From Octopus vulgaris (lineage: Eukaryota): DNA of 64,000 bases. Below are positions 1 to 64,000 of this stretch, piece by piece. The notes under the pieces are model-generated. The model did not search any database. It was not told the origin of the DNA and worked only from the letters and a program-made list of their open reading frames with translations. Position 1 is the stretch's first letter. Each line of letters opens with the position of its first letter. Position numbers and translations under genes: made by a program. The stretch is from contig OX597818.1 of assembly GCA_951406725.2 (NCBI GenBank), positions 114,576,001 through 114,640,000 on the forward strand, in the 5' to 3' direction.

Positions 1-30
1 CTTTGCGGAACGTAAAGACAGATGAAATAT

Positions 31-262
31 CTATTCCTTTACTAACCTCAAGGGGCTAAACACAGAGAGGACAAACAAGGACAGACAAACGGATTAAGTC
101 GATTATATCGACTCCAGTGCATAACTGGTACTTATTTAATCGACCCTGAAAGGACGAAAGACAAAGTCGACCTCGGCAGAATTTGAACTCAGAACGTAGC
201 GGCAGACGAAATACCGCTAAGCATTTCGCCCGGCGTGCTAACGATTCTGCCAGCTCGTCTCC
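31..262 (-). mobile_element. tRNA-derived SINE, family A, near full length; its tail abuts another family A copy (1-30)
   Basis: The minus strand reads GAGCTGGCAGAATCGTTAGC (A-box-like), GAGTTCAAATTC (B-box) and a central CTTTCGTCCTTTCAGGGTCGATTAAATAAGTACCAG block, then the family tail. Many similar copies occur in the window. Confidence 0.85.
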
Positions 263-329
263 TTGCTCTATCAAATTATAATAATAACGGTTTGTAGAAT
301 AGGCCAAGCCAGTATTCAGATGCTTTTCA

Positions 330-1330
330 TAAGCAGCTATATGAGTTAAATGAAAGAACTAAGAAGCTGCCCATAATACACAAAACGTGTCCTGTTAAAA
401 TAACATCGATAGGTTATGCTGCAGAAAAGAAAGGAAGGATGGGATGGTTTGTTAAACGCAATATTGGGATATTGTGTTTGAAGAACTATTTTGTGCGTAG
501 AGGAGAAAGGATACTATGTGCGACAAAAATATTCGAAAGTTATCTGAAACAGCAGGAAAGTTCAACAACGGAAGGAAAACTGACTGGAAGTGTTACATTG
601 CCAATTCATACAACAAACTGAGGATATTGGAAATAAAGAACATCAATTATGGCTGACGGATGGAAGTCTAAAAGCTGGAAACCGAATGGTTCATTATAAC
701 CGTTTAGAGAGACAAGAGATTACAATGAATTTCATAAAAGCAAAGTTTTATAAATCTCAGAATGCAAATGTAGAACCTGTGCATAAGGAGACAAAATTAT
801 TAATCATCACTTAAGTGAACGCAGTAAGCTAGCACGAAAAGAGTGTAAGTGCAGGAATAACAATGCCGGTGAAAATATGCATGAGGATGATAGCCGAGTG
901 TGTAGATTCACAGTGTCAGAAAAACTATATGAACACGCGCCAGGAGCAGCGATGATGAATAATAATTATAGGATTTTATGGAATTTCTCCATAGAAACTG
1001 ATCATATTATCGAATCAATAAAAGAAGATATGTTTGTAGATATGATAATGTAGTGAATGCCAACAACTTCAGAAAACTGAAAAATATCAAGACGTATACA
1101 GTGATATGAAAAGATTGTGAAAGGTACGAATAGTAATTTGCGCTCTTGGAAATATCATCACTCAAATACCAACATGGCTGCAAAAAATTTGTACAAATGT
1201 AAAGGTAGAACACCTACAAAAATCGCCATTGCTTGTAACTGCAAGAATTCTTTGTGTCACTTTAGCCTGCTGACTGTAGATAGCTGACTGTTTCCATCAT
1301 ACTCAACAAAATAAGCTGAGTTTTCGTATA
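330..1330 (+). pseudogene. Heavily decayed 3' part of an R4/Dong-like RLE non-LTR retrotransposon
   Basis: Broken-frame remnants WLTDGSLKA.TE, CRTCA*GDKIINHHLSERSKLARKECKCRNN and VEHLQKSPLLVTARIL parallel WLRSSGLKAETE, CRICGDGQETINHIISSCPVLAKKEYIHRHD and IQKIALLGTAHIL of the element at 2345-4890. It ends in an AAT/AAC tract. Confidence 0.7.
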
Positions 1331-1377
1331 ATAATAGCAACAACAACAACAACAACAACAACAATAATAATAATAAT

Positions 1378-1935
1378 GAATGCCATGATGCAGTACCAAG
1401 CAGTGGAACTCGTGGCTTCTGGTCTTAACTGATTGGAAATGTTATCATGTACATTGTTTTGTCTTGGTATAAAAGATGGGTTACAGCAAATATTCTACTC
1501 AATACCATAGATTTGCTTGTCAGTTGTTTGACCTTAACCAGTTGACCATGTCCCTTAGTGGCTGACGATACGTGCATCCCTGATCATGAGAAGATGTAGT
1601 GGGGGAGCATCATAGCCATGTGTTGAGAGGATTCTTTGGGAGTTTGGATAGTTCACCTCTGGAAACATCGGTGTTTCATTCAACATCCTTAAACAACCCT
1701 TATTCAGAGACCTTTTGACCGGGATGGGCTACTCGACCAGAGGAAAATTCTAACTGGGCCCCACCTGCAAGGTCATGCGCTGTTTGTCTTGATATGAGAT
1801 CACCATGTCGTGCACATATGGTTGTGATGCATGTGCCTAGTGTACCCTTATCAGACAGGTTGTCATGATGGGTATACTGGGCTTCGTATATTTTACTCCA
1901 GTGTTAATTTGATAGCATGCACTGCTCTCTCACTC

Positions 1936-1937
<2 letters not shown>
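1378..1937 (+). mobile_element. Unclassified ~560-bp interspersed element bounded by (AAT)n; possibly a LINE 3' UTR or non-autonomous retroposon
   Basis: Complex sequence flanked on both sides by AAT tracts, ending ...CTCTCTCACTC-(AAT)n, with no credible ORF. Confidence 0.4.
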
Positions 1938-2352
<415 letters not shown>

Positions 2353-2638
2353 TAGAAGTCACTGCAGCACCAACGGCAGAAGAAGCGGAAGAAATCTGGA
2401 GAGAAATATGGTCGGCGAACGAACCACCAAAAAAAAGGAGTATCAAAATAACAAACTCGGCATCTGAACAACTTTGGACCCCCATAACAACTGAAGAGGT
2501 CACCCAGGCACTGCAAAAACTAAGCAACTGGAAGGCACCTGGGCATGACAAGATCCCCAACTTCTGGTTGAAATATCTAACAGGAATGCACAAAAGCTGG
2601 CTGAAAACTTTAACAACATACTAGCAGAGCCAGAGACA

Positions 2639-4057
2639 ATGCCTGAATGGCTCACGAAGGGGAAAACCATTTTAATTCCCAAATCAAATGAAACAGAAAA
2701 ACCAGAAAACTACAGACCAATAACCTGCCTCCCTACTATGTTCAAGGCATTTACTGCAGTGACATCACAAAGGCTGAACAAGCACCTGGACGAAAACAAA
2801 CTGTTCCCAGAAGAGCAGAAAGGATGCCGCAAAGGCTCATATGGCTGTAAAGATCAACTAATGATTAATAAAGCCGTAACTGAAGACAGCCACAGAAAGA
2901 AGAAAGGCCTCAGTATGGCCTGGATCGACTACAAAAAGGCGTTTGATAGCATCCCCCACACATGGATCCTCGAAACACTAGCCATTAACAAAGTAGCACC
3001 AACAATCATAAAATTCATAGAGCACTCTATGAATAAATGGCAAACAGTCCTACACCTCCAAACAAAAGAGGGACTCATGAAAACCAAAGACATCCCCATC
3101 AGAAGAGGAATATTCCAGGGAGACACGCTCTCTCCACTCCTTTTCTGCTTGGCACTGTCACCTCTATCTGATATGCTAAATAGAACTGGATGCGGATATA
3201 AATGTTACGGCAAAACGATCAGCCACCTTTTATATATGGATGACCTAAAACTATACGCTGAAAATGACAAACAGCTGGAAACACTATTAAAGACTGTTCA
3301 TGGATTTACCAAAGAAATAGATATGAAATGTGGATTAGAAAAATGCGCCAAAGTAACCATGAAAAGAGGAAAACTAGTTAAGAGTAACAAAATCACACTA
3401 GATAAAACCAATGAAATTAAAGAATTAGACCAAAGCAAAACTTACAAATACTTAGGAATCCATGAACTAGATAAGACACAACACACACAATTGAAAGAGA
3501 AAATAAAAAAAGAATATTATAGACGAGTTAGATCAATACTAAACACAGAGCTCAATGCTAAAAACAAGATAATAGATATCAACGCATTAGCTGTCCCAGT
3601 TATAAGTTACAGCTACAGTATCCTTAACTGGACACGAAAGGAACTGACCAAAATAGATAGGAAAACAAGAAAAATAATGACAGGATCTAGGATGCATCAC
3701 CCAAAATCTGACATAGAAAGACTATATATACAACGTATAGAAGGTGGTAGAGGCCTTATACAGTTGGAAAACTACTATAAAATAACCACCATAGGACTGC
3801 AAAAATATCTACTTCAGAAGGAAGGAAAACTGATCCAGATAGCGGCAAAACACGAGCAAAACAAAAAACTGTTCTCAGTATTTAAGGAAGCTGACAAATA
3901 CAAACAAGAAATCATACCACCAAATAAACATGAAGAAGAAGAAGAAGATGGAGAAACAACAAAAGCTATAAAACAAATGAATTCCAAATTAAAAATAGAA
4001 CAGCAACGAACCATGATAAAACGATGGCAAGAAAAGCCCCTTCATGGTAAATACTAG
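2639..4057 (+). pseudogene. Reverse transcriptase ORF segment of copy 1 (472 aa, ends at a premature stop)
   Basis: ORF track with canonical non-LTR RT motifs; the reading frame continues after the stop (4106-4522). Confidence 0.92.
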
Positions 4058-4791
4058 ACTAAACTAAACGCAAAAGAAATAGACAAAGAAAAATCCCAGC
4101 AATGGTTGAGAAGCTCAGGACTTAAAGCAGAAACAGAGGGATTTTTAATTGCAGCACAAGACCAAAGCCTCCCCACCAGAAATTACCAAAAACATGTAAT
4201 GAAAAGAAATATTACAAGTAACTGCAGAATATGTGGAGATGGACAAGAAACAATAAATCATATTATCTCTAGCTGCCCAGTCCTGGCTAAGAAGGAATAT
4301 ATTCACAGACATGACAGAGTTGGAACCTACATACATTGGAAGCTATGCCAACATTATGGAATAACAACAGAAAAAAGATGGTATAGGCACACACCAGAAA
4401 AGGTCACAGAAAACGAGAAAGCAACCATACTCTGGGATATGCCGATACACACAGATAGAGAAATTAAGGCCAACAGACCAGATATAGTTGTCAGAGACCA
4501 CGAAGAAAAAAATGCTTTCTAATTGATGTATCAATACCGGCTGATGACAACGTGTCTCTAAAAGAAATGGAGAAACTCTCAAAATACAAAGACCTGGAAA
4601 TAGAGGTAACTAGAATGTGGAATCTGAAAACAGAAACAATTCCTATCATAGTAGGTGCATTAGGCATGATAAAAAAATATTCAGACAAATACATAACAAA
4701 AACACCAGGACTTACAAACACATATAACATACAGAAAATTGCACTACTAGGCACTGCACACATCCTACGCAGAACACTTTCCATACAATAA
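4058..4791 (+). pseudogene. C-terminal zinc knuckle and RLE endonuclease region of copy 1 (frameshifted)
   Basis: ORFs 4106-4522 and 4552-4791 join across an A-run near 4505 and carry CCHC and PD..D-type motifs. Confidence 0.88.
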
Positions 4792-4898
4792 CCATCAGAG
4801 CATCACAACAAATCACAGCACATACCCAAGGCACACAGAGCTGCGCTCGGTAGTGAAGTGAAAGCACGCTATAAAAATAAAACTACTGAATAATGATG

Positions 4899-4939
<41 letters not shown>

Positions 4940-6235
4940 TACCTGAGATAAAAGAAAAGCTGAAGCAAGATATCCTTGCCAAAGTACAAAGGATCCGCCG
5001 GTACGAGAAACGCCAGCGCTTCTTTGAAGTAAACAAAAAGTTCAACTCCAACCCCAAAAAGTTCTACCAAGAACTTGGCAAAAATAAAATAGAAATCACT
5101 GCAGCACCAACGGCAGAAGAAGCGGAAGAATTCTGGAGAGAAATATGGTCGGCGAACGAACAACCAAAAACAAAAAGGAGTATTAAAACAACAAACTCAG
5201 TATCTGAGCAACTTTGGACCCCCATAACAACTGAAGAGGTCACCCAGGCACTGCAAAGACTACGAAACTGGAAGGCACCTGGGAATGACAAGATCCCCAA
5301 CTTCTGGTTGAAATATCTAACAGGAATGCACAAAAAGCTGGCTGTAAACTTTAACAACATACTAGCAGAGCCAGAGACAATGCCTGAATGGCTCACGAAG
5401 GGGAAAACCATCTTAATTCCCAAATCAAATGAGACAGCAAAACCAGAAAACTACAGACCAATAACCTGTCTCCCTACAATGTACAAGGCATTTACTGCAG
5501 TGATATCGCAAAGGTTGAACAAGCACCTGGACGAAAACAACCTGTTTCCAGAAGAGCAGAAAGGATGCCGCAAAGGCTCATATGGCTGTAAAGATCAACT
5601 AATGATTAATAAAGCCGTAACTGAAGACAGCCACAGAAAGAAGAAAGGCCTCAGTATGGCCTGGATCGACTACAAAAAGGCGTTTGATAGCATCCCCCAC
5701 ACATGGATCCTCGAAACACTAGCCATTAACAAAGTAGCACCAACAATCATAAAATTCATAGAGCACTCTATGAATAAATGGCAAACAGTCCTACACCTCC
5801 AAACAAAAGAGGGACTCATGAAAACCAAAGACATCCCCATCAGAAGAGGAATATTCCAGGGAGACACGCTCTCTCCACTCCTTTTCTGCTTGGCACTGTC
5901 ACCTCTATCTGATATGCTAAATAGAACTGGATGCGGATATAAATGTTACGGCAAAACGATCAGCCACCTTTTATATATGGATGACCTAAAACTATACGCT
6001 GAAAATGACAAACAGCTGGAAACACTATTAAAGACAGTTCATGGATTTACCAAAAAAATAGATATGAAATGTGGATTAGAAAAATGCGCCAAGTAACTAG
6101 GCACTGCACACATCCTACGCAGAACACTTTCCATACAATAACCAACAGAGCATCACAACAAATCACAGCACATACCTAAGGCACACAGAGCTGCGCTCGG
6201 TAGTGAAGTGAAAGCACGCTATAAAAATAAAACTA

Positions 6236-6240
<5 letters not shown>
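4940..6240 (+). mobile_element. R4/Dong-clade copy 2, near-identical to copy 1, with a ~1.39-kb internal deletion
   Basis: 5083-6097 matches 2345-3357, then jumps (AAGTAAC|TAGGCACTGCAC) to the equivalent of ~4748-4890. (TAA)n lies on both sides. Confidence 0.92.
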
Positions 6241-6317
<77 letters not shown>

Positions 6318-6323
6318 TAATAA

Positions 6324-6354
<31 letters not shown>

Positions 6355-6356
6355 AA
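6241..6356. repeat. (TAA)n then (GAA)n microsatellite
   Basis: Directly visible. Confidence 0.95.
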
Positions 6357-6810
6357 TACCTAACCCAAGAAGATACCTAACTCAAAGTAAGGAAACCTTG
6401 CTAGTGGCAGTTAGGAACGGGGGAGCACTGAGAGAAGAGAAAAAAGGAAAAAACAAAGGAAGAAGTACAAAAAGGCCATGAAGAAGAATTACACAAGAAG
6501 GGACTACACATTCAGTTATAGCTACAAAAGAAGTTACTGGAAAAAATAGGTGAGGTTGGCTGATGAAAGGAACACTAGAAAAGGAGACCGAGTGCAGTAT
6601 ACTGGCAGCACAAGACCAAGCTTTGGCCACGAACAGGAAGGTCAACCTTAGGATTGGTCAAGTGCCTCCTCTGTGCCGCATCTGCAACAGAGTGGATGAA
6701 ACCATATTACGAAAGAATGCTCTCGAAAGAATGCCCAAAACCACTACAAGCTGTGGTGACATGATCAGGTAGCGAAAATGGTACACTTAACACTGAGCCA
6801 AAAGTAGGGG
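6357..6810 (+). pseudogene. Decayed fragment of a different R4/Dong-like family
   Basis: WLMKGTLEKETECSILAAQDQALATN..LCRICNRVDETI..HDQVAK parallels LKAETEGFLIAAQDQSLPTRN..CRIC..HDRV. Confidence 0.75.
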
Positions 6811-7554
6811 CTAGAGAGAGGACCCTAAACCCCACCCAAATTCTTCAATCTTCATTTTTTTTTTTAGAAATTTTCTTTTTGCGAAATACGTAGAAAAATA
6901 CTGAGATTATGATTCTGAAAAGAAAAAAAAATTGTAAAGTTTCAAATTTTAAGAAAAAAAGTGAAAACTGAAGAATCAGAATCTCTGTACTCGAAAATGG
7001 GGGATTCTGTAAAAAACCTATTAAATAAAATAAAATACGACAGGGGTGCGGTCCACATACTTTACATTCGCCTCATTATGTACCCTAGAACTCGAGATAG
7101 CAATGCCCCACCCTTAGACTACTCTGGTACACCAAAAGAAAATGCTTCTGTTTTTGATATCAGGTGATATGAGTTAAGAAATATTATCAAATCTAAAAGA
7201 TATTGTTCATGAAACGGAAAGTGTCTACCGCTTGAAGAGGCAGCTTACCAAGACAATGTTTAGTTGTTTCCAGAATATTCTCTCAGACGATGCCAGAAAC
7301 AGACGACAAATAATGAGGAGTCGCTTGATACATCAATGTGATTTCATTTATTCATTTATTTATTTCTTTCGTCTTTAAAATATTTTTTTTTCCTTCCCTG
7401 CCCTGCGCTTTCTTTCGAGATATACTTTGAAATATTTCTTCTGGACAAGAAACTCGTCGAAAGAAAAAGAATAAGAAGGGGAAAAAGGCAAGGAATCTGA
7501 AACTAAAGAAGCAATGAAACAAATCAAACGAATATAGAAACCACTCTCACCACC

Positions 7555-7586
<32 letters not shown>

Positions 7587-7787
7587 CAACAACAATTACA
7601 ACAAAGTGAATACAAAATGGCTGCTTCTTCGGAGCGATTCATCTTCTTCGGAGTTTGACGAACAAATGATTTACTATTGAAGCAACGGCACACACACACA
7701 CACATACACACACATATAAATACACGCACATGTGCATATACATACGCTCATACACACATATATGTATACATAAATATATACATTGAT

Positions 7788-7835
<48 letters not shown>

Positions 7836-8116
7836 TTGTGTATACATACATATGTGTGTGTGTATAGATACATCCATAATATTTGCATATATATGTATGT
7901 TTATATATATATATGCACAAATGTATACTCACAATGTACACACACACACATCTATATATATATACATAGATGTGTGTGTGTGTTTTACGTGCATACGTCC
8001 ACATAAACATACATAAACATATACAGTATATATAAATCAATATACATGCACACATATTCGTGTATAAACACAAACGTGCACACACACTTAGGCATATGGA
8101 GATATATGTGTATATA

Positions 8117-8169
<53 letters not shown>

Positions 8170-8647
8170 GTGTGTGTATGTGCGTGCGTGTGTACTTTTG
8201 TGTATATGGTAATTGGTAAGTGCAAGCTGTGAGACGTGATAAACGTTTATTGTGCCAGATCATTTGCTCACAGTCTGCAGTAAGTTGAGATATTTCAAAT
8301 GAAATGAATCTTTGATTTCTTGTTGTTGTTGCTGCTGTTGTTGTTGCTTTTTTTTAAAACACGGATGTCAATTCTGTATGAATTTCGTTTTAGTAGTCTT
8401 GACGTCATTCAACGTCTGTAGATGTATATGAATGAATTTGTATTATAAAAATTCTCTCTCTATCTATCAGCACTATGTATCTGTTTTTTTTTTTTTTTTT
8501 TTTTTTTTGAAGACGTTATCAAGTGACGAGATGGTTGAATCGTTGGCGATTAGGACAATATATTTAGCGGTATTTCTTCTGATTGCTCATGTCGCGAGTT
8601 CACGTCTGCTGAGGCCGATCTTGCCTTCCGCGTCGATAAAGTAAATT

Positions 8648-8902
8648 TTTCTTCGCCCTTCTAAAGCCTAGCCAGGCTCATGGGCCCGGTTCCTGGTTTC
8701 AATGGCGTGTGTGTTTTGTTCCCAAGCTGGACGGGACGCCAGTCCATCGCAGCGTTACTCATTTTTGCCAGCTAAGTGGACTGGAGCAACGTGAAATGAA
8801 GTGTTTTGCTCAAGAACACAACGCGTCGCCCGGTCCAGGAATTGAAACCACAATCTTACGATCATGATGCTGCCATCCTAATCACTAAGCCACGCGCCTC
8901 CA
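8648..8902 (-). mobile_element. tRNA-derived SINE, family B
   Basis: The minus strand begins GTGGAGGCGCGTGGCTTAGTG, has the B-box GGTTTCAATTCC and the core TTCTTGAGCAAAACACTTCATTTCACGTTGCTCCAGTCCAC; it matches 20460-20710. Confidence 0.8.
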
Positions 8903-9454
8903 CGATGAAGTAAATACCAGTTGAATATTCCGTTCGATGGGATCTACTAACGCACTCCTTTAAAACAAATGCTGGTCTACTTAAATTCAAACCCATTATC
9001 AAGCAGTTATATTTATGCATATTCAGCCTATCTTTCGTTGCATTTACACCAAGTTTTTTTTTTTTACGTTGTAACATACATAAGCGCATCTAAAATGTAA
9101 TCTGAGAGATCTGGCTGCTATTTCTTGTAAGCCAAGTAGTCATGTACCAGCGTCTTCCTTAGTTTATGAGAGTCGCTGATTATTTTCGAAGATATAATAA
9201 CAATTGCACAGGCGACTAAGCCGTACTAGTTACAATATTTCGATCGTTGTAGACCCCGACCATCTTCAAGGCCTTTCAGTAGCGTTCAAAGAATTTTGAT
9301 CTGAACATTTCTTTTTGAAAAGCACATTTACTCTCATTCGGTTCAGTAATTTGACCTTTCTCTTTCACCATCTTGAATCAAACACGACAAAGTGGAAACG
9401 TTATCATTTTTAAGTTTAAATATCAATAATATTTTGTTTTCCATTTCGATATGA

Positions 9455-9900
9455 GCAAAAGGCCCGAAATTTGGGCGTGGTGAACGGCGATTACGCCGAT
9501 TCCCAGTGCTAAGCGAGCGGGTAGTTATTTTATCAACTAAGAAAGAAAAGTTCGACCTCAGCGGTGTTTGAACGCAGAACATGAAAAAGCATCGAAAACC
9601 TACGCATTTTTGTCCGACGTATTAACGCTTCTTATTTCTTTACTGCCCACAAGGGGCTACACACAGAGGGGACAAACAAGGACAGACAAATGGATTAAGT
9701 CGATTATATCGAACCCTGGGCGTAACAGGTACTTATTTAATCGACCTCGGAAGGATGAAAGGCAAAGTCGACCTCGGCGGAATTAGAGCTCAAAACGTAG
9801 CGGCAGACGAAATACTGCCAAGTATTTCGCCCGGCGTGCTAACGCTTCAGCCAGCCCGCCGCCTTTTCGACGTATTAACGCTTCTGTCAACTCGCTGTCT
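9455..9900 (-). mobile_element. Family A SINE (9633-9863) nested in an older family A copy, with an 18-bp target-site duplication
   Basis: TSD CGACGTATTAACGCTTCT at 9615-9632 and 9868-9885. Confidence 0.85.
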
Positions 9901-10067
9901 TAAATAACAACATAAAAAAATACATAACGATGTTACTTCACTTATAAACTAATGACGTATAGCTTAATTGCTTATGATAATACAATATCAATACATAGAA
10001 AAGACAATACAGAACGTAACTCAAACAATTAGTGTTTATATGTTCGTTTAATGAGACTTTAAAAGTA

Positions 10068-10390
10068 TGATGATTTATATTAGATATGTGGAGGCACATG
10101 GCCTAGTGGTTAAAGCAGCGAACTCGCGGTCGAGAGATCGCGGGTTCGAATCTCAGACGGGGTGATGTGTGTGTTTATGAGCGAAACACCTAAGCTCCAC
10201 GCGGCTCCGGCAGGATGTAATGGCCAACTTCTGCTGACTCTTTCACCACAACTTTCTCTCACTCTTTCCTCCTGCATCTAACAGCTTACCAGCAATGGAC
10301 TGGCGTCCTGTCCAGGTGGGGAACCTATACGCCAAGGAAACCGGGAGACCAGCCCTTATGAGCCAGGCATGGCTTGAGAAGGAACAAGCA
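10068..10390 (+). mobile_element. tRNA-derived SINE (family B-related variant)
   Basis: A-box TGGCCTAGTGG and B-box GGTTCGAATC. The body matches the insert at 24264-24652 and the tail matches 20600-20705. Confidence 0.8.
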
Positions 10391-10486
10391 AACGATATTA
10401 GATATAATTAACATTTTACACTTAAAATTTTTACGCTTTGGCCCTGAAGTCCACCAGCTACACCGTTTGCCTTTACTACGGATGAA

Positions 10487-10810
10487 TTAAGTAGGGTCAT
10501 TCATACCTAACTTCCTTTCCACATCCTTCCATCTTCGCGACAGGCGTCTTTTCTCCTGCCTTATCTTGCTCTTCAGATGATATCTGAAGTAATATAGCAA
10601 ACCAGGGCCGGATATGAATGTTCTCGTCGCGACTCCTTTCATTCTGGTTTTCCATATGCACTCTATCAATACTGCAACTGTACATAAGAAACATGCCTCA
10701 CCTTCCTTTGATAGTGTGGGTGGCGGTGCAATCTTAATCATATCAAAACACTGTCTTCTGAACCCGTCTACTCCATTGGCAACACAGCAATTACAACGTG
10801 CAGTCACATC
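10487..10810 (-). pseudogene. Decayed 3' coding end of a Tx1/L1-like LINE
   Basis: IAPPPTLSKEGEACF..ECIWKTRMKGVATRTFISG..HLKSKIRQEK..RRWKDV aligns with IVTPPSFKREGRAIF..ECIWWTRLKGLETNTFLSG..HLKRKMRVER..KRWVNV of ORF 59795-60580. Confidence 0.75.
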
Positions 10811-12620
10811 TAAAGGACAGCTTAATTTAAAGCAGAAAGTATTTTTTTCTCAAAATAAGGTTCAAATTCTTTTCTACACTTAAGGGTTATAAAGTTTTAC
10901 TTGAAAATCATGTACTAGATATGTTTTCCTCTCCTGCCATCTCTCTAAAAGCTTCCTGATTATTAACTCCATCCCAAACTAAATTTTGTATCATTTCATC
11001 CTGCATGAAAAATTCCTAATAAGATATATCTTAAATGCTTTCTACGACATGTACAATTTGGTAACCCCTTTTAGCAAATGAAACACGTGTAATAGTGAAT
11101 AAATAACACCAAAAAATATTCCAGTCTTGTTTTGATATTATTACTCCGCAGGAAATAAGTTCTGCTATTTTGAACTCTTATGCTTATCTCCCACAAATAT
11201 AATATCTACATTCGGATTTGCAAAAATGAAATAAGCAGATGGGCTTCACAAGGACACAGCTTGGATTTTAACCTTGTATATATATATATATAAATGTATG
11301 CATGTGTGTATTTATGTATGTATCCATGTATATATACGTATAGTAATGCGATGTATTATATATGTTATAGTCTAATAAGTACTACTATAATATAGTATAT
11401 AAAATAGGAGTGTGTGTTTGTATGTGCGTTTGTATGTGTGTTGTGAGCGGGTGGGTTTGTGTATGTACGTAGGTGTATATTTGTTGTGCTGTAATATATG
11501 AATCACTGTTGTAAGTTGTGATGCTATGGGACTTTCGTTGTAAACATGCATTGAAAATAGACTAAAGAGACTGACTGTACACACATACACATGCACACAC
11601 ACACACGCACACACACACATACACACATACACACAGACATGTATGGGATGTGCAGCCAATACTTGCAGATATATAACTATTTATGTATTTATGGATATAT
11701 ATATATGTGTGTGTGTGTGTGTATAATATATGTATGTATTTATATAATATATTACATATATATATATATACATATATACATATACATATACTTATATATA
11801 AGTATGATATATATATGTTTGTTATACATTCAGTCTCATATTCAATGATACTTACACACATGCACACACGTGCGCACAGACATTCAGAAATCTATGTATT
11901 ATTGAATGATATCGTATCTATTGAATGCATAATAACAAAAATATCACGAAGCTCATACGAAAAGCAGAAGTAAAAAATATACAACCTCGTCTACTTATTT
12001 TTTTTTTTACTTGTTCTTCTATATGATACTGGAATATTTTTTATCCATTGTTGTTTCGTATTCTTTTTGATATTTCCTTTCCACGACATGGCCACTTTTG
12101 ACAGATGAAAATCTTTCACAGTGATGTAAATAACCAAGATAAACCTACTTCTTTTTTTTTAATCTTATACAATATTATTCAGTCTTCCGTCTTCGCTAAA
12201 ATATATATTTTGTCTCTTTCTCTCGTATTCGCATTTTATATTGCCGTGTGCCTACATACAAGTCACCTACCAACACACTCCTGTAGGTTTATGTGACTAC
12301 AGTATATACACGCTGTATTCTATATACACCCATTCTTCTATATACGCCCCCGCTAAAAAATATAGATCCACAAAGTACTCAGTATACAAAATACATTTTT
12401 CTCCACCCAAAAACACTTCATTCACAAAAGTACAATAATACACCTTCGCAGAAATACTCCTGCACAGCCGTCGCCATTAAGATATCCCACTTCACCTTCA
12501 GATAAGAAAGCACAACACAGGTAAAAATATCCACAGAAAAACCTTTATATTTTATGAATGTCGCGCGTCTTTTCATTGTGAAAGTAGGAACTGTGAGGGA
12601 TGATTTAAGTACCCTTATAT

Positions 12621-12742
12621 CTATTTCTTTACTACCCACAAGGGGCTAAACAGAGAGAGAGAGGACAAACAAGGACAGACAAACGTATTAAGTCGATTAC
12701 ATCGACCTCAGTGCGTAACTGGTACTTAATTTATCGACCCCG
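12621..12742 (-). mobile_element. Partial family A SINE (3' half)
   Basis: CTATTTCTTTACTACCCACAAGGGGCTAAAC...ACTGGTACTTAATTTATCGACCCCGA. Confidence 0.8.
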
Positions 12743-13021
12743 ATATACTCGTGGTCACTGCCCGCGCTCTTACACCCAAGATTCTGAGTTCGATTCCAAG
12801 CAGTGACATGAATGATAATAATAATAACAATAACAACAACAACAACAACATTGAAAAATACCTTAGGAATGAGAACCCAGGTTCGAAATTTCCCCTAGAC
12901 ACCTGATGAATGTTGGAGGGTATGTCAGCCGAAACGTTGTGTTAACAACAAACAAGATGAGGACAAATATCTGTCAAATGTAAATAAAGTACATAAATTC
13001 CTCATCTCTTAAATATAGAAC
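12743..13021 (+). mobile_element. SINE-like element with a tRNA-type head, an internal AAT/AAC tract and a hammerhead-bearing tail
   Basis: B-box GAGTTCGATTCC near 12786; hammerhead core at 12898-12943. Confidence 0.6.
12898..12943 (+). ncRNA. Putative minimal type-I hammerhead ribozyme motif
   Basis: GACAC-CTGATGA-[imperfect stem II GTTGG..TCAGC]-GAAAC-GTT-GTGTT. Stem I is GACAC/GTGTT; stem III is the loopless palindrome ACGT. Confidence 0.55.
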
Positions 13022-13884
13022 GGCAATTATTTACGCTTGCAACTTTCAGTATCATTTAAAATGAAACTCACTTTCCCAGCTAACAGTTTCATACTCAAAC
13101 ATATACATACATTATTTTAAACAGCAGCATTTTTGTTTTCGTCTTTTCCATTTTATTTTATTTCATCTTATTTTATACGTATGATTTCACGAAATTGTAA
13201 AGACATTCAAAATAAATTCACACACACGCGGTCATACATTCATACTCAAAAACACCTATACAGAGTATTTTATAGACACATGCAAATACATACGCAAACG
13301 AAACTACGAACACACATAGACGTACAAGCATTTACGTATGCAAATAGTTTTGATTCCATGACTTAACTGACGTCTTTCAAAATAACTCTTCATTAGTAAC
13401 TCAGAGCTATTTCCAATGGTTGTTCTTTCTCAAAGTAAACAAAACAAGTCTCTTCGGTGAGAATAACTCTATAGATTGTTGTTTCGTTAATGTAAAACTA
13501 TTTATAAGTTTCGATTTAAGAAAATGCCAATAATTTATTCCCAAGACTATAAAAAGGAGAAGAAAAGGTTTTTTTCTTACGTGAACTATTAATTTGGAAA
13601 GAATCCAGTATCTTTGCCAACATATTTCGACAATATTCCCTTGTTTGTTGTGTTCTATATTTTAATGTTACCATTTTAACTGTAATTATCCATTAAAAGA
13701 GAACAATTTCTTATCGCGCTCGTTTATGTAACTTGGGAAAAAAATACCATTTAATTATCGCCCGAATTGCTTTGCCTAGCTTAATTGTTATGGCGTAGAT
13801 AGGAAGGTAAACGCGCTCGATTTCCAGGTAGTGGCCAGTTTCCATAACTCGGTTCATGATGTAGATGATAAGTGAACGTATGAC

Positions 13885-14180
13885 ATTCCAAATGCTCACG
13901 ATTGTAAGGTCGTGAGCTCGATTCCCGGCGACACGTTGTGTCCTTGAGCAAGACACTTTATTTCTCGTTGCTCCTGTCCACTCAGCTGGCAAAAATGAGT
14001 TGTACCTGTATTTCAAAGGGCCGGCCTTGTCACACTCTGTGTCACGCTGAATCTCCCTGAGAACTACGTTAAGGGTACACGTGTCTGTGGATTGCTCAGT
14101 CACTTGCACGTTAATTTCACGAGCAGGCTGTTCCGTTGATCGTATCAGCTGGGACCCTCGTCGTCGTAACCGACGGAGTG
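13885..14180 (+). mobile_element. Family B SINE with an alternative tail
   Basis: GTCCTTGAGCAAGACACT...CCACTCAGCTGGCAAAAATGAGT; the tail is shared with 24275-24455. Confidence 0.8.
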
Positions 14181-14285
14181 ATACTTATATACATATATGA
14201 TAAATAAGACCCCAAGGTACGATATGAAGATGCATGTAATGCTGAAGGGTTGTACCAGATTGATTTGGAAATTGGTTTTTCCAAA

Positions 14286-14346
<61 letters not shown>

Positions 14347-15374
14347 CAATTGTCTACCAAATTCATTCACTGGTCAGAACGAAGCTATATAGTGCAAGAC
14401 ACTTAAGACAGGGCGCACAATGAAATTGAACCTTTAACCGCACAGTTGCAAAACAAACTTCTTAACCACACAGCTATGTTTCTAAAAAACATATAATTTT
14501 TAACTTCGTAAACTTGTCGACCATGAAAGCCGGAGAAAGAGGAATTATGTTGCTTTCAAAATTCGTTCTGTCAACTCATTAATAAAGACGCGGAGATGAA
14601 GAAACATTTCCAGTTATATTTCTTTGTGTGGGGAAACTGCCATTTTTCAGTTTGACAACCATAAATCAAACACATATAGCAGTTTATTTAAAGCAAAACA
14701 CTAGACTGGGATTCGAGTGATATCTGGCTGCAACTTGTAGAAGGTTGGACGAATTCGATGTAAACGAAAAAGGTGTTTTGATACCTAGTGACAAGTCTCA
14801 TGGATTTATAAATGAATATGATAAAATATTAAAATGGGTACAATGTGTTCAGTTGATTGAGATTTCACCTTAAGAAAGATTGAGATTCAACCTTATGAAG
14901 AGTTGAAAAAATAGACAAAATACCTAGGTAACCCGTGAAAAAGGAAAAAAAAAAGAAAGGAAAGACTATCAAAATATGCATTCATTGGATGAAAAGGAAA
15001 AAAAAAACTGTCTAAATGTTACCACTCGATTTCGGGGATCGAATGGGTATTTGCGCCTCAGTTTATACTCTTTCATGTTACCATTCGTTTCTTTTAATTT
15101 TTTCTCTTCTTATTTCTTCTTCTTTTTATAATTCTAAGTTCCCCGAGTTTATCTTTGTTTGTTTTGTATTTGTTCTATTCTTTGTATAGTCCCTAGTGGA
15201 TACTAAAGAGATAGATCACATACAGGCCCCTTCATTTGTTTGGTTTCGTCACTCATTGAAAGGTAAAGGTTATTAGGGAAGCTCACCGACCTGGTGCTAG
15301 ATATTGGTCACCTGAATGAGGTAAACACATAACTAACGCTGCTCTATGATATTTCATTCTAACTTTGACACAAG

Positions 15375-16400
15375 ACCCACGGTTTTAGGGGAGCGGCTAA
15401 TTCGATTGCTTCGATACCAGTATCCAATTGTTACTTGTTTTATCCCTAAACGATGATAGGCAAAACCGATGTGGGAGGCATTTGAACTCGGAACGTAAAG
15501 AGCCAGAAAACGCCAGCTGAGCGTTTTCCCTGATGCGTTTACGATTCTGCTAATCAATACGAGAATAAACGTTTCTACTATAGACACAAGGCTTGGAATT
15601 TTGGGAGTGGAGGAGGGTAGTGGATTATGTCGAAAGGGAGAAAAGGCAAAGCCGACCTTGGTGAAATTTGAAATCACAACGCAAAGACGTACGCAACGCC
15701 ATCAAGCATTTCGTTTGGCGTCTTAAGAATTCTGCAAGTTCACCATCTTAATGAATAATAAAACTAATAAAACTAGAATATTTAAGTTCCTGGGGAGAAA
15801 AGTTAGTGTAGCCGCATGCACCTCATGGTGGCTTCGTATTTTGCCACAAGGCCAGCGATTTCGGGAGAGAGAGTAATCGATTACTCGACCCCAAGTATTT
15901 AACTAGGACTTATTTTGTCGACCCTGAAGCTATAAAAGGCATAATCGACCACTCTGAATTTGAACTCCAAACGTAAAGACGGGCAAAATGCCGCTAAGCA
16001 TTTCGTCCGGCATGCTAGCTATTTTGGCAGATTTTTTTTCTTTTCTACTCTAGACACAAGGCCCGAAATTTTGTGGGAGGGACTCGGTCGATTAGATCGA
16101 TACCAGTATGAAACAGGTACTTAATTCATCGGCCCCGACAGGATGAAAGGCAAAGTCGATTCGGTGGAATTTCAACTCAGAACGTAAAGACAGACGAAAT
16201 ACGTGCTAACGTTTCTGCCAGCTCAACGCGTTGCTATTTTGGCAGATTGCCACTGTGATGAATATGAGAATAATAAAATGAAAAGAGCGACGAGAAAATA
16301 TTTACGTTCTGAATTCCAATTCCGCCGGGGCCAGCTTTGTCTTTGATCCTTTGAAGGTTGATAAAGTGAGTACCAGTTGAATACTGGTGTCGACTCAATC
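15375..16400. mobile_element. Cluster of degenerate family A SINEs, mostly minus strand
   Basis: Recurrent GAAAGGCAAAGTCGA, TTTGAACTC and CACAAGGCC motifs. Confidence 0.7.
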
Positions 16401-16939
16401 GACTTCTGCTCTTCCTTACTCTCCCGCTGCCCCTTTGCCTCAATTTGAAATGAATATTCTTGTTTGTTTTGTAGAAGGTCGAAGTTAAGACGACCTTGCT
16501 ATCCAAGTAGCATTGAAAGAGGAGGCGGTGAAACAGAATCGATACAGCGACACACGCCACCACCTTAATTCAATCAATTACATCTCATTGTTTTTTATAT
16601 TTTGAATTCATACCCCACAAGAGATAGAATTTGCAGATCGATAAAAGAAGTATCAACCAAATTCAGCAAGGACTTTATGTAACTGTTGCTTCTTGTAAAA
16701 TAGGTGCCATTGTGACAATCGCAGAAATTAAATTCGCAGAAAAAAAGAAACAAATAAAATATGAAGAAATTATTTGAATAGGAGTTATCTCCTCGTTTGT
16801 ACTTGAATGCACTTTTTGTACTTTGCTAATATTGAAGGTTGCATAACAAAAGCACTAAAAAGGAACAACAACAAAAAATAGTAATAAAGGAAATACAATT
16901 CAAAGCAATAGCTCTGACTACTACTACTACTACTACTAC

Positions 16940-16972
<33 letters not shown>

Positions 16973-17819
16973 TAATATAATATAATAATAATATTAACAT
17001 CAACAACAATAATAATAATAATGATAATAATAATAATAATAATATTTCTCGTTTACGGATTGCCAGTTATGATATAAGTGAACCAGATTTCTATATTCCG
17101 TACCGGATACAAAAACAGCTGGATTCACGGAAGAATGAATAAATAAATTTAATCTGAAGAATGAATAAAATAATTTTCTTAAAAAAAAAAAAGAAATATT
17201 CTCCATATTTTCTAGAATTATTTTTCATTCTCCTCACTCTCCCTCTTTCTCTCCCCTTTCTTTTCACTTATTTTTTCTTTAGAATTGTCATTAATCTTCC
17301 ATTTTTCAAACCAGTTTCTTGTTATTCTTTATAAGTGTTGTGTTTCCAACTTTTCTGACCTTTTGTGCGCTTCTATTCTTTATTCTACTACAATTCAGTT
17401 CTTTTTGTTTGCGAAGTATTTCCAATGTCTATGAATACAGAGTAAAATGATGAGAAAAGAAACAAATTAATGACACGATGACATGCGGATGAAAAATCGT
17501 TTTATATTTTCAAGCTGTAGACAGAAGCTTTCAGTGAAGTGAAGAAAGAATCGGTTATTTTGAAATTTTCAGTTTTGAAATTATGTGTAACGACTCTCTT
17601 ATTAATTCATTATATATTTGCTGACGCTTACGACTGTCTGTTGCAAATTATAGGGACAGAATATGAACCTATAAGCATAATCTAGAGAATCATTGTATAT
17701 AGTAGTGTTGGTCCTGTCAGGGGGAAGGAACTCTTCCTTTCTTTGTGGTGTATATATTTATTTATTTTTTTACTGCCCACAAGTGGCTAAACATAGAGGG
17801 GACAAACAAGGACAGACAA

Positions 17820-17900
<81 letters not shown>

Positions 17901-18914
17901 AAGCGATACCATTTGAGAATTAGACGAATCTGGAAGGATGAAAGGCAAAATCGACCTCAGCAGAGCGCAAAGCCGGCAGGAATGCCGTTAAACATTTAGT
18001 ACAGCGAGGTAACGAAAAATAAATTAAAGTATTATAATGGTTTCAAATTTTGGCTTAAGACCAGCAGCTTTTGTGGCGTAAGGGAAGTTGATTGCATTAA
18101 CTTCAGTAATTGAGTGTTATTTATTTTATTAACCACCAAATATTATAATAATATGATGTAATGCTAATGAAAATATCGTTTCCAAGTAAAAGCAGAATTC
18201 AAACAAATCAGCGCTAAATGAAGTGGTGCTCACAGCGTGGGCGGAGACGATAATTACTGCTCGCGATTTCGATACCATAGAGGGATGGGACAAACCTGAC
18301 TTGGCCAGAAGTTGGACTAAAGCCGAAATAAGCGAAATGCAATACTTCGAAATAGTTATTCCAGCAGTTTAAATTCTCAGTGAGAACACAAAGACACCAA
18401 TATCTAAAGACGAATTTATGTGTGTGAGTGTATGTAGTATACGTGTGACAAAAGGGTGTATTATTTCTAAACATATCATTAATCAATAAAAATATATCAA
18501 TAAAGTCCAGTATTGGTATCTTTCCAAATTCTGTTAATTTCAATGAACACCAAAATAGTTCTGACAGAAAACCCTGTCATTGGAAGGCGTCGATGTTAAA
18601 AGACGATGCGAAAATTAGCGATTATTATCTTAGCAATACCGCTACATGTATGCATGTGTCCATCCATATACATGTATACACACACTAATATATATGTGTG
18701 TGTTTGTGTGTTTGTGTGTCTGTGTCTTAGTGGTGAAGGTGTTACACTCATGCTCGTAAGATTGCAGTTTCGATTGTTGGATTGCGTGATGTGTTGTGTT
18801 CTTGAGCAAGACACTTCATTTCACATTGCTCCTGTCCACAGACTTGGCAAAAATGAGTTACCTGCGAACAATTACTCATTTTACCCCGTCTTAAATGCAT
18901 CGTATACTCTCTCT

Positions 18915-19322
18915 TTTACTCTTTTATTTGTTTCAGTCATTTGACTGTGGCCATGCTGGAGCACCGTCATTAGTCGAGCACATCGACCACATGACTTATT
19001 CTTTGTAAGCCGAGTACTTATTCTATCGGTCTCTTTTGCCGAACCGCTAAGTTACGGGGACGTAAACACACCAGCATCGGTTGTCAAGCGATGTTGGGGG
19101 CACAAACACAGACACACAAACATATATACACATACATATATATACATATACATATGTACGAGAGGCTTCTTTCAGTTTCCGTCTACCAAATCCACTCACA
19201 AGGCTTTGGTCGGCCCAAGGCTATAGTAGAAGACACTTGCCCAAGGTGCCACGCAGTGGGACTGAACCCGGAACCATGTAGTTCGTGAGCAAGCTACTTA
19301 CCACACAACCACTCCTACGCCT
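18915..19322 (-). mobile_element. tRNA-derived SINE, family C (~400 bp, internal CA/TA tract)
   Basis: The minus strand starts AGGCGTAGGAGTGGTTGTGTGGTAAG, has GGGTTCAGTCCC and the core CCTTGGGCAAGTGTCTTCTACTATAGCC; it matches 24164-24975 and 32590-33013. Confidence 0.85.
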
Positions 19323-20459
19323 ACTATATACACCCCATACTGCAGATATAGAGACATAGACGGAAGATGTACATCAATGTATTTTGTGTAGGTGTATATA
19401 TCTCTCTAACTTTCTCGGTATACATACAAATATATAAATATATATATATGTGTGTGTGTGTGTATGTATGTGTGTGTGTGTGTGTATGTGTGAGGGTATC
19501 TATGTATCTATGTATGTATTTACGTATATACGTATATACAAAAATTACTCGACTATCGCGCGTGTTACATTCCAAAAGCCACTGCAATGAGCGAAAATCC
19601 ACAAAGTAAAACCAGTACTATACTGCATGTTTTTTAAAATCATTTTTATGATTTGTATATATTTATTTTATTATAAATGCAAAACACCACACCACACACT
19701 CGCCTCTCGAGTTTCATTTTCTATACAATATGTGCGATTCTTTGTTTACTCATCTATGGTACACTAGGTATTTTCTTTTAATACATTTTAATTAATGTGT
19801 TATATAGTGCAGTACTGCACTGTATTTTTATTTATTAATGTATTGATTTTGAGACGTGAAAATACTTAATTAAAATCTGTAGTAATATAAATATCCATCG
19901 GCTACAGAAACCCGCCATATACTGAGGAGACCGCGATATAAATTTACATATATTAATCAGAAAAATCTGTAATGTAATGAGGGCGCGATAAGTGAACCGC
20001 AAAATGGCGAGTCATTACAGCATATATGGGCGCGGGCGCGTGTATGTGCGTGCGTGTGTGCGTCTGTGTATGGGAGTGTGTACATGCGTATGTATTTGTA
20101 TAGATTTTGACGATCGGTGTTCAGTTCTTCAATCAGTCGAACTGTTTATTCCAGTAGCATAGATGCAAAAAACTGGGTATTCCATAGGAACATGTTAACC
20201 TTATGATAATACTTAAGCAAAGTCACCGCAGCACACTGTAATAAGATTAGACCTTCTGAATTATATCAACATTGCATCTTTCTGTTTTTCATCCTTGTTA
20301 CGCGTATTCAATTCATTTACAAAGCTTGAATCGACCAGAAGTCATCACAAAAGGCCTTTTCCCATTTACCTCTGTATATCATTGGATTATAGTGAAGAAA
20401 CGCCACCAGTATGATATGTACGCTGCTCTCGAAATCCCCACAATTATATAACGATTGCC

Positions 20460-20710
20460 GTGGAGGCGCGTGGCTTAGTGGTTAGGGTGTTGATCTCATG
20501 ATCGTAAGATTGTGGTTTCGATTCCTGGACCGGGCGATACGTTTTGTTCTTGAGCAAAACACTTCATTTTCACGTTGCTCCAGTCCACTCAGCTGGCAAA
20601 AATGAGTAATCCTGCAACTGACTGGCATCCCATCCAGGTGGGGAATTTCTACGCCACTGAAACCGAGAAACCGGCCCTTATGAGCCTGGCATGGCTCGAG
20701 AAGGAACTTA
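20460..20710 (+). mobile_element. Family B SINE
   Basis: GTGGAGGCGCGTGGCTTAGTGG, GGTTTCGATTCC and the family core. Confidence 0.85.
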
Positions 20711-21187
20711 TATTTTTATATAACCATTGGCAAGATCATCCGACATCAATTTTATTAGTTTAGTCCTTCACTTCCTAGACTTATTTAATAAAATGATGTC
20801 TAAATTCAGAAACTGTTTCATTTTAATTTCCAAGTAGTTATGGTGCTTGCCCAGACACAAACTTCAGGATTTCTGCTCACGAACTGCATAACTCTGCAGT
20901 TGTTATTCTTTTATTCTTTTATTTGTTTCTGTTATTTGACTGCTACTCGGGAAAACGAGGTATAACTAACAACTCATACAAGAAAGACGCGAAATATTGC
21001 CGAAAGCACCTGATCTGGTAACCCGTTCATGTTATTTGGAGCTCATTTCGATGAGACTTTGTACACAAAATATGCTGGAAGGATCTGTTCTTTGACACAA
21101 AGACCCCCGCCTTTCATTTTTAGTTTCGCAGGGACAAATTAGAAACAAAAGACGCATCCTTATATACCCCCCCCCCAACACATATAT

Positions 21188-21473
21188 TGCTGAGACCCCC
21201 TTCGTTCATGACTGACCATGGGATTGCATCTCTAAAGTTACCCCACCCAGGCACAAATCCGGCGATGTTGTTTATGGAAGACCAGCAGTCACCCATGCAT
21301 ACTGGCCTCTCGTCTTCACGCCACCAGTGTTATCCAAGGGAAAGGCAAAGGCCAACTCATTTCTACAGCTGAGTGAACTTGAGCAAAAACACAACCTGCA
21401 GCCCGGTCCCGGATTCGAACTTACAAACTCACGATCGTAAACTCGACGCTCTAACCACTGAGCCATGCGCCTT

Positions 21474-21476
<3 letters not shown>
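21188..21476 (-). mobile_element. tRNA-derived SINE (family B-like head, distinct tail)
   Basis: The minus strand has GTGAAGGCGCATGGCTCAGTGG and AGTTCGAATCC. Confidence 0.7.
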
Positions 21477-21528
<52 letters not shown>

Positions 21529-21664
21529 ATATGTATATATATATACACATATGTATATGTATATATGTATATATATATGTGTGTGTATGTGTGTGTGTAT
21601 ATATGTACATATATATATATATGTGTGTGTGTGTCTGTGTGTTCGTGAGTGAATGACTACATAT

Positions 21665-21720
<56 letters not shown>

Positions 21721-21780
21721 ATTGTGTGTGTGTGTGTGTGTGTGTGTGTTGATAAATACATAGATAGATAGGCAGATAGA

Positions 21781-21833
<53 letters not shown>

Positions 21834-22474
21834 CGAGAGAAAGATCCAAGTGAAATATCGGCCCTTACGCGTCCGAGATGATTGATGAGAATTACTAGTC
21901 ATAATTGAATCCATAATAAATGAGCCTTTAGCTAAAGGTCGACAGATAGATATAATGTTATTTCGAGAATGTTTTTTGATTCTATGGCTGTTTTTTTGCT
22001 GCTTTATAAAGAAAACATCGCTGATCATGCACAAATTCTAAATATCTATTTTATTCATAAGTATTTTTGTTCGTAGCTGACGTGATAATACGATGATGTA
22101 ATATTATTATGCAACGGTATCACCCCGTAGTTGTAGTATGTCATCGAAAAGAAAGTATAAAATTATTTCGTAATATATAATATATTTTGCGAGAAATCAT
22201 TGCCCAGGATGACGAAGTTCCGCTTGAATGAAATGACATGTAATAGAATTAAATGTCCACGTGGTTAAGTAGTATCTCTGGTTCATAGTTAAAAGGTTAT
22301 CCGCAGTGAATAATGATGATGTCCAGCCTCCTGTGTTTCGTTTTCACTTCAAAAGGTGGCGTCAATCTTTCTTATTATAAATACAGATTATCATATAATC
22401 TTCATTGCATATTCTAGAGGTCCTTCTCTCCTCATATGTAAAATTAATGTCTGAAGTACAGCAATAGGGAAACA

Positions 22475-23260
22475 TTGGCTTCAAATTTCTGCACAAGGCC
22501 AGCAATCTTAGGAAGAGGAGGAGGAGGAGGAGGAGTAATCGCTTATATGGACCTCAGTACTCTAGTGGTACATTATCGACACCGAAACGATGAAAAGCAA
22601 AGTAAAGCGTGGCAGAATCTGAACCCAGAACGTGAAAACGGACGAAGTCATAATCAGGCCTATACGTTCTTCACTTAATTATAGCTATCACCATCTGATA
22701 TTCCAGTACGGACTCCCATTCAATTCCCCATAACACCTTTAATAGACAGAATAGACTTATTTGTAAAAGGTCAATATTTAGTGAGTATAATGCGATAAGC
22801 TGGCAGAATCGGTAAGCACGCCGTAGAATATGCTTAGCGACAATTCGTCCGAGATCAAATTCTGCCAAGATCGACATTACCTTTCATGTTTTCAGATGCG
22901 ATAAAATAAGTACACTGGGGTCGATGCATTAGCCTTTCCTCGAAATTACTGGCCTTGTGCCAAAATTTAAAACCAATTCTTAGTTAGAATATGGCGGCGA
23001 GCTTGCAGAATCTTTAGCGCGACGGACAAAATGCTTAGCGACATTTCGTCCGTCTTTATGTCTTGGGTTCAAATTCCGCTGAGGTCTACTTTGGTGTTGA
23101 TCCTTTGGAGGTCGATAAACTGAGTTCAAATTCCGTAGAGGTTGATTTTGACTATACATCCTTGCGGAGTGAATAACATAAATACCAGATGAACATTGGG
23201 GTTGGTATAATTCACTCCTCCCCGAACTTGTTGGCCTTGTGCCAAAATTTGAGTCTAATA
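22475..23260. mobile_element. Cluster of degenerate family A SINEs
   Basis: GGCGGCGAGCTTGCAGAATC at ~22994, GCTGGCAGAATC at ~22799, and GGCCTTGTGCCAAAATTT tails. Confidence 0.7.
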
Positions 23261-24163
23261 TTTAGTGAGTATCGTACTAAAATTTTATTTCGGTAGTCTG
23301 GTTTCAATAAAGAAAAACGTCAAGTGTACAACAACATTGAATAGAGGACAAAATATATTCTTTCTGTGAATTGGGTTTAACAAGGTGTAATTAATTTCGA
23401 AACTTTGGTGTTGTTTTCTTTTGTTGTAGTGTTCTAGTGAATACATTATATTTTCTTTATATCTAAAAAATAATTGTCCCTAACAGGCTCAAAGTCTCAG
23501 ATTTTGTTGAAGAATTTTAAAATAAATCATACCCAGTGCTTGAATGGTTCTTTATTTTTGCCAGTTCTAAGATGAAGAAAGGGAAAATTGAGTCACGGAA
23601 TAACGCAATGTATTTTGTCCGACAATCTATCAATTTTCATTAATTACTCGACATTATAACGCGAGTTTATTAATTTTAGTGACCGTTGTACAATATACGA
23701 GTCTTTCAGAAAATTGATTAGAATATAGAAAATTTAGTGTAGAATTGTATTTCCTGTTACAAGCAAATACCACATATTCAAGCAAACACACTTATATATG
23801 CACAAACATACACTTACACAAACACACACAAACACACACACACACAAACACAGACACAAACACACTCTTACAAGCACACTCACATAAATACACACTCATA
23901 CACACAAAGACACACTCATACCATGTCACATGCACACACTCACACAAACACACATATCTGAATCGATGCGCAAGCATATACTCGGTCATAAATCTACGCA
24001 TATTCTCAAACACAAACGCGCGCGCTTATATAAGCACACACTGAATATGCACTTAGAATGGCTCCGATAATAAATAGCTGTTGTCAAGCCACAAATTTGA
24101 GAATGTCCATAAAGGTTTAACACCTTAACCTAAAATAAACCTATATTATAAAATACATATAAA

Positions 24164-24975
24164 AGGCGTAGGAGTGGCTGTCTGGTAAGTAGCTTGCTTA
24201 CCAGCCACATAGTTCCGGGTTCAGTCCCACTGCGTGGCACCTTGGGCAACTGTCTTCTACTATGGATGGATGGAAGCACTCCGTCGGTTACGACGACGAG
24301 GGTTCCGGTTGATCCGATCAACGGAACAGCCTGCTCGTGAAATTAACGTGTAAGTGGCTGAGCATTCCACAGACACGTGTACCCTTAACGTAGTTCTCGG
24401 GGATATTCAGTGTGACACAGAGAGTGACAAGGCCGGCCCTTTGAAATACAGGTACAACAGAAACAGGAGGTAAGAGTGAGAGAAAGTTGTGGTGACAGAG
24501 TACAGCAGGGATCACTACCATCCCTGCCGGAGCCTCATGGAGCTTTAGGTGTTTTCGCTCAATAAACACTCACAACGCCCGGTCTGGGAATCGAAACCGC
24601 GATCCTACGACCGCGAGTCCGCTGCTCTAACCACTGGGCCATTGCGCCTCCCGTCTTCTACTATATCCTCGGGCCGACCAAAGCCTTGTGAGTGGTTTTG
24701 GTAGACGGAAACTGAAAGAAGCTCGTCGTATATATGTATTTATATATATGTATGTGTGCGTATATGTTTGTATGTCTGTGTTTGCCCCCACCCCAACATC
24801 GCTTGACAACCGATGCAGGTGTGTTTCCTTCCTCGTAACTTAGTGTTTCGGTAAAAGAGACCGATAGAATAAGTATTGGGCTTGCAAAGAATAAGTCCTG
24901 GGATCGATGTGCTCGACTAAAGGCGATGCTCCAGCATGGCCACAGTCAAATGACTGAAACAAGTAAAAAAGTAAA
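24164..24975 (+). mobile_element. Family C SINE interrupted by a minus-strand SINE (24264-24652) with a 12-bp TSD
   Basis: TSD GTCTTCTACTAT at 24252-24263 and 24653-24664; the insert ends in (CCAT)n. Confidence 0.88.
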
Positions 24976-25682
24976 GAGTATATACACAGATACAAATCAA
25001 TGCTCAGACTTTTGCTGAATTAGTTCGATTATTGATGGATGAATGGATGGCTTAATCGATATCTCAGCCTTATATATAAGTAATGAACTGGTGTGAAGAG
25101 CAATCAATACCATGGTTTTGTTTATTAATTGTTTCCCAACATAAAAAGGGTTAATTTTGCCTAGGTAACACTTCATTACTTAACTCTTAATGAAGTAACA
25201 GGTGAAACAAACAAAAACAAAATGTCTATCTAATCTCACTCTGCTTCCCAGTTCACCCAGCATTCGTAGCCATAAATTCTACAATTTCCTTTGCAGATCG
25301 TGATTTACACTGTCAGCTCACGTAATCTCTCTCCTTGTAAAATAACTCCTATCAATCTTACTAGCGCTGTAGCAGGAATTAAGCAAATGCTGTTATGTTG
25401 AGATCCGCAAATGCTCCGGTCAGGCGTTTATTGACGCAGCTCCGTTAAGTAGTTGACGTGAAGAAGTAATAATGTTTTACAGATAGTTCATTAGTATCAG
25501 TGATCTTCCTACTTGACGAAGCAACAGAATTTAGATTGGAACTTAAAACTATAAAGAAAGAAAGTAGCAAACTATCAAAGCCGGATAAATAAAGTGTAGC
25601 AATTCAAGCAACCTGAGCTAATTTAATTATTTAGAATATTAAAGAATTTAAGTTCATTGCAAAACAAAATACATCGAATATT

Positions 25683-26625
25683 AATTTCTACTCTAGACAC
25701 AAGGCCCGAAATTTTGTGAGAGGGAAGCAGTCGATTTGAACGACCCCAGTATGCAACTGGTACTTAATTTATCGACCTCGAAATGATGAAAGGCAAAATC
25801 GATAAAATATTGCTAAGCATTTTGCCCCGCGTGCTAACGTTTCTTATTTCTTTAATACCCACAAGGGGCTAAACACAGAGGAGACAAACAAGGACAGACC
25901 GACAGACAGATTAAGTCGATTATATCGACCCCAGTGCGTAACTGGTACTTAATTTATCGACCCCGAAAGGATGAAAGGCAAAGTCGACCTCAGCAGAATT
26001 TGAACTCAGAACGTAAAGACATACGAAATACTGCTAAGCATTTCGCTCGGCGTGCTAACCTTTCTTATTTCCTTATTGCCCACAAGGGGCTAAACGCAGA
26101 GGGGACAAGCAAGGACAGACAAACGGATTAATTCGATTACATCGACCCCAATGCGTGACTGGTACTTATTTAATCGACCCCGAAAGGATGAAAGGCAAAG
26201 TCGACTTCGGCGGAATTTGAACTCAGAACGTAACGGCAAACGAAATACCTATTTCTTTACTGCCCACAAGGGGCTATACACAGAGAGGACAAACAAGGAC
26301 GTACAAACGGATTAAGTCGATTTTATCGACCCCAGTGCGTAACTGCTACTTATTTAATTGACCCCGAAAGGATGAAAGGCAAAGTCGACCTCGGCGAAAT
26401 TTAAACTCAGAACGTAACGACAGACGAAATACCTATTTCTTTACTACCCACAAGGGGCTAAACACAGAGAGGACAAACAAGGACAGACAAACGGATTAAG
26501 TCGATTATATCGACCCCAATGCGTAACTGGTACTTATTTAATCGACCCCGAAAGGATGAAAGGCAAAGTCGACCTTGGCGGAATTTGAACCCAGAACGTA
26601 ACGACAGACGAAATACCGCTAAGCA
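25683..26625 (-). mobile_element. Head-to-tail stack of five family A SINE copies
   Basis: Four young ~185-220-bp units begin near 25845, 26065, 26250 and 26433, plus an older copy from 25683. Confidence 0.9.
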
Positions 26626-27109
26626 TTTCGTCCGTCGAGCTAACGTTTCTGCCAGCTCGCCGCCATTAACACACATCAAATATCAAATATAATATTATGT
26701 CTTTATTTTTTAATTGTTTCAGTCACAAGACAGCGGCCAAGCTGGAGCATCACTCTGAACGATTTTAGTCGAATGAATTGACCCCAGTATCCTCTGTTGC
26801 ATGCAATTTGAATTTTCTGTTATGTATTTAATATAACATTTGTGCTTAGTGGTGTTGTTTTCTGTCTGTTGCGTATATTTGCAAGTCCTGGTGTTTATCA
26901 ACGGTGGAGTCATGTAAAAAGGCAGATATTGAAAAAATTTCAAGCTAAATTATGAAGAAAAACTGGATGTATAAAATATTTTTCTATTTCTGCAGTAAGG
27001 GAACAAACCAAAAATTCTGTGTAAGCGAAGTTTCCTTCCCAAACATATATTTTGGTTTTTTGTCAACTGAAACAATAGCAGCATTGAGTTTTGGATTCAC
27101 CATTATCAA

Positions 27110-27630
27110 GTCTCCCCCTCTTCCTCCCCTCCCCCTCCTCCTCCCTTTCTTCTTCTTTTTCCCCTTCCTCTTCATCCAACTATTTCTTTTTTTCCCCTTT
27201 CTCCTCTTCTTCTACTCGTCCCCCCTTCCTCCACTGCTTCTTCCATCACTTGTTGTTGTTGTTGTTGTTGCTGTTGTTGTTCTTTTTCTTCTTGTTTCTT
27301 TCTTTTCTTCCACTTCCTCTTCTTCTTCTACTCCTCCTTCTCCCTTCCTCCTCCGCCGCTTCAAACTCCTTTCATTTCTTCTTCTTCTTTTTCTTCTTCT
27401 TCTTCTTCTTCTTCTTCTTCTTTTCTTCTTCTTCTTCTTCTTCTTCTTCTTCTCTTCTTTTTCTTCTTTTTCTTCTTCTTCTTCTTCTTCTTCTTCTGCT
27501 TTCTTTTTTTTTCTTTTTTCTCTTCTTCCAACTCCTTTTCTTCCACTTTGTCCCCTTCTTTTACTCCTTCTCCTGCTCTTCCTGCTCCTTCTCCTCCTCT
27601 TCATCATCTTCTCCTTCATTTTCTTTACTT
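27110..27630. repeat. Polypyrimidine low-complexity tract ((CTT)n, (GTT)n, CT-rich)
   Basis: Directly visible. Confidence 0.95.
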
Positions 27631-27759
27631 GTCCCACAGTACTTTAAGATTGAGTATTTCAATATTCATAAACTATACGTTTCTTGGCACAACCGCTTAC
27701 TTAGCGACCACAGGTAACTATATATCCGATATAATTTAGTTGTGGAGAAGGTTCCCAGC

Positions 27760-28060
27760 TAGGACACACTTGTTTTCCCCATAGCTTGGATTTTTGAGGC
27801 GGTTGTGTTGTTAAGAAAAGACAGAGCTATCAAGATGAAACTAATCATTTAGAACTCTGATGGCAGGTCGGTTATCATGAACAGGAATAGCAGTCTATGT
27901 GGTGTATTGAAACTGGTGACGGTCCATGCTTCAATGGCGGGAGGGCGATCATATGTCGTAAGTTTGGACTCACATAGACCTGCTAAATAAGTAACAAGGA
28001 GAAATATCACCGTTGTTTGTGCCTTTAGTGTTCAAACTAGTTGGGTTACTCAGGCTAATA
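27760..28060 (+). pseudogene. Possible decayed APE endonuclease fragment of an L1/Tx1-like LINE
   Basis: Remnants AVVLLRKD, SDGRSVIMN and LKLVTVHAS resemble GVAIL..D.EGR..LxNVYAP, but the frames are broken. Confidence 0.35.
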
Positions 28061-29575
28061 GATCAGGTATTATGGTAAAAGAAATTTGCATAAGCGCAGA
28101 AATGACCGTGTGGTAAGAACCTTGCTTCCCAACTACATGGTTTCGGATTCAGTCCCACTGCATGGCGCCTTGTGCAGGTGTCTTCTACTATAGCCTCGGG
28201 CCGGCAAAAGAATTTGATAAGCTCAGAAAATATAGAAATTTACCAATCGAAATCGAAAAGGTAGGGGCTAATCAATCACATTGATGTAGTTTTCAGCTGG
28301 TACTTACTTTATTGACCCCGAAAATATGAAAGGCAAAATCGATTTGATTTAAAGCACTGAGTACTGACCTTAGTCACTACTTCAAGCCATGACAAGCATT
28401 CCTAACACAAATCCTAATTTCAGCTAGACATCATGGTATGGGAAACTGTCCAGAATTTACAATTGCAGTCGTATAATCTGTGAAATTGTTATTTAAACTT
28501 GACACCTTAAAGTAATTGGCAAAGAAAGTGTAATTTACTTTGGCGAGAATAAAAAGCAATATGCTGGCCGGAAAGGATGTGACATGCTGTTTTGGTAGGT
28601 ATATCATAAACCTCAGGTAGACAAGCTGCTTATGAAAAGAACACCAGGAGTCTGTCTACAAAATATTAAAAGAACTTGTACATAAATAGAATATTTAATA
28701 TATTCTCATCCAGATTTTCTTCATAAATTAATTTGCAAGCATTCACGCGACTGTACACACACGACTACTCACAAAAGCACGCGCAAACATACACGCACGC
28801 AGAACTCTCTTTACTCTCACCCTTACGTTCTCTTCTAAGAAAACACACATACAGCATACATATACAAAGGCGAAGATCAGTCCTGGAACAGACTCAGAGT
28901 AAAACTTGAACAGAGAGGAGAAGTCATTGAAGAGATCGCAAATAGGACTTTGACTAACAATCAACCGATTCATTGCTTAAGCTGCACATTAAACAAACGA
29001 AACGATCGATTAGTTAGTTGGTTGAATATTTAGCTAATTGCCTGACAATAAAGAAGTGCGTGCGTTGTTATTATTGGCATGATGACCCTCCTAAAGTTTG
29101 CTGCAAATCACGAATTCACATCAAGTATCTTATAAACCAAATACAAAAACGAACCTATTATTATGTTATTCTCTGTCTGGTTAATTAATCTCCAAGTTTT
29201 TCTCTTCTGTTTGTTTGAAGTTGGTATACTTATTATATTTCCGTTTCTGTATTTAATACTGTTTTTTTTATGAATGTCCTTCTCTTCAAGGTCGACTTGG
29301 TACATTTTTACCAAACCACATTTCATACTAATTAACTTAACGAATTCGTGTACCTTATTTGAGTGCCGTCAGTTGTTTCTCATCTCATTTGTTTGTCATC
29401 TCCGCTGTTTGTCATCTCAGTATACTGCTTTAAGAAATCCATATACAGGAGATGTTTCATGTTGTTTCATAAAACTTCTAGGCACATGCTGTCTGGTTAA
29501 GCATGTTTCGAATTTCAAGCACCAAATACACAAAAAGGAAAGACAGAGCATAATTATTATTATTATTATTATTAT

Positions 29576-29835
29576 TCTATGTTTGACTTTTGCTTTATGT
29601 CTGTACAAGTTGGCTCCAAGTCTCACCCAGAGACCTCAAGAGACAACAGGTTGGAAGTTCTGTGCCATATATTTGGGGTTTTTTTTCTTTTTTTTTTTGT
29701 GTTGTACTAGTGAATGTCTAATACATAAAAAAAAAAACTAAAAAGAAACATTTTGTTTTAAACCTTGGGATTACATAGAGAGTATTTTGCGTAGGATATG
29801 AGCAGTTCCCATGAGCACTATCTTTTGAATTTTTC
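29576..29835 (-). mobile_element. Extreme 3' end of an R4/Dong-like LINE between (TAA)n tracts
   Basis: The minus strand encodes KIQKIVLMGTAHILRKILSM*, followed by a UTR and (TAA)n. Confidence 0.8.
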
Positions 29836-29836
29836 T

Positions 29837-30300
<464 letters not shown>

Positions 30301-32105
30301 TTATCAGTATTTTGAGAGTAGACAGATATATATAACCACAGCAAATATTGGATGTAGAGGTACAAAGGAAGATAAATAGGAGGTGTTAAGCAGAGGCGGT
30401 ATAGTTGCAGTGAGTGCCAAAGCGAGAGAGAAGGACAGAGTGGAAGTGAGAGAGAAAGAGAGAGACAGAGAGACAGACAGAAAGAGACAAGAGACAGAGA
30501 CAGTGATTGGTGACTGAAATGGAGGTGGCGTTCTTTCTTTATTTGTTAGAGTCTATTAATATTTTCAGAGTAGGTTGATGCATACATCGAAATAAAAGTA
30601 GATACATACGACTTCCAAGGGTCGGCTTCTTCGAGTAAATGGTGGTGCTCCAGCATGGCCACAATCAAATGACTGAAACAAGTAAAAGAATACCAGAAGA
30701 ACGTTCCGTCCCACTAAACCAAGAAGGTTCTTTGAATATGTACGCAACTGGTACTTAGTTTATTGACCCCGAAAGGATGAAAGGCAAAGTCGACCTCGGC
30801 GGATCCATCCTTATAGATTGACGTATGACAGTGTAGGATATATTTGTAATTCAAGGAGACTTTTTTCCCCGTCTACACTTATACCATTGCCTTTCCTCTT
30901 AGTGGATCTCAATGTTGGCTTAATTAGCGTTGTATGAAAGCTCCAGCTCTGCTCTGTCCTATAATGTACCCTCCTTTAGCTAAGACCAAGCAACCAGTCT
31001 ATGTGTGTGCGTATTTGCACATGTAAATCAACATCCTTCTACTCTGTCTTCAATGGACGCCGTACATTTATGGTTTTAAATGCAAGGTAAGCTTTGATAT
31101 ATTAAACAGTAAGTAGCCGGGAGTAAAGCTAACCATTAAAATTTCATGGCCTTTTAATATCAGAACAACCCTTCGGTTGTCTCTCAACTACGCGTAGATA
31201 TTTTACGATTTCCATCAATAAAGCGCAAACATTATTAAAACCAACCTTTCGATTCAGAATAAACAAGCAACCACGTTATATTTACTTCTTAAATATTACT
31301 TCAGTGATTTGGCAATTGGCGATGGCAAGGTAATAAATTAATCATACAACTGAACGCTACTTCCAAAAAATGACTTTAGTGGGAAAACGTCGTATTTATT
31401 GAAACATAAATGTCTGCCGTGAATAATGAGTACGCTAACAATGTTAGCCTCAGCCTTGTTTCCTTGTGTATCTCCTTCGTAGTTTTAGCGAGTCGATAGG
31501 CTAATGTATGCATTTTACCTCCGTCGATTAACAAACAGTAAATAATATGAAACGTGCATGGAATAGAATTATTTGGTAACAGTTCCAGAAATATAAAGCC
31601 GATATATTAATAAATAATAAGTTCTGAAAATATAGCGTCAATATATTAATAAGATAATCTCTCTTTTATTCACAAGAATGTCAAATGCGACTGGAAACTC
31701 GTCCGAATAGATCGTTGTCTGTTTGATTTCGAGATAGAAATGTTAGAAAAAGAAAGGATATAAGCGAGAGAGAGAGAGGGGGAGGGAGGGAGGGAGGAGA
31801 GAGCGTGAGAGAGAAATGGATAGAGAGGAAGAAAGAGATGGAGAAAGAAGGGTAGCGTGAGAGAGATGGAGAGAGAGTGAGAGAGGAAGAGAAATGGAGA
31901 ATGAAAGGAAGACAGTGAGATAGAGCTGGAGAGAGAGAGAGAGAGGGGGAGAGAGAGAGAGAGAGAGGGAGAGAGAGAGAGATTATTTGAAAAATGCTTC
32001 ACTGCCTTAAAATGTTGATGCATGTAAATTTGAATATATGCAGCATCGTTTTAAAATTATTTGAACTACACTTATAGAAAAGGAGTCGCTCCTTCTTCAT
32101 ATCAT

Positions 32106-32154
<49 letters not shown>

Positions 32155-32589
32155 AACATCGCTAGGATTTAAGTGAGAACAAAAACACTAAATGCCTTAC
32201 ATGTAAACCTAAAAAATATTGCATGTTTTTCTTTTCTACTTATAGATCGGATTTGTATGGTGTGCGTTAGCTCCTCCCATGCTTAGCTTAAAAAAGCACT
32301 TCTTTTGGGGATTATCACGTAAAATATTTACAAATATAGACAAGCGCCAAAATAGTTGAAAGTAGAAATGTGAATTTATAATCTGGAGAAAAGAGTTCTG
32401 AGTATCGAAAGAGCTGTTCGTAAATATCTTCTTTCTAATGGATTTTGAAGGGAATGTTGGTCTGTGCGTTTCAGCTATTGTCCCGACTTTTTTTTGGCCT
32501 GTCCTAATTGTAGCTTCTTATTGACCGCCTTTTTGTCGTCTATCTGTCTGAACGTTTTGATCCCATCTATTACCTATATATATATATAT

Positions 32590-32766
32590 AGGTGCAGGAG
32601 TGGCTGTGTGGTAGTAGCTTGCTTACCAATCACATAGTTCTGTGTTCAGTCCCACTCCATGGCACCTTGGGCAAGTGTCTTCTACTATAACCTTGGGCCG
32701 ACCAAAGCCTTGTGAGTGGATTTGAAAGAAGACCGTCGTATATGTTTATATATATATATATATATA

Positions 32767-32804
<38 letters not shown>

Positions 32805-33013
32805 AATATGTGTGTGTATATATTTGTGTATCTGTGTTTGTACCGCCAACATCGCTTGACAACCAATGGTGGTGTGTTTACGTCAGTATAACATAGCGGT
32901 TCGGCAAAATACGGTAGAATAAGTACTAGGCTTGCAAAGAATAAGTCCTGGGGTCGATATGCTAGACTAAAGGCGGTGCTCCAGCATGGCCGTAGCCAAA
33001 TCACTGAAACAAG
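32590..33013 (+). mobile_element. Family C SINE within (TA)n
   Basis: Matches 24164-24975. Confidence 0.85.
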
Positions 33014-33034
33014 TATATATGCATACATACACAC

Positions 33035-33103
<69 letters not shown>

Positions 33104-33124
33104 CGAAAAGAAATGAAATAATAA

Positions 33125-33216
33125 TTAACAATGAGAAGTGGATCATTGGTGTCTATAAATCATTGTTTAATCAAACAATGACTTTAAAACACCAATGATC
33201 CACTTCTCATTGTTAA
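33125..33216. repeat. Fold-back inverted repeat (28-bp perfect outer arms plus a 9-bp inner stem)
   Basis: TTAACAATGAGAAGTGGATCATTGGTGT at 33125-33152 and its reverse complement at 33189-33216. Confidence 0.9.
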
Positions 33217-33726
33217 ATATTGCTCCATTTTTTCTCTTCTCTCTATATATACTAAACCGCGGTTTACCTACTACTGTATACCTTATAACAAGGACCATAC
33301 ATACTGAGGTAATACACCAGGAGTGCCTACGGATACATCTATCCCTTAGATCGTTGCATAACCCCTAGCTTATATCTTACTATGTATATATACACACATA
33401 TACATAATATAAATGCACATCTATATATATGTATGTATATACATGCATGTGCATTAACATTTCCTGTAGTGTATAATGTGCATAAAACAGATTTATTTAA
33501 ACATAACCAGTTTATGGCCACACTTTCACAGTCACAGTCGCATACATACACACAGAAGTATGCAAAATTCCACACACACCTATACACACTCTCAGTCTTT
33601 CTCGCGCTAACACATATTCATATCTATATATACATACATCCACATGTCCAATATATCTATATATACATATACAATACTATGTATATGCATATACATAGTA
33701 TATACATATATATATATATATGTGTG

Positions 33727-33757
<31 letters not shown>

Positions 33758-33778
33758 ATATATATATATATATGTATG

Positions 33779-33876
<98 letters not shown>

Positions 33877-34286
33877 CAATATATCATTTATATATTTATA
33901 TATATATGTGTGTGTGTGTGTATGTATGTATGCATGATATATATATACAACAAGGTATGGATCTAATTTTCTTTTATTTACCTACATCTTAAGGCTTGCG
34001 CAGAACATGCTGTCATTTCTGCCAGAAATATTTCCATATTGTGACGCCATGTATGAAAGATAACTTATGGAATTTCTCTTATTTGAATACGTATCACGCG
34101 TGCAGATACACCTGAAACTTTCAATTGGAATCTTAACTAACCGTTGCCTCTGAACTAGGCGCTAAAAAAAATTGTATATATGTACGTGCAGATGGTGTGT
34201 ATGTATATTCTTACACACACATATATATATATATATAAATAAATAAGTATATATATATATATAGGTATATATATATACATACATAC

Positions 34287-34340
<54 letters not shown>

Positions 34341-34404
34341 TTATATATATGCATAAATAAATAAGTATATGTATATATATATGTGTGTGTGTGTATATAT
34401 ATAA

Positions 34405-34456
<52 letters not shown>

Positions 34457-34509
34457 GTGTACACACACATATAAATATGTATATATATATATATATATTT
34501 GTGTGTGCG

Positions 34510-34710
34510 TGTGTGTGTATGGATATACATAACGACATATATAAAGCATATTTACAAATATAGCTATATATAAATACGTACATATATATACATATATATA
34601 TATATATACATATATGTACACACACACATATATGTACGTATTTATATATAGCTATATTTGTAAATATGCTTTATATATATATATCGTTATGTATATCCAT
34701 ACACACACAC
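34510..34710. repeat. Inverted repeat with ~75-bp arms inside a TA/CA microsatellite
   Basis: GTATGGATATACATAACGA..AAAGCATATTTACAAATATAGC..ATACGTACATA and its reverse complement at 34628-34710. Confidence 0.85.
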
Positions 34711-34950
34711 TCACACACACACACTCACAGAGGCACACACGCACATCCTTATCAGATCACGCTTAACAAGCTTATTCTGTTATTCCCTCTGATGCTATTT
34801 ATTGACCGATTCCAAGCGACTGCATCTACGGATTGAATAAACCTTATTCTATTGAGTTTAAGGTTAGAAAGTAAAGTAGGAACTGTCGGTTAGATAGATG
34901 CCCTTCCACTTAAAATCTTTCATATCTGTTTCTACTGCTTCAATTTTTTT

Positions 34951-35093
34951 TTCTTCCGTTTCTCCTTTCACCTCAACGCCAACTCATTGGCTGAACAGAA
35001 CGCAGTTCTTTATAAGTATTTTAGTTATTGGTGTTTTCCGCTTTTGTTATTGTTCTTCCTATTAAATTCGTCCTCCTTTCTATGTTTACGTTC
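34951..35093 (+). repeat. ~143-bp block duplicated in inverted orientation at 43571-43714; promoter-like (ATTGG plus TATAAG)
   Basis: TTTCACCTCAACGCCAACTCATTGGCTGAA and GCTTTTGTTATTGTTCTTCCTATTAAATTCG are shared exactly by the two copies. Confidence 0.8.
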
Positions 35094-35117
35094 TTACATA
35101 CATACATATATACATAT

Positions 35118-35148
<31 letters not shown>

Positions 35149-36482
35149 GTCTTGTTCTTTCTCTTCTTTCCCTCACCATCTTTTTCTCCTCCTGCTCCTG
35201 CTCCAGCTCTCCCTCCTCTTCCCCCTACTCCCTATTTTGCCAACATATTCTGCGCCCTTATTGGCATTGCCTTTCTCAAATACGAAACTCACTCATCGAT
35301 ATATTCATATGCTAATATTCATGTAACCACACTTCTCTCTCTCTCTGTTCCTCTCTCTCCCACTCTCTCTCATCCTCTCTCGTTCTCTCTCTCTATCTAT
35401 ATATTACTATACTCTCTCACATTCACATTGCTTGTGCTTTTGTGCATGTGTGTTTGCATGTTTGTGTGTGTCCTTGCGCATTCGTGTATATATACATGAA
35501 AAGGTCCTGTGCACATTTTCGTATGTGCAAGCACATTGTGATTTATTAAGAGCAAGAGATAAATAAATAAATAAATAAATATGGACTATATAATGATTAT
35601 GTAATAACGATTGCGTATGACAGCTCAACAGAAAAGGATAAGAATTAAGTTGCTAGTAAGTTGGCAGCGAACTATATCGACATGTAAATACCTTTAAGAT
35701 TCCATTTCTCTCTTGTATGCGTATAGAATACGTGGAAGCAAGCTAACACATTTCTTTTGTTTATTTTACGCCTTCATCCAGCACACATCTTCACTTTTCT
35801 GTCAAATCTTATTACAATTCTAAGAATGTTTATGGCCATTGGACTGTGTACCTTGAGTATCTTTATTTTGAGTATTTTACAGCGTCTTTTCATGATGTTC
35901 TCGTTCAAATCCTGTGTATAGTATTACTGTTTGTCCTTTTTCTTCCCCGTGTTTAAAACATTCCAGAATTCGGATTTTTCAGTTTCTGTAAGAGATCAAA
36001 AATATAAAATCATAGAACTATTGTTTGTCTTTTTTGAAACCGAACAAAAAGGTTTAAAGCTATATTTAAATATTTGAGTTTAAATTCCACGATATTTTGC
36101 TCAGATTTTTTATTTTTTTTTATTTTATGATTTTTCTTCGAGATATCTATACGAACATATTTCGATCAATTGATCCAAAAACTGTACCGAAATTTGTATC
36201 CACCACTATATATGTAATATCAATGCATGAATCGCTCTTCCTATCTCCATTTCAAACCTTACATAACTTCTGCTAACACACACACACACACACAACCACG
36301 CACGCACACACACGCTCACCTATACACACATATATATGTATATTCATATACACGTCTATACATATATAGTCCTTATTTACTTAAGCACATGAATTTATAT
36401 ATATATATATACCAGAGTAAACACATAAATGTGAAACAAGGTGGAAAAAAGAGTACTCAAATACCAGTGGTAGAGTAATATG

Positions 36483-36541
36483 CTTTATTTAAAGCAGCAG
36501 AAAATTCAACATTGTTGAATTTTCTGCTGCTTTAAATAAAG
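36483..36541. repeat. Perfect palindrome with 29-bp arms and a 1-nt centre
   Basis: CTTTATTTAAAGCAGCAGAAAATTCAACA-T-TGTTGAATTTTCTGCTGCTTTAAATAAAG. Confidence 0.92.
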
Positions 36542-36547
36542 TATATA

Positions 36548-39500
36548 TATGCGTGTATGTGTCATGCATATATATATTATATATGCTGTCGGGCACCGCT
36601 ACTGATATTGGGGGTCGCTTTCTCTGCCTTGACCCGAGCATGGAAGGGGGCTCGCCTCTTTGAGCGGGTAAATGAATGGAATGCCTGGTGTGAGTCTTGT
36701 TTTGACTACACCCTCCAAAAACATTTAAATTTTTCGAAAATTTTCTCCAAAAAATTTTCTCCAAAAAATTTTCGCCAATTTTACACAAAAATTTTTCGAA
36801 AATGTACACCGAAAATTTTCCCCAAAAATTTTTCGAAAATTTTCACCAAAAGTTTTAAGAAAATTTTCACCGAAAATTTTACCCAGAAATTTTTCAAAAA
36901 TTTTCCCCAAAATTTTTTCGAAAATTTACACTAACAATTTTACCCACAAATTTTTTCGAAAATTTTCACGGAAAATTTTACCCAAAAATTTTTCGAAAAT
37001 GTACACGAAAATTGTCAACGAAAATTTTACCCAGAAAATTTTCAAAACTTTTCCCCAAAAATTTTTCGAAAATTTTCACCAAGAGTTTTAAGAAAATTTT
37101 CACCGAAAATTTTACCCAGAAATTTTTCAAAAATTTTCCCCAAAACTTTTTCGAAAATTTACACTAACAATTTTACCCACAAATTTTTCGAAAATTTTCA
37201 CGGAAAATTTTACCCAAAAATTTTTCGAAAATGTACACGAAAATTGTCAACGAAAATTTTACCCAGAAAATTTTCAAAAATTTTCACCAAAAATTTTTCG
37301 AAACTTTTCACCGAAAATCTTACCCAAAAATTTTCACCAACAAATTCTCACAAATTTTCACCAAAAATTTTTCGAAAATTTACACTAACAATTTTACCCA
37401 CAAATTTTTCTTAAATTTTCACGGAAAATTTTACCCAAAAATTTTTCGAAAATGTACACGGAAAATTATACCCAAAAATTTTTCGAAAATTTTCACCAAA
37501 AATTTAACGAAAATTTTCAACGAAAATTTTACCCAGAAATTTTTCGAAAATTTTCACCAAAAATTTTTCGAAACTTTTCACCGAAAATCTTACCCAAAAA
37601 TTTTCACCAACAATTTTTCGCAAATTTTACTCAAAAAGTTTTCGAAAATTTTCACCGAAAATTTGCCCCAAACATTTTTCGAAAATTTTCAACGGAAATT
37701 TCCCCAAAAAATTTTTCTAAAATTTTCACCAAAAAATTTTCGAAAATTTTACCCAAAAATTTTTCGAAAATTTTACCCAAAAATTTTCACCGAAAATTTT
37801 CACCCAAAGTTTTCCTAAAAATATGCGTGTATATGTTATGCATATATATTATATAGGCTATCGGGCCCCGCTGTTGATATTGAGGGCCGCTTTCTCTGCC
37901 TTGACCCGAGCATGGAAGGGGGCTCGCCTCGTTGAACTGGGAAATGAATGGAATGCCTGGTGTGAGTCTTGTTGTGGCTACCCCCTCCTAAAACATGGTG
38001 AATAGGACTGGGTATTCATCATTAAAATTTTTCGAAAATTTTCCCCCAAAATTTTCCGAAAATTTTCATCAACAATTTTTCGAAAATTTTCACTGAAAAT
38101 TTTACCCAAAAATTTTTCGAAAATTTTCATCGAGAATTTTAACCAAAAATTTTTCGAAAATATTAACCAAAAATTTTTCGAAAATTTTAACCAAAAATGT
38201 TTCGAAAGTTTTCACCGAAAATTTTCTCCAAAAATTTTTTCGAAAATGTACACCGAAAATTTTGCCTAAAAATTTTTCGAAAATTTTCACCAAAAATTTT
38301 ACGAAACTTTTTACCGAAAATTTTACCCAAAAATTTTCACCAACAATTTTTCGAAAATTTTACCCAAAAATTTTTCGAAAATTTTCATCGAGAATTTGAT
38401 CCAAAAATTTTTCGAAAATTTTAACCAAAAATTTTCGAAAATTTTCACCGAAAATTTTTTCCAAAAATTTTTCGAAAATGTACACCGAAAATTTTACCTA
38501 AAACTTTTTCAAAAATTTTCACCAAAAATTTTACAAAAATTTTTCGAAAATGTACACCGAAAATTTTACCTAAAACTTTTTCAAAAATTTTCACCAAAAA
38601 TTTTACCAAAATTTTCACCGAAAATTTTACCCAGAAATTTTTCAAAAATTTTCACCGAAAATTTTCCCCAAAAATTTTCACCAACCATCTTTCTAAAAAT
38701 TTTACCCAGAAATTTTCACCGAAAATTTTCCCCAAGAATTTTTCGAAAATTTTCGCCCAAAATTTTCCAAAAATATACGTGTGTGTGTCATGCATATATA
38801 TTATATATGCTATCGGGCCCCGCTGTGGATATTGAGGGCTGCTTTCTTTGCCTTGACCCGAGCATGGAATGGGGCTCGCCTCTTTGAGCTGGGAAATGAA
38901 TGGAATGCCTGGTGTGAGTCTTGTTGTGGCTACCCCCTCCTAAAACATGGTGAATAGGCCTGGGTATTCATCATTTAAATTTTTCGAAAATATTCACCGA
39001 AAATTTTACCCAAAAATTTTTCGAAAATTTTCACCAAAAATTTTTGGAAACGTTTCACCGAAAATTTTACCCAAAAATTTTCACCAACAATTTTTCGAAA
39101 ATTTCCCCCAAAAATTTTTTCGAAAATTTTACCCAAAAATTTTCCAAAAATATGCGTGTATGTGTTATGCATATATATTATATATGCTATCGGGCCCCGC
39201 TGCTGATATTGGAGGCCGCTTTCTCTGCCTTGACCCGAGCATGGAAGGGGGCTCGCCTCTTTGAGCTAGGAAATGAATGGAATGCCTGGTGTGAGTCTTG
39301 TTGTGGCTACCCCGTCCTAAAACATGGTGAAAATTTTACCCAGAAATTTTTCGAAAATTTTCACTCAAAATTTTTCGAAACTTTTCACCGAATATTTTAC
39401 CCAAAAATTTTCACCAACAATTTTTGGAAAATTTTACTCAAAAATTTTTGGAAAATTTTCACCGAAAATTTCCCCCAAAACTTTTTCGAAACTTTTACCC

Positions 39501-40588
39501 AAAAATTTTCACCAACAATTTTTCTAAAAATTTTACCCAGAAATTTTCACCGAAAATTTTCACCAACAATTTTTCTAAGAATTTTACCGAAAATTTTCCC
39601 CGGGAATTTTTCGAAAATTTTCACTCAAAATTTTCCCCAGAAATTTTTCGAAAATTTTCACCGAAAATTTTACCTAAAAATTTTTCGAAAATTTTCACCG
39701 AAAATTTTACCCAGAAATTTTTCAAAAATTTTCACCAAAAATTTTTCGAAACTTTTCACCGAATATTTTACCCAAAAATTTTCACCAACAATTTTTCGAA
39801 AATTTCCCACAAAAAGTTTCCGAAAATTTTACCAAAAAATGTTCACGAACAATTTTTCTAAAAATTTTCCCCAGAAATTTTCTCCAAGAATTTTTCGAAA
39901 ATTTCACCCCAAATTTTCCTATAAATATGCGTGTATGTGTCATGCATATATATTATATATGCTAACGGGTCCCCCTGCTGATATTGGGAGCCGCTTTCTC
40001 TGCCTTGACCCGAGCATGGAAGGGTGCTCGCCTCTTTGAGCTGGGAAATGAATGGAATGCCTGGTGTGAGTCTTGTTGTGGCTACCCCCTCCTAAAACAT
40101 GGTGAATAGGCCTGGGTATTCATCATTTAAATTTTTCGAAAATTTTCCCCAAAAATTTTTCGAAAATTTTCACTGAAAATTTTCACCCAAAATTTTCACC
40201 AAAACTTTTTCGAAAATTTTCACCGAAAACTTTACCCAAAAATTTTTCGTATATTTTCGCCGAAAATTTTACCCAGAAATTTTTCGAAAATTTTCACCAA
40301 AAATTTTTCGAGCATTTTCACCGAAAATTTCTGGAAAATTTTCACCGAAAATTTTAACCCAAAAATTTTTCGAGAATTTTCAACAAAAATGTTTTGAAAA
40401 TTTTTGAAAAATGTTTGAAAATTTTCGAAAAATTTTTGTGTAAAAATTTTGGTGAAAAGTTTCGAAAATTTTTTGTGGAAAATTTTCGAAAAATTTTCGG
40501 AGGAAATTTTCGGTGAAAATTTTCGAAAAATTTTTGGGTAATTTTTTCGGCAAAAATTTTCGAAAAATTTTTGGTGAAAATTTTTTAT
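36548..40588. repeat. Composite satellite-like array: five conserved ~180-200-bp units separated by variable-length AAAATTTT-based spacers, with an inverted terminal block
   Basis: Units lie at ~36548-36724, 37822-38023, 38774-38975, 39151-39330 and 39926-40128. Spacers are made of GAAAATTTTC/ACC/ACCC subrepeats, and ~40386-40588 is in the opposite orientation. Confidence 0.92.
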
Positions 40589-42561
40589 TATTATTATTAT
40601 TTGACGACAAATGTCATGTTTTTCATTCGTTCCTAGAAATTTCCATCATTATCTTCTTTTTTATTTCAGTTATTTTCCTAAAAGAAAAACTCAGAATATT
40701 CCACAGTTCACCCCGTTTATCTTGAGGTGTAAAATATGACATTTTAACGTTATATCTTATTAAACATTCATTTCCTTGTATTTCAATATGAATTCTCCCT
40801 CTGGAACAGCAGTAAGAGTTAGAAAGGTGGTAGTAGCGAACATACAATCAACAATTTCTAGAGGAATTTGAAAACGTTGCTGGCAAAAATGCAGATGTTG
40901 AAAATATTTATAAAAAGACAAATATATCCGCGTTCATGTTTATAAATGGAGACATTAACAATGCAATCTAAACAAACGACAGTTATATAAACGAATACAT
41001 CTTTAAACACAGACTAGTATTAAAGATGTTTAGAATATTGGAAATAACGAGCACAACTTTGCTAGTGTTAGCAGTTGGGATCAGATATTTAAATTCGGAC
41101 CAGTTCTCCGGAATCAACAGAGAGAATGGATAAAGATGGGATCGTTCTCATTAGTTGATGATTTTATGGGAGAAAAGTTAAAGAAGAAAATAGCATATTA
41201 GACATACTTTTGTCTCTCGAACAAGGATATCAGTGTGTGCCTGACCTTCAGACTGAATAAAGAAGCAGAACAGAAGTTTCAATAACCTTCCCATTAGTGA
41301 AGACTTGGCAAGTAGGACTATCGGCTGCTAGATGCACACTTCCCGCGCACACACATATGAAATGAAAGTCCTCGAACTTAAACCGAAATCGGTTGATATT
41401 TCATGGGAAGTTTCGGAGATTACCGCTTTCTATGTGAGCATTGGAGAAAAATTAAGTTTTAATGATCTAATGAACTAGCTTTCTTCGTCTGCACCGATTT
41501 GTAAATATACAATTGTATAGCATAATGCGTAGCATTCACATTGGGACAGACATGTGAACGTATTTTTTATACACTGGAATTATTATTAAATTATGAAGGC
41601 TGCGAAACGGCCGTAGTCTTAAGGAAGTTAAGGTATATGTTTGTGTGTTCACAGTATGTGTGTATTTGTGTGTGTGTGTGTGTGTGTAGAAAGCGGATGG
41701 CTTATAAGTTACGGTTGTGTGTTTCCGACAATATGTTCGATGGTTCCATTACTGGTCTGCTTATCGCGTTGTTTCCTTCAATAAAACACTTTCTTTCGCG
41801 ATGTTTCAATATTGTGGGGGGAATCTGAAAACCAGCTTTATATTGGTGCAGTTTTCGATTTCCTTGGTACACAACGATCGAAGAAAATCAATACCCAGGA
41901 AAGAAAAAAAGTGTAAAGGAATTGAATGCGAAATTATGTATGTAGCACATTGTGGAGACCTTCGTTGTGGGAAGTGTAAAATTGAAATAAGTAAGTAAGG
42001 AACACCGAAAAGATGTCTGTATATACATGTGTGTGTACACGTGCGTGTAGAGGTTCTAAAATTAGCTAAAAATATTTTTAAAAATTGTTTAAAGACAAAC
42101 TTGCGAAGTATACGTGGGGTGAGAATAAAGTGAAGGCCAAAATATAAAAACGATAGAATTAGGAAAGTAAAATTCACAACAGACTACTCAATAGCAAGCG
42201 TAGAATCAAAGTCGTTTGGTGTGAGCTATACAATTGCGGGTGCATTATTTTATTGAATAAATTGGCGCTCGTAAATAACATATATAACAATAACTTAATT
42301 ACAATTTTAATGCAGTAAATATAATATTTACAAAAGCCAAAAGAAGACAATCATAAATAATAGAGAGTAAATGAAAAATATTCAAAACAATATTAAAAAT
42401 AACATGCATTTTACCCATTTATAAATTAGTATTCATAATATTTTATAGAAACAACCATTTAAAATATCTTCTCTGTTAATGAACTTGTAAGCCAATGAAT
42501 GAATTTCTCGTCATAAATAGGATTAACAATTTCCTATGTAATCCTGGAAATTGTAAATACC

Positions 42562-42792
42562 TATTTCTTTATTACCCACAAGGGGCTAAACATAGAGGGG
42601 ACAAACAACGACAGACATAGGTATTAAGTCGATTACATCGACCCCAGTGCGTAACTGGTACTTAATTTATCGACCCCGAAAGGATGAAAGGTAAAGTCGA
42701 CCTCGGCGGAATTTGAACTCACAACGTAACGGCAGACGAATACGGCTACGCATTTCGCCCGGCGCGCTAACGTTTCTGCCAGCTCGCCGCCT
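42562..42792 (-). mobile_element. Full-length young family A SINE
   Basis: Complete head (GGCGGCGAGCTGGCAGAAACGTTAGC on minus) through tail, with an imperfect flanking duplication TTGTAAA(A)TACC. Confidence 0.9.
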
Positions 42793-43570
42793 TTTGTAAA
42801 ATACCGATGTTCTGTTAGATGTTGAGGACATTGCAGTATTAGATTGTGTAGGCGGTTAACTATGCACTTACAAGACGGAGCCGTTGCTACGCATTACATC
42901 AAAACACAAAAATTCTGTGATTTGTTGATATTATTTTACTGTATCCTGTGAAGCATCAAGAGGGGGGAGGTGGAGGAGGAGGACGACGACGAGAAGAAGA
43001 TGATGATGAGAAGATATTTAATTAGAGCATATGTTAACCTCGTGAAGGGGTGGTTGCATCCAAGGAAATACTGGTTCAATACCTAGTATTTTGGAGAAAT
43101 GAAATTCCCTTAAAACAAAAGGCATATATTAAGCATATAGTTTATATCCAGTTAAATGAAGAAAAGAAAATGGAGATAAGGAAGTTAATAATTGTTTATC
43201 ATTAACGAATTAGTCACATTCGCTTCTTACAACTGTTTCAACTAATACTCAATGATTTAATTACAAATTTGTACGTTAAATTTATATTTATATGACATGA
43301 GTATAAATTTAGCAAAGAAAAAAAAAAGTTGTACCTTTGGATGTTATATGCAGGCCTATTAATTCATTTTAGCAGACTAAATGTTATGCATGCATGCAAG
43401 CATGTATGCATGTATGTATGTATGTATGTATGTATGTATGTATGTATGTATGTATGTATGTATGTATGTATGTAGGTATGTATGTATTATGTATGAATTA
43501 TGTATTTATTATGTATGTGTTATGTATGTATGTATTATGTATGTATGTATTTATGTATGCATGTATGTAT

Positions 43571-43714
43571 GAATGTAAACTGAGAAAAGAGGGCGAATTT
43601 AATAGGAAGAACAATAACAAAAGCTGAAAACACCAACATCGAAAATATTTATAAGGAATTGCGTTCAATTCAGCCAATGAGTTGGCGTTGAGGTGAAAGT
43701 AGAAACGGAAGAAG
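43571..43714 (-). repeat. Inverted copy of block 34951-35093
   Basis: Reverse-complement similarity over ~143 bp; both copies adjoin (TACA)n on the inner side. Confidence 0.8.
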
Positions 43715-44775
43715 CATAAAAAACTATGAAATATAAAGAACCGGCTACTAGATTCCTCTACTAAATTATTCACCACGCACATACAACACATACATACCCA
43801 TTCACACACATAATTTTCACACCCAAGATTCTAGTAGATTACGGTGCCTGGCTGAAAAAGGTTTCAGTCTGGGATAGAAATCAGAGCTATATTATTGATA
43901 AGCAAACACTATAGCCGGAAGGACATCCTGACAAATCTCTCATCATAAAATGATATATTAGCCGTGCGACATTTATATAAAGCTAATTCCAATCTAAAGA
44001 GATATAGCAGAGACATTACGTACAATAGCAAGAACTGTCGCCAAGATTGAAGTATTTTTTGATTGCTGATCGAAAGTAGACCTCAACCGTAAATACATTA
44101 AGTGAAGGAAGATAACCGTGAATGGAAAATAAACACACCTTTCAGCTCTATTGCATTTTCACCTGTGGGACGAGATCGCAGAGAGTACTTTGGCGACTAA
44201 TAGCCATTTTATGCAGAAGATTAGACTGTGAGGTTCCAGGGTCAGAACATTTGCGAATATACTATGAAAACTGAAACTAAATTTAGAAAGTAAAAAAGAC
44301 ATTAAATTGTCACAGAACCGCCTTCATTTAAATGATAAACATATACAAGACATTGTAATTTATCATGAGCTGACACTCATATAGTTATATGTATCTGTAT
44401 GTATGTATGTATGTATGTATGCATGTATGTATGTATGTATGTATGTATGTATGTATGTATGTATGTATGTATATATATATATGTATATGTATATATATAT
44501 GCATGTATGTATGTATATGTGTGTGTATGCGTGTCTGTGTGTATGTGTGTGTATAAGTAGCATGTATATGTATATATATATATATATATGTATATGTATA
44601 TGCATATATATATATATATATATGTAGGTACATATGTAGATATATATATATATGTGTGTGTATATATATATATATATAACGAGGGAGAGAGAGAGATTGA
44701 TAGACTGATAGATAGATAGATGGACAGACAGACAGACAGATAGATAGATAGACATATAGATAGATTGATAGATAT

Positions 44776-44821
<46 letters not shown>

Positions 44822-45099
44822 GTGTGTGTGTGTGTTCATATACAAATATATGATGTATTAAATGTCCAATAAATACATGCCTTCTCTGATTAAAGCTTTA
44901 TTGAAAATGGGCCATTGAAATCCAATGCAATAAAACAAATTGAGAAGAACCTAACATATACATTCGTAATTGGCTGAAATGATCCTTAAAAGTAACGTAT
45001 GTTTAGTAAATGGAAAACAATCAGAAATCATCAAATTCATCTAAAAGGCCGACCTGCCAAATTTTGTTATTTGAAAATAGGTTACTAAACACTGCTTGT

Positions 45100-45881
<782 letters not shown>

Positions 45882-46178
45882 TATATATACAGACACGCAC
45901 AGGAATCTGTACGTCTGCCTGTCGTTTTTCACGAGCAAATATCCAAGAGGAAATTGTCAAGAATGAATGTGTAAATGTTCTGCAATTAGCAGTTTTGCTC
46001 TAGTAAAAATGTTTGTCGATAACATGACGCCGAAATTCTAGCTTCGCATTCAATATTCCCAATGAGCTCTCGTGTTCACTTCCTCTCTCCCAGTCAGCCC
46101 TAGTATCTATCTATCTATTTATTTATCTATCTATTTATCTATCTGTGTGTCTGTCTATTTGTCTGTCTGTCTAACCAT

Positions 46179-46280
<102 letters not shown>

Positions 46281-48044
46281 GCCTGTCTTGCTTCCCTCTG
46301 ATATATCATACTTTCTCTGTTAGTACTGTTTGTCAATTTACTTTCCGTAATTGAATTTCTTTTGCTTAGACAAAAATTTAGAATTTTAAGCATTTACATC
46401 CAGGACAGTTTATTATGGGTGTGTGCATTTGTATGTATATATGTATATATGTATATAGTTTTACACAAGCTTATATATGGGTATCTAAATATACATATAG
46501 ACATATATTTTTTATATATCTTTTAAATTTGTTTAGATGAAACATTTTGAATATGCAGATAACGCAGCTATTGCATTATGCCATCCACAGTCTAATGATG
46601 CATTGAGCTGTGCCAAATAATATAGCATAAATAGAGTATTAGTAATGATGTTCCTTTGATAGAATTTATAAACATTTAATGCTTAGCTACGCACGTTTCC
46701 ACAAATAACACGTCTCTTGAAATCATAGTCCGTATTCCTGAGATAATTACAGTGTAGACCGTAGTATCCGTAGACATCAGTAGTCACCTTCTTTCCTGAT
46801 TGCAATGCGGCCATCATGGCAGCTGCTTTAAATTTTGCCTGTATTTTTCATGGTAGTTCTAAAGTATGTTGTGACTAATAAAAAGAGATCTCTTACATAC
46901 GTCTTGTACGATTAATCAATACCAGCTTTCAATCCCCCCCCCCCCCCACATTCCTAATTTTACATCTTTTACATCTTCGTCCCTCACCCCCGCTTGACAA
47001 ACGGTGTTGATTTATTCACGTCCACGTAATGTAGCGGTTTGGCATGTATCATCAACAGAAATGAAAAAAAACTATTGGGGTCAATTTGTTCGACTAAAGC
47101 CCTTCAAGGCTGTGCACCAGCATGGCCGCCGTCCAATGACACAAAGGAATAACAGATAAGAGATAAATACTTGATACTTGATGATTTGATATTCCAGGAA
47201 AACAGTCATTCTTTAATAGTTTTACATTTTGCACAAGAAAACACGTCTTCACAGTTACTTCGTAGTTTCAGTCACAAGGCAGCAAGAGATGGAAGCATTC
47301 TTCTTTCTTGATGTCTGTTATGTTTTACCATCTTTGTATACTTCTGCAATTTTTTTATGACAAATTTTATTCTCAATTTATACTATTAAACAAAATTCGC
47401 AATGGAACTAGTTAGAAGGCTTGAAGCATCAAGAGATCACAGGCAAAAGATGGGAGCATAACAGAGACAGGAAATTAGAGAAAGTTTAAGATGAAAGCAA
47501 CGGACAAGACGAGTCAGCATGACTGAGCACGAACGTGCAGGATGTCTATAGTAACAAAGAGGAAATCAATAAAAGCATAGACGGAGCACGGGCAGTGAAC
47601 AGTGAATTGATTATAAGCAACAACAATGAGAAAGAAGTTTTTGATGAAATTATATTAACAAACTACAATAGGGAGAAAATCAAGAAGTACGGCAAGAAAT
47701 AAATCGCGTACAGAACGAAAGCATTACCGAACAATTACTTTGAGATTTTGTCAGACAAGAACACAGGGTCAGAGGAAAATTCAGCGCTCTTTGATACGGC
47801 ACCAGAATTAAGTAATATTTTTCTTGATATTTTTAATCCCTTATCTATCTCATTTTCATAAAATAAAAACTATTTTAAAAATAAAACAATGCTAAGAAAT
47901 TATATAAATTTATGCAAAATAAAAGCGAAAAGATTTGTAAACTGTGGAATTTCCCTAGCTCCTCATAGAAATTATAATAATGTAACAAAAATTTAATTAA
48001 AGGATAATCTTTAAAAATAAACGGGGAGAGAATAGAAGTTATAC

Positions 48045-48845
48045 TGGTACAAATTTTGGCACAATTCTAATATTTTCGAGGTAGTAGGATAGTCGATTAC
48101 ATCGCCTCTCGTACTTATTTTACCGCCCCCGAAAAGACGAAAGGTAAAGTTGCTCCTAGAAGAATTTGAACACAGAACGTGAACAGGGACGAAATGCTGC
48201 TAAGCATTTTATCCCAGTGTATTAACCATTCTGCCAGTTTCCCGCCATATTAAAGTTATAATATTATGTCTTCGTAAAAATTAGTAGAATCGCCGCTGAA
48301 TTTAAAAACTCACTGCTTTCATGCAGAGGGAAAACAAATCGTTATACTAAAACCCGGAAATGACAAATGTATTATCAATTTCTCTACTCGTGGGATGCGT
48401 GAAATTTTAATGGTTCCTGATTTGGGCTCAAGGCCAACAAATTTCAGAGGAAAGTTTTAATCTATGCTATGAAACCTTGTACTTCACTGGTACTTTATCT
48501 TATTGGCTCAGAAAAGGTGAAAGGCAAAATTTGTTCTTATGGAATTTGAAGTCAGAACATAACGTGCCAAAATAAGGGTTCGCCAAATATCAATAAAAGA
48601 TAAGAAATTATGTATTTTGGAGGTGCAAATTCGGAAGAAAATAATTTTAAAAAAGCAATTCAAAAACTATAAAATCAAGAAAATGTGAGAAGTGTAAATA
48701 TTTACACAGAATTATAATGAAATATTTTTTCCTACTCTAGGCACAAGGCCCGACATTTTTGGAGAAGGGGCCAGTCGATTAGATCGACCCCAGTACGCAA
48801 CTGGTGCTTAATTTACCGCCCAGAAAGGATGAAAGGCAAAGTCTT
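48045..48845 (-). mobile_element. Several degenerate or partial family A SINEs
   Basis: GAAAGGTAAAGT, GAATTTGAAC and CACAAGGCCCGA motifs. Confidence 0.65.
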
Positions 48846-49743
48846 TTTAAGCTACGAATGAAGAATATTTATCTGCCAATGGTGTGTTGAGCACTGACTT
48901 TCACCGAAATAGACTGACTATTCACTTCTCTGTGACTGGCTAAGTGATGTAGACATCTCTCATGTAAAACCTATAAGGTTTGAAAATCGTTTTGAGGCTC
49001 TTCCTTTTACAGTCCCTGCCTTGGGTTCTTGCATACAAAATCTATTCATCCACCCATCCGTATATACATACATAGATACATATTGGCATGCATGCGTGCA
49101 TACATACATACGTACAAAGATATGTATATATATATATATATGCATGTATACATACGTACAAACTCACATATGTGTATATACATATATGTGTGTGTGCGTG
49201 TATGTGTCTGTAAGCATGGATACTCATTCATAAAAGGGAATATAGAAACACCTATGTATGTGTGTGAGTGTGTGTGTGTGTGAGTTTGTGTGTGTGAGTG
49301 TGTGCGTGCGTGTGCGATAGTGTGTGTAGGAGTAGAAAAATAAAGAGACAAAAAGAAAAGCGATATAAAGTGACTAAATTTATTAAGTCTTAATCTATTC
49401 TCTAATCCGTCTCATTTCCCAATACGATTCGATATTATTATATAATTTTCTAAAATTTTCGTTCCCGTTGAGCTTATTTTCGCTTCATTTTCTTATTAAC
49501 TTCTGCACCTTCAAGATGCACAGTGTGGGAAGTTACACAAAATTACCCACAGCATAGAACAACCTACAGTTGAAAACGCGTGGTTAACATATTTCTCACT
49601 CCTCCGTTACGCTGCTCATTTCCCACATTAACTACGCAACTGCTTGATCTATTAAGCATGTAATGTTCATTCGCTTGAAGCCAATTTTTATTTTTTCCTA
49701 TAACTTTGCCTATGTTTTTCTCACCAATTTTTTCGACGCCATA

Positions 49744-49773
49744 TTTTTACACAATCCAGTTTTATATATATAC

Positions 49774-49825
<52 letters not shown>

Positions 49826-49855
49826 GTATATATATAAAACTGGATTGTGTAAAAA
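49744..49855. repeat. Perfect palindrome centred on (TA)n
   Basis: TTTTTACACAATCCAGTTTTATATATATACATTTA-(TA)n-TAAATGTATATATATAAAACTGGATTGTGTAAAAA. Confidence 0.9.
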
Positions 49856-49880
49856 AAAAAAAAAATATATATATATATAC

Positions 49881-49913
<33 letters not shown>

Positions 49914-49922
49914 CATATATAC

Positions 49923-49999
<77 letters not shown>

Positions 50000-50087
50000 A
50001 GATTGATAGATAGATATATATCTTTGCACTTTTTCTCTTCTTTTAGTTTTTAACACGAAACGCGTCATATATTTTCAATAGCAATGC

Positions 50088-50136
<49 letters not shown>

Positions 50137-51402
50137 GTAGCAAGAAGAAGAACAACAACAACACCGGCAACAACAAATAAAAGCAAATAACGGCAAACAT
50201 ATTTTATTTCACTCTACACTTTCATACGTACATCCATTATTCATCGTATTTTTTCCTTTCTAAATCATTTATGTACCGACAATTCGTTTTCAAGTTTTAG
50301 GTTCGGTGTTTTGTGTTTCAATCATAGATATTACTACATATTCAGATAGCTGTTTATGAAAATCTACGTAAAATAAAAGCATTAATATATACGATGCTAT
50401 TCACAACATTTCGCTCGCTGGAAACAAAAGGTTTTTCAGAAATTATTATATATAAAATTCACTCGAGCATCAAATTTGATATGCGCTTACACAAAAGACA
50501 ATTGTTGACACATATATTGTCTACAATTAAAGACATTTGGAGACCAATACATGCACATACCTGACTCTCTTTCTTTCTCTGCTGCTCTCGCTGTCCCTTT
50601 ATTTCCCACTTTCCCCTGTCTTCCTTCTTTTTTCTGCTTCTCTATACATAGATACATACGTGACTATACACACACACACGCCTCAGTGTATGTGTGTGTA
50701 CGAGTGTGTGTGTGTGTGTGTGTGTGTGTTTTGGGTGTGTACTGTAAGCGAGCACTGTTTGATAACATAATTTGCAGCCCGTCCTTAGTGCAAACTGCAT
50801 CTCCATCCCTTGCAGAGTCTCCTCGCCATCGTCCATATTTATCTAGACGTAAGCTTGCTGCTGGTTAGATTATGAAAATATCCCACTGCAGACATTAGTG
50901 AAGATAAGACTCGGTTTGAAAAACGATGCACCGTTCTACAGTGTCTACAGTGACCCTTATGTAAATCTTGCTTGTACTAAGAGTTTCAACTACGCATCTA
51001 AATAAATCGTGGGTCAGAGCGAAACGTTTAACAGCCATTGGGAATTCGATGGGAGCGCTGAAGTTACAACCCTGCAGTGGGGAATTATAGTCTTAAAGGT
51101 TCCGATGTCCTCCCGTTCGTTGTAAAACTTAGTGGGGAAATAGGTTGCTGAATACAATATTGGGCAGCAGATCCTACTCCATTCAAGGCGATGTAGTTTC
51201 CTGTACAACTTACCAAGGAAGGCTTAAAGTGTCCATTCACCATTTCATAATCGGAATGAGACACGGTTATTTAGCGCTGGGACGACGTTCGCTACTTCTG
51301 CCTCCCTTGAGTGGCACCTGGCAGTATCAAAATATCTAACTTTATCTACCTATTCGTTTGTTTGTCTGCCTGTCTGCCTGTCACTCACTCTCTCTCTTTT
51401 TC

Positions 51403-51458
<56 letters not shown>

Positions 51459-51459
<1 letters not shown>

Positions 51460-51730
51460 TTATTTTATAGAAGGAGCTTCTACAGGACTAGAACTGTTTC
51501 ATTCAAATGAAATCATCAGGAAGCTTCCTGATGATTTTATAGAAGGAGCTTCTACAGGACTAGAACTGTTTCATTCAAATGAAATCATCAGGAAGCTTCC
51601 TGATGATTTCATTTGAATGAAACAGTTCTAGTCCTGTAGAAGCTCCTTCTATAAAATAAATTAATTTACTCTGCCATGTATTGAGTACCTTATTTACTGT
51701 GGTTAACCCCGACTCAACCCGGGACCTACA
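51459..51730. mobile_element. Penelope-end-like remnant in (TA)n: a 72-bp tandem duplication plus a ~124-bp perfect palindrome carrying three hammerhead motifs
   Basis: Direct repeat at 51463-51534 and 51535-51606; palindrome 51534-51657 centred on AAGCTT. The Penelope assignment is inferred. Confidence 0.7.
51594..51644 (+). ncRNA. Putative type-I hammerhead ribozyme (two further copies on the minus strand at ~51475-51525 and ~51547-51597)
   Basis: AGCTTC-CTGATGA-T[TTC ATTT GAA]T-GAA-ACAG-ttctagtc-CTGT-A-GAAGCT. All three stems can form, and the cleavage triplet is GUA. Confidence 0.75.
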
Positions 51731-53254
51731 TATATAAATATATATATATATATATGATAATTTTCCTATTTATTCACATATTGTAATTCCAATTTATTCA
51801 TTATTGTAATTCCAATTAGGTTATGGCCATGAAATGTACGTAGTGGTTTTACTGATTATCTTATATTAAACTTTTAATACTTTTTGATAGTTATATAATT
51901 TTTTTTAAAAATTAATAAATATAAATTAATAATTTTAAATTTAAATAATTTAAATTTTAAATTTTATATGTTATATATTTTGTAAATTATATTAATTATT
52001 TTTATTTTTATGTTTTGGTTTATGTTTTTCACTGTTTGATTTGCCTAATAGTGGTTTTATCTCTAATTTAATTTATATATATATATATATCGTGCATAAA
52101 TATATTCCTAGACGAATGCAAATGCAGATAGCTTCAAGAAGCTGGAGCTAAACTTTTAAGTTGACTGCCTAATTAAATTTTTACTTATGAACTATATTTC
52201 AAATAAGGATTTAAATAGACAGATAGGTTCACATACACACGCACACATCGACACACACAAATTCACGCGCTCACACAAAGACAAACACATATGTACCCAT
52301 GCATGCACGCGCATACACACAAGCACACATACGCATACACATATTTATCTATTTACTTAGTGAGGCTACATGTTAGTTTAGCAGATGTACGCTAATACTA
52401 TTTGTAAATATGTGTATTCTCAAGGACGTGGCTGCAAAATGCGGAAGATCTGGCTTATAATTGATTGATTATATATCTTCACTTAACAATACGTCTCAAA
52501 CTGAATCAAGGAACAAACCTCTATGTAGATACTCTATCTGCTAAACTACCCTATTGAACAGGTGAGAAGCACAACGAAGTCGTATATACTCCAGGCCATA
52601 GAAAATGTGATGCAATCATAGCTAGATAGCCTTTTATCATAGGTTTCGATAACTTCAAGATACACACAGAAAACTACAGTGGCCCATTTGTTGCTAATTT
52701 CCATTCTATCGTTAAATCTTCAACAAATATTTTCGTGCCAGACGCCTGTGACGGTCTGGGTTAAAAGAGAAAAAATATGATGGTCATTTATGACTAATGT
52801 TAACGTACTATAATTTACCAATTGCTTGCAGATCATTATTCTATATCTATTATAGAATATTATCTTCTATGAGTTTTTTTTCCAACAATTTTTGCACATT
52901 ATATTATGGTGATCTCTATGAAATATTTCCACCGACAGCGAGAATGTAATTTAAGAGTCTATGACAGCGTGGATGTACACGTCCTAATATTCTAAATTCT
53001 TGTAATCCATTAATGTCATTTATCACATAATCTTTATAGTATTGAATATGATGGAGAGAAAATGTTATTTGATTATCTCTTACACTTGTTGATAGTAAAT
53101 TTGTTACTGGCAATTTCTAAATCTATTCACAACCGACAAAATATTTGTTTGATATATATGATAGTCAGATATATACTGGAACATCAACATATCACAATCT
53201 TGATACATCTCGAAGAATAAACCGTGCTTTAAGATTAATGATGAGTTATACGCG

Positions 53255-53520
53255 TGATTTGGTGGTAAGGGATTTTAGACTCGCAGTCCTAAGGTTGAGA
53301 GTTCGATTCGTGACTGCACATCTTGTCCTTGGGCAAGATATTTTATTTCACGTTGCTTTAGTCCATCTGGCAAAAATGAACTGTTACATTCTGTGTCACC
53401 CCTAAAGCTCCTTGAGAATTATATTAAGGGTGCGCTTGGTTTCGGAATAATTAGTTCCTTCCTCGTTAATCTCAAGAACAGGCTCTTCCGGAACCTTTGT
53501 CGTCGTAAGCTACGGACTAA
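53255..53520 (+). mobile_element. Degenerate family B SINE
   Basis: GAGTTCGATTC and GTCCTTGGGCAAGA..TTTCACGTTGCT..CTGGCAAAAATG. Confidence 0.65.
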
Positions 53521-54847
53521 CCGTTTTTGCCATATGTGAATCGATTTAAATCTAACATACAAATAATACACAGCCTAATCGCATCTAGTTTTCCGTTGCT
53601 TGTTGTGTAATATGTAATATTTTGTTTATGTGATACAGATTAAGATACAGTGTAACTTATTTTCTATAGATTCCGTTTGTATTTTTATAATTTTCTGTGT
53701 GATAGTAGCGTCTCTGCTAATATTTTCACCTGAAATCGCTGCTTGTTGTAATTAATGTAATTGAGTCATGTTTCACTGTAAAAATGCGAGACGTTATTCT
53801 GATGGGTATTACACTCATCAGGGAGAAAATACTGGATGGCTTAAAAAGAAAACTCACGAAAGAAACAAGTTAAACTGATGTGTCGGAAAGGAGTCTCTGA
53901 GCCTCCCAATTTTCGCATGCAATTATTATCATAGTTTTTCTTGCGCTGTTAAACAAAGGACAAGACTACTGACTGCTGCTACCGTCATTAGCCATCATTA
54001 GCCATCATTATCCGAAGATAAATTTTATAACCCTGAGTTATTCACTACGTCACATTAAGAAATGGCTGTTAAGTGATGAGGCTTATTATAATTGTAAGGC
54101 AATTGTCAAAATGAGTCTAAGTAATAAATATATTGCTATTTTAGATAAGGATAAAAATGCTCAGAGTTAATATCTGATTACAAAACATTTAGAGAGTAAG
54201 TAGATCAATACGTGTGCTTACTGTAACTTTACGACTAACCCTACAGGAATACACAGTGATGCCGCCATATTTTATTCAGCTGTATTATTGCAAGAAGACA
54301 GTTGCTGTCAACGTCCGCTATATTGGCAAAATCATAATATTTCCTGTCAAATTACTTGGCAAACTTAATTTCCTTTATAAAAGCAATAATTGATTATATA
54401 CCTACAGCATATCATCTTACTCCATTTTCTTCGTGTGTTTCTTGACTGTGTAAGAAAAACAACGCCATTTTTTTTCCAATCAAATCTGCGTCAGTGACTA
54501 GTAAATGTAACACCAACTTTAATTGAAACTATATTTCTATACGTGCACTAGATGTCATGAATACATGCTTAAAACAATTTATTTCACACTGAAATTAGTA
54601 TTTCAAGTGACATTTATATGATATTTTGGAACGATTATCCCACTTGTGTACTTCGTCAAATATCAAATTTTTTTCAAAAACATAAACCATTAGAAACAAG
54701 CGGACAACAAACTGTTCAACCGTAAAGTAGATTACAACTTCGTAATAACAATATTTTCTGGGAATATAATCTCAGTTAACTGTTACTAAGGGGACTGCAT
54801 ATATATATATATATAATCAAAATGAGCAACAAGTATATCCAAGGTAG

Positions 54848-54935
54848 AGTAGTACAATTGTTTCATGCTACTTCATTTTATTAAACACTGTATGTATGAC
54901 ATCAGTTTTAAAATGTTGAGCAATCTTCAGCCACT
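54848..54935 (-). ncRNA. Putative type-I hammerhead ribozyme inside an element (54811-55048) with ~28-bp inverted ends
   Basis: The minus strand reads AGTGG-CTGAAGA-T[TGCT..long loop..AGCA]T-GAAAC-AATT-GTA-CTACT, with a palindromic stem III. Confidence 0.7.
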
Positions 54936-55630
54936 TATAGAATTTTCCAATTAAACGGACAATGCACATTCTTATCCTTATTTCATTTGCCAACATTATA
55001 AAGAGGTTGGATATACCTGTTGGATATACTTGTTGCTTATTGATTATAATCACCCCATTTGATTTATATGGATAATACCATACAAAATTCTAATGCCTTT
55101 AACTTAAGTACCATATTCATCTGAATTTAAATTTTGCTTATATATATATATATATGTATAAAGCAGAAAGAAAGAACTGAGAAAAATAAAACGAGCTTCA
55201 ATACAATCTGATTTATTTATAATTTAAAAGTGGGGAGTCTGGATTCTTGACTTACAGAGGTTTGGGTATGACGTAAAACTGAACTTCATTCGCTGAGTTC
55301 GAATCTTACAAGTGATAAATTATTGTTTTGTAATTCAGCGGCTGATAAAGGAAATGCTGGTCAGCTACAGTAGTCATTAAATATGACGATTCACTCTCGC
55401 TAAAATATGTGTGGCTTTCTATCAATGGCGGGATTTTGAGCGATGTGACAATAAACTTTACCAACATCATTACTGTCGTGCTGTACAATTTCTTTTCCAT
55501 AGATTTAGCTATATCCATCACGACCTCAAGTTTCTATTTATGTATCAGTCTATCAAACTATCAATCAATCAATCAACCAATTAGTCGATCAATCAATCTA
55601 TCTATCTATCTGTCTGTCTGTCGGCCTGTG

Positions 55631-55720
<90 letters not shown>

Positions 55721-55807
55721 GCTAGCTAGCTATCTAACTATCTATCTATCTGACTGTCTATTTGTATATATACACACACACGAAAACACACACACACACG
55801 AATGCAC

Positions 55808-55859
<52 letters not shown>

Positions 55860-56350
55860 GACTGTCTCCTTTCAGTTTGCGTCTACTAACCGATTAACAA
55901 AGTTCAGATCCTCCCGGAGATATACAGAAGACACTTGCCCAAGGAGCGACGCAATGGTTCTCAACCCGTATCCCGTGATTGGAAAGCAAACGTCTTGCCC
56001 CACATCCACACCCACGCTTGCTTATATACATGTAACTACATATATACGCCAACGAAAACACAGATTACCCAAGCTGTATTCTAGAGTTTTGTACCAGCGC
56101 GCATACACAAACACAAGCACACACTCATACTCAAACATACGCGCCCGCGCTTTTATTTCCGCGGTAGAACAGAATTGTTGTTTCCCTATAATACATAGAT
56201 CTTGTCATGAAAACCATAAGACGTCCTTAGTGAAGTTGATAGCTGCAGCAAAAAAAAAAAAGTAAAACTATTTATCAATTAGCCTAATTTAATTGCGAGG
56301 TTCGTTCTACAGTGCAGAGGCGTGGCAATTATAAGTGTACACACGTTATG

Positions 56351-56577
56351 CATACATACATACATACATACATACATACATACATACATACATACATACA
56401 TACATACATAAATACATACATACATACATACATACATACATACATACATACATACATACATACATACATACATACATACATACATACATACAAACATACA
56501 TACATACATACATGCATACATACATACATACAAACATACATACATACATACATACATACAAACATACATACATACAT

Positions 56578-56600
<23 letters not shown>
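56351..56600. repeat. (CATA)n microsatellite; representative of many (TA)n, (CA)n, (GATA)n and (CATA)n tracts in the window
   Basis: Directly visible. Confidence 0.95.
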
Positions 56601-56608
<8 letters not shown>

Positions 56609-56773
56609 TGCATACAATTTTAGAAAAACAATTTAGAGATGTGGAAATTTTACCGATAAGTGTTTTAAATAATAAGGCACTAAAAGAGAATGACTCTCCC
56701 CAGACACAACAGAATATGCTTCAACACACGAACTCATATAAAGAATCTTGCAAACCAAATCCCAAAACGAAAT

Positions 56774-56806
<33 letters not shown>

Positions 56807-58112
56807 ATAAATGAGTGTGCAATGAATTACCACCGGATGGGTACTCGGAAAGATTCAAAGCTATTGTAATCCAACTTCCTTACCAGAGTACCAATAATTC
56901 CACGGAACAAGAGTTGTTATCCAGAAAATCTGTAAAGCTGAAGCGTGAAATATGACAGAAAGTACACAAAAGCATAGTATTGCCATCGTATTTTTATAAT
57001 ATTTTCACAAGATATTATATTAACATAACCTACTTAGAAAACCGTGGTAATCGAATCATGTTCGCATGTGCATTGCTTGCTAAGGATGGCAAATAACATT
57101 GGATTAAATTACTATTTGCTTCCTAAGATCTGGTGTTTCAAATAATTATGCAATCGTCTACGTAATAGTTACTGTACCCTAGTGATTTCCGACGGTTTAA
57201 TTAGTGATTAATTAATTCTCTTGTTTTATTCTGCTCTCATTATACTCTCTGTAAATCATTAAAACGTATATAATACCAAAAGAAAATTGGAGGACAAGTC
57301 AAGTGTACTTCTTGCTTGGGAGATGAATAAACATGGATGTATACCGAATTCTAAGCAATGGTTAACTGTTATCCTATATTATTCGAAATAGCAACTTTTT
57401 AACATATATATATATGTATAGATGTATGTATGTATATGTATGAGTGTGTTTGTGTGCGTGTATGCGTAGTTGTGTGTGTTTGTGTGTTTGTGTGTATGTG
57501 TGTGCGTGTATGTGCATGTGTATGGTTCAAAAATATACAAAGTATATACAAAAATGGAGATAGGTGAAAGAAAAACAGAGTGTGTTTGTTTGACGGTAAA
57601 ATAAATGAAACAACTTCAACCTCTTGAATCTACGTTAATCTACAGAAAAAAATGTTGAGAGAAAGCAGATGAGGAGATAAAAATGGAGCGCAGAAAAGAC
57701 GTGTGTGAATTAGCGATGCTAAGAATAATATCTTCTTCACCATTAATATTATTTACCAACATCACCATAAACAGCAAGAGTAAGAACAACAAACATTACA
57801 ACAACGGTGACCCATCACGTAATCCTCTGCGAGCCATGTTTGTATCATGTGATACACAGCTTTGAAAATTAAGAAATTTTTATGTATGTGTGTTTGGTTT
57901 GCAGGATTTCAGATGTGAAGGAGAAGAGGAAAGTCAATGAGAAGGGCGCGAATAACGACAAAAAGACTTTGACGAACAAACAGTCGATTGACTGTTTAAC
58001 CAAAACATGAAACAAATAGTCCATTAGTTAGTTGGTTAAATATTCAATAAATTAACTAACAATAAAGAAGTGATATTGAAACACGGCGTGTGTAATTATT
58101 GATGGCGTAATG

Positions 58113-58580
58113 AAGGCGGTGATCTGGCAGAATCGTTAGCACGCCGGGTGAAATGTTTAGAGGTATTTCGTCCGTGTCTACGTTCTGAGTTCAAATTCCG
58201 ACGAGGTTGACTTTGCCGTTCATCCTTTCGAGGTCGATTAAATAAGTACCAATTAAGCACTAGAGTCGATGTAATCGACTCAATCCCTTTGTCTGTCCTT
58301 GTTTGTCCCGTCTATGTTTAGCACTCTGTGGGCAATAAAGAAATAAATAATGTAACACTAGAAAGGCGGCCATCTGGCAGAAACGTTAGCACACCGGGCG
58401 AAATGCTTAGAGGTATTTCGTCCGTGTCTACGTTCTGAGATGAATTTCCGCCTAGATCGACTTTGCTGTTCATCCTTTCGGAATCGATTAAATAAGTACT
58501 AGTTACGCACTGTGGTCGATGTAATCGACTTAAACCCTTTTTCCAAGTTGCTCTTGTGGATGAAATTTGAAATGATTATT
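58113..58580 (+). mobile_element. Two tandem family A SINEs
   Basis: Heads AAGGCGGTGATCTGGCAGAATC (58112) and AAGGCGGCCATCTGGCAGAAAC (~58363). Confidence 0.85.
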
Positions 58581-59082
58581 AAAGGCGTAATGGCCGTCCC
58601 CAGACACAATTTTCAATAAATTACTTCCAGATACTGCCTGAAAAAATATGAGATGGTCACTGCTTTCGGATATCTGAAAGATGCTGATTTGAATATGTTT
58701 GACCTGGGACGCCAAAATAGCAGCGCCAATAACGCCAAGACCATTCAGATATCAAGGGGTTGCAATGAATAACTCACAATAGATACTACAAAACTATACA
58801 GACAGCGGCTTAACCGTATGGTAAGAATTTACAGGATTGATTCAAATCTTGGTCAACGTTAGTTAGATTTTTCTATTATTGTATGGCAGGAATTCATGTA
58901 ATGTGGATGAAACATGACCGTTGAAAACTGTATAGGAGCCCAATGTATATTTTCTTGGAAAATTCAGTAACTTCTAAATTGGAGTGTTCTTTGTCTATCT
59001 CCTTAACTTCTTGGCGATTTTAGGAATAATTATACTAATGTGTCCATCTGTTCTAATTTAATTAAATTCTATTAAATTCTGT

Positions 59083-59171
59083 GTGCAGCTGAAGATTGCA
59101 CTGTATATTAATTTGGTGTAATGATGGCATTGCTCAATTAAATGGAGTTGCATGAAACAATCGTATTGCAT
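59083..59171 (+). ncRNA. Putative type-I hammerhead ribozyme, same repeat family as 54848-54935
   Basis: GTGCAG-CTGAAGA-T[TGCA..long loop..TGCA]T-GAAAC-AATC-GTA-TTGCAT, followed by the same GGATAT.CTTGTTGCT.ATTTTGATTA-(TA)n terminus. Confidence 0.7.
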
Positions 59172-59257
59172 TACCTCTGGATATCCTTGTTGCTTATTTT
59201 GATTATATATATATATTCATGTGTGTGTGTATAAATATATACCTATCTATCTATCTA

Positions 59258-59350
<93 letters not shown>

Positions 59351-59360
59351 TGTGTGTGTG

Positions 59361-59396
<36 letters not shown>

Positions 59397-59435
59397 CAGA
59401 GAGAGTTAATAGATCGGTGGATAGATTGATAGATA

Positions 59436-60711
59436 TGTTTCTTTATTAGCCACACAGGGCTGCACACAGACAGGGCAAATTACAAGGTAGAGCTTTTCTT
59501 TTGGGGGTAAAAAAAAAGTGGGCTTGGTTTTCGATCAAAAGGGATCGTAAAAGGAAAGAAAGAGGACAAAAAAGGGGGGGATAAAAAAGGGGGGTGATAA
59601 AAAAAGGGGGGGGGTTGATCAATAGGGATCGTTATCACAGAAATGTCAATATGAAGTGTAAAGGGGAGGACAGGTGAGGTTTACCCGTGGAAAGAAAAGC
59701 CTACGGAAAAGACCACGGTAACCTCGGTCAATGAAGTCACGTTATATTTCTTTTTTTTTGCAAATAAACAACTCTCTGTATTAATTTTTACGGTTCATAG
59801 AATCATAGTCAAGATGGCTTCGTCATTCATACGTGCCATCCTTGCTACATTCACCCATCTTTTTTTAAAACATTCACTAGACAAAACTTGCCTCTCTACT
59901 CTCATTTTCCTTTTCAAGTGGAGAGATTGACCAGAAAGGAAAGTGTTTGTCTCTAATCCTTTCAGGCGCGTCCACCAGATACATTCTTTCGCCATAGCCA
60001 CAAGTATGATAAAAATAGCTCTTCCTTCCCGTTTGAAGGAAGGAGGCGTGACTATATTAACGATAGACTCGGCTGATAAACCGACACGTCCCACACGTGA
60101 CAGCAGTCGGTCGACATAAGCCCACAGGTCGGAGATTGTTGGACACTGCACGATTGCGTGCAGAGCGGTTTCATCGCTCTGCCCGCATCTCGGACAGGTC
60201 GGCCCCGTGTTTCTCGAGCCATGCCTATAGAGCTTATCCCGAACGGGTAGCGCTTCTCGGTAGCACCGCCAGGCCAGGGATCTCTGGAAGTTGTCCATAG
60301 GTCCCGGGCCGAAAGTCGTTTGAAACAGGCGGGTCAGGTATTCCTCGTCGACGCCCAGGTTTGCCCCAAGATCGTCGTCGTACCTCCCCTCCACTAATCC
60401 CCTATAGAATGTTTTGGTTGTGTTGAAGTCACTCAAGGTCGACCGGGACGGCAGAGTTGCTTGAGAGCAACGCGACACTCGCGGTGCCATTCGCCCTTCC
60501 TCGGCCTCTTTTTGATCCACGACTGCAGTTCGGTCATGGAGACGAGCTGCGGGAAAGCGTGCCTCACAAACGGCGACCACACCTGTTCACCGTCGTCTAC
60601 GAAGAGCCTAAGATGTCGCAGTCTCAGCGCGTGTCTGCGCATCATCAACCACGGCATGCCCAGTCCTTCTTTTAACGGGTGTTGACAGCAAATGGACCGC
60701 CTGACCATCGG

Positions 60712-60712
<1 letters not shown>
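59436..60712 (-). mobile_element. 5'-truncated Tx1/L1-clade LINE (C-terminal zinc-binding region plus 3' UTR) within a GATA repeat
   Basis: EGGLG-like remnant LKEGLGMP, WRCYREALPVRDKL and CPRCGQSDETALHAIVQCP (zf-RVT-like CCHC). The 3' UTR ends AATAAAGAAAC, and GATA-type repeats lie on both sides. Confidence 0.85.
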
Positions 60713-60798
<86 letters not shown>

Positions 60799-61261
60799 GT
60801 ATAACTCTATGTATGCACATACCTTCATTCGTTGTTGAATCAGTAATATATTTAGGACGAGATAACAGGGAGGCAGAAACGAAAATCATTATTAATTTGT
60901 TTTTGTATCTTATAAATAAAAATTCAAATAAAAATTTGCTATTTTGATCGGTACCATTCTTTCACTGGTTGCAGAAATAAACCAAGCTGCGCCCATACTG
61001 GAGCACACTTCAGTCGTTATTTGTTATTTCATTTTATTATACTTTTGCTTTAAACATGATTTCATTGGTTGTTTCGACACTTATTTCCGTCTGGTACTTA
61101 TTTTAACGATTTCAATATATTGAATGGCTACCTTTGACATAAAAAGGTTATTTATCATCGACAGATACGGACACACCCTCTCCACTTACCTTTTCTCTCT
61201 CCGCCTGTTTCTCTGTCTCTGTCTCTCTCTTTTTCTCATACACACACACAGACACACACAT

Positions 61262-61305
<44 letters not shown>

Positions 61306-61322
61306 GCATATATATACATACA

Positions 61323-61408
<86 letters not shown>

Positions 61409-61422
61409 GATGGCTTGGTAAC

Positions 61423-61511
<89 letters not shown>

Positions 61512-62047
61512 TGATCACTTAAGTAACAACACAAAAGTAAATAAAATGTTTCCACGAAACTACACGATAAATTTGAACTCTAGAGGCCAATGAAATAATA
61601 ATTTTATCAACATCGTAAACATCAATAATAATTATTAAAATACGACAATAAAAAGAATATACTAAAAAAAAACAAATGACAACTAAACTGTTTCTTTTTC
61701 CTTTTTAATTAATATTTATGGTTGTAAAAAATTATGACTAAAACCAGTTTAAACATTAAACCTAAGCAACGGTAGATATGTCTATATATATAAACCGCTA
61801 TCCCATATAGTAATGCAGTTCCAGAAGTATGTGTGCGTATAGAAAAAACTTCATTTTAATAATATTGATTTTTTTTAAAAACGGAAATATAGTTCTGAAA
61901 TCATGGAAGTAGGAAAAAATACCAGAAAACTAAACACACAGAACGTACACAATGTAATGTATATATCTACAAAACCTGACTACACTCAGACATGTAAATG
62001 TGTGTATGTGCGTGCTTGCGTGCGTACACATATATGTATGTGCATGC

Positions 62048-62170
<123 letters not shown>

Positions 62171-62204
62171 TGAATATATTTATAAGTATTAATAAATATA
62201 TGTA

Positions 62205-62515
62205 AGAAGTCAGCGTGCTGGCACAATCGTTAGCACATCGGGCTAAAGGCTTAGCGGCGTTTTGTTCTTTTTATATTCCGTTTTCAAATTCATCCGAAGT
62301 CGTCTTTGCCTTTCGTCCTTTCAGTTGTCGATAAAAAATTACTAGTTGAGTAATGGGCTCGATTCAATCCACGTAGGCCACCCCCGAACCTGCTGTCCTT
62401 GTACCAAAACTGGACACCATTAAATACATATAATGACATACATTTACACATACACATATATATTCTTCTTTTACCTGTTTCAGTCATTTGAGTGCGGCCA
62501 TGCTGGAGTACCACC
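62205..62515. mobile_element. Degenerate family A SINE (+) and family C tail (-)
   Basis: GCTGGCACAATCGTTAGCAC..TTTGCCTTTCGTCCTTTC; TTTCAGTCATTTGAGTGCGGCCATGCTGGAG. Confidence 0.65.
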
Positions 62516-62580
62516 TATCGGTATATATATATACACACACATGAGTATTGTAGTTCGCTTGAAGCATTGTGTATTGTTTG

Positions 62581-62750
62581 TAAAGAATAAAAAGTTTTGA
62601 ATGGTAAAGCAATGCACTATAATATAAAAAATGGACTATACACTTGTAATTTAGTTATCCATAGTCCGAACTAAATTGCAACAGGTATATAGTCCATATT
62701 TCTTATTATAATTCATTGTTTTACCATTCATAACTTTTTATTCTTTATAT
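62581..62750. repeat. Imperfect fold-back inverted repeat with ~75-80-bp arms
   Basis: TAAAGAATAAAAAGTTTTGAATGGTAAAGCAATG..GGACTATA..AATTTAGTT / AACTAAATT..TATAGTCC..CATTGTTTTACCATTCATAACTTTTTATTCTTTA. Confidence 0.8.
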
Positions 62751-62759
62751 ATATAGCTA

Positions 62760-62854
<95 letters not shown>

Positions 62855-62871
62855 ATATATATATATATATA

Positions 62872-62924
<53 letters not shown>

Positions 62925-63260
62925 TAGTTGTATCAACGTCTAAAGACGTAACGTGAAGACCAGGTCAACTTTGCCATAAGTAATACATAAATATTTGTAT
63001 GTGTGTTTGTTTGTGTAAGTATTTCTGTACGCTTTTGGATTAATGTTTATATTTATGTGCGTGGGTGTAAACCCGTGAATTAATACTGATTTGTATTATG
63101 TCACTGAACTAGCAACGAAAAAAGTCCGTATAATGTGTCACACACACATACACACACTCATACAGACATAAACAGACACGCACACACACAAACACACACA
63201 CATATTCCTTTATATCGTTCAATTTGTGTGCATTCATATACCCATATCTATATCATACTA

Positions 63261-63298
<38 letters not shown>

Positions 63299-63303
63299 CA
63301 TAC

Positions 63304-63342
<39 letters not shown>

Positions 63343-63364
63343 CATATATATATACATACATACG

Positions 63365-63396
<32 letters not shown>

Positions 63397-63477
63397 CATA
63401 TATATATACATACATACGTATATATATATATATACATATATATATATGCATATATATATATATATATATATACATAC

Positions 63478-63528
<51 letters not shown>

Positions 63529-63546
63529 TGTTCATGAATAGAAAAG

Positions 63547-63690
<144 letters not shown>

Positions 63691-64000
63691 TGACGATGGA
63701 GACGACGACGATGAGAAGTGTGATCCCAGCAACGAAAAGTGTTAAAATTATAAGGTTGGCTCAAACGACTTCTCCTATATTCCTTTACATCTTTTGAATC
63801 TCTCAACACCTACAAAATGCACATATTTGAAAGTAGACAAACTTGAGTGTGTTGTTTAAATACATGTGGTATATCAGACAGTTGACGATCAAAGCTGATT
63901 CAGTGCGAGCGAATCGCTGTAGAACTGTTTTATGATGGACGTTATTCACTCGAGGAACGAATTCTGATAACAGGAAACGTCTGTATTTCTACCAATTTTA

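What the first reader, a model, noticed from the sequence alone, without database searches (positions are those of the whole stretch)
36548..40128. Five conserved GC-richer cassettes embedded in rapidly varying spacers
Seen: ~180-200-bp units with invariant blocks TGCCTTGACCCGAGCATGGAA and AAATGAATGGAATGCCTGGTGTGAGTCTTGTT, separated by spacers of roughly 1100, 750, 175 and 600 bp. Each unit has a GCATATAT-ATT-ATATATGC hairpin (one mismatch in unit 2) and a CGAGC..GCTCG stem whose substitutions fall in the loop. I recognise no tRNA, snRNA, rRNA or coding homology. Inference: an undescribed composite satellite or modular transposon arm, or a tandem array of structured ncRNA or protein-binding cassettes. 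The array starts right after a 29-bp-arm palindrome.
Basis: partly seen in the sequence, partly recalled or inferred. Interest (0 to 1): 0.75.

Follow-up and report, generated by a model that had tools for sequence, protein, structure and literature searches.

The report
Dead LINE tail copied inside minisatellite
The five cassettes are local copies of the tail end of one broken jumping gene (a LINE retrotransposon), sitting in a short-unit repeat found at many places in this animal genome, and they were most likely multiplied by repeat-driven copying errors rather than kept for a function.

Summary
About 163 bp of each unit is the 3' end of a decayed, abundant LINE family. The unit has 778 first-look candidates genome-wide. 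It follows the ORF end in 43 of 46 loci picked by protein, and a reverse-transcriptase domain lies upstream in 2 of 2 copies scanned. The five units form one clade (100/98) with a junction found only here (3 of 3 hits): one truncated insertion plus 30 bp of flank, re-copied four times. The spacers are a 12/13-bp A-tract minisatellite found on 13 contigs, with no shared ends or target duplications in 22 arrays. The palindrome is a separate, younger hairpin element. Units have diverged from the family majority about as much as ordinary dead copies (7.6-10.4% vs 10.9%), fold no better than shuffles, and most of unit 5 is deleted in two other organisms' runs. One residue remains: the two invariant blocks are longer than chance gives (P about 0.003, post hoc). 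The scan noted this kind of satellite earlier with another cassette (e1-8666887).

The parts
36408..36541 (+). Separate dispersed hairpin element inserted in a (TA)n tract; its shortened fold-back end is the 29-bp-arm palindrome (36483-36541). Not part of the array.
   Evidence: First 104 bp are 100% identical at 26 other scored loci; 708 candidates, 40 scored. All 11 of 11 loci read end in the same inverted arm with longer, variable hairpins.
36549..36726 (+). Unit 1, the original copy: about 30 bp of AT/GT microsatellite-like host flank plus a 5'-truncated LINE 3' end (LINE part from 36581). It later lost 26 bp of its 3' end between two CAT triplets.
   Evidence: Sister to units 2-5 (89/80) and ancestral at 2 sites. 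Joined to native upstream flank. The deletion is read from the alignment.
36727..37822 (+). Spacer 1, 12/13-bp A-tract minisatellite (periods 12-13, 24, 37, 61 and 233)
37823..38023 (+). Unit 2 (flank + LINE 3' end 37853-38015 + TCATCATT)
38024..38774 (+). Spacer 2, same minisatellite
38775..38975 (+). Unit 3 (LINE part 38805-38967)
38976..39151 (+). Spacer 3, same minisatellite
39152..39330 (+). Unit 4, with its 3' end deleted into the satellite at a shared GAA
39331..39926 (+). Spacer 4, same minisatellite
39927..40127 (+). Unit 5 (LINE part 39957-40119). In runs X2 and X3 its 5' part is joined straight to window 40861.
40128..40585 (.). End of the minisatellite: forward to about 40415, then about 170 bp inverted, ending at a (TTA)n tract
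   Evidence: (I12-I25)
40582..41632 (+). Right flank, a 1.05-kb segment with one 92% paralog on contig C10; unrelated to the array

Best explanation
The array is a local composite repeat: the 3' tail of one 5'-truncated, dead LINE retrotransposon, with 30 bp of its insertion-site flank, present in five related copies inside a dispersed 12/13-bp minisatellite, most likely multiplied by repair or recombination errors and without a function of its own. Steps: (1, shown) a LINE of an abundant APE/RT-type family left a 163-bp 3' fragment in an AT/GT microsatellite. (2, shown) A block of the genome-wide A-tract minisatellite lies directly behind its tail; (inferred) it arrived as a patch at a DNA break or by template switching, because the arrays have no element ends. 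(3, inferred) One template switch from the satellite back to the flank, at a shared AT, made the junction that units 2-5 all share. (4, inferred) Unequal exchange or slippage between satellite blocks, which align in many registers, then gave units 2-5 and the uneven spacers; microhomology deletions trimmed units 1 and 4, and self-complementary TTTTCGAAAA words allowed the inverted end. (5, inferred from 100% identity) The hairpin element inserted upstream later. The units look conserved because they are recent paralogs of complex sequence set in low-complexity DNA that changes length fast.
For: Unit positions 33-195 match dispersed copies: the 35 non-window matches among 40 scored (778 candidates) are 83-89% identical. 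In 25 loci read, the copies share one 3' end followed by AT-rich microsatellite tails and have variable 5' ends. Picked independently by the C-terminal protein (22,405 candidates, 150 scored), 43 of 46 fetched loci carry the unit just behind the ORF end. Pfam RVT_1 lies upstream in L029 (E 6e-19) and L155 (E 4e-27). The five units form one clade against 36 dispersed copies (100/98) with 9 shared derived sites. The tail-satellite junction has 3 hits in the genome, all in the window. Divergence from the family majority is 7.6-10.4% vs 10.9 +/- 2.6% for dispersed copies. Neither block occurs exactly in any of 34 dispersed copies, and each block contains one of the array's own mutations. A 47-base satellite pattern has 39 exact hits on 13 contigs, control 0. 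Other arrays of this satellite hold other repeated passengers: a 282-bp piece twice in L074, and a Rep-like cassette in multi-copy clusters at 91-93% identity, like these units at 92%. Most of unit 5 is missing in runs X2 and X3, labelled as two other organisms.
Against: The 32- and 21-bp invariant runs are longer than random placement of 27 variable columns gives. P(sum of the two longest >= 53) is 0.0027; a null weighted by family mutability gives 0.002 for both runs, and 2.3% of 342 pairs of dispersed copies reach that sum. Eight control sets of the other satellite-borne cassette give P 0.04-0.82 (two pairs of sets overlap). 15 of the 27 variable columns lie in the first 44 (Fisher P 0.004). 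Spacer identity in forced alignments (85-91%) is lower than unit identity (92%), though satellite register is ambiguous. No clear target-site duplication was found for the LINE fragment, and the empty site was not seen. Steps 2-4 are inferred from junctions only.
Confidence: 0.88

Rival explanations
1. The array arose as above, but the two blocks have since been kept by selection or binding-biased homogenisation, as a cluster of protein-binding sites. Block 2 contains TGGAATG, which resembles a TEAD site (motif recalled, not tested with a matrix).
For: Excess invariance of the two blocks, P 0.002-0.03 depending on the null. Columns 44-143 are 4-10% from the family majority, with 8% of dispersed copies as low as their mean. 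Other notes of this scan report transcription-factor-site satellites in the same genome (unchecked AI notes).
Against: The locus was chosen because of the blocks, so the P values are post hoc. The TGGAATG core is inherited from the LINE and is intact in 22 of 36 dispersed copies against 18.6 expected. Unit 5's blocks are deleted in runs X2 and X3. No host exon was recognised near the array (13 ORFs scanned, two of them from L096; not a full gene annotation). Patchy gene conversion or error-prone synthesis near junctions could give the same pattern (inference).
Confidence: 0.07
2. The whole block is one arm of a fold-back or Helitron-type transposon, or a mobile composite satellite whose cargo is this cassette.
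For: The array has an inverted end. The satellite is dispersed, and elsewhere it travels with a 31-bp repeat and a Rep-like cassette. Helitrons carry tandem repeats in molluscs (PMC10048060, passages).
Against: No shared termini or target duplications among 22 arrays; the flank matches are only the 31-bp companion repeat, satellite remnants and apparently common interspersed repeats. Only 9 of 22 arrays have mixed orientation, in no fixed pattern. The LINE tail-satellite junction occurs only here. The window has no Rep cassette or 31-bp repeat.
Confidence: 0.03
3. The units are a tandem cluster of structured non-coding RNA genes.
For: CGAGC..GCTCG is intact in 5 of 5 units. RNAalifold shows 2 of 51 pairs with a two-sided change. 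In dispersed copies two stem pairs show C-G to T-A (6 of 36) and G-C to A-T (4 of 36).
Against: Ten stem columns are all invariant by chance with P 0.12. The stem is Watson-Crick intact in only 9 of 36 dispersed copies and mutates faster than average (0.19 vs 0.11). The two-sided changes are what decay of two CpGs gives (about 4 and 2 expected, worked by hand). Folding z is +0.35 and -1.6. No Rfam hit. The AT hairpin straddles the insertion junction (0 of 71 dispersed loci).
Confidence: 0.02

Closest known systems
RTE-clade non-LTR retrotransposons (features as stated in PMC5850137, passages; octopus RTE-2_OV in PMC9115989, passages)
   Same: RT-encoding parent, no poly-A tail but labile short tandem repeats at the 3' end, many 5'-truncated copies; RTE families are reported in octopus (PMC13282606, first third read).
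   Different: This family is decayed: among the 150 scored hits, no close copy has an open frame over 321 aa. It has a unique 3' UTR of about 240 bp, unlike the microsatellite-dominated UTR of RTE-2_OV. Clade placement was not tested by phylogeny.
Satellite DNAs derived from LINE 3' ends, such as the cetacean common satellite (L1 3' end) and chicken HinfI (CR1) (PMC9659126, passages)
   Same: The 3' portion of a LINE becomes a tandemly repeated unit, by unequal or non-allelic recombination.
   Different: Only five copies at one locus, each embedded in a second, unrelated minisatellite; not a long homogenised array.
Dispersed short satellite arrays of molluscs carried by Helitron/Helentron elements (PMC10048060, passages; PMC7492417, search listing only)
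   Same: Short tandem arrays scattered over many chromosomes.
   Different: No conserved element ends flank the 22 arrays examined here, so no carrier element was found.
Penelope-like inverted pLTR insertions with an optional tail (PMC3846280, passages), for the upstream palindrome only
   Same: Inverted arms of unequal length with a one-sided extension and a palindromic junction.
   Different: No Penelope ORF was searched for or linked here; this is a resemblance only.

Membership tests
LINE (non-LTR retrotransposon) 3' fragment | Reverse transcriptase ORF upstream of the unit in longer copies | tested here: met
   RVT_1 in L029 and L155, both of which carry the unit downstream; 5 of 6 RT loci carry it
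LINE (non-LTR retrotransposon) 3' fragment | Common 3' end with variable 5' truncation | tested here: met
   25 loci; 43 of 46 protein-picked loci
LINE (non-LTR retrotransposon) 3' fragment | Target-site duplication at this insertion | tested here: inconclusive
   None seen by eye; both flanks are microsatellite-like and the 3' side is occupied by the satellite
RTE clade | Short tandem-repeat tail instead of poly-A (PMC5850137) | tested here: met
   Tails are mostly (AT)n, (ATGT)n or (ATG)n, labile between copies; some are followed by short A runs
RTE clade | APE endonuclease and RT in a single ORF | tested here: inconclusive
   RT found. An APE-like D..SDH stretch is visible in L155 (recalled motif) but Pfam gave no endonuclease hit on the broken frames
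RTE clade | Placement in the RTE clade by RT phylogeny | not tested
Fold-back/TIR or Helitron element | Conserved termini shared between copies, target duplication (TIR types) | tested here: not met
   22 arrays, no shared ends or duplications
Structured ncRNA array | Covariation and better-than-shuffle folding | tested here: not met
Structured ncRNA array | Discrete transcript | not testable with these tools
   Only contigs were available, not raw RNA reads
Local tandem amplification of one insertion | Monophyly, shared junctions, locus-unique composite | tested here: met

The most novel reading that the evidence does not exclude
The 12/13-bp A-tract minisatellite is an end-less mobile repeat that spreads as break patches or DNA circles and repeatedly captures and multiplies whatever lies beside it (a LINE tail here, a LINE piece in L074, a CRESS-virus-like Rep start elsewhere). 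In this array, protein binding has begun to preserve two blocks of the captured LINE tail: a repeat-built binding-site cluster caught early in its making.
Probability: 0.08. Interest if true: 0.55.

Novelty: new member of a known kind. Interest (0 to 1): 0.15.

Why it matters
As it stands it matters little: it is one more case of a transposon fragment turned into a tandem unit. It is a clear small example of how a dispersed minisatellite amplifies a neighbouring sequence, with the order of events readable from junctions. It also warns the scan that 'conserved cassettes in variable spacers' in this genome should first be searched against dispersed LINE tails. The wider satellite family, which has no carrier ends and bears different passengers at different loci, is the part worth a systematic study. 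I found no paper describing it in seven searches. The repeat library of PMC13282606, whose supplements I did not open, may already list both families.

Tried and rejected
Rfam at gathering and E-value thresholds and ARAGORN found nothing on the units. The 361-aa ORF across spacers 3-4 (38954-40036) and a 117-aa reverse ORF over unit 1 have no Pfam match and read as satellite translations. The palindrome as the array's terminal repeat was rejected. The first tree grouped units 1 and 4 because satellite tails were left in; it was redone on the core only. The 25 copies found by DNA similarity are biased toward unit 5, so rates were recomputed on copies picked by protein: 46 fetched, 3 without the unit, 7 dropped for 12 or more gaps, 36 used, of which two pairs are near-duplicates. 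Spacer substitution rates could not be measured cleanly because the register is ambiguous. Expression: no RNA holder listed. The empty pre-insertion site was not recovered, because contigs break at the repeats; run X4 had no cover on the left flank. The contigs of X2 and X3 that cover 40619-40905 carry the substitutions of the C10 paralog, not this locus. The protein atlas gave no answer, which leaves clade naming to recalled motifs. No circovirus-type nonanucleotide was found consistently near the Rep-like cassettes. A sequence look-up of the unit in earlier scan notes found nothing, and the spacer look-up gave two unrelated notes.

Full report
Observation. Unit 1's AT hairpin has two extra bases. 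The spacers are one low-complexity minisatellite with 12-13-bp monomers and higher periods of 24, 37 and 61, which continues to about 40585 and ends in an inverted stretch. The window lies on contig C5 of a 2.8-Gb animal genome. I read it as an octopus genome from recalled repeat content, and earlier scan notes say the same.

What the unit is. A search of the genome with unit 5 gave 778 candidates. Of the 40 scored, 5 are the window units and 35 are dispersed copies at 83-89%, matching mostly positions 33-195. In 25 such loci the copies end at the same base, are followed by AT-rich tails, and extend upstream for variable lengths into a reading frame. That frame has a reverse-transcriptase domain in both copies scanned (E 6e-19; E 4e-27). 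In the reverse test, the C-terminal peptide found 22,405 candidates (150 scored), and 43 of 46 fetched loci carry the unit just behind the stop. The unit is therefore the last 163 bp of a LINE 3' untranslated region. Labile repeat tails fit the RTE clade (PMC5850137, passages), but the clade label rests on that and on a recalled motif, not on a tree. The family looks dead: the close hits have broken or short frames. The first 30 bp of each unit are host microsatellite-like flank. The AT hairpin straddles the flank-LINE junction and occurs in 0 of 71 dispersed loci.

Local origin. Against 36 dispersed copies picked by protein, the five units form one clade (100/98), with unit 1 sister to units 2-5. 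They share 9 derived sites. The tail-satellite junction has three exact hits in the genome, all here. Units 2-5 share one satellite-to-flank junction, while unit 1 keeps its native upstream neighbour. Units 1 and 4 have lost their 3' ends at short shared words. Per-lineage distances are about 0.03 among units 2-5 and 0.055 for unit 1. On the scale used in PMC13282606 (0.09 = 25 million years; first third read) that would be roughly 9 and 15 million years, a rough figure on a borrowed clock.

The spacer family. A 47-base satellite pattern has 39 exact hits on 13 contigs, control 0. Twenty-two arrays, this one included, start and stop at varied phases, fuse directly to unrelated DNA, share no termini or target duplications, and 9 of them switch orientation. 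Many carry repeated passengers: a 31-bp repeat, a 282-bp piece twice in L074, and a cassette that encodes the start of a Rep-like protein. That cassette has 184 candidates, and its scored copies sit in multi-copy clusters on 7 contigs. Its copies within arrays are 91-93% identical, like the units here. The window's architecture is thus a habit of this satellite, with a different passenger. Recombination-driven expansion of transposon pieces, including LINE 3' ends, is described in PMC9659126 (passages), and dispersed short arrays in PMC10048060 (passages).

The palindrome. Its first 104 bp are identical at 26 other scored loci (708 candidates). In 11 of 11 loci read, the element ends in the same inverted arm with a longer hairpin and sits in (TA)n. 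With no private change in 104 bp it is likely younger than the array, so it cannot be the array's terminus. Its unequal inverted arms resemble Penelope-like insertions (PMC3846280, passages), which I did not test.

Is anything conserved? Overall, no. The units lie 7.6-10.4% from the family majority against 10.9 +/- 2.6% for dispersed copies. Neither block is exact in 34 dispersed copies. Folding is no better than shuffles, the covariation term is unfavourable, and the stem's invariance has P 0.12. In runs X2 and X3, labelled as two other organisms, a contig joins the start of unit 5, recognised by its private variant, to window 40861. Their contigs over 40619-40905 carry the substitutions of the C10 paralog. 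So about 900 bp, including unit 5's blocks, is deleted there; this rests on one contig per run, with 30 loose letters shown. Against my reading: the two invariant runs are longer than nulls give (P 0.0027; 0.002 weighted, and 2.3% of dispersed pairs reach the same sum), and more extreme than eight control sets. Variable sites crowd the first 44 columns. The test is post hoc, and patchy conversion or error-prone synthesis near junctions could explain it, but weak constraint is not excluded. Spacer identity (85-91%) is somewhat below unit identity (92%) in alignments whose register is ambiguous.

Verdict. This is a real feature made of three known kinds of repeat, most likely neutral (0.88). It is a new member of a known kind, with interest 0.15. 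No paper on this satellite appeared in seven searches. No supplements were opened, and a published octopus repeat library may already hold these families.

Noticed in passing
L031, L039/L066, L044/L068, L046/L070, L079, L137-L148: The same minisatellite carries a repeated cassette with a TATA-like stretch and the first ~36 codons of a CRESS-virus-like Rep (Pfam Viral_Rep E 0.037, below cut-off); 184 candidates, scored copies on 7 contigs. It is 67% identical over 126 bp to the Rep in L096. Already noted by the scan (e1-8666887).
   Followed up: partly
L096:1477-1788 (G000 C14:64337847): The only over-cut-off Viral_Rep hit among 3 candidates (81 bits): a 104-aa Rep fragment that appears to interrupt a Merlin/IS1595-like transposase frame (DDE_Tnp_IS1595 E 3e-4, below cut-off).
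   Followed up: partly
L041, L065, L067, L068, L070, L078-L080, L082: A 31-32-bp repeat rides with the minisatellite on several contigs, in both orientations.
   Followed up: no
window 36408-36541; L052-L062: Young, abundant non-coding element with a fixed left part and a fold-back arm of variable length, always in (TA)n; shape resembles Penelope-like inverted ends.
   Followed up: partly
window 39969-40860: About 900-bp deletion in runs X2 (organism B) and X3 (organism C), while X5 (organism A) and X8 (organism D) hold this locus's right flank. Left-flank variants group C with D, so the deletion does not follow that grouping and may be an old shared polymorphism.
   Followed up: partly
window 40582-41632 and G000 C10:94113714-94114766: 1.05-kb two-copy segment (92%), both copies starting at a (TTA)n tract; nature unknown.
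   Followed up: partly
window 2549-6093 (+): Two overlapping-content LINE RT frames in tandem (502 and 385 aa; RVT_1 E 5e-33 for the first), from a different family.
   Followed up: no
window 59798-60885 (-): LINE C-terminal fragment with a zf-RVT domain (E 2e-8).
   Followed up: no
window 51462-51609: Perfect 72-bp tandem duplication, 2.1 copies, 100% match.
   Followed up: no
L040: A 270-bp minisatellite block sits between what look like two non-adjacent parts of another LINE (my reading), as expected of a patch at a rearrangement junction.
   Followed up: no

What the first reader, a model, noticed from the sequence alone, without database searches (positions are those of the whole stretch)
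54811..59206. Two diverged hammerheads show compensatory changes and a shared U-U at the base of stem II
Seen: 54848-54935 (-) and 59083-59171 (+) share CTGAAGA, GAAAC, GTA and the same terminal sequence but differ in their stems. Stem I is AGTGG/CTACT versus GTGCAG/TTGCAT, and stem II is TGCT/AGCA versus TGCA/TGCA, with ~48-nt loop II sequences that are not alignable. Both, and the otherwise unrelated motif at 51594, have U opposite U where hammerheads usually have a G-C pair. Inference: structure-level selection and a lineage-specific hammerhead variant with a long loop II and a dimer-type stem III (CAATTG).
Basis: partly seen in the sequence, partly recalled or inferred. Interest (0 to 1): 0.7.

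Follow-up and report, generated by a model that had tools for sequence, protein, structure and literature searches.

The report
Hammerhead tails of Hydra-clade retroelements
The two motifs are leftover tail ends of a very common jumping gene (a Penelope-like element), each carrying a hammerhead-shaped RNA that likely cuts itself only weakly and as a pair; the odd U-U is already published for this group of elements, so the find is ordinary apart from an unusually long second stem.

Summary
Both type I hammerheads are real (none in 60 shuffles). They are 3' fragments of two subfamilies of one high-copy Penelope-like element (PLE). Walking upstream in other copies reached a Hydra-clade RT/GIY-YIG ORF. 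The 51594 motif belongs to a second Hydra-clade family, which explains the shared U·U. U10.1·U11.1 is not lineage-specific: 14 of 25 Hydra-clade families in Craig et al. 2021 (File S2) have it, and Perreault 2011 reported it in natural hammerheads. Three details of the finding are wrong. The ~48-nt 'loops' do align (30/49) and fold as a long interrupted extension of stem II. The stem II 'compensation' rests on a rare change in copy B. Copy B has CAATCG, not CAATTG. Stem I covariation holds, and sister subfamilies carry G-C in place of U·U. Self-cleavage is untested, and RNA reads of a relative show no ends at the site. What is modestly new is the long stem II and a natural G-C/U·U swap series. 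The scan's earlier notes held nothing on this family.

The parts
54848..54935 (-). Hammerhead A (type I): stem I 54935-54931 with 54852-54848, core CUGAAGA 54930-54924, U10.1 at 54923, extended stem II to U11.1 at 54865, GAAA, palindromic stem III CAAUUG, predicted cleavage after 54853
54812..55015 (-). 5'-truncated 3' end of PLE subfamily A (about 85 nt of UTR, hammerhead, short tail), ending in (TA)n at about 54799-54816
   Evidence: about 96% identical to other genomic copies
55020..55140 (+). Inverted partner piece of the same insertion: long tail only, from +10 to about +131 after the predicted cleavage site, ending in (TA)n
   Evidence: row L031
59083..59171 (+). Hammerhead B (type I): core 59089-59095, U10.1 at 59096, extended stem II to U11.1 at 59153, stem III CAAUCG (non-palindromic, likely CpG decay of CGAUCG), predicted cleavage after 59165
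58941..59207 (+). 5'-truncated 3' end of PLE subfamily B (about 150 nt of UTR, hammerhead, short tail), followed by (TA)n at 59204-59394
   Evidence: (84-86% to the RT/EN-bearing copies L208, L209, L212)
51462..51730 (.). Head-to-head ends of a second Hydra-clade PLE family (C): hammerhead cores at 51600-51638 (+), 51591->51553 (-) and 51519->51481 (-), each U·U with a 4-bp stem II; long tail on the + arm; flanked by (TA)n

Best explanation
Motifs A and B are the hammerhead-bearing 3' ends of two subfamilies of one abundant Hydra-clade Penelope-like retroelement, left as short 5'-truncated insertions in (TA)n, and the hammerhead likely self-cleaves weakly, as a dimer and probably with help from the element's protein. 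The element's RT/GIY-YIG protein would nick (TA)n and copy the RNA from one of two sites downstream of the hammerhead. U10.1·U11.1 is an accepted alternative to G-C at the base of stem II in this clade. The ~48-nt insert is an interrupted hairpin that extends stem II to about 20 bp. Selection acted on the source elements; the two window copies are decaying, and copy B has lost the dimer palindrome. Shown: the anatomy, the copy numbers, the link to the ORF and the covariation between subfamilies. Inferred: cleavage, dimer formation, protein help and the insertion mechanism.
For: High copy number: 829 and 2226 first-look candidates; 8494 long U...U cores against 205 in the reversed-pattern control. 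Upstream walk: a long AT-rich UTR leads to a same-strand ORF with ADKTGN, FDIGMGSSD, an RT active-site motif (LYRDD in L212), WFNIPY, CxCx5C and an EN without CCHH. By eye it matches the Hydra-clade alignment shown. L208 and L212 hold ORF pieces and this hammerhead in one locus. Family A copies (L103/L125) and the G-C sister L240 carry the end of the same EN upstream. Family C links to a Hydra-type RT/EN, RT 39-45% identical to family B's. There are two 3' end classes, about +38-42 and +125 or more, mostly into (TA)n, and inverted 5' copies occur. Covariation. Published U·U: 14 of 25 Hydra-clade families; Perreault 2011. Dimer model and low activity: Cervera and de la Pena 2014. Protein-assisted cleavage and internal RT start: Frangieh 2024.
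Against: No cleavage was measured. RNA reads from three runs (one study) of a related organism cover the family on both strands, cross the predicted site and show no pile-up of ends, although such libraries show ends poorly. Tail-only genomic fragments begin at scattered places (+10, +11, +12, +15, +19, +27 and others), none at the cleavage site. Neither whole window motif folds as a hammerhead by minimum energy (z 0.46 and 0.01). Rfam finds no hammerhead here and Pfam gives no significant match for the ORF pieces. Clade membership was read by eye from motifs, with no tree, and the element is longer than the published '<3 kb'. The G-C/A-U change in the dimer palindrome is also what CpG decay alone would give.
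Confidence: 0.82

Rival explanations
1. A lineage-specific hammerhead variant in which U·U and the long insert form a new, specially selected architecture.
For: The stem II insert (about 20 bp) is much longer than the 3-7 bp stems with 3-10 nt loops listed for Hydra-clade elements. It covaries and keeps a nearly invariant unpaired U five pairs from the core.
Against: U·U is published in other phyla. The same long stem occurs with G-C in sister subfamilies, and U·U occurs with a 4-bp stem in family C, so the two features are independent. Long-insert cores with C11.1 number 10345 against 450 control.
Confidence: 0.1
2. The hammerhead fold is kept for something other than cutting, for example as a binding site for the element's protein or as a pairing device that holds two template RNAs together; catalysis is vestigial, which would be why mismatches at 10.1-11.1 are tolerated.
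For: Genomic copies span the site, so uncut RNA was the template. In the anole PLE, ribozyme mutants still insert and no reads end at the site. U·U, A·C, G·U and G-C all occur at this position in this genome. In family C, 9 of 9 close inverted pairs among 30 listed copies have one short and one long end.
Against: The catalytic residues and GUA are unchanged across the 25 aligned subfamily members (partly imposed by my search patterns). Inverted pairs also occur in Naiads, which lack canonical hammerheads.
Confidence: 0.2
3. Chance matches, or neutral divergence of dead repeats with no structural constraint.
For: Related sequences can beat the shuffle control without any structure (the tool's own caveat). 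The folds of the window copies are only marginal (z about -1.9).
Against: 0 strict hits in 60 shuffles; a 41-fold excess over the reversed pattern; 5 of 6 stem I pairs change on both sides; unrelated stem sequences close the same core in many families.
Confidence: 0.03

Closest known systems
Hammerheads of Hydra-clade PLEs (Craig et al. 2021, PMC8557442; section 11, passages, supplement part 2 with File S2, and alignment passages read)
   Same: Type I hammerhead near the 3' end; U opposite U at the base of stem II in 14 of 25 families (13 distinct sequences), 8 of them opening with the same U-UGC...GCA-U as copies A and B; insertion into (TA)n; DKT, CxCX5C, EN without CCHH.
   Different: Stem II here is about 20 bp with internal loops, not 3-7 bp. 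Stem III is 2 bp plus a 4-nt palindrome. The 3' UTR is several kb long with diverged internal repeats, and the linker is Asn-rich. The one cephalopod family listed there (Hydra-1_Obim) has a different hammerhead.
Minimal and palindromic-stem-III PLE hammerheads (Cervera and de la Pena 2014, PMC4209133; parts 1-3 of 4 and supplement parts 1-2 of 3 read)
   Same: Type I, short stem I, palindromic stem III, dimer model. Two of 56 rows of Fig. S3 (Hydra magnipapillata, Drosophila willistoni) have U...U; the GAAA column was extracted separately, so its placement is my inference.
   Different: Their consensus is one extra nucleotide plus G10.1-C11.1 and a helix II of 7-8 bp.
Natural U10.1-U11.1 hammerhead (Perreault et al. 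2011, PMC3088659; section 8 and passages read)
   Same: The same mismatch, reported there as natural and as the most active mispair in earlier mutagenesis.
   Different: Treated there as a rare variant with no link to a retroelement clade in the passages read.
Poseidon PLE of Anolis, PAc (Frangieh et al. 2024, PMC11167929; main text read)
   Same: Two 3' end classes from internal RT starts, AT-rich targets, uncut RNA as template, no reads ending at the site.
   Different: A different PLE clade. Protein-assisted cleavage was shown there and is untested here.

Membership tests
Type I hammerhead ribozyme | Core C3-A9, G12-A14, A15.1-U16.1 and an NUH site, in type I order | tested here: met
Type I hammerhead ribozyme | Three helices around the core, with covariation | tested here: met
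   stem I 5 of 6 pairs and basal stem II 3 of 5 pairs change on both sides; stem III is only 2 bp in a monomer
Type I hammerhead ribozyme | G10.1-C11.1 pair (usual, not obligatory) | tested here: not met
   U·U in the window copies; G-C in 9 of 25 aligned relatives; U·U is a published natural variant
Type I hammerhead ribozyme | Match to an Rfam hammerhead model | tested here: not met
   also none among the 150 of 201 rows shown
Type I hammerhead ribozyme | Tertiary contact between stems I and II | tested here: inconclusive
   a conserved unpaired U in stem II is a candidate; no partner identified
Type I hammerhead ribozyme | Site-specific self-cleavage | not testable with these tools
   needs an assay; RNA reads show no ends at the site
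Dimer-type PLE hammerhead | Palindromic stem III | tested here: met
   50 of 85 copies held are CAATTG or CGATCG and 30 more are single CpG-type changes; met in copy A, lost in copy B
Hydra-clade PLE | RT with DKT in place of DKG | tested here: met
   ADKTGN in L209, compared by eye with the alignment
Hydra-clade PLE | CxCX5C linker and C-terminal GIY-YIG-type EN without CCHH | tested here: met
   read by eye, no Pfam match; family B has YFG at the YIG position
Hydra-clade PLE | N-terminal RWK motif | not tested
   the longest copies held are 5'-truncated before it
Hydra-clade PLE | Insertion into (TA)n, optional tail, inverted 5'-truncated copy | tested here: met
Hydra-clade PLE | Generally short (<3 kb; described as typical, not defining) | tested here: not met
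   ORF plus UTR spans about 6 kb in L208 and L209, later insertions included
Hydra-clade PLE | Placement in the Hydra clade on an RT tree | not tested
   reference proteins were seen only as text in a supplement
Non-LTR retrozyme | Short non-coding tandem repeats, one hammerhead per unit | tested here: not met
   A and B are dispersed ends of an ORF-bearing element

The most novel reading that the evidence does not exclude
The long stem II, with its conserved unpaired U, is a functional add-on (a tertiary contact or a binding site for the element's protein) that makes the base of stem II free to swap between G-C and U·U. The palindromic stem III pairs two template RNAs so that a dimeric RT/EN primes both DNA strands, giving the head-to-head pairs with one short and one long end. 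That would give PLE hammerheads a role in insertion itself, not only in RNA cutting.
Probability: 0.1. Interest if true: 0.65.

Novelty: new member of a known kind. Interest (0 to 1): 0.25.

Why it matters
It corrects the idea of a new lineage-specific ribozyme: U·U is a known feature of Hydra-clade PLE hammerheads. What remains useful is practical. This genome holds many thousands of hammerhead cores with 40-70 nt between the two core halves, of a kind Rfam missed at both motifs tested here. It also holds near-identical sister subfamilies that differ by G-C versus U·U, a ready-made natural series for asking how much catalysis PLE hammerheads need, which is still an open question.

Tried and rejected
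Rfam: no hammerhead match; the microRNA hits are microsatellites or palindromes. One element spanning 54.8-59.2 kb was rejected: the long element L209 matches the window only at 54805-54931, 55022-55135 and 58941-59214. A young Neptune-type PLE (label from recalled motifs) was rejected as the parent: it gave no credible match to the A/B upstream region and only E >= 0.02 to the family B ORF pieces. A coding frame in the 3' UTR was rejected: many stops in all six frames of 5 copies. Pfam gave nothing significant for the ORF pieces. Ends at the cleavage site were not found in genomic fragments or RNA reads. No RNA holder was listed for the window stretch itself. A pile-up of 5' ends at the hammerhead in families A and B was not found: 89 of 90 copies scored, spread from 3 to 400 nt. 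The direction of the G-C/U·U change is unresolved: the tree needs 2 changes, one origin is not excluded, and it is unrooted. The pattern counts are upper bounds for true U·U, because some U...U hits are an extra U plus a G·U pair (for example L263). The 83 of 85 U·U reflects how I collected the copies. Lünse et al. (small PLE hammerheads that cleave as dimers) is not held; I saw only its citation and a review's passage, and it may describe these variants. I did not find a long interrupted stem II described for PLE hammerheads in five searches or the papers read; subscription papers and bioRxiv supplements were not visible.
Full report
Observation. A descriptor scan of the whole window found 6 start positions: A, B, three copies of the 51.5-kb motif and one chimeric pairing. 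All have U opposite U at 10.1/11.1. A strict version found none in 60 local dinucleotide shuffles. Rfam has no hammerhead match at either motif. Three details fail. The inserts align at 30 of 49 positions (0 of 2000 shuffles as high), and the motifs with tails at 93 of 127. Each insert folds as an interrupted hairpin, so it is a long stem II and not a loop. Copy B's stem III is CAATCG, which cannot self-pair. Its TGCA at the start of stem II is seen in only 3 of 85 copies held.

What they are. The window lies in a 2.8-Gb genome; I infer an animal, probably a cephalopod, from its repeats. A and B each have many close relatives, and intermediates exist, so they are subfamilies of one element. 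Copies end at about +38-42 or at +125 or more after the predicted cleavage site, mostly in (TA)n. They are 5'-truncated at scattered points and often sit beside an inverted partner, as copy A does at 55020-55140. Walking upstream from family B through a long AT-rich, non-coding UTR with diverged internal repeats reached a same-strand ORF with ADKTGN, FDIGMGSSD, LYRDD, WFNIPY, CxCx5C and an endonuclease lacking CCHH. These are the features given for the Hydra clade of PLEs, and they match the published alignment by eye. Pfam gave no significant match and no RT tree was built. L208 and L212 hold ORF pieces and this hammerhead together, and window copy B is 84-86% identical to them. Family A copies carry the end of the same endonuclease upstream. 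The 51594 motif (2392 exact cores, 0 in the control) belongs to another Hydra-type element whose RT is 39-45% identical to family B's. The DNA between A and B is not part of the element.

The U·U. Genome-wide patterns gave 2661 short and 8494 long U...U cores (controls 502 and 205), against 3196 and 10345 with C11.1 (controls 757 and 450). So U·U is common but has not replaced G-C. These counts are upper bounds. Sister subfamilies of A and B carry G-C with the same long stem, and other lineages show G-C/U·U or A·C/U·U pairs of sisters. In print: Perreault et al. 2011 report a natural U10.1-U11.1 and cite it as the most active mispair. Fig. S3 of Cervera and de la Pena 2014 shows it in 2 of 56 rows. 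File S2 of Craig et al. 2021 shows it in 14 of 25 Hydra-clade families from Hydra, a sea cucumber and a copepod. The shared U·U of the three window motifs is therefore a clade trait and not a lineage-specific novelty.

Selection on structure. I aligned 25 hand-picked subfamily members, 16 with U·U and 9 with G-C. Of all cells, 86.8% pair (79.0% shuffled); 13 of 29 pairs change on both sides (5 of 500 shuffles as high); the covariation score is 0.340 against 0.202 shuffled and 0.05-0.11 slid. RNAalifold recovers stem I and all three parts of stem II, though it mispairs the core. Caveats: the rows are related, the stem II structure came from one member, and core conservation is partly imposed by the search. 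Stem I of A versus B differs by two true compensatory pairs and one wobble. The dimer palindrome alternates between CGATCG and CAATTG, which CpG decay alone could produce. A tree with the two test positions masked needs 2 changes of state and does not exclude 1.

How it likely works. By analogy with published PLE hammerheads, the 2-bp stem III is too weak in a monomer, and two copies would pair through the 8-nt palindrome (-6.4 or -10.0 kcal/mol) to cleave slowly after GUA, probably with help from the element's protein. The RT/EN would nick (TA)n and start copying at one of two sites downstream, which gives the two end classes. All of this is inferred. Against frequent cleavage: genomic copies span the site, tail-only fragments do not start at it, and reads from three RNA runs of a relative (about 6% of each run read; 452, 535 and 305 reads laid) cover both strands with no pile-up of ends. 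The same lack of ends was reported for the anole element.

Novelty. The class, the host element and the U·U are known. I did not find the roughly 20-bp interrupted stem II described for PLE hammerheads in five searches, but Lünse et al. was not available, and Craig et al. list one PLE hammerhead with a 9-bp stem and a 34-nt loop. Of the other papers, I read part 1 of 5 of the 2026 retrozyme preprint and passages of PMC7936874 and PMC6765202; none changed the reading. Earlier scan notes on this genome concern other motifs, and look-ups by sequence and by words found nothing on this family. Verdict: a new member of a known kind, interest 0.25.

Noticed in passing
window 51462-51730; L290-L319: In family C, 26 of the first 30 listed copies stop 0-6 nt upstream of C3, inside the 5' strand of stem I, with varied junctions and mostly head-to-head; 9 of 9 close pairs have one short and one long 3' end. 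The true upstream sequence ends in a pyrimidine tract plus AG 4 nt before the core. A transcription start, a 3' splice site or microhomology at the AGCT palindrome could each explain it. Families A and B show no such pile-up.
   Followed up: partly
L239 and many rows; L250, L251, L255: Abundant hammerhead families with A opposite C at the base of stem II, some with U·U sisters (L253, L254, L257); G·U also occurs (L066, L210).
   Followed up: partly
G000:C1:71597378-71603427; L079, L080: A tandem array of 12 units of 546 bp, each with a U·U hammerhead and a GTAC palindrome; retrozyme-like.
   Followed up: no
L208, L209, L128-L146, L198: The family B element has an Asn-rich linker before the endonuclease and a multi-kb non-coding 3' UTR with repeats of about 870 bp at about 70% identity, unusual for a clade described as <3 kb.
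   Followed up: partly
alignment A1, column 69 (window 59148 in copy B): A nearly invariant unpaired U five pairs from the core in the long stem II, and a conserved TTGTTGCTT block in the tail; candidates for a tertiary or protein contact.
   Followed up: no
L184-L187: A young, high-copy PLE with long open frames of 1092-1200 codons and near-identical copies; Neptune-like by recalled motifs.
   Followed up: no
window 33096-33244: A long near-perfect hairpin that scores on both strands against a microRNA model, below its threshold; probably another inverted insertion.
   Followed up: no
window about 58120-58340 and 58365-58545: Two related dispersed repeats between the hammerheads, SINE-like (label recalled, not tested); the second matches other loci.
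   Followed up: no
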